51,160 bases of DNA from Histomonas meleagridis 2922-C6/04-290x (taxonomy: Eukaryota; Protista; Parabasalia), in NCBI GenBank assembly GCA_020184695.1, contig JAANOX010000054.1:1-51160 (forward strand). Direction: 5' to 3'. Positions 1 to 51,160 of this stretch are shown in pieces; position 1 is the stretch's first letter; every line of letters begins with the position of its first letter. Position numbers and translations under genes: made by a program. The notes under the pieces were generated by a model. That model had not been told where the DNA came from. It worked only from the letters and a program-made list of their open reading frames with translations, and did not search any database.

Positions 1-3000
1 AAAAAGTAGGTGTAATAGAAATAGGTCTCCAAGAATGAGGATTTTGAGCATCACCTTTTTTGTATAACATAATTGTTTTACTTAATTTAAATAATTCAGG
101 ACATTTTTTAGTTAACATAGTAATTTTAGTAGTAATTTTAATTAATTTAATAGTCATAGTATCTCCTAATTTCCAAATATAATTAGAAATACCATCGGGA
201 CCATAAGCAGCCGCATTAGATCTAGAAAAAATTGCATGTTTAATATTATCATCATCAAAAATATAATTTAATAATAATTCATTACTATTAGGGTTAATAA
301 TATCTTTAAAATCAAATTCCTGGGAGTCATTAATAAATTTTTCTTGACTCCAATTATTACCATATTCCATCATAAAATCTTCAGGATTTAAATTACATTC
401 AGGAGTCGTATTATTAGTGATAAAAACCAACGTAAACATCTACTAGATCTTCCATGTAAAGATTTTGTACAAAACCTTTATGATTTTTTTTATTATTATT
501 ACTAACTTGATTTTCTTTAATTTTAGCATCAATGAACTTGATTTTATTTTCATAATAGTCTTCCGCTGATTGTATTAGATTTATAATATCTTGAGGCTCA
601 TTAATTTCAAGAATAGATTTTATTTCATCCGGGAGGAAATTGATGGTTTTAATAATCTTTTCTTGAAGTTTAGACATTGTATTAAGAATAAATTGAGATT
701 GAGGCTTATGATATAAATCTTTAAATTTGTTTAACCAAAACGTAATTTTACATAAATTATGTGTCTCCATTTCTTTGTTACGAAGATCTAATCTATCTTC
801 TGTGCTAGTGACTACTGTGTTCCTTCTGTTTAACATTTTATTCAACGGAATTTTTTTTAAAATATCTCTTAATTCATCACGAATTAACATATTAATTTTA
901 GAAAGGCAACCTTCCCAAATATAAAAATCTTCATCATTACAATTATTATAATCTTGAGGTTTACAAATTTCTATTAAAGGTTCGATTTTATATTTAAATA
1001 AATCTGGTAATTTAGCTCTAATTTTAAATTTATTTTTACCCCAAGTTTTAGGTAATGATATAAATTGAGATTCTTGTTCTTGATTATCAGAAGTCCATTT
1101 TCTAGCTAAAATTAATAATTGGTCTCTATTTAAATTTTTAATTTTATTTAAATCAAATTCATTATTAATTAAATTTAAATTTACTGGGGGATGTATTTGA
1201 TCTGGAGGAGTTAAATTTAATGTTCGGGAATTTTGAATTGCTTGTAATTGTAAATCTCTATTTAAATTAATACGGTCATTTTCTTCTCTTCTTTGTCTTT
1301 GTTCCATAGCATTTGTTTGTTCATTAATTAAAATGAAAGGAATTTCTCTGACCGCTAATCTTTCTCTTTCTGTAATAGTTCTACTCATGAAAACTTTATC
1401 TTCATAATCTTTAAAATCTTTTCTAATTACTTCTAATTCTGTTTCATTAAAATTTAAATACATTAAAGGACAACATTTAATTCTATAATAAGGTAAATTT
1501 GTACCTTCAATAGTATTTAATGCATGATTCTTTTTACAATGATTATGTAAACCTTTAGAATCAGAAGTCCAATATGTTTCACAATATTTACAAACAAAAC
1601 CTTCTTTAAGTTTAATTATATCTAAACATGAAGGAATTTTTGTCGTAAGTATTAACATATTGTAACATTGTAGACCAAAACCAACCAATAGAATTCTTCA
1701 TTTTCTCAAAATCTTTATGAGAATAAGTAATATGAGAGAAAAGGGATTTATTTGTATTTGAAAAATATTTACAATTAGGTATTGGACAAACGTAAACATT
1801 ATTTCGATAACACTCAGGTTTATCTTCTTCATAAATTAATTTCCAATATAAATCATTATTGATTAAATATTTAATGCAACCATATAACGTTTTTGATGAG
1901 GTTTTATGATTATGAACTTTAGTCATATGACTAATCAAATCATTACCTGATTTAGTTAATTTATAACATTCACATTGACAAGGGAATTGACCTGGTGCAC
2001 ACCATTTATTTTCTCTAATCATAATATGAATTAATGGTTGTTTAGCTAAATTAATATCTTCATGTTTCCAACAATTTAAGTTATTCAAATTCTTCCATTT
2101 ATTAATAAAATCTTTAATATCATCAGGTAATCTACAAAGTTTTAAGTCACTAATTAATTTATTATAAATAATATCATCTGGTAATAAATCACTAATATCA
2201 TCAATTCCGAATCTGAATCATCTGAACCCTCTGAATCAGAAGGATCAGGAAAAGAAGGATTATTTGATGGATCATTATTTGAAGTATCAGTAGAAGTAAT
2301 ATGATTAACATTATCATCTGAATAAGTATCTGAAGCATTATAATTTGAATCATCTGAAGAAAAAGTAGATAAATTAGTAATTTCTAAAAATTTTGGTACA
2401 CTAATATAATTAAATTCCAAAATTGGGACTATAACATCTATTATTTTAGTTTCTTTGATAATATTGATTTTCATTTGAGGAATTTCAGCATCATAAGTTA
2501 AATCTACTTCATTAACAGTAACTTTCAAACTTTCAACATTAGCTACTGAAGTTTTACAACCTTCAATAACTTTGATATCATGAGAAAGAACAGTTGTTGT
2601 TGAAGTAACGTTTTGATACTCTGGTATAACAACATGACTTTCAGATATAGGATTTGAAAGTTTTAGTTGTATATACTGTTCATTAATATGACTTTCTACC
2701 AAAGGTTTAGAAGTTGTAGTGATATTAAGTGGTTCAACTGTATGTTCTTCATTGATTGGATTAGAAATTATAGTTTTATTTAAGGGTTCAACTTTGTGTT
2801 CTTCATTAATTGGTTCAGAAATTATGTTTTGTTAATAGGTATTACTTTATAGTTCTTCATTAATCGGGTGGAAGTAATAGTAAATAATAATTGGTTTATT
2901 TATTATGTTATCTATTTGAGCATCTTCTGTTATAATGTTATTAACTTTGCTGATATGTAATTTATCAATTCTAGGACTAGCAGTTAAAATGTTTCTCTTA

Positions 3001-4023
3001 GGTATAACTTCTAATGAATCTGATTCAGTTGTGATATTTCCGGGATTAAAGGATGGAGTAACTTGAAAATCTTGAGAATCAGAATTTATTGTTGGAAATT
3101 CAAGTTCGGGTTCAAATGAAGGTTCTCTCTGAATCCAAATCATAAGTAATAGCCTGAGCTTGAATATCTTCTGTTTCTTCAACAAATGGTGAATTAGTAA
3201 AATTAAAAGTTGCATTATTTTGATTAATTGATCTGTTATCTTGACCAAATGCAATAAAACCAATTTTGGTATTGTTTTGAACTGGTGAACATGAGTTTAT
3301 AAAGTTTTTCGAAAAATCATAATTGCAATTAATTTGTAATAAATTCCAAGTATTATTAGAAGAATTAATATTTATCTGTTGTTGATTAAGAATATTATAT
3401 ACAATGATCTGAGCTTCATTCCTAATGTGAGAAATCTGTTCATCATTCCAAAATAATCTAAACGGGGATTCTCTAAGTCTGTTTGGTCCTATAATAGGAC
3501 GTAAATCGAGAAGACCTCTGTCAAATTCCTCTATCGTTGTAGGAATGGGAGGGTTGTGGGTATTAATTCTTAATATATCATGTTGAATAATAGCTTGTCC
3601 TCGTGCTAGAATAGCCCCATTCGAGTCATTACATTGTATAGGTAAAAATCTGAGAATATTAATATCTGATGAAATAATCACCCAATTTGGTGGTGGAGGT
3701 AATGGTGTTCCTTCTGGGCTTGTTGGTGTTGGGTGGTAATGACGACCTCGTATTAATAAAATTTCTTGTTGAAATGGAAGTTCTTGATTAATCTCAAGAA
3801 CAAAATCTTCATCATTTTCTTTTTGTTCGAGGTCTGGGGCTTCCTCTTCAATAATCGGTTCTATCCTGTGGTCTTGTGCCGTTATTTCATGAGTAGTGTC
3901 GGATTTTTCCGCAATATATTTATCTGATAATTTTTCCGACCGAACAAAACTGGTATCAATCGAGTGCCCTGGGGGAGTTATTTCCGAAAATCGGGTTCTC
4001 GGACGCAAAAAATCAATATTCAT
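1..4023 (-). mobile_element. Non-LTR retrotransposon (probably RLE type, NeSL/R2/R4-like), 5' part, frameshifted; continues beyond the window start
   Basis: ORFs 3112-4023, 2847-3263, 2154-2702, 1612-2088 and 414-1688 chain through frameshifts into one reading. It carries three C2H2-like fingers (CQCEC..HMTKVH, CPIPNC..HITYSH, CKYC..HCKKNH). Bases 1-410 read SRSNAAAYGPDGISNLYWKLG...LSKTIMLYKKGDAQNPHSWRPISITPTF, i.e. RT domains 0-1 of non-LTR elements. The endonuclease domain is not in the window, so the clade is inferred. Confidence 0.85.
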
Positions 4024-4039
4024 GAAAAATCAAAAAAAT

Positions 4040-4113
4040 CTCCTCCCGTGTGGCTCGAACACACGACTTCCAGATTAACAGTCTGACACTCTAACCAACT
4101 GAGTTAGGGAGGA
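4040..4113 (-). tRNA. trnN: tRNA-Asn(GTT)
   Basis: Reverse complement folds as TCCTCCC/GGGAGGA acceptor stem, ACTC/GAGT D-stem, TCAGA-CTGTTAA-TCTGG anticodon arm (GTT) and GTGTG-TTCGAGC-CACAC T-arm, with discriminator G. It is followed by a T7 run typical of a Pol III terminator. Confidence 0.95.
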
Positions 4114-4345
4114 AGCCTGATTTAGTTTAGAACTATATAATAACTTGTCAAAAACTACAACAAATGGTATTTTATTTCAAAGTAGTACCATATATTATAA
4201 TTGGATATCTGTTTATTTTTACTATGTTTGTTTTTATATTCAATCATATAATTCACAGTTTCCAACAACTGTCTAACTCTTAAGCAAAACGTTCCTCACC
4301 ACAGGAATATTTGATGAAGATATCGGGATTATTATTTAAAAAAAA

Positions 4346-4860
4346 CTACTGTTTTGTTTGATGCTTGCATGCAAGAATTGATTGATATTCATCAGATAAA
4401 TAATCTTCTGAAACTTGATCAAGCAAAATACGAAATTGTTCTTGATCTGGATCATTTTGCCGCATTAATTGAATCAAATGTATTAATGTGAAACCTTCAA
4501 ATCCAGCAATATGCATAAATTGTTCTGCAAATTCAGCCATATCATCATGTGCATTGGTTACAGCATAAACTTGATAAGGATCACCAAAAAATATGACAGT
4601 TTTAACTGCAAAAAATATTTGAATGTGATTTCCTGTTTAACCACATAATTTAATTAATCTCTTTGATGCAGCATTAGAAACAGATCTATCTATCTTTGAA
4701 GCAGTTGTAATTAAACTATATAAATTGACAATGCAGAATTTTTGGATTGAATCAATTAAATAACTTTGTCCTGTACCTGCTTTGCCATAAATAAAGGATA
4801 TTGAATCATTGCAATCACCTTCAATAATTGCTTCTTCAATTTTCGTAAATGCTATCAATT
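4346..4860 (-). pseudogene. PIF1-like SF1 helicase relic (Helitron, Polinton or host origin unresolved)
   Basis: SFIYGKAGTGQS (Walker A-like), VIFFGDPYQV (motif III) and LIQLMRQ (motif IV) occur in order, interrupted by stops. Confidence 0.7.
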
Positions 4861-5138
4861 GTTCATCATTTGATTTGTAAATATCCTCATTTGATGAATT
4901 TTCTGTAATTGCGCAATATTCGTCAGTATAATTTTAACAGATTAATTCCAGAATATCATCTGAAATTTCTTCAATAGAATTTGTTTGAGTATTTTCTGGA
5001 TTGATCGTATTAAAATGATTTAAACACTGACGAATTTGTGTTAATCTCTGTAATGAAGGATTTTGTAATAAATAATGGTTAGTGATGAATATATCCTGCT
5101 AAATTGTCTTTCAATTGAATAATTTGATAATTTTATTA

Positions 5139-6065
5139 ATGTATTATAATAATACGCAATCTAAAAATGAAAAAGATGATCAAGGTAATGTGGGAGCTTA
5201 TTTTGATCGTCTTAAAGATTTAATTGCTAAAAATGATGGTACTCGTTCTTTTATTTTAAGAACTGAAGATTGTCATGATCAAAATGCACCTTTTAATCAA
5301 TCACAAGAAACTAGATTAAGAATTACACATGGTGATCATATGGTTTCACAAATAACTGAAGGTTTTATTAATTTTAAAATTAGAATAACTATACAATTAT
5401 CAAAAGCTATTTCATCTGGTAATTTACAAGATCCTGAAAATTTAACTAAAATATTTATAGGTTTTAAGAGTTCTAATCAATTATTAGATCAATGACAAAT
5501 TATGTCTAATAATATTTCTACTGGTTATCAACAAAATGAATGTTGTCGTGAAGGTTATTGTTATTCAACAATTAAACCCTATGCTGAAAAGAAAACTAGA
5601 AAATATACACATTCTTTATATGAAAATGTTTCAGAATATTATCAATCTGTTTGTGGTACTTATGTTGATTTAAATACAATTGCAGATGGAAATAAACATG
5701 ATATCGAATTTGAAATGAATCTTCCATTTGATGATTAATATGCCTTTATTTAATGTTACAACTATTACAGTTGTATTTCCAAAACATGTGAACGTTCACG
5801 TGGTGGTTACATATTTGATGGTTTAGATTCTAATGGTCGAAATATGCCTATACAAATTAAAGGTCAACCAATTTATACACAAGCTAATGATACGTATTAT
5901 AATGTAGATAATGCTGAAAATCATCCACCTCCGCCACAATTATTTATTTGTCGTGATGCTTATTTCACATTAAATTTACATTTACAATTGAAATATTATG
6001 CTAATGGTATACCGGGAAGTATTATATCTTTTAATCTCCCGAACTATTTACCTGATTCTGAGTAA
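5139..6065 (+). pseudogene. Maverick/Polinton probable major capsid protein, copy 1, internally deleted
   Basis: Near-identical to 17646-19274 and 38445-40068 but lacks two large internal segments (junctions near 5738 and 5790). In-frame TGA at 5493-5495. Capsid identity is inferred from size, copy number and linkage to ATPase/PolB/integrase. Confidence 0.65.
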
Positions 6066-6255
6066 TCCATTGTTTGTATAGTAACCTTGATGAAGGTATA
6101 ATTATATACCCAATTTAAAACATGCTATATGTATAATCTGGCGATCTTATATAAAATCTTACTCATCCATATATACTTTTAGACTATCCTTTGAGTCTAA
6201 ACTAAACCAAATTCCTGGAAAGCATAGGCTACATCCCATTCCAATAGGTGATAAT

Positions 6256-6492
6256 TTATAGATGAGAATATATGGAGTCTTCCCAAATACTTTTATTATG
6301 TTCAGGTGCACTATCTTCAACAAAGACAACAGGTTTTTCTAATTCCTTAGGTAAATTATGCACATTCTCATCCTCTTCATTAAAATCAAAATCAGAAGAA
6401 TCTGTTGAAAGTTGAGAGCAAGGTGCTTCGAGACCTAGGACCCTTCTTCCACTAATGATTGGACGATTACTAAGAGTAGCAATAAAATACAT
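6256..6492 (-). CDS. Hypothetical accessory ORF, probably degraded
   Basis: 78-aa ORF with an acidic patch, GC-richer than its flanks, next to the capsid relic; no recognised domain. Confidence 0.3.
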   Translation of the reverse strand: MYFIATLSNRPIISGRRVLGLEAPCSQLSTDSSDFDFNEEDENVHNLPKELEKPVVFVEDSAPEHNKSIWEDSIYSHL

Positions 6493-6726
6493 CCTTATTA
6501 TATGATACGATAATGTGATCGACGGTTATATTACATTTTTGCACACATTCGAAAAATTAATGTCCATTTATCTATTCAAATATACACATGATTAAGGTCG
6601 TAATACATTAATATCACTATTTATTATTTCTTCTTAATTTTTTAAAAAAATATCATCGACCATTTACTCATTCAAAAGTGTATCTATCGTTATGTTCAAA
6701 AAGTTATCACTTTACAGATCACTAAA

Positions 6727-7200
6727 ATGTACATATTAGATAATATGGATATTCCTGAGGCAGAATGGGCGATAGCGTTCAATGACTACCCATACTCGCA
6801 AAGGGTACAGAGATCTTTCACTGGGGCTAGGGGAGAAATCTATAATGATGTCTCAGTTCAAGAAACTAGGACTGAAAAGTCTAATGATGTTTCTCTTTTT
6901 CCACATTCGGAACCTCTTTATGAAACTATAACTGAGTCAGAGTATAAATCTTCTTTGTTTAATAATATTTCAACTCCTTTATTTCAATCACCCGGATTAT
7001 AAAGCAAACTAGATTATTTTTTCCCAGGATATTTCAAAGCAGAACAGGAAACTGGATATTCTCAAAGTACCGAAAGGTACTATGAGATAGATCAAATCCT
7101 CTCTGCTCAACCAGGTGAGAACGGGAAGATGTTGTGGTGTGTTCAATCGAAGCTATATGATGACGTGAAAGAATCAACTGGAAGTATACTGATAACCTCC
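6727..7200 (+). pseudogene. Accessory ORF with C-terminal chromodomain-like segment
   Basis: After the stop at 7002 the same frame reads ...ERYYEIDQILSAQPGENGKMLWCVQSKLYDDVKEST, matching the chromodomain pattern YEVExIl.....G...YlVkWkgy....sTW. Confidence 0.5.
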
Positions 7201-8055
7201 ACCATTGTAAAGACCTTTGATTTTACTTCCTTACTTTATTGACGAACGATTCTTCCATTTTTAATATTGTTTTAACAAAATTATTAAGCAAGGATGGTTC
7301 GACTATGGCGATATTCAGGCTTATCGTCGCACCTACAAGCCTCTCTTGCTTAAGAGGCGGAAGAAGGGGGAAATCTAATTTTATACCAAACATACACACT
7401 TTTGGACGGTTATTGACTCAATTTTCGACTTTTTGAACTGTTGTATAATTATAACAAGAAAAAAATCAAAAATATTAGAATTAAAAAATTCTCGATAATA
7501 TAAAATTATTTATTCTAAAATAATGATATCAAAAACATAATATATATTAGTAGAAAATATATTTTATGGCATATAATGAAGAAAAAATAATTTTTGATGT
7601 AATTAATGCAGATTAAAAAAAGTAAAAAAATTTTAAAAAATAAATATCATAATCAAATTCTCCATATGTTAAAACATATGGTGGTATATTATTCTCATTA
7701 AAATATTCTATGTATATGATTTTATTCTAGAATTTTTTTTTTTCATGATGCCATATCTGAACGAGTATTCAAATTACTCGTAATTAAATAGAAATTGTGA
7801 GAAAATATCACCTACTAAATTTTTTTTTGGATACCTTATATTTTTGTCAGGATAATTTTGATAAAATATGAAATGTCAGATTAACAAAAAATAATACTTG
7901 AATTTTGTAAGCAAATAATGATTGAATTTTAATCTTATATTAATAACTTCTGTTCATTTAACACACTATATATAATGTAATGTATAATATATAATGTGAT
8001 TCAACATTTACGTATATTTTATTTATTGACTATGATTTATTAATTGTTTGTAAAC

Positions 8056-8059
<4 letters not shown>

Positions 8060-8097
<38 letters not shown>
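8060..8097. repeat. (TA)n microsatellite
   Basis: Directly visible TA run. Confidence 0.95.
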
Positions 8098-8098
<1 letters not shown>

Positions 8099-8116
8099 CA
8101 TTATTCGATCTATATT

Positions 8117-8770
8117 TATACATTATACATTATACATTATACATTATACATTATACATTATACATTATACATTATACATTATACATTATACATTATACAT
8201 TATACATTATACATTATACATTATACATTATACATTATACATTATACATTATACATTATACATTATACATTATACATTATACATTATACATTATACATTA
8301 TACATTATACATTATACATTATACATTATACATTATACATTATACATTATACATTATACATTATACATTATACATTATACATTATACATTATACATTATA
8401 CATTATACATTATACATTATACATTATACATTATACATTATACATTATACATATAATATTATACATTATACATTATACATTATACATTATACATTATACA
8501 TTATACATTATACATTATACATTATACATTATACATTATACATTATACATTATACATTATACATTATACATTATACATTATACATTATACATTATACATT
8601 ATACATTATACATTATACATTATACATTATACATTTATACATTATACATTATACATTATACATTATACATTATACATTATACATTATACATTATACATTA
8701 TACATTATACATTATACATTATACATTATACATTATACATTATACATTATACATTATACATTATACATTA
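8117..8770. repeat. (CATTATA)n heptamer satellite, about 93 units
   Basis: About 650 bp of 7-bp tandem units with small interruptions near 8451 and 8633; this explains the IIHYTLY pseudo-ORF. Confidence 0.97.
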
Positions 8771-8828
8771 ATTCGAAACTAAAATGATTAATTTTTTGCA
8801 TTGTTTAATTTTTACTCGAATTTTTCGA

Positions 8829-9900
8829 TTATTCCACCTTTCCTGGTTTTTTAGATCTTTTCATCTTTCTTACTTCTCTCTCCATGTGTACTTTTAGAAT
8901 GAAAGGATCTGTCCATCTTCCTTTACAATTCGGAATTCTTCTCATTATGCGTTTTTTGATATTTTCATCTTTTGCATTTTTGTATCTTATTAAAAGATCT
9001 TCAGGAATTATTGGTGGACAATTTCTTTTAGATTTTTTATTCATCGATAATATTTTTTTTTATTAAACATTGGCACTGTTATATTTATATCTCTGAATTC
9101 TAATTGATCTTCTTTGATGCCAAAATCAAATGTATTTTCATGTTGTAATGCTTGCTGGAAAATTTTATATTTTTTCTTTAAATTATTCAAATTTTAAATG
9201 AATGTCATATTTTGATTATGTAATGGTTCTTCCTTATATTTACTTCTAATATTGTTTTCTCTTTGATAATTAAAATACCTGTTTTTTAATGAATTTTCTA
9301 GTGTTTGTAAATGAATAAAAAATTCATGAAGTGATGGTTTTGATGTATTAATGTAAATATTTAATTTTTTATTTAAACTCTCATTTGCATTATTTGTAAC
9401 TCTTTCTTTTAATGGTTTTCCAGTACAGTTCCAATAGTTTATAGGGAATGTTTTTGTATAAGTTTCACAAAAATAAGGAATAAATTTATTCAAACTTTCA
9501 TTAATACCATTAAGTCGAGGAAGAAAATTTATAAATTGTGATGCAGAATTAATATCTATAAGTGGAAGTAATTTAATAATTTTAAGTGAATCAATTCATA
9601 TTTCATTTTGTTCAATTTTAAATGTAACTTTATCTTTTCTTAATGTTTGTGTGAAATGAAAATAACACAATTGTAAATAAGAATTATTTTGCATCAAATT
9701 GTTAATAATCGCATTAATTAATGCTTGTTCAAAATCACATATAAATTTCACATCTTCCATAAAATTATAACCGAATCTTTGTAAAAAATATAAATAAAAA
9801 TTACTTTAGAGAATTTGTTTCCAAATGGTACCGACCAATTAGTTGGGTCTTGTCTAATTATATAGACGGAATATATATAGTTAATATAATAATAAATCAG
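8829..9900 (-). pseudogene. Mutator-like (MULE) transposase relic
   Basis: Minus strand reads KFICDFEQALINA...QLCYFHFTQ...FIPYFCETY...YWN...RVTNNANESLN: the MULE D-F-E motif, CxFH motif and TNNxxES catalytic-E motif. Confidence 0.8.
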
Positions 9901-11821
9901 TTCCATGGAATTTCCTGAAAAATGAAGATGGCAAACTATTCGAGGCTGCGATTTTCATATTATTTTTTATCTCTTTAGTCATAAGAGTAACTTTACTCCG
10001 AATAAACAATTATTCTGATAAATGATTATGAATTTTTCTAGTAAAATCAATAAGATCAATAATATCATTATTAATATGAAGGTAATAAATAATGATCTCT
10101 ACTTTAATTTAGTCTCTCTTTGATAATTTGGATAATGTAATTTTTTTAAATATACTTAGTTATTATAATCTATCAATAAATTTAATATAATTAGATAAAT
10201 TAGAATAATACCTAATTTGAAAAAATCCTTTGTTCACGAAATATTATGCATAAGATATAGTAATAACTCGAAATGTAATTAAAGTAATTGTACTTAATGA
10301 ATTTCAAATAAAAAATATAAAAGAGTGTAAATTTCATTTATTATAAAGGGGGAAATGATCAAATATTTAAAAATAATTTTTCTTAAAAATTATATTTATG
10401 CTACAATTATAAAAATTGTAAATTACGATTATTTTTTGAATCAGAGTTCGATGAAATCACTCATAAAAATCTTTAGATAATGTTCAATTTTAATGGATAT
10501 ATACATATATATAAATATGTATAAGTGATTAAGAATTACGAAAAAGACTTTTAAGATATAAAATGTATTTATGTTGAACTATTATTTTTTTATTAATAAA
10601 CAGTCTGTTCATAAATATTAATCATAACTTTAAGCTAAAAATTAACTAATTGTAATCATATAAGAAAATTATCGAGAAATATATATTTTTCATCAATTTT
10701 TCATTAAATCAATCAACATAATGATAATAACTTTATATACAAGTTTTCTTGGTAATTTTAAGAATATTATAAAATATGAATTCATGTACATATGGGACTA
10801 TGAATATGTTGAGTTCAAAGAGAATTCCCGTGTTTTCGCTCAAAAATGAACGTGTGTAAATCAATGAATCAGCAAATTTCGAACATATTATATCACACAT
10901 ATAAGGAAATATTGATACAATGAATAAAGGTAACGCTTCAATAATATCAGTATCATTTTGATGATCTTGAATCGAATTAATTAAACACATAATAATCGAT
11001 GATACAAAACTATCGTTAAACATTTTTAGATTATTTTGTGATGGTTGGAAATTAAGGAAGAATGTAGTAATAATTTAATTTGATCAGAGTTAAGTCGAAT
11101 TAATAAATTCATAAAAGATTTTTTAATAATTTGAATCCTATCTTTAGGTATATCCAAGAATAAAAACATCAAATTTCGATCTGCATAATTTTTGGTATAT
11201 CTTATAAAGAATTCAGGAAGAGATTTCTACTAAAAGTTTTATTAAAAAATGATTATGTGATGAAACTGATTTAAAACAATTAATGACACTTTCTTTACGT
11301 AAAGAAATCATAACAAATAAAAATGGCATTATTAAAGATAAACACATTTCACTTGCATCAGTAGAAGAAGAAGAAAGCTGAATAGGCAGTCGAATGCTGG
11401 TTAACTCCTTAACATATTTAATGGACGATTTCCCAATCTCTTCGTATGTAACTTACATACGAATTTTACATTATGTATTGATAAATCATTACGATTAAAT
11501 GCTAGACCTCAAAATAAATTTGAACTTTTTACTAAAATCTTAAAAAGATAGCTAATCTGTTTTGAAGGATAATCGGTTTATTATTATTGCGCAATAATTT
11601 AAGAGTAAAATTTTTTATTCAATAATAATTAGTGCAAAATGCCATTTTAAGTCATACAATTTTATAGATTTAATTATGAGGGGCATAATATGACAAATAA
11701 TATCTGGATTATGAATTGTTCAATTCAGAACAACCGTTAATTCATGGAAATAACTTTTTGTTTCTTGAAACCAAATACGAATTGAAAAAATAGGGTGCCT
11801 CATATGAAGACCAAGATCTAA

Positions 11822-21441: not shown

Positions 21442-21775
21442 GGTTTATGTGAAAAGTGGTATAAAAGTGCTATCGTTCCTCTCAAAAAGTTTCGCGTTCT
21501 CTCAAAATTGAATGTGCATTCAAATTTTCAGACGAATCGTATGGCTCACAAAAATCATTTTGATTTTTGTTGCGAGCGGAGCGAGCACACTCGGGGGATT
21601 GAAGGGGTCTGAGACCTCCGGAGGGGTCCGAAGGGCACCTCCGGGGGTCGAAGACCCCTTCAATCCCCCAGTGAAAACTAAAGGTCGGGAATGATCACGA
21701 TAACCCTTGGGGCTCCGCCGGGGGCGGAGCCCCAAGGGTTATCGTGATCATTCCCGACCGCATTATATACCTACT
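21442..21775 (-). repeat. Maverick-type terminal repeat with two long GC-rich hairpins
   Basis: About 130 bp (21442-21573) is the inverted copy of 23088-23210. Hairpins at 21593-21669 (18-bp outer stem plus inner stem) and 21683-21759 (37-bp perfect stem, GGG loop). Confidence 0.8.
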
Positions 21776-22218
21776 CATATTCCATTTAATCATTACCCGT
21801 ATTTAAATATAAATCTGATCATTTTTCATTCATTCGATTTTATAAATTTCATAATAATATCTTATTACAGTTCATTTTCGTTGCGGTAAAGTTGTTATAA
21901 AATGTCGAAAAAAGAATTGATGAAAACACTAACCCTGACGAACATAGTCAATTAATGAAAAGGTGTTGGAACTAAATTTGTTACAGGGATATTCAAATTT
22001 TATGTTAACATTCAACAAAAGCAAGCTTGTCAAAAAAAATCGATCTAAGGAAATGTTAATTGGTTCCACGTTTCATTATGGTAAAACTGAACTTATGGCA
22101 AATTTCAAAAATATTAAATCATATGGAGTTAACTACATATGGAGCAATTCAATATAGATTAACCATATGGTTAATTTGAATGAAAATTTTGATCTAGATA
22201 TATTACTTTATTTTATTA

Positions 22219-22895
22219 ATGTCTGAAGAGATTTTACTTCTTGTTAATGACAATGGAACTTTCTCATGCAAAGCATGTTATGCTGGGTCTACATAACCAG
22301 CATCAATTATTAGAACAATTATAGGAAAATCAAAATCAAATTTCAACGAAATTTATATTGGAAATAATATATTCAATGAAAATTTAAATTCTTTAAATTT
22401 ATCATATCCAATTGAAAGAGGTACACTAATCAATTGGAATGATATAAGGTAGATTTGGAATGAAATTTATAACAATTTAAATATTTCATCAAGTCAATAT
22501 TCAGTTATTCTTACAAATTCAATATTCAAATGAAGTATAAGATAAAGAAAAAATTATCGAAATTTTTTTGTATCGAATACCAACTATTATTATCACTTTA
22601 TGCAAATGGCGCTACAACAGAGACAAGTATTGAATTTGGTGATGGTATTATACAAATTATACGAATCATCAATAATATCATTCAAACAGGTAAAAAAATT
22701 ATTAATTCTGAAGGAGATGACATGACTACTTGTCTTCAAAATTTATTTATTTTTAATGAAATAAATGTAGAAGGATTCGAAAAAAAAAGAAATTGTTCGT
22801 AACATTGAAGAAAATTATTGTTACGTAACAATGAATTATACACAAGAATCAATCAAATATTAACAACAGATGAATGTAAAATAAATTATTCTGTA
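22219..22895 (+). pseudogene. Actin/actin-related pseudogene, N-terminal part
   Basis: LLLVNDNGTFSCKACYAG, IYIGNN, LNLSYPIERGTLINWND..IWN, LLLSLYANG..TSIEFGDG, EIVRNIEENYCYV: actin motifs in order, with stops and frameshifts. Confidence 0.85.
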
Positions 22896-22979
22896 ACAAA
22901 CCACTTGCCGTTTAATTTTTTGTTTGTTTATATCATTATTATCAATGATAATGCTAAATAAATTTTAATATTACTTATT

Positions 22980-23210
22980 GGTATGTATATAATGATGTCG
23001 GGACCAATCCCGATAACCCTAAGGTGCCCGAGCCCTACTAGCCAGGGTCCCGATTTTTTTTTTTTTACATATAGGGCTGAAAATCTAGCTACAAAAATCA
23101 AAATGATTTTTGTGAGCCATACAATTCGTCTGGAAATTTGAATGCCCATTTAATTTTGAGAAAACGAGGAACTTTTTGTGAGCGACGGTAGCATATTTAT
23201 GCCACTTTTT
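22980..23210 (+). repeat. Isolated Maverick-type terminus, second copy
   Basis: Starts GGTATGTATATAATGATGTCGGGACC, contains a TCGGGACC/GGTCCCGA stem, then the inverted copy of 21442-21573. Confidence 0.7.
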
Positions 23211-23220
23211 TAATAATTAG

Positions 23221-23700
23221 CGTTCATTCTCATTAATTTTTGTTTAATTCTATATATGCATTTGATATTATTCTCTATTCATTGATTATTCTCGTTCATT
23301 TATTGATTATTTTTCATTATTCTCATTCGTTCATTGAATTTTCTCATTTATTCAATATTTGTACTTGATCGTACTTGATTATTCTTAGTAAATCTTAATC
23401 GTTCTTAATTATCCTTAGTTTTTACTCGTTTATTTATTGATTATTATTTTCGATTGTTTATTCTTGTCTGTTCTTTTTTATTGTCTTTGTTTATTCTTCT
23501 TCATTACTTATTCTTCTTCATTATTTATTCTTGTTTTTTATTTTTGATTTTCCTTGTTCTTACTCGTTCGCGTTTATTCTTGTTTACTATCTTGTTTTTT
23601 CTCTTGCGTCATATTTGATTCTCTCTTGTTATACTGCACAATGCAAACACAAATTATTTTAGTTAATATTTAATATTTTCATTTTAAGTCTTATTTTTGT
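23221..23700. repeat. T-rich low-complexity block of degenerate short direct repeats
   Basis: Recurring TTATTCTTC, TTGATTATT and TTCTCATT words; no ORF. Confidence 0.7.
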
Positions 23701-23742
23701 CATCACATTTGTCCTGTCGATTTATCTTTTTCTTTACTAACT

Positions 23743-24500
23743 TTGTTTAGTTTATCTTTCACATGCAAACAATCGAATGGCCTGATAGATGACTTTACAT
23801 ATTCATTTGATTCCTATGGGAGGAAAAACTTTAGACGCGCATATTACAAATGCATTCATGGAAGTAGGTCTTCTTTGCACAAGTGTCCAGCAAAGCTAAA
23901 AGTAGAATTCAGCCAAGATACTAAGAATTTTAAGTATTTGCTAATATCAGAACATAATTGTTTAAACAATGATTTCACAAAAAATCCATATTATTCCGAA
24001 ACACAAATACAAACCAAAATAGCAGAACTTTACAATGACCCACAATATAACCATTTTACATAACCAATATTCAATGCTTTATTAAATTGGGTTAATCACC
24101 CAACACCAAAAGGACAAACAAAAAACTCAATTCCTATTTCAATGGTTAGAAAATACGTTAGATCTCTTACAAACATTGATCCAAAAAATAAATTAACATT
24201 CGATAATTGTTTGACATTTGATGGACAACAGTTTCTTTCATTTTGAGTTGAAATTAATGACAAACCAATATATGGACGGTACTCCGAGCAAAACAGAGAA
24301 TTTGAATATTTTGCTCTCAAATAGTGGAACTACCTATCAATTATGCGTGATTTTTCGAATACACTTGGAAAATTTCCATTCAAATTATTTTTGTAAAAAA
24401 ATATTCCTTCTCAAATTTGATTTCTATGTTTTACATTTTTTGTCATGAAATTTTCTGAAGATTAATATATTGTCATCCAATGGGATATTACATTCATCCT
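23743..24500 (+). pseudogene. Mutator-like element relic, N-terminal WRKY/FLYWCH-like zinc finger
   Basis: YYKCIH..HKCPAKLKV...SEHNC zinc-finger pattern typical of MULE N-termini; downstream frames are broken. Confidence 0.5.
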
Positions 24501-24712
24501 TTATTATTATTCCTAAAATTTTTCAAAATATTATTAAGAATTAGTATAATATATTAAAGATATTTCAATTTAAGAATAAACTTTTTCACACATATAAAAG
24601 GCACTCATTTAACTTAAAAATTAAATAAAAATAACAATTTTTACAGAATGAATAATTTAAAATACGATGTTCTATCTTAACTAATAATATCTTTCAATAC
24701 TTTTTATAGATT

Positions 24713-26929
24713 TTAATTTCCAGTATATATAATCTTTCCATTATCCACAGATTGCATTATTGATTTCATAGCTTTCTTATCTTTTACATTTCTTCTCTTT
24801 ACATAAATTATAATGACAGTTACTACAACAGCAACCACCACAACACCAATGACAACGCCAATAATTAACCATTTTTCATAATTATTTTTATCTTTCTCCA
24901 TTCCTTCGATCTCAATTCCATTATCAGTTTCGATAATTTAACATCTCCATTCTTTATTTTTCTTGAATCTTCTTTTGAATAACCAGTGACTTTAATTGGC
25001 TTATATGAATTAATCGAATTAATTGAAATATGTAGTTGTGTTTCACCATTATTTGATGAATTTACAGTTACATTTATTTCTACATAATAATGAATGACAG
25101 CAATACCAATTCCATTTATTATAAAGGGTGTCCAACCCTAAGTGTAGCATCTCCATATGTGAGCATATATAATTATTAATAAATATATATGAATAATATA
25201 TGAATATAACATTTTATTTTTTATAAATATGAAGTCTCATAATAATTAGATATAATGAGATATTTGAACTTTTTTGATAGTAAATCGGAAAAAATATACG
25301 AGTTAAATTATCAAAAAGTTCAAAATGGAACTCGACCAGAAATCAATCGCGATTTTCTTACACTTACAAGGGAAAAATTAAAAATCAATATATAAAGAAA
25401 TGAAGTTGACTCTTCAAGATCAATGTATTTCATATTCAACAATTACAAAATATATTAGAAATTGCAAAACATCAAAAACCGTTAACAAAAAAACTTCAAA
25501 TGCAAATTTCGATGAACACAAAATCATTAATGAAAAAATTTTGTATGTACTTGATGAAGAACCATTTGCATCTGTTCGTTATATAGCTAACACTACGGGG
25601 ATTCCAAAAAGTACGGTATATTATCATTTAACAAATATGCTTTTTTATTTAAACATGCATTTAAAGTGAGTTCCCCACAGTCTCTCAGAAAAACAAAAAA
25701 TTCAAAGGGTAACAATCTCAAAGGCACTTATTAAGATTCTGAATTCAGCCAAACATAACAATTATATATATTTCGTCACAGGAGACGAATCTTGGTTTGA
25801 ATATTCATATTATCCTTCTCAACAATGGATACCCATCGGAAGTCAGCCTCAAACACGTCCAAATAAGGTTTTAACAGATAAAAAAATTATGCTGACAACT
25901 TTTTGGAATCCAAGCGGAATAAAGGTTATTAACTTTCTTCCAAAAGGCGAAACATTTAATTCGAAGTATTATGCAAATAATATTATTAAGGAACTTTCAA
26001 AATTAAATGGGGGATATTTAGATAATGAAGGAAGAAGATTAACCGTCCATGCCGATAATGCACGTCCTCACATATCGAAGCACACAACTAATATAATGAA
26101 TATTAAAGGTCTTAAAAGAGCACCTCATCCTCCTTATTCACCAGATATAGCACCATCAGACTTCTTCCTATTTTGCTATAACAAAAATAAAATGGAAGGT
26201 CAATCATACGAATCAAGAAAGGAGTTAAAAAATGTATAACTGATATTTTACAACAAATACCAACCGATATGTTAAAACGGGTTTTTGAAGAATGGAAAAG
26301 GAGATTGGAACAAGTAATACATACCAAAGGAGAGTATATCAAGTATACATTCTAATCATTATCTTAGTACATTTTGAATTTTTATTTGTATAATGAGATG
26401 CTACACTTGGGGTTGGACACCCTATGATTGGACTTAATCCAGTAAGTTCTAGATTATTTATAATCATTTTTCCAGGAATATCAATGAAACCACTTCCATT
26501 AATTCGAATTATATCAGAAAAAATCTCTCCAAGTGTTGAATGATCGAAATCAAATCCAATATTTATAATTTCGTTTGAATCAAAGTTGATATTCGAAATT
26601 TTAACACGTGATATATAATGATTAGCTTCAAAAGTAATGAAACTATTCGGAGTTATCTCAAATGATATTTCTTGTGTATTCACAATCAACAAATGTTTTC
26701 CTTCTAATACAATTTGACTTGAATTACAAACAAATTCAACAATCGAATCATAAGCTTCATCATTTAGGATTGTGATCTTTCGATTAAGATTAGATGAATA
26801 TATATTAATTCGCATATATCCTAAGTTTATTAACATTGATATTGAATCGAAAATAATATCTATATTATTAACTGTAACAATTGCAGATTTATCATCATCA
26901 ACATTTAATGTATAAAATGGATAATGCAT
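24713..26929 (-). pseudogene. Type I membrane/surface protein gene split by a mariner
   Basis: ORF 26339-26929 reads into the mariner TIR at LSPII. The reading resumes left of the element (NGIGIAVIHYY...) and ends in a TM helix WLIIGVVIGVVVVAVVVTVIIIYVKRR with a short basic tail. Confidence 0.65.
25126..26422 (+). mobile_element. Mariner (DD34D) element, defective
   Basis: 28-bp TIRs GGGTGTCCAACC(C/T)AAGTGTAGCATCTC with one mismatch, TA at the right end. Transposase from 25325 with K*VPH (WVPH expected), TGDESW, HADNARPH and HPPYSPDIAPSD; several stops. Confidence 0.92.
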
Positions 26930-27218
26930 TATCGATTTATAATATTTATTTTGAAAAATAAGACAATTTTTTTCTAATGCTTATATCTCGATAAAAATAG
27001 AATATTTTTCAAAAATATTTCAATATGCTAATAATTACTGCATATACTATAATTTGTTATATTCAGAATTTTCTAATTCATACATTTGTTTTGATGTGTT
27101 TCATATTTTCGTGTTTCCATATTTTGGACGGTCATAATGTCAGGCCGTTCAAAAAGTGGGAAATTGAAGCGATAACCGCAAAATGTGCGTACAGGTCACG
27201 CATTTCCCTGGTAGATAA

Positions 27219-27395
27219 AATGGTGTTATTACAATAATATTAGATTTCGATAAAAGTAGACGTCGTTATAAAGTTTTTTTAAAAATTCCTTCTGGAAAAC
27301 CATACAATGATTATATCTTTGTTAGTTATTTGCGATCAAAAAGACCTGGTGAAATGTCCAATCTTGAACGAGAATATTTTTGGGAACAAGATTAG
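27219..27395 (+). pseudogene. Possible chromo/SH3-like fragment resembling a Maverick integrase C-terminus
   Basis: NGVITIILDFDKSRRRYKVFL...YLRSKRPGEMSNLEREYFW; resemblance from memory only. Confidence 0.3.
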
Positions 27396-27830
27396 TTTGT
27401 GATTTGATCGTTTGTGATTTGATCGTTTGTGATTTGATTGTTAGTCATTAATTTGTTGATAATTAGTTGTCGATAATTAATTGTTTATAAATTACTTTAT
27501 TATATTTCTCATTTATTATGATCACTTTATTGTATTTCTTTTTTATAATGATAACTTTATTATATTACTTTATTATTATGACTTCTTTATTATATTTCTA
27601 ATTTATAATGACTTCTTCATTATATTTATTTTTTTTAATGATGTAACTTTGTAACCGTTACTCGTTATGTTACAACTTCATTATACTTTCTTCTTTATAG
27701 TAGTTACGTTACATATTACATGTTAAATACTATATAAATTAACAAAAATTGTTTATATAACGGCCACTTTGTGTCCTATAAAAATATTATTTTTCTTATG
27801 TAACTTTTGTTAACGTTACATCTATGTAAC
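27396..27830. repeat. Degenerate tandem repeats
   Basis: (GTTTGTGATTTGATC)x3, about five copies of a ~30-bp ACTTTATTATATTTC..ATAATG unit, then a GTTAC/GTAAC-rich tract. Confidence 0.7.
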
Positions 27831-27859
27831 ACCACCATTTCGTAAATATTCATTCTCTA

Positions 27860-30800
27860 TCCATATTCTCTTCATCGTTAATTAAAGCATGTGAATTTGA
27901 GTTATTAAATATTGATGATTCAATTCCATCAAATATCATTATTAATTATAAATTCTCTGAATCGTATTCAAATTCAGTCAAAATTTCCAAAGATATTAGA
28001 ACAAATCTTAACTTATTGATTTCACATCTTCAATTTGATTTAATGTTTTTCGAATGTTTATATAAACTAACCATAAAATCAACTTTTGTTTTTCCAAAAA
28101 TTAATTTTGAAGGAATTAATAACAAACTTATTGTTAACTATGAAGGATGGTTAAATTCACATGAAATGTTTCATTTTGACTTTATACTAATAGAAGGGAC
28201 TATCAACTTTCCTAATACTTCTTGGCCACTCTCACTATGTGAAAATAAATGATGAACAATTTTTTGAAATTATCCAAAAACATAAAGCAAAAATCGAAAT
28301 TGGCGCACAAAATATTCCAGCGAATATAATTAATGATTGTGATGAAGAACTAAATATCATTATTACCTCAATAAAAGTTGGAATTAATGGATTCATTAAG
28401 ATTAACAATGAATTCGATTCTATCCAATCAAATCTTCAAAATCCTGTAACATTTTATGCATAAAGGATATATGGATCAAATAATTCAAAAATTAATTCGA
28501 AATCAACGCTTACTTTAGTGCTAGCATATGAACCTCAAGGTGATTATATTTCAAATAATATATTTACTGTTTACAAAAATATGGAAATTACGAAAAAAAT
28601 GATTCAAAATATCTTCAAGAATTTAATCTTGTTTCTAATGGACATTTAACATTTGATATAACAGTCGAAGAAGATGTACAATATTCACATGGATATATTA
28701 TAACAGAATCTCCAATAATACCTATAGAAGGATCTAAATTTAATTTGGACGTCAAATTTTATGTAAGTGTAATTTTTTTTGATTTTGAGTCTCTTAAAAC
28801 TATATTAAATATTCCTATAGATTTAGTTTGTTCCAGAAAATCAATAGCAAAGGATTCATGGAAACTTAATTTTATCAATAGCAAATTATCTAAATATGGT
28901 AAAATTTCTGTAGAGTTTGCAGAATTAACATATGGACGATAGTTTAAGTTGTATTCAATTAGTTTTCCAAACTCTTCCACCATTTGTGCATGAAAAATAT
29001 TGTATTGGAGAAGAATGTGATAAAGGATTTTTAGTGATTCATAAAGAAACTATGGAAAATATATATAAAAGAATTTATCCTGGATCAAAATTAGTTAACT
29101 TGCAAATAAATGAAGATACCCTGATGTCTCTACAATTGGATATATGTGAAGACGTTTATTTCTCACAAAATATTAATAAACGGTTATTGACAAATTTTAT
29201 GCTTGGTCGAGTCTTCAGCGGAAAGCCACACAACAATTATTCAAATTACGGGAAAAGAGGGAAAATTGAGAATGTGATTCAGATTATTTCACGGGGATCT
29301 CACCCAATATATCAGATTTCCAAAATGAGCGGTATTCCAGAATCAACAATTAGAAATTGGAAAAGGAAATTAGTGATTGAACCAGACTGGAGGCCGTGGA
29401 AAACTCATCATGGGAGCACTCATATAGTATTTACAGATTTAGAAGAAGAATCTATCAAAGATTATATTGTTCAAAACTTTCTTAAACCAGGTTATGTCTT
29501 TACAAATGAAGACTTCATTGACATTGCCATGAATGCATATTTGTCTAAATTTCCCAACGATATCGAAAATGATGAGGCCAAACAATTTACGATTTCTCAT
29601 CAGTTCATAGCCGACTTTAAAAAGAGAAACCATTTATCATCTAGGTCTCTCCATGCCAAAAGAAGGCCAACAGCCACAGAAGATGATATGAATCAGTTCA
29701 TTAATGAAATCAAAAATCTTATGGATTCAACAGATCATAGCCATATTGTCAATCGCGATGAAACGGCATGGAAGATATTCCCAAACGGCATGGTGACATG
29801 GGCTGAAAAGGGAAGCGATTCCATTAGCATTAATCTTGAAGCATCACCTAAAACATCCATGACAGTACTTGCAAGCATTAGAGCTGATGGTTCCAAAATC
29901 CCTCTTTTTTTCATTGCAAAAGGGAAAACAAATCGCTGCAAAGAATCTCAGATTGGTGACGTTTCATATCACATGTCAACGTATTCAGAAAACGGTTGGA
30001 CGACTGAAGAAACATTTAGTCAATATCTACGATTTTTGAGAACCCACTTTAATGATGAAGAAGAGATCCACTTACTCTTGGACTCTTACGATATTGTAAT
30101 TGTCCTATGCATAGGTGTCAGCAAATTCAAATTTTAGCAGCAAGCTTAAAGATCGCATTGCATTTTATTCCACCTGGCTTGACAGACCAGCTTCAGCCTT
30201 TAGATAGAAGAGTCTTTGGTTGCTTGAAAGCAACAGCTAAACACTTGTTTCGAAAAGGTTATAACGTTAATCCAAATCAAAAATTTACAAAAAAGATTGC
30301 ATCACAATATTTAGTTTGGGCATGGGAGCATCTCCAGAGTGACATCATTATGGATTCATGGTCGATTTTTGATTAAAAACAACCTAATCGATTTTTTGAC
30401 AAGATGTTGTTTCGAAAATGTGATGATGTTTGTCTTAACGGTCACCAATACCTCCAATTGGTGAGACCTCAAGGTAATAGTAAAACATCAATTCCATTAA
30501 CATGTCTACGTACACAAAAATCTGAAGTTACAATTTCATCAAAAACTCAATCTAATATCAGTATTAATATGGATTTATCTCTTAAAGATCATATTTCTAA
30601 ACTCAATATTTCAAACACTAATCTTTCTATCAATTTTCAAAATTCAAAAATAAATAAGCATTATGAAATAAATATACTAAAGTTCTTCCTTTCACAATCA
30701 ATAATTTCACAAAAAAATAACGAAAAAATTAATTTTACAGGAAAAAAGGTTTATTTAGATTTTCAAGCTTATAAAGACTTAATTTATTCTAAATTCAACT

Positions 30801-31924
30801 ACTTAACTGTTCAATTTAATCAAGAAATATCAAATATAAAAGTCACAACAAAAGGAATTGTTGTTAAAGAAACATTAATTTAAAAAGATAATATTAAAGA
30901 TATTTTGAAAACACAATTTACAACATCAAATTCTATCAATTTAATAATAGAACAAGGAACAACTTCAATTCCAGGATTTCAAGTAGATGTATCACCTAAA
31001 GGTAAGAAAACTATAATTAATTTTATTGGAGAATGGGAAAAAATAACAAATCAAGAACAACTAATTGTAATTAGACGAAGAGGTAATTTAATACTAAATT
31101 ATGTTGCATCTAATTTTAATCTTAACTTTGAAGGTATTGGTAATATTGAAATTAACTTAAAAAAAGGACAAAGAAAGTTTATTTTAGAAAAACCAATAAA
31201 AATTAATGGAAATATAATTATTGATATTAATGGTGAAATCCAATTCAATGACATTGTATTTCTGTCAGATTCACAATTTAAAGTTAGATCAAAGAATCCA
31301 AATGAAAAGAACAATGAAATTAACGCAAGTGATATAATTATTAAAGCTCTAACTACGATTAAAGGTAAAATTAATGCAAATAATATTTATATGGAACCAA
31401 ATACTTCGTTAATAACTGATACAATTTTTAATCATAAAAATATTATATATAATTATTATTCAGGAGGAATTCCTATAATAGAAACAAATACATTAATTTC
31501 TAAACCTCAATAAATTATAATGAATTATATATCAACCGAATATAAAAATGATATTAATAATTTTATTGGTTCTACAAATGAAATTTATTGTACAGATAAT
31601 TCATATTTTAATTCGACTAATTGCAATGATTATCTAAAATTAATTTATTTTAATTCAAGCATTGTAGTTTTTGATGAAGAAAATTCACTATTAAAAGCAT
31701 TTTGTTCAAATAAAATTAATACATTAAAGAAAAAAGTTATGACATGTATCAATGTAAATTTAACATCAGCACCACATTTACCAAAAACAACAGATAACAG
31801 TTCCTCTAATAAAACAGATATGATGAAAAATTTCGTTTTAATGATTTCAGCGATTGTAGGGGTCGTGTTAATAATAATTGTTGGCGTTTTCTTGTATAAA
31901 AAAAAAAAGATAAACAACAAATGA
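27860..31924 (+). pseudogene. Large type I membrane/surface protein gene, frameshifted and interrupted by a pogo-like element
   Basis: Run of N/I-rich beta-type ORFs (28016, 28239, 28932 5' part, 30404, 30905, 31520) ending in TM helix FVLMISAIVGVVLIIIVGVFLYKKKK. Removing the transposon restores the frame LQINEDNSKTSIPLTC. Confidence 0.65.
29119..30474 (+). mobile_element. Pogo/Tigger-like (DDE_1, CENP-B-related) DNA transposon
   Basis: Imperfect 22-bp TIRs (CCCTGATGTCTCTACAATTGGA vs CCTTGAGGTCTCACCAATTGGA) flanked by TA on both sides. Transposase from 29199 with HTH (ISKMSGIPESTIRNW), VNRDET, LLLD and LQPLD; one frameshift near 30085-30105. Confidence 0.88.
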
Positions 31925-32270
31925 ATACGTATCAACCAGGCTATACTGAAAATAATGCAGCTATTTTTAATCAAGTTGATGAGTAAAGTAATTTTCACTA
32001 GTTTTTATTATTTTTTTGATGAATTTTAGAGATAAACTCAATGATAAATAGACCAATGTAACCCAGTGTTGATTGATATTTTATGAATTACCAGAAAATT
32101 CCATGTCGAAAATTGTAAAACATAGAAATCAGATTTGAGAATGAATAATTTCTCACAAAAATATTTCGAATGTGAATTTTTCAATGCTATTCAAAAAATC
32201 ACGCATAATTGAATAGCATTTCCACTTTTTGATAGGAAGGTATTCAAATTCTCTATTTTGCTTGGAGAGT

Positions 32271-33191
32271 ACCGACTTTTCAGATGCTTTTGGTTCAACT
32301 CCTCATGATCAGATTTTTAAAGTTTAAGATCAATTAGGTTTCGATAATAAAATAATTCATTTGATTAAAGCAACTTATAATAATTCATCTACTAAAATTC
32401 GAATCCCTAATAAAGGGTCTTCAGAAGAAATTATTATTAATTGTGGAGTTAAACAAAATTGTCCTTTTTCTCCTTTAGCATTCAATTTATGTTTGGATCC
32501 TTTATTATAAAAATTAAATGATAAAATTTTAGATGGTATTCATTATAATAAACAAAATGATAGTGAACAAGCTTATGCAGATGATTTAATCCTGATATCT
32601 GATACAGAAATTGGTATGAATAATTAAATTAAAGTAGTAGAAGAATTTTGTAAATATGTTAATATGAAGATTCAACCAGAAAAATGTAGAACCTATAATT
32701 ATATTAATCATAATGACAGAAGATATTCCGCTATTACGAATTTTAAAATTAATAACAATTTTATTCCTATGATTGATTTGTATAATGGTAATACTTATTT
32801 AGGTATTATGACTGCATTAACTAAAAATATGAAATTTAGATCCTCCAAATATAAAATAAATCAAGCTTAAGAAGATATTAAGGATATTTGTTCTTCCCCT
32901 TTAAAATGGAACCAAATGATTGATGCAATTAAACATTTTATTACACCTAGTTTATATTACGTATTTATTTTAATGGTTTTACTTCTAGAAATGATATCGA
33001 ATTTTTAAACAAAAGAATTAGATCAGCACTAAACTCTAATTTAAAAATTAATTCTTTACCAAAAGAATTTTACTACACTGCATGGAAAGATGGAGGTGCT
33101 GGTTTGAAGGATCTTAATGATAGATATGATGATTTAATTATATCTTGTTTTTTAAGATTATGGTTTTCTAAAGATGTTTTTCTTAAAAATA
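32271..33191 (+). pseudogene. Non-LTR retrotransposon RT fragment (copy 2), cut by the Maverick B terminus
   Basis: DFSDAFGSTPHD, GVKQNCPFSPLAF, QAYADDLIL, KCR and YLGI motifs with stops; its first ~90 bp overlaps the end of copy 3 at the window end. Confidence 0.88.
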
Positions 33192-33269
33192 AGTACGTAT
33201 ATAATGCGGTCGGGACAAATCACAGGGACCCCTAGGGGCCCCACCTTCGGTGTTTAACTAATAAACCTG

Positions 33270-34375
33270 AAAAATTTCCACCCTCAGAACATACACATAC
33301 TGAGTATGCTTTAAAAGATCATAATAATCATGATACAAAATATGCTGCAACAAATCATACACATAGTTATAATGATTTAACAGATATTCCTCCAGTAGAA
33401 TCACACATGCATAGTTGGGGTGATTTATATGGCATACCTGATGCATTTGTTCCTGTAGAACATTATCATGATACTAGATATGCATTGATTGATCATACAC
33501 ATACAGAATTTAATAATGATATAACTATTAATGGAAAAATTAACAATTACTATATTAACAATAATATTGGTGGCACTTCTAATGTTAATATGAGTTTACC
33601 TTGTATTGCTATAATAAAAACAGATGGTGTGATGGAAATTGGAGATTGTATTTATTTTCATAATAAAAATGATGATGATAGTGATTATAGTTGGAGAATT
33701 AGAACTTCTGAAAATACTATGTATTTTGGTAAAATTAATAATAATGATGGTAATATCAGTTTTAATGGTAATAATGGTAATATAAATTGTAATTCCATTA
33801 ACTACATCAATGTAAGTTTTTTTTCATTAAACGGTCATACTCATAGTTATAATGATTTGACTGATAAACCATTCAATACATTTGAAGTAACTGGAGGTCT
33901 TACACAATTAAATACAACTATTATACATAATGCTCCTGTTACAGAAGATTTAACACAATTTCAAATTGGTTCACCAGTATTTTTAACAGGTAATGTTTAT
34001 GCTTTAACCAATGAAGGTAAATATGTTACAAATACTTCATCAACTGATTGTATTCCATCAGTTAAAACTACAAGTACATATAAAGAATATTTAGGTATTT
34101 GTGTATCTAAACATGAAACTGGATATAAAGCTTCAATAGGTAATGTTATTAGAAGAGAAGTAGAAATTTTACAAGATACTATTGATTTTGCAACACATGG
34201 AGATTTTTATTTTAGAGTAAATAATACTGCAGATTATGAAATAGGTGATGTAGTATTATTTGATGGTAATAAATTATCAAATGATTTAGTAATAATCACA
34301 AAAATATTAAATTCAATAGTTGGTAAAGTAACAGGTAACATAGATGAACATTTATTAAGTATATTTAAAGAATAA
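33270..34375 (+). CDS. Phage tail-fibre-like virion protein, 5'-truncated
   Basis: Repeated HxH motifs (SEHTHTEY, NHTHSYNDLTD, SHMHSWGDL, HYHDTRY, GHTHSYNDLTDKP) and a GVMEIGDCIYFH..DYSWRI motif of phage fibre type. The open frame 33407-34375 is intact. Confidence 0.65.
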
Positions 34376-34828
34376 AAAAAAATATTTTATTTCATTTTAT
34401 TTTTTTATATGGATCCAGTTTATAAAAGAAAGAGAGAAATGCAATATTTATTCGAAACACTAGTTAGAAATGAATTAAATAATCAAAATTCACAATCAAA
34501 AGGTAATTTGAGTCTACAAAATTTTATTAATTTTCTTAATTAAAAATATAATAGGGAGATTAAATTTACACCTGAATTTAATACTGGTACAAAGCCATTA
34601 GTCGAAACATACAACAATTTAGTTAATTAATATTATATAGATGTCAACTTATAGAGAATAACAGATAATCAATATAAAAATAATCATTTAAACAATTATG
34701 AAAAATTTAAATATAATTTTAATAAAATTTTTATCGAAAATGAAAAAATTACACCTATTAATGGAAAAATTGGAGGAAAAACAATCCCAGAGCATTATGA
34801 ATATAATATTAGAAAGATTATCAAAAAA

Positions 34829-36028
34829 TTGAATGAGATGTTTGCACACGAAGTTTTTGAAGCTGAAAAAAAGCCTATCAAATTTAATGAATATTGTGAA
34901 AAATTAAGGAAATATTTATATGGTATTGAAATAATTGATAATAAAATTGGGAACGTATTTACATTTGATTATACATATAGCAATTATTTGTTACAATATT
35001 TTAGTAAATTTTCTTATGACAATATATATAGTAATTATAATATATATGAAGATTCTAAGAATTCACCTTATATTAACACAGGTTTTAAATCTCGTTCGAA
35101 AAACAAATATTTATTTGATAACTATTTATTTCCATATCATATTGATTATTCAAAATTAGATCCACAATTTAAACCTAATATAAATTATTTTCCTTATAAA
35201 AGAAATAAAAAATATCAATTAAAATATATTGGTAATAATGGTGAATATCAAATGGATTTATTTTTTTCTGGTTATGATGAAACCACTAAAACAGAAACAA
35301 AATATTGTTATTTATTAGCAGTTGAAATTAGGTCTAGATTTTTATTTTATGCCTATACTAATACAAAAATAAATGATAAAATAACTACAAAGAAATCAAT
35401 AGAATTTATAGCTAAAGCTTTATTTATATTATATAATGCAGGATTTAATCCTAAAATTATACATTGTGATTCTGAAAGGACATTTTTATCGAAACCTTTA
35501 CAATATATAGCAGCACATTTATCTGGTGTAAAAATAATTCCAGTAAAAAGAATAATTTTAGAAGATAAATCTTATCCTATTCATACTTCTTTAGCTATAA
35601 TCAATAGAATTTGTAGAACTATTAGAGATATGGCTGATAATATAAGTTTAAAAGAAATAGATCCATATCATATGAAGAAAATTGTTAATAATTATAATAA
35701 TACTTATCATAAAACATTAAGTCAATTAAATCACAAAAAAATTTCACCAATAGAAGCTTTTAATCAAAGAAAATCTTTTGGTTTAGAATTACATAAATTA
35801 AATGATAAAATTATAAATCAAGAAGGATTTTATTTACCTCCTGGTACAACAGTAACAGTTTATAACACAGATCAACTAAAAAAGAGATCAAAAATATTAT
35901 CAGATATTTTTATAGTAGATAATTTCGAAAAAGGTAAATATAATATTTATAATGAAAAAGGTATAAAAATGTCAGTACCAAGATATTTATTAAATCCTGT
36001 GCCTTATCCTATTAATCTTAATAAATAA
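34829..36028 (+). CDS. Retroviral-type (rve) integrase of a Maverick/Polinton
   Basis: EYQMDLF (D1), CYLLAVEIRSRF, IHCDSE (D2), AIINRICRTIR (third acidic position is N), YNNTYHKTL, and a C-terminal SH3-like segment. Confidence 0.85.
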   Translation: MNEMFAHEVFEAEKKPIKFNEYCEKLRKYLYGIEIIDNKIGNVFTFDYTYSNYLLQYFSKFSYDNIYSNYNIYEDSKNSPYINTGFKSRSKNKYLFDNYLFPYHIDYSKLDPQFKPNINYFPYKRNKKYQLKYIGNNGEYQMDLFFSGYDETTKTETKYCYLLAVEIRSRFLFYAYTNTKINDKITTKKSIEFIAKALFILYNAGFNPKIIHCDSERTFLSKPLQYIAAHLSGVKIIPVKRIILEDKSYPIHTSLAIINRICRTIRDMADNISLKEIDPYHMKKIVNNYNNTYHKTLSQLNHKKISPIEAFNQRKSFGLELHKLNDKIINQEGFYLPPGTTVTVYNTDQLKKRSKILSDIFIVDNFEKGKYNIYNEKGIKMSVPRYLLNPVPYPINLNK

Positions 36029-36539
36029 ATACTTTTTCTAATGATATATTAAATTCATCCATTAATGTGTTATATTCTTTATTATATTGAGAACTAAAAT
36101 CATAACCATTAATCTTAATTGAGTTAACTTTTTTAATTGGATTTACATGTTTTAAACATCCAGGTTCAGGATCTTCATAACTTAATCTAACTTGATTAAT
36201 ATCAATTTCTAAAATTAAACTTATAGCTTGTACTAAATCATTAGCATTAATAATAATTTTTTCATTATTATCAATTAAATTTGCTATTAATTTCATATTA
36301 TTCGTTTTTAATATCGCACTAAATGTTAAAGCTATATGTTTATATAAAGCACTAGCATTATCAGTATTAAGTTCAGTTTCTCTTGTAATTATTTTTGATG
36401 TTTCTTCATTAACTTCAAGATAATGTGCTGATGTTTCACTATTGTTATTATTAATAATAACTTTACAATTAGCACTAGAACTATTATGTTCAGTATTATT
36501 CTTCCCTACATGGGGTGAGAAATCACATATTTCAATCAT
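36018..36539 (-). CDS. Hypothetical Maverick protein (173 aa)
   Basis: Intact ORF convergent with and overlapping the integrase stop; no recognised domain. Confidence 0.55.
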   Translation of the reverse strand: MIEICDFSPHVGKNNTEHNSSSANCKVIINNNNSETSAHYLEVNEETSKIITRETELNTDNASALYKHIALTFSAILKTNNMKLIANLIDNNEKIIINANDLVQAISLILEIDINQVRLSYEDPEPGCLKHVNPIKKVNSIKINGYDFSSQYNKEYNTLMDEFNISLEKVFIY

Positions 36540-36567
36540 AAAAAAAAATGATTTTAATTTTTTTTAT

Positions 36568-37684
36568 TTAATTATTAACTTCGTATCCAGTAGCTTCTTG
36601 TATATAAGCACCGATAGCATCTTTGATAGCACCTTGTTCACCATTCTTATTTTCTATCATTTCAGTAACAGCTTTTTTACAAGCACTGATATAATAATTT
36701 TCACCAGTTTCTTCCATAACAAACTTATTAGCTTCAACAAATTTATCTTGTAATTCATAAGGTTCTATTAAATTCTTAACTCTAGGAATAACAAATTTTC
36801 TATACAATACTGCTGACACAGTAAGTATAGGACACAATGACTTTGCTCTTTTCGTATTTGCTACACCTCTAGTTTGTTCCATATTTGACATAAGTTCACG
36901 ATAAAGTGGCTTAATAATATAACTAGTAAATACTTGATTTGCTGTTCTCCTTCTTGGTTTATGTGTTTTATAAATATTCATAACACCTGTATCACCATAA
37001 TATTTCTTATTTAACTCATTAACCTTTTGTATAAATGGTATATAATCCTCATATGGAGTAACTGTTGGATCATCAAATGGTTTCTTATTATTAAATTCAA
37101 CCTTTCTAACTTTATTTTGTAAGAAATCTTGAAAAGTTGGAACATATTCATTGTTAGCTCTCCTTTCTCTCCTTTTAGCAGGTGAGCCATATGTATTTTG
37201 TAAATGACTAATATATTCTCTTTCATAAGGATCTTGTGTTTTAACTGTCCAACCATTAACGATTTTAGCTCTCCTATGTTGATCTCTAACTATAATATCT
37301 GGAATTCCATCGTTATTAATATCTTGTTCTATAGCTGCCCAATGATATTTTTTTTTTACCCTTATTATGTTTTGCAACTAATTCTTCAGCACCTTTCAGA
37401 GTTTGTGCTTCTCTAATATTTTTAACATCTTTATTTAAATCAAGAATAAGATGAGCTAAAGTTTCCATATTTGGATCTAATAATACTCGATTTCCACCAA
37501 CATATCTATAATTTTTAGGATTATCCTCAAAATGATACATTTCACCATCAGGTGTTATTAAAGGTTTACGTTCTTGTTTAACAGGCATAAGATAACGTGG
37601 TGGTAAATTTTCAGGATTCCTTTTAATAGTGTAATTTCTTTCAGTGTCAGTTAATATCCCTATCTTATCTACATTCGACTTCAC
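36568..37684 (-). pseudogene. Maverick protein with a DxNxDG calcium-binding-like motif; frameshift in a homopolymer, chimeric 5' end
   Basis: ORFs 37316-37684 and 36568-37377 join across a T-run near 37345; motif QDINNDGIPDIIV. Confidence 0.55.
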
Positions 37685-37984
37685 AAAACATATTGCGTGA
37701 TATACATAATGATGTAAATATTACCCAAATGGGTGATATTTGCAAAAACCCAGAATTTCCCAAAATTAATTATGGGTAAGCAGTTATTTCTCTCAATTTT
37801 CTGAGACCTTCCTTTTTTTCCAATTCAAATAAATGCCTTAACCCCCTCATGTTATTGTTTTAATTCAATATTACAAAATTAACCCCACTTTTGATACTAA
37901 ATTACTTGATCCTGCCCTTCACGAAATCAGATCTTTCAAATAGTTAAATGATAACTTAAGCCATCCGATCTGGGATATCGTCTT

Positions 37985-38046
37985 TTCAAAAAGTTGGACG
38001 ATAACCCAACTGTATCGTTTTTTGTGTTATCGTTCAACTTTTTGAA
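37985..38046. repeat. 21-bp inverted repeat with one mismatch
   Basis: TTCAAAAAGTTGGACGATAAC ... GTTATCGTTCAACTTTTTGAA. Confidence 0.8.
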
Positions 38047-38155
38047 TCTATCGTTACCCATAACCCAAGGGTTGGGATATTTTGACTGCAAATTAATCGT
38101 GAATGTTGTGAAAATTCACAGAAAACCTCTTGGGTAACGATTTCTGAAATCACAA

Positions 38156-38410
38156 TTAAATAACATCATTTGCTTCCATACCTACTGATTTAAATATAGG
38201 AGCTATTCTATCACCTACTTCAAATATTTTATCTTCAGGTAATTTCTTTAAAGGTCCTATCTTTTTGATATCTTCTTTATGTTGTTTTGCGAATTCATAA
38301 CATTTCGCAATATGTGGACTAATTTTTGCGAATCCTTCTTTCATTTTTTTAAGTAAAGGTCCTATTTTCTTTATACCTGATTTAAATTTATTCCACAAAC
38401 CCCACGCCAT
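38156..38410 (-). CDS. Second pVI-like amphipathic protein
   Basis: MAWGLWNKFKSGIKKIG; same start and promoter as 19309-19578 but unrelated C-terminal two thirds. Confidence 0.6.
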   Translation of the reverse strand: MAWGLWNKFKSGIKKIGPLLKKMKEGFAKISPHIAKCYEFAKQHKEDIKKIGPLKKLPEDKIFEVGDRIAPIFKSVGMEANDVI

Positions 38411-38444
38411 TAAAAATTATGAAAAATATTTTTCATTTTTATTA

Positions 38445-40068
38445 ATGTATTATAATAATACGCAATCTAAAAATGAAAAAGATGATCAAGGTAATGTGGG
38501 AGCTTATTTTGATCGTCTTAAAGATTTAATTGCTAAAAAAATGATGGTTCTCGCTTATTTATTTTAAGAACTGAAGATTGTCATGATCAAAATGCACCAT
38601 TTAATCAATCACAAGAAACTAGATTAAGAATAACTCATGTTGAACATATGAATTCACAAATAACTGAAGGATTGATTAATTCGAAAATTAGAATAACTAT
38701 ACAATTATCAAAAGCTATTAATTCTAGCAATTTACAAGATCCTGAGAATTTAGTTAAAATATTTATAGGTTTTAAGAGTTCTAATCAATTATTAGATCAA
38801 TGAGAAGTTATGTCTAATAATACTTCTACTGGTTATCAACAAATTCAATGTTGTCGTGTAGGTTATTGTTATTCAAGAATTAAACCCTATGCTGAAAAAG
38901 AAAAACTAGAAAAATATACACATTCTTTGAAAATGTTTCAGAATATTCTCAATCTGTTTGTGGTACTTATGTTGATTTAAATACAATTGCAGATGGAAAT
39001 AAACATGATATCGAATTTGAAATGAATCTTCCATTTGAAGATATATTAGCTTTACAAGCATTTGATTTATATCCGAATAGATTAGTTGGTGATATTGAAT
39101 TAAAGTTTTATGTTAAACAAAATGGTTTAGTATGGTGTCAAGTAGATCCACGTAAAATTAAAGAAGTGAAAGAATTTTTAGAAGATTCTTCTATTAATGC
39201 TACATTTAATAATTTACCTTTATTTACTCATGGTTTTACTCAAATAGGTAATTCTGCTTATATAACTACTACATTTAAATGTGATACTGAAACTAATCAT
39301 ACTATTGATACTGCAACTGAGAATGTTTCTTTATATTGTACAGGTTTAACTGTACTTTCATGTAAATCTAATATGTTTGGATTTGGAGTTAAAGAAGAAA
39401 CTTTAAATCAAATAGCTCAAATACTTCAACAACCTGGAGGTTTATTAATTCCTTCACAACAATTAGATTATAATGCATTTGCTTTAGCTGCTACTGAATC
39501 TGGTATACAGTCTACTATTAATATGCCTTTATTTAATGTTACAACTATTACAGTTGTATTTCCAAAACATGCTAATGATTATACTTGTTTTGATAATCCT
39601 ATTTATAATAATGTACAATTAACTATTGCAGGGCAAAATTATCCCGATGAACCTATTTCTACTTTAGGTGCAAGATTTTTACAATATCAATTAGTTGCTT
39701 CTGATTTAGATGATAGTATACAATGTACTAAAGAATTTGAAGATTCTTTAACTATGGATAGAAATGCTTCTAATGGTACAAGATATAATAACACATTAAG
39801 TGATGCTACCTCATCTATGCTTAATATACAATGTGAACGCTCACGTGGTGGTTACGTATTTGATGGCTTAGATTCTAATGGACAAAATATCCCGATACAA
39901 ATTAAGGGGCAGCCTATATATACACTAGCTAATGATACTTATTATAATGTAGATGATGCTGGAAATCATCCACCTGCACCACAATTATTTATATGTCGTT
40001 ATACTTATTTCACATTAGATTTACACAACGGTTTGAAATATTCCAGGGGTACCCCTGATAATTATTAA
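38445..40068 (+). pseudogene. Probable major capsid protein, copy 3, frameshifted
   Basis: Near-identical to copy 2; frameshifts near 38540 and 38930; TGA at 38801-38803; the 3' 348 codons are open. Confidence 0.7.
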
Positions 40069-40344
40069 ATAAACATTTATATTAATAAAATATTATCAAA
40101 TTTTGACTAAAAGCTCTATGGCAAACTTATTCGATATAATTTAATCCTTAGAATATTATCAAATATCGACTTAAACATTTCTCACAGAATATTTTGATAT
40201 AATGTTAAACAGTTATTATTTCACTTCATTTTATAAATGTAGACTGTCTACAAATCGAACCCAAAAATAAAACATGTCAGTCATAAATTAACAAATTCAC
40301 GAATTATAGAAGAAGAAATATATTATAATTCAATTTATTATGAT

Positions 40345-41560
40345 ATGAAACATCCAAATAATTTATATGACATACAACTTTCTAATATATTATTCGAAAA
40401 AGAATTTAATTTTGTTATCAAGAATACTGATTATTCCGATATTTTGAACCTCATAGATAATCGTATTTATTATCCACAAAGTAAAATTCGTGATATATTA
40501 ATATTAAATTTCCAAATTAATTTAAATCAATTTTTAACAGACTATTATCACAAATTATTTCAACAAAAATTAATATTATACAGATAAAGGTATGCATTTT
40601 ATAGAGGAATTTTCTAAACAAATATTTTCAGATTTTCTAAAACGTTATTTAACATTATTAATATTTTTAGCTAATAAAGTTATTATTCATTTTAATGATA
40701 AAGATGGCCAGATTTATCAAATCTAGCAGAAAATCGTAAAGGAATATTAAGAAAAGATTTTCCTGAAGTTTATTTTAAATTAACTATAATCCCCACACCT
40801 ATAACTATTGGTTTATATAATAAAATTATAAATGAGAAATACAAAAGTATAAATGAACATTTCCAAAAAAAGAGGCAAAGAAAAAAAATTAAAATAGAAA
40901 AGGTAAAAACAAAAGAAACGTCAAACGCCAAATATAATATTATAACATACAACAAAGAACAAGTAACTTATACTAAAGAAGATTATATTTATGAATTACA
41001 AGATGCTTATGAACATACAGTTTATATTGGTTTTACTTCGTATGAAAAGACGTTAAAAGAATTTTTATTTGATGAAAAAAAAGATAATATTAAACACGAA
41101 GAAATATTTGAATTAAGTTACGATATTCATTATTTTGTAAAAGATGAGGAAGGTAAAGATGTTTAATAAGAGAGAACAGTAGAATATGATTGTCAAGACT
41201 TCCTCGATCATAACAAACATAAAATTAAAAAATCGCAAAGGTTACCATTTGCAGATTCTAGAAACAATTATCCTTTTAATATATTCGATATTTTTAATTC
41301 CATAACTACCGATTGGAGAATCGCTTTATTTAATATTAATTGTTTTATTAAAGAGTATACTTATAATGACGAAAATTATTTACATATGTTATTTGAAGAT
41401 TGGTTCAGTTATTATTTTTCTCATATGAAAAATATTCCAGAAATTAAAGCAATATTATTTGCTGATAAAATTGGTGATGTTCCTGAAGAAGTAGATATTA
41501 CAGAAGAATTTAATCACCTTTTTCTTGAAGAAAAATATTTATTCATACATATACTTAAAA
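40345..41560 (+). pseudogene. Degraded Maverick ORF
   Basis: Codon-like but repeatedly broken frames between the capsid gene and the mariner; no recognised domain. Confidence 0.3.
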
Positions 41561-41564
41561 TATA

Positions 41565-42840
41565 GGGTGGTCAAAAAGTTCGTTCGCCAGCTCTTTTATT
41601 TATACATACTTATGCGATCGAATGTAATAACATAAATATGGATCTTATATAGTGTATAGGATATTTTTTTATTTGAATGTTTTTTGTTTCATTCAATGTA
41701 TATATAATTATGCGCTTTAAAAAATTTTATTGTACGTTAAAAATGTACGTTAAGAATCAAATGCTAAACAGTATGGTAGAAATTCGTGCCATAATTCATT
41801 ATTTATGGCTAAAAGGCAATGACAACAAAAGCATACATCAAGAAGTAATCGACACATATGGTCCTAAAGCGATAACTCTCAAAGAGAACAGTTCAGAAGA
41901 GAACAAAAGAATTCAAAGAAGAAAGAAATACGTTAAACGATCTTCCAAGAAGTGGTAGACCTCAAAAACTAGATTTAATACCTATTATTCAAAATTATTT
42001 GTTGCACAATCCATACGCAAGAACTCGCAAGATTGCTAAAGACATCGGGGAAAACAAAAATACTGTCAAAAAGGTTTTGATCAAGCATTTATCAATGAAA
42101 GAGGTCAATTTTAAATGGGTGCCATATGCTCTTACCGAACAAATGAAAGCAAAAAGAGTTGAAATTGCCAGCATCTTACTGGAATTCCTTACAAATGCAT
42201 CGGAAAGGAAGCTTGCAAAAATATTCACTCAAGATGAAACATGGATCTACTTTAAGAATGGAAGAAATTCAATGTGGATTGAAGCCGGTGCACAAATACC
42301 AACAAAACCAAGGCAAACAATTGGGTCGAAAAAAGCGATGATATCAGTAATATGGGGAATCAATGAAATAAAATCAATCACCATGCTTCCTCAAAACAGT
42401 AAGTTCAACAAAAAGTTTTTTTCCAATTGTGTGCTCGAAGATTTGAACAAAAAAATTCAGACAAAAGGGACAAACCTACACATGGACAACGCAAAACCGC
42501 ACAATGTACCAGAAAAATTAAGAGAATTAAAAATTAAAAGACTTGATCATCCCCCTTATTCACCGGATATAGCTACTTCTGACTTCTTTCTATTCGGCTA
42601 CCTTAAGAAATTATTAGAGGGAATGGAATTCAGCAACGAGAATGAGCTTTTTGACAAAGTCCAAGAAATATTAACTCTAATACCAAAATCAATATTTAAA
42701 AATGCATACAATGAATGAATGAATAGGCTCTTTGCAGTAATCGAGACACATGGAGAATACATTAATTAATAAACAACTTTGAGAAAAAAAATTTATGGAT
42801 TGACTGAAAAAAATTAGACGAACGAACTTTTTGACCACCC
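41565..42840 (+). mobile_element. Mariner element nested in Maverick B
   Basis: Perfect 22-bp TIRs GGGTGGTCAAAAAGTTCGTTCG with TA on both sides; 1276 bp. Transposase with KWVPY, TQDETW, HMDNAKPH and HPPYSPDIATSD; frameshifts and a TGA at the expected W. Confidence 0.93.
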
Positions 42841-42973
42841 TATATTTTTATTTTTATATCCTAAATTATTTCTTACTGCAGCAACCCCTATCAAAATAGA
42901 AATATTCAAAATTGATAAAGATCTATATTTCGATCCAAATAATAATAAAATACAAATTAAACGACCTTCAACA

Positions 42974-45900
42974 ATGCCTAAAATAATAATTACTAGAAAT
43001 ATATATACAAAAATACAATATAATTTAAAATTTGTATTATATAACACGAATGATAAAGATTATTTTATTCAAAATTTATTATTAAATACTATTTATACAA
43101 ATTATATAGAAATTATTCCAGAATTTAGTCCTCAATTATTAGAAGGTTATAATGAAAGATATTTTATGATTAATATTGAAAATTATAATATTCAAAGTTT
43201 ATTTGATATGAATAAAGAATATTTAGAAAATGATAAAGAAAATAACAAATGGCTACCAAAAAATATTCCAGAACATTTAAAATTAATATTTAATGGTATA
43301 TCTATGTCATGGGAAAATGCCATTTTCTTTATTAATTTCTTTAAAAATTTAATTCAAGATGACAAAAATAAATTAATATTATTATATCAATATTGGGTCC
43401 AATTCTTTACAGAAGAATTAAATTCACCAGAGAAACTTAATAATCTATATCATTCTCATTCAAAATTTGATGTAACTACAGTATTTTATAGATTATTAAA
43501 TATATTTTTAACTATTAGACATTTATTTGAATTACATCAAGGACCAGAAAAAAAATATTTTAATAAAATATTCCTAATTAATAAGGAAGTTAAATTAACC
43601 TTTGGTAATAAACCCATTGATACTTGGGAAAATATCCCTAATTTAATTGTAAGTTCTTCAATAGAAGAAAATAAAGGAGGGGATAAATTAGAAGAGGAAG
43701 AAAAAGATCAACAAGGTAGTGTCTTCGATCAATATCCTACATTATTAGAATTAGATGATATTGATTCTTTTATTACTCGTGTCTCTGAAACACCCACTCC
43801 TCCACAATCAATAAAATACGAAGACACTGAAACACAAATAGACTTTCCATCACGCTATACCGATATTGGTATAGATCCTCTTCCTCAAAGATATAATGAC
43901 GTGGGTGTTGACACTGAAATATATATCCCCCCTCCTCAACCACAAAGAAGACCATTACAACAATCACAACCTGTTGTAAATGAGTCACAAGATATACCAC
44001 CCTCACAACCATCACCACCACCACCTCCACCTCAACCACGACAACCACGTCAACCTAGAAATCGGTATACAGTACCGAATCGTATGCCACCTAATCCCCC
44101 AATACCACCGCCTAGAGGCCAGCCACCCCAACATCCAACTTATACTATTAGACCTCAGGATTTTCATAATAATTTTATTAATTTAAGACATTTTCTTAAT
44201 AATAATCCTGATAATTTTACAATATTTTTCCAGGGGTTTGGTAATATAGATAGGCGAGCATTTTATAATATAATATTAGAACATATTCATAATCATATAG
44301 GTGGGATTAGGATTGGTATACATTATTTTATAAATTATCTACGTGAAGGTGGGGTTTGGTCCCAAAAACCATTATTAACTAATGTTTATCAAGATATGAT
44401 AAATACATTAGCTAATGGACAAGACATCACCCCCGATTATACTAATATTATAGAATTCGAGGGGTCAGATGAAGATAAAGCATGGATACCTTATTGGATC
44501 CATTTAGAGGGGTTTGGTATCGAAAGAGCAGCGACTGTAGCACAAAATGGTGCCCAATTCTTCCCTTATTTGGTATCGGAAAACATCCCCTTCTATGTTA
44601 AAACTTATTTGCGACGTTTGCAAATATTCGATACCTTATTAAATGAAAGTGGTAAACAAAGGGAAGAATTAAATGACTGCTGTTTCATATATGCCTTAAA
44701 GCAGTCGGGCATTCCAGACGAAGTACTTGATAAAATACGTTGTCGTATTTTAGTTAAGTATCAAGTCGCATCGAAGTTAGACTTCGTTTGTAAAGAGCAT
44801 TCCATTTATGCCCAAATTCATAAAGTTTATAAATCCATCGATGAAGATGGCAAAATTAGAATTAGACCTATTGTTTATCAAAAACAAGGTCAAGCATTTA
44901 ATTATGTTGGGTGTAAACAAGAGAATGCTCTTTACAAAATTCATTTATATTTATTCGAAGATCATTATTTCATTAAAGAAAAAACACCCTTTACGGGTAA
45001 TTATATTCAATATTTTGATCAGCCAGATAAATTAAATTCCAGAGAAACAAAGAAGATTGATTCATTACAATTAATTTTATTATTATTCCAAAAAGATTTA
45101 TTTATTCCAATTACTTATTCTTATTTTCCATTATTGAAGACGCATTTTTCAGATCAAGTTTACAACGGTATGAATTATTCGTTAGATTATAATCCAGGTA
45201 CTTGTGTCCGGAGATTTATTTCAAAAAAGAAGAAAGAACGTCCAATTATTACTGATTTAATATATTATGCAGATTTTGAAACAGATATCACTGGTGACAT
45301 TCATTTACCTTATTTATGTATCGTTCAAAAGTACGATGCCAGTGATGAACAAATATTCAAAGGCCCTGATTGTGGATTTAAATTATTAAATTATTTACCA
45401 AATAATTCTACTTGTTACTTCCATAATTTAGCTTATGATTCTAAGTTTATTGCTAAATTTGGTATAATAAAATCCACAATTAAGGGTACAAAAGTATTAT
45501 CAATGGACGTTAAATTCAATGATAAATTAATTTACTTCAGAGACACATTACCTATTCTTACCTGCAAACTCAAATTATTACCTTCAATGTTTGGTATTGA
45601 AGGAATCAAAAAAGAATTATTCCCCTACCGTTATTACACATTAGACCGTTTACAATCAGGAGTAGGGGTTATCGATGAAGCAGGTATTTATGAAGACAAA
45701 CCTTGGGATGAAAACAAATATGTTGAATTCTTTACGAATATCAATAACATCCCTAATTGTCGCATAGATGAAGCCACTTTTAACATGTGGGAATATGCGA
45801 TATTTTATTGTCGTCAAGACGTTACTATATTACGGGAAGGGTTTAACAGATTCTGCATTGGTTTTTCAACAATCATTTAATATTTCACCTTTTAATTATT

Positions 45901-47258
45901 TATCTATTTCTTCTTTAGCCAATGCTGTATTTACAAACAAAGTTTATTCAGTTAATCAAAATTTATTTCAAGTAGGTGGTCACGTTAGACACTTTTTATC
46001 AAGAGCAGTTTATGGAGGTCGATGTATGACTGCTTATAACAAGAAGTGGCACGTCAAAGAAGAATTATGCGATTTTGACGCTGTATCTTTATATCCCTCC
46101 GCTATGGCTAGAATAAGTGTTATTAACGGTCCACCAAAAGTTATTCAAGACGACCAATTAAATCTTAATTACTTAAATGCACATTCTAATGCATATGTCG
46201 TCGAAATTCTAATTACAAAAGTTAACAAACATTATCCCTTCCCTCTTATAGTACAAAAAATTAATGGATTAAATTTAAATGACGACAACAACATTAGTGA
46301 AGAAAATCCCGTCACGATGGTCGTCGATAATATAGCCTTGGAAGACCTCATAGTTTATCAAAATATTCAATTCAAACTAGTACGAGGCTATTATTGGGAT
46401 GAGGGTTATGATCCCACGATTCAACGTGTTATCCAAGAAATATTCCAAAAACGGGTGGAATATAAACGACAAAATAACCCTCTCCAACAAATATATAAGT
46501 TAATTATGAATAGCTGCTACGGCAAAACGATAGAAAAGCCTATCAACAAAGAGTGGAAGTATCTTAAGAAAGGCGATAGAGCCGATAACTATGCAGCTAA
46601 AAATTACTTCCGTATAATAGAACGCATAAAAATTGAAGATTCTGATATAGAATCCTTCAATATAAAGAGGCCTATAGATAAGCATTTTAACTTATCATTG
46701 TTAGGCGTACAAGTATTAAGCATGTCGAAACGTATCATGAACGAAGTGATGTGCTTAGCATATGACATTGGCTGTAAAATCTTTTATCAAGATACAGACT
46801 CAATGCATATAGTAAAATCGGATTTACCTAAATTAGAAGCAGCCTTCGAGGCTAGATATAATAGAAAATTAATCGGCAATAATTTAGGGCAATTCCATTC
46901 CGATTTTACAAGTGACGATGGAAGAAGCGATGTCAACTGCGCAGTTGAAAGCTACTTCATAATGAAGAAAACCTATATTGATAAACTATCATATAATGAT
47001 GGTGGTATAGGTTATATGTCTAGGGCAAAAGGTATACCTACCGATACTAGATATATTCATGCTGATCTTGATTATGATGGTAATATAATGGAATTGTATC
47101 GTTCTTTATACAAAGGTAATGAAATCGAATTTAATTTATTATTAGGTACAACTAAATTTAAATTAAATTCTAATCAAACTATTACTAATGTCGAAAAGTT
47201 CCCGAGAACGTTAAAGACCATATATGAAAAGGGAGACGTTAATACTTATTTCCAATAA
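42974..47258 (+). CDS. polB: Protein-primed family B DNA polymerase, interrupted by one frameshift
   Basis: Exo I YADFET, Exo II FHNLAYD, Exo III YCRQDV; polymerase GGRC, DFDAVSLYPSAM, KLIMNSCYGK, YQDTDS, KKTY and RAKG. The two ORFs join if one T is removed from the T5 run at 45862-45866. Confidence 0.92.
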
Positions 47259-48009
47259 ACGTTCTCACTCATTGAATTTTTTTTAATTGAGAGTACAGTT
47301 CTATCGTCATTCAAAAAGTGAAAAGTGCCAAAATGCTTAACGGTTTTTGAGCGTAACTTTGAAAATGAATGGTTTATATTTTATATCTCTCAAAGTCGGG
47401 CCATGTAAGATTATATCAAAATTGTGATACATTCAATTGACTTCACTGAATAATATGCAAACTAATAATAATTGCATGTGTGTGAATGAGGGTGAACGAA
47501 AGTCTTCAGCAAATCAACCATAATATCTGAGAATAACATAAGTCCAGTTTGTGTTTTTGGTAACGTGGCACAATGGGATAATTTGGACATAGTGCCCCCC
47601 GGTGGAAGCCAAAGCAGTACTGTTGAAAGTGGAAACAAAATATTTTACCTCGTTAAAGCATATATTACTAGTTATGAGAAGAAAGTAAAAAAGTATTCAG
47701 CATAATGAAGGCTAGAGTTCTGTTTAGGTTTCGACTATGTCTTCAAACTAATGAGCAAAGATAGACGAGTCGAAAAGTTTCCTGAAGTACCCTATGAAGA
47801 ATTGAGGCAATGCTTCATTGATTCTGATCAAGAAGAATTAATGTCTCGTCCGAAATGTCCCCAAGACCGAAAGACGATGAAGAAATAACTAGGGGACGTC
47901 CGCCACTATCACGCAAATGCCCTAAAAAGGAATGAGCTAGGAAAGCTCCTCAGTCATTAATAAAAAAATGACTTAACCAATTTTTTTATTATTAATAATT
48001 ATTTCCATT

Positions 48010-48400
48010 TTAAGTGTTTTCTTCTTGAGTTTGTTGTTGCTGAGCTAATGTATTAGCATATTGTTGCAATACATTTAATTTACCTAAGTAAGCATTATAT
48101 TTATTTAAATCATTATTAAATATTTGATTTAACAATTCCATTTTAGATATTTGATAAGCTTGATCCAATTGTTCAGGCGTTATATTTTGTAAAGGATTCT
48201 TTATAGTAGGATGATATTTTTTTTCTATAAATTTATAAATTTGTTTTTCTTAATAAATTATGATATTTATTATACACAGTTACAGTTACTGTTATTACAT
48301 TTTTTTATTTTTTTAACGATAGAAAAGGAAGGTTTAATATTTATAGCACTAAAATCACAATCTTTAAATTCTTGTGCAAAGCATGTATAAAGAGCTTCCA
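48010..48400 (-). pseudogene. Paralog of the small ORF 16484-16777, longer, frameshifted
   Basis: Reads MEALYTCFAQEFKDCDFSAINIKP... and extends to QQQTQEENT*. Confidence 0.65.
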
Positions 48401-48450
48401 TTAAAAAATAATGAAGTGACAAAATGCTTTTTATGAAATTATTTTATTTT

Positions 48451-49259
48451 ATGGAAAACGATATTAATATTGATGCATTAGATAATATGATTGATTATTG
48501 TTTATATAAAAATAAACCTAAATTAAATGAAGAATTAATAAGTGAAATTCATCCAGAAGTGAATGTACCTTATAATTCTTTAAATATAGCAGTAGGTAGA
48601 CAAAGAAGTGGGAAAAACTCAATGTATAATTAGAGAAATTATTAAAATTAGTAATATTAGTCCTAGAACTCATTTATTAATTTATATTAATAAAAATGGA
48701 TTAGAAAATGATCCTACATTTGAATCATTAAAACCTTTAATTAAAATCCCAATTTTATATGTAGCTGAAAATCAAGCTGAAGATATAGTTAAAGATATAT
48801 TAAAATGGAAACAATTTTAATAATGAAATTAAAAAAAATAATCATTGGGAAAAATAAAATAGTAGATAATCAAATATCTGAATTATTTGAAAAAAATTAT
48901 ATATTAATAATTTTAATAATTTAACTTTACATACTATAATATTTTTTTAAGATTTTGCTAATAGTCCTTTATTTAAAAAACCTACTAATTATTTTAATCA
49001 ATTATTTACTAAATTAGCTCATATTCAATGTTCTGTATTTTTCGCTGTACAATTTTGGAAATCTTTACCTGCTGAAGTTGAAGCTAATGTAAGTACTATA
49101 TTTATATTTCCTAATTTCTCTAAGCAACAATTAAGTTAAATGTTAGCTCAAATACCATTGTCTTATATCAAAGATCAAATTTATTCAGTTTATCAAAAAT
49201 TAACTGGTCATCAAAAAATGATTATTGACGTTAATAAACAAAATATAAAAATTGAATAA
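48451..49259 (+). pseudogene. DNA packaging ATPase, full-length but frameshifted
   Basis: GRQRSGK Walker A, TIIFF.DFAN Walker B region, CSVFFAVQFWKSLP and STIFIF motifs of A32-like ATPases. Confidence 0.8.
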
Positions 49260-49289
49260 ATTTTTTTTTTTTTAAATCATCATTATCTA

Positions 49290-50084
49290 AGAAGATTCAG
49301 TGATTTTCCTGATTTTATTATTCATTTAAACCCAGAGAAGAAATTTAAATTCAATAATATTATATCAATTTGTTTTTCATTTGGTCAAGTTGTCCATCAT
49401 ATTGATGTAATTTCATCTCCTCATTTAGAAGGAGAATTTATTGCTTGCTTACGAAGAGAAGGAACTGGGTTTTTAGCTTTAAATATGCCTTCATCCATTC
49501 TCACAGATGAAGAAAAACATCAATATCTCGAGATATTGAAAATAATTCAATGCCATCATGATTACATTAGCAGGATTGATTATCAACAATAACCACATAG
49601 TGAATCAGTTACAGGAGTAATATTTAATGATCGACAATATATTATTGATGCATTAACTAATCTAATCTAGGAAAATCGGGATCAAAATCAAACAAGGTAA
49701 TGAATCAAATTATATTTATGTAAACTTAGAAAAGGCTCTAGGTTTATGATGTTTCCAATGTTATTTCCTGATGGTTTTGTCCCAATTATTCCTGATGCAT
49801 CTTTAAGGAAACAAGCACGTTTTTTATTATCTTCACACCCTTCATTAAGATGTGGCAAACTTGGTAGTTTTTTATTATCATATTTATACAATATTGTTTT
49901 ATTTAGTGTAACGCAATTTTATAATAGGAATATTATTACGCAACGTATTCAAATGCCAAAAATTGAACGTAACTTTACTGAAATGATTGCAAGGCCAGAT
50001 GATCATCCAGCTTTTCCAGCATATTGGTTACGTAAACAAAATGAATTAAATGCAATGATTGAAGTTTATGGTGTACCAGATTAA
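49290..50084 (+). pseudogene. Degraded coding sequence of unknown family
   Basis: One frame stays mostly open from about 49290 into ORF 49746-50084, with a few stops. Confidence 0.3.
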
Positions 50085-50479
50085 ATGCTAACTCTTACTT
50101 TTAACACAAATATTTGTGTTATCAACGAGTAAATAAATAATTTTATATGAGATTCATCAAAAAGTGTACTTTGTACTGAATTTTTAATTCTTTTCACTTT
50201 TTGATTAAACTCATATAATCATTGGTATTAAATAATTCATAAGTTTATTTTGTCACTTTCTTGTTGTGTATATGAGGGGGTGCCCCATTGTATCGTTACC
50301 ACTTTTTCAATGATTTATTTTTAAAAACAAGAAGAACTCAAGTAACAACGATCCGATAAATGGCATTGATATCCAGACATTTTGTCAATCAATCCATGAC
50401 AATGGAGTCGAAGATACACGTACGTGATGATCGGTCTAGCTTCCTGAAGATGTCTTAAATGGTATATTACTAATAAAAC

Positions 50480-51160
50480 TTCACCTGAATGTAACCTTGA
50501 ACCGGAAGAATTTATTAATGAATATGGTAAAAATTGGAATCAAGAAAAAGTTTTAAATAATTCAGATGAATTTAATATTTCTAAAATTTTAACTAACAAA
50601 GATAATGAATTTTTAATTAATGAATTATTTGATGAAAATCTTATCAAAGAAGCTATTAAATCAAGATCTAATTTATCTGCTCATGGACCAGATGGAATTT
50701 CAAATTTTATATGGAAACTTGGTAATGATTATACTGTTAAAATGTTAAAAATTACTTCAGATATAGTTATTAAATCTCATAAATGTCCTGAAATGTTAAA
50801 ATTAGGTAAAACTATTATGCTTTATAAAAAAGGTGATCCAAATGTTCCACATTTATGGAGACCCATAACAATAGCTCCAAGTATTTATAGAATTTGGATG
50901 GTTATTTTATCTAAAGCTTTTCATAGATTAAATAATATTCATCCTTACATTTCAAGAAATCAAAAATGTTTTATGCAACATCCTAATGGTACTACTGAAC
51001 ATATTAATTTAATAAACGAATGAATTCAACATGTTTATAGAAAAGAAGGTTCAACAATATATTTAACTACTATTGACTTTTCAGATGCTCTTGGTTCAAT
51101 CCCTCATGATCAAATTTTTAAAGTTTTAGATCAATTAGGTTTTGATAATAAAATAATTTA
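50480..51160 (+). pseudogene. Non-LTR retrotransposon, 5'-truncated copy 3; continues beyond the window end
   Basis: WYITNKTSPECNLEPEEF...SRSNLSAHGPDGISNFIWKLG...LYKKGDPNVPHLWRPITI...IDFSDALGSIPHD; collinear with bases 1-430 of copy 1. Confidence 0.9.

What the first reader, a model, noticed from the sequence alone, without database searches (positions are those of the whole stretch)
4021..4113. Retrotransposon ORF starts 16 nt behind a tRNA-Asn gene on the same strand
Seen: a complete tRNA-Asn(GTT) (4113-4040) is followed by A-T7-GA-T5-C and then directly by the ATG (4023) of the long zinc-finger/RT reading. There is no room for a 5' UTR or Pol II promoter. Known: several non-LTR families target or hide next to small-RNA genes (R2 in rDNA, NeSL/CRE in spliced-leader genes, Utopia in U2, Dictyostelium TRE near tRNAs), and R2 RNA is made by co-transcription. 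Inference: this is either a tRNA-Asn-specific retrotransposon, or an element that uses the tRNA as its promoter, with Pol III read-through and tRNA 3' processing releasing its RNA. I do not know of either being described in trichomonads.
Basis: partly seen in the sequence, partly recalled or inferred. Interest (0 to 1): 0.78.

Follow-up and report, generated by a model that had tools for sequence, protein, structure and literature searches.

The report
tRNA-Asn-targeting R2-like retrotransposon, 5' junction
The reading frame that starts 16 bases behind the tRNA-Asn gene is the front end of an R2-like retrotransposon that always inserts at the 3' end of tRNA-Asn genes and rebuilds the gene by duplicating its last 14-15 bases. 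It is a clear new example of an already known kind of element, not one driven by the tRNA's promoter.

Summary
tRNA-Asn(GTT) lies at window 4113-4040 (-), followed by A-T7-GA-T5-C and then ATG at 4023.

The ORF is the N-terminus of a roughly 6.5-kb R2-like non-LTR element: three C2H2 fingers, RT, CCHC knuckle and restriction-like endonuclease. The contig end cuts this copy at RT motif 1.

- **Junctions:** All 14 5' ends of this family and its sister family abut tRNA-Asn: seven a full gene, six its last 14 nt, and one is cut by a contig end.
- **Flanks:** Flanks upstream of the tRNA are unrelated between loci.
- **3' ends:** Every element 3' end read is followed by CCACACGGGAGGAG, the tRNA's last 14 nt. 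Elements stack head to tail behind one tRNA.
- **Controls:** One tRNA-Asn gene is empty. One array ends in a T-rich trailer and host genes.

So the tRNA is the target. The insertion makes a 14-15 bp or longer target duplication that restores the gene.

Pol III read-through is implausible. T7, T5 and T6 runs lie within 33 nt of the tRNA, and there are 13 runs of T5 or longer in 4 kb.

tRNA-gene-specific elements of this type are published, including NeSL-1_TV (tRNA-Pro) in Trichomonas vaginalis. Earlier agents of this scan described the same family on other windows. Verdict: new member of a known kind. How it is transcribed remains open.

The parts
4040..4113 (-). tRNA-Asn(GTT) gene, complete, 74 nt. 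It is the target of the element, rebuilt by the target duplication.
   Evidence: ARAGORN; Rfam RF00005 at 61.7 bits. It is 99-100% identical to 14 other copies in the genome.
4040..4053 (-). CCACACGGGAGGAG: the last T-loop base, the 3' strand of the T stem, the 3' acceptor strand and the discriminator. This stretch is found again after every element 3' end read, so it is the target-site duplication (14 nt, or 15 with A4039).
   Evidence: Junction table; pattern count of 25 sites, 12 of them in full tRNAs; a single site in the window.
4024..4039 (-). 16-nt leader A-T7-GA-T5-C. It is identical in all copies of this family whatever lies upstream, so the element carries it. It resembles the natural tRNA-Asn trailer and supplies a Pol III terminator to the rebuilt tRNA.
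   Evidence: The empty-site trailer is A-T7-G-T8.
3112..4023 (-). First open segment (303 aa) of the element's single long ORF. It is the N-terminal region, with no Pfam family.
   Evidence: It aligns to residues 7-236 of the intact 2101-aa relative P0001 (40% identity, E 8e-42). Copy C268 keeps this frame open for 626 aa.
1..4039 (-). The 5' 4 kb of a roughly 6.5-kb R2-like non-LTR retrotransposon ('A-type'). It is frame-broken in this copy and cut by the contig end at RT motif 1.
   Evidence: Continuation with RT, CCHC and RLE is in contig C49, and the 3' end is in C167.
1524..1980 (-). Three C2H2 zinc fingers (1980-1906, 1788-1717, 1592-1524). They are the presumed DNA-recognition module.
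   Evidence: Motif scan; weak Pfam zf-C2H2 hit. The three fingers are conserved in alignment A1.
2..439 (-). Start of the reverse-transcriptase domain (..KKGDAQNPHSWRPISITPTF).
   Evidence: tblastn to P0001 residues 1145-1285.

Best explanation
The ORF is the 5' end of a site-specific non-LTR retrotransposon with a restriction-like endonuclease (RLE), of R2-like architecture. Its only target is the tRNA-Asn(GTT) gene.

Shown by anatomy:
- The element's 3' end (..AATGAATAAA) is always joined to the last T-loop base, the first base of CCACACGGGAGGAG.
- Its 5' end is always joined right after the tRNA's 3' end.
- So the antisense strand is nicked in the T loop, and the sense strand is cut 14-15 nt (possibly up to about 23 nt) further on, at or just past the end of the tRNA.
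- Target-primed reverse transcription then leaves a complete tRNA gene in front of the element and a 14-nt tRNA stub behind it.
- Repeated hits build head-to-tail arrays behind one tRNA gene.
- The element brings its own T-rich leader (or T-rich first codons in sister families), so the rebuilt tRNA gene keeps a Pol III terminator.

Inferred, not shown:
- The three C2H2 fingers read the tRNA-Asn DNA.
- The mRNA is made by Pol II from a start site at or within about 30 nt of the ATG, as is usual in trichomonads.
- The element's transcripts run into the downstream tRNA stub, which can pair with the nicked target to prime reverse transcription precisely, as in R2.

The confidence given is for the site-specific-insertion core. 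The expression steps are much less certain.
For: - The genome has 15 tRNA-Asn copies. Of the 11 whose downstream side can be read, 10 are followed by an element and one (C87) is empty: T7GT8 and then a 2-hydroxyacid dehydrogenase gene.
- All 14 5' ends of the A and B families are preceded by the tRNA 3' end: seven full tRNAs, six 14-nt stubs and one contig cut.
- Upstream 400-nt flanks are 51-58% identical, which is background, except C54/C58 at 96%. Downstream 400 nt are 95-99% identical among A-type copies.
- Every element 3' end read, in at least five diverged families, is followed by CCACACGGGAGGAG. Arrays are seen in C174, C181, C235, C175, C42 and C167.
- The array in C42 ends with stub, T6 trailer, an unrelated 615-aa ORF and then COG6.
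- Protein: RVT_1 at 3e-32. The best solved relatives are R2 proteins 9nl3, 9dou and 8gh6 (2e-50), with the C-terminal CCHC and RLE aligned. The A-type's own RT, CCHC and PD..E..K motifs are in C49. Three C2H2 fingers are present.
- Published precedent for tRNA-gene-specific RLE elements exists in PMC4640811.
Against: - No RNA data are available, so the promoter, the RNA 5' end and any read-through into the stub are inferences.
- No exact Inr (HCAHW) lies between the tRNA and the ATG. The only one within 60 nt is CCACA inside the tRNA stub, a low-information match.
- The duplication length (14, 15 or up to 23 nt) cannot be fixed. The base after the tRNA is A in both target and element, and the leader resembles the natural trailer.
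- Only one array end with host flank could be read (C42).
- All A-type copies seen have broken frames, partly at homopolymers, so current activity is unproven.
- Two internal RT fragments of a related family in this window have no tRNA piece beside them.
Confidence: 0.9

Rival explanations
1. The tRNA gene is the element's promoter. Pol III starts at the tRNA, reads through into the element, and RNase Z cleavage after the discriminator releases the element RNA.
For: - The element begins exactly at the nucleotide after the tRNA 3' end in all families. The leader is carried by the element and looks like a tRNA trailer.
- No ribozyme was found that could otherwise define the 5' end.
Against: - T7 starts 2 nt after the tRNA, and T5 and T6 follow within 33 nt. 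There are 13 runs of T5 or longer and 40 of T4 or longer in the first 4 kb of sense strand. Runs of this kind are Pol III terminators (established knowledge).
- A 6.5-kb protein-coding mRNA is not a Pol III product.
- Elements within arrays have only a 14-nt stub upstream, with no A or B box and no cloverleaf for RNase Z.
Confidence: 0.04
2. The duplicated tRNA piece has a second job in expression. A Pol II transcript starts in it (Inr-like CCA(+1)CA at window 4053-4049), or a longer Pol II co-transcript is cut by tRNA 3' processing. Either way, the target sequence supplies the element's start site or its 5' end, as 28S co-transcription does for R2.
For: - The only HCAHW match within 60 nt of the ATG lies in the 14-nt stub, so every element in an array has it.
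- Independent insertions have identical 5' junctions. In R2, identical junctions go with RNA that carries target sequence at its 5' end (from my own knowledge; not checked here).
- Trichomonad start sites lie within 30 nt of the ATG (PMC7370421).
Against: - HCAHW is expected by chance about once per 57 nt, so the match carries little weight.
- No transcript data are available.
- Sister families place the ATG directly after the tRNA. The distance from this motif to the ATG therefore varies between 13 and 28 nt.
Confidence: 0.15
3. The tRNA is part of the mobile unit: a composite tRNA-plus-LINE element that copies the tRNA along with itself.
For: Homology between copies begins at the tRNA 5' end, and a CAG(G/A)C pentamer precedes every copy.
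Against: - An empty tRNA-Asn gene has the same pentamer and no element.
- In arrays only the first element has a full tRNA, and the others have the 14-nt stub.
- Every element 3' end read is followed by the stub. A target duplication explains this; a carried tRNA does not.
Confidence: 0.02
4. There is no target specificity. One ancestral tRNA-element locus was spread by segmental duplication or is an assembly redundancy.
For: - C54 and C58 share 1067 bp upstream at 97%.
- C174/C181, C235/C178 and C38/C114 share flanks.
Against: - At least five A-type loci have upstream flanks at background identity while the elements are 95-99% identical.
- Families only 52-69% identical in DNA share the same junctions.
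Confidence: 0.02

Closest known systems
NeSL-1_TV of Trichomonas vaginalis (Repbase; Kojima & Jurka 2015, PMC4640811)
   Same: It is an RLE-type non-LTR retrotransposon of a parabasalid, reported as specific for one tRNA gene species.
   Different: Its target is tRNA-Pro, not tRNA-Asn. Its sequence and junction figure were not readable here, so relatedness, insertion position and duplication could not be compared.
LIN15_SM (tRNA-Arg) and LIN25_SM (tRNA-Glu) of the planarian Schmidtea (PMC4640811, S6 Fig)
   Same: They are RLE-type elements inserted at one position of one tRNA species, with the 3' part of the tRNA lying after the element.
   Different: In the figure they sit inside the tRNA body, around the anticodon arm. 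Here the nick is in the T loop, and a 14-15 bp duplication restores a whole gene.
R2 (28S rDNA-specific; solved structures 8gh6, 9dou, 9nl3)
   Same: It has the same protein plan: N-terminal C2H2 fingers, RT, CCHC knuckle and a PD-(D/E)xK endonuclease in a single ORF. It inserts at one nucleotide of a multicopy RNA gene. It is the best sequence match among solved structures.
   Different: - The target is a tRNA gene, not 28S rDNA.
- No Myb domain was detected.
- About 1250 residues precede the RT, including an orphan N-terminal region.
- No HDV-like ribozyme was found.
- In a quick RT tree the family is a separate clade.
Dictyostelium TRE5/TRE3 and yeast Ty3
   Same: They also live next to tRNA genes.
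   Different: Those elements target any Pol III gene by position, through the transcription complex, at about 50-100 bp (TRE) or at the start site (Ty3), and they use an APE nuclease or an integrase. This element reads one tRNA sequence and joins at fixed nucleotides. These statements about TRE and Ty3 rest on PMC5391098 and on my own knowledge.
Dada-tN DNA transposons of fish (PMC8869645)
   Same: They are specific for tRNA-Asn genes.
   Different: They are DNA transposons with a DDE transposase, not retroelements.

Membership tests
RLE-bearing site-specific non-LTR retrotransposons (R2/NeSL/CRE/R4 group) | Reverse transcriptase of non-LTR type | tested here: met
   RVT_1 at 3e-32 in the sister-family ORF. 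The window copy reaches RT motif 1 at 31-17. The A-type RT is in C49.
RLE-bearing site-specific non-LTR retrotransposons (R2/NeSL/CRE/R4 group) | CCHC knuckle and PD-(D/E)xK restriction-like endonuclease C-terminal to the RT, with no APE domain | tested here: met
   Aligned to the R2 C-terminus. Invariant C, C, H, C and PD..E..K residues in alignment A1. Present in the A-type continuation C49. This part is not contained in the window itself.
RLE-bearing site-specific non-LTR retrotransposons (R2/NeSL/CRE/R4 group) | N-terminal zinc fingers | tested here: met
   Three C2H2 motifs at window 1980-1906, 1788-1717 and 1592-1524, conserved in relatives.
RLE-bearing site-specific non-LTR retrotransposons (R2/NeSL/CRE/R4 group) | Insertion at one defined sequence of a multicopy gene | tested here: met
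   14 of 14 5' ends and all 3' ends read lie at the same tRNA-Asn nucleotides; one empty site exists.
NeSL clade (includes NeSL-1_TV) | RT phylogeny groups it with NeSL references | not testable with these tools
   No Repbase references were available. In the quick tree, the one Ulp1+RT (NeSL-like) protein groups with R2-like proteins, apart from this family.
R2 clade in the strict sense | 28S rDNA target, Myb domain, 5' HDV-like ribozyme | tested here: not met
   The target is tRNA-Asn. Pfam finds no Myb domain. No ribozyme family appears in Rfam at E up to 10.
Pol III-driven / tRNA-promoted retroelement (SINE-like expression) | No Pol III terminator between the tRNA promoter and the body of the element | tested here: not met
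   T7 at +2, T5 at +11 and T6 at +28; 13 runs of T5 or longer in 4 kb.
Position-specific tRNA-proximal elements (TRE, Ty3) | Any tRNA species, with a fixed distance rather than a fixed sequence | tested here: not met
   All junctions read carry tRNA-Asn sequence at fixed nucleotides. Other tRNA genes of the genome were not scanned.

The most novel reading that the evidence does not exclude
The target is also the expression device. The duplicated tRNA piece, or the whole rebuilt tRNA in front of the first element, would supply the element's start site or define its RNA 5' end by tRNA 3' processing. In return, the element gives the rebuilt tRNA gene a Pol III terminator from its own leader or first codons. 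That would be a two-way functional coupling between a retrotransposon and a tRNA gene, a tRNA-based counterpart of R2's co-transcription with a ribozyme.
Probability: 0.12. Interest if true: 0.7.

Novelty: new member of a known kind. Interest (0 to 1): 0.4.

Why it matters
- It shows very cleanly how a selfish element can occupy nearly every copy of an essential gene family without disabling it. Ten of the 11 readable tRNA-Asn genes are occupied. The target duplication rebuilds the tRNA, and the element's own T-run re-terminates it.
- Several diverged families, plus a short RT-less partner, share one target. This gives natural material for asking how zinc-finger and RLE proteins read a tRNA gene, which bears on engineering R2-type enzymes for site-specific insertion.
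- For the genome itself, it explains why many contigs of this assembly end at tRNA-Asn or inside these elements.

Tried and rejected
- **Ribozyme search.** An Rfam scan at E up to 10 over window 3600-4300 found only the tRNA.
- **Relatives' DNA.** The 5' flanks of the intact metagenomic relatives (P0001 and others) could therefore not be read.
- **Metagenome scan.** This says nothing about the close relatives.
- **Viral contigs.** No relative was found.
- **More junctions.** The stubs at C30:794, C30:3091, C38:3289 and C250:7794 were not read, and I did not try to obtain those letters another way.
- **Host promoter consensus.** The window has too few long host ORFs to derive one.
- **Clade assignment.** This failed for lack of NeSL, CRE and R4 reference sequences, and only a quick tree was finished.
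- **NeSL-1_TV junction figure.** The held copy of the supplement does not show the NeSL-1_TV part legibly.
- **Organism identity.** I did not test it. Earlier scan notes call it Histomonas, and the genome is 43.1 Mb in 281 contigs.

Full report
**1. The observation**

The window is the first 51,160 bases of contig C54 of a 43.1-Mb, 281-contig assembly.

- ARAGORN finds a single tRNA in the window, tRNA-Asn(GTT), at 4114-4039 on the minus strand.
- The Rfam tRNA model matches 4113-4040 at 61.7 bits.
- Reading on along the minus strand gives A, T7, G, A, T5, C and then ATG at 4023-4021.
- The ATG opens a 303-aa ORF ending at 3112.

One qualification applies. The 'long reading' behind it is not one open frame in this copy. 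It changes frame near 3115, 2157, 1615 and 417. It reaches the first RT motif (HSWRPISITPTF, 31-17) just as the contig ends.

**2. What the ORF belongs to**

- The 303-aa product aligns from residue 4 to residues 7-236 of P0001 (40% identity, E 8e-42). P0001 is an intact 2101-aa protein from a metagenome assembly, found with the RT-RLE part of a sister copy.
- Copy C268 keeps the frame open for 626 aa from the same ATG.
- Three C2H2 fingers follow at 1980-1906, 1788-1717 and 1592-1524. They are conserved in a 14-protein alignment.
- The rest of this family ('A-type') lies in other contigs:
  - C49 overlaps the window's last 1.1 kb at 97%. It continues through the RT, a CCHC knuckle (CPLCGAEDSLRHKLNDC) and an RPD..E..K endonuclease motif.
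  - C167 holds the last 1 kb at 99.7% identity to C49.
  - The full element is about 6.5 kb.
- A sister family in contig C20 has a 1367-aa open frame with RVT_1 (3e-32). Its best solved relatives are R2 proteins (9nl3, 9dou and 8gh6; 2e-50), with the C-terminal knuckle and nuclease aligned.

**3. Is the tRNA a target, a passenger or a promoter?**

The genome holds 15 tRNA-Asn copies at 99-100% identity.

- **5' junctions of this family.** Seven full genes (C54, C58, C236, C268, C271, C6 and C156) are followed by the same leader and ATG.
- **5' junctions of other families.** Two (C174 and C181, which share one upstream flank) are followed directly by A-ATG of a 2.7-kb element. One (C235) is followed by A-T7-ATG of another family.
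- **Unreadable copies.** Four contigs stop in or at the tRNA.
- **Empty site.** One copy (C87) is empty: A-T7-G-T8 and then a 2-hydroxyacid dehydrogenase gene 44 nt on.
- **Flanks.** The 400 nt upstream of the tRNA are 51-58% identical between loci. That is the background for this AT-rich DNA. The exception is C54/C58 at 96%. The 400 nt downstream are 95-99% identical among A-type copies.

The decisive feature is at the other end of the elements. Every element 3' end I could read, in at least five families whose DNA is only 52-72% alike, stops with ..AATGAATAAA or a close variant. It is followed by CCACACGGGAGGAG, which is the last 14 nt of the tRNA.

- That 13-mer core occurs 25 times in the genome: 12 times in full tRNAs and 13 times as stubs.
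- Elements lie head to tail. Only the first follows a full tRNA, and the rest follow a stub. In C174, for example, the tRNA is at 21602-21677 and stubs are at 24348 and 26974.
- C167 is an A-type 3' end, then a stub, then an A-type 5' end.
- All 14 5' ends of the A and B families found are preceded by the tRNA 3' end: seven full genes, six stubs and one contig cut.
- One array end could be read. In C42 the last element is followed by the stub, an A-T6-C.. trailer, about 520 nt, an unrelated membrane-like 615-aa ORF and the COG6 gene.

A carried tRNA cannot produce this pattern, and neither can a duplicated locus. It is what site-specific target-primed reverse transcription with a staggered cut produces.

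- The antisense strand is nicked just 5' of the last T-loop base (the first base of the stub), and that end primes cDNA synthesis from the element's 3' end.
- The sense strand is cut at or just after the tRNA's 3' end.
- Repair duplicates the 14-15 nt between the two cuts. This leaves an intact tRNA gene upstream and a stub downstream.

The duplication could extend into the trailer, up to about 22-23 nt. The base after the tRNA is A in both target and element. The A-type leader (A-T7-G-A-T5-C) differs from the empty-site trailer (A-T7-G-T8) at one of 16 positions. In C42, leader and trailer both begin A-T6-C. The leader is nevertheless constant in all A-type copies, while the two natural trailers I saw differ from each other. 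The element therefore carries it.

**4. Expression**

The Pol III read-through idea does not survive.

- T7 begins 2 nt after the tRNA. T5 and T6 follow at +11 and +28.
- The first 4 kb of sense strand has 13 runs of T5 or longer and 40 of T4 or longer.
- In arrays most elements have no A box, B box or cloverleaf upstream.

In T. vaginalis the core promoter elements Inr (HCAHW) and m5 sit at the start site within 20-30 nt of the ATG, and UTRs are 'remarkably short' (PMC7370421).

I found no exact Inr between tRNA and ATG. The only match within 60 nt is CCACA, at the start of the duplicated stub (A at 4051). It is a low-information match, but every element in an array has it.

No HDV-like or other ribozyme family was detected.

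Every family keeps a T6-T8 run within 13 nt of the tRNA end. It lies either in the leader or in codons 2-4, as in ATG AAT TTT TTT. The rebuilt tRNA gene therefore always has a terminator.

How the element's RNA starts and ends is unresolved. My preferred reading is a Pol II start at or near the 5' end, with 3' ends running into the stub. This is an inference.

**5. Comparison with what is known**

- Kojima and Jurka (PMC4640811) list tRNA genes among the targets of RLE-type non-LTR elements. They report NeSL-1_TV of Trichomonas vaginalis as tRNA-Pro gene-specific, and planarian LIN15_SM and LIN25_SM as specific for tRNA-Arg and tRNA-Glu.
- In their S6 figure the planarian elements sit inside the tRNA body. 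The NeSL-1_TV panel is not legible in the held copy.
- tRNA-Asn is a known target of Dada-tN DNA transposons in fish (PMC8869645).
- The searchable library holds no paper describing a tRNA-Asn-specific non-LTR element. This is not proof that none exists.
- In a quick RT tree, this family and 37 metagenomic proteins form one clade (SH-aLRT 99). It stands apart from a group holding R2-like (Myb and zinc-finger) proteins and one Ulp1+RT, NeSL-like protein. Without Repbase references the clade cannot be named.

Earlier agents of this scan described the same family on three other windows of this genome: the 15-bp duplication, a 2.7-kb RT-less partner and a shared orphan N-terminal domain. I reached the main points independently before reading those notes.

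I saw in passing that the 2.7-kb element matches only residues 1-221 of P0001 (28% identity).

**6. Verdict**

This is a tRNA-Asn-specific R2-like retrotransposon. The 16-nt gap is its own terminator-like leader. The second reading, the tRNA as Pol III promoter, is very unlikely. The finding is a new member of a known kind.

What remains of interest:
- Nearly every tRNA-Asn gene is occupied, yet each is rebuilt.
- Several diverged families share one target.
- It is still open whether the duplicated tRNA piece also serves the element's expression.

**Limits**

- Four further stubs and the flanks of the intact relatives could therefore not be examined.
- Frame breaks differ between copies and often lie in homopolymers. 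Whether any copy is active cannot be told from this assembly.

Noticed in passing
window 1-20; also the starts or ends of contigs C236, C268, C58, C167, C174 and C6: Seven contigs end within about 20 nt of the same position of the A-type element, at the start of the RT domain. Five more (C20, C38, C178, C114, C11) end in or at tRNA-Asn. These look like assembly breaks in unresolved arrays, not chromosome ends, because the extra bases are homologous between contigs.
   Followed up: partly
window 5131-6013: A repeat of about 0.9 kb lies 1 kb upstream of the tRNA. It has more than 40 copies genome-wide at 85-98% identity, including two more in this window (about 17663-19282 and 38437-40025). It is another mobile element, not characterised.
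   Followed up: no
window 32232-33226 and 50448-51160 (+): Two internal RT fragments of a third related family (best match C175:12601-14140, 90-98%). They correspond to adjacent parts of one element but lie 17 kb apart here, among other repeats, with no tRNA-Asn piece beside them.
   Followed up: partly
L017 1677-4345 (C174:21678-24345); also C181:5866-3198: A 2.7-kb element whose ATG follows the tRNA plus one A directly. It matches only the first 221 residues of the RT protein (28% identity) and gives no RT hit. It is an RT-less partner that uses the same target and has the same 3' end (..TTTAATGAATAAA).
   Followed up: partly
5' ends of all families (L017, L031, L036, L037, L043; window 4024-4039): Every family keeps a T6-T8 run within 13 nt of the tRNA end, either in a leader or as codons for N-F-F or F-F. 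Intact relatives from metagenomes also begin MFF.., MFE.. or MIFF... This may be selection to keep the tRNA terminated.
   Followed up: partly
tRNA-Asn copies, T loop (window 4056): The 15 tRNA-Asn copies differ only at one T-loop base (TTCGAGC, TTCGATC or TTCGAAC), a few bases upstream of the nick site. All loci share a CAG(G/A)C pentamer just 5' of the tRNA.
   Followed up: no
L027 (C271:10123-12966): This A-type copy behind a full tRNA stops at about residue 886 of the protein, without the element's 3' end or a stub. That is a 3' truncation, which target-primed reverse transcription does not produce, so a later deletion or insertion is likely.
   Followed up: no
window 4024-5090 versus C58:3825-4891: C54 and C58 share 1067 bp upstream of the element at 97% identity. 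This is a duplicated locus or two haplotypes of one locus.
   Followed up: no
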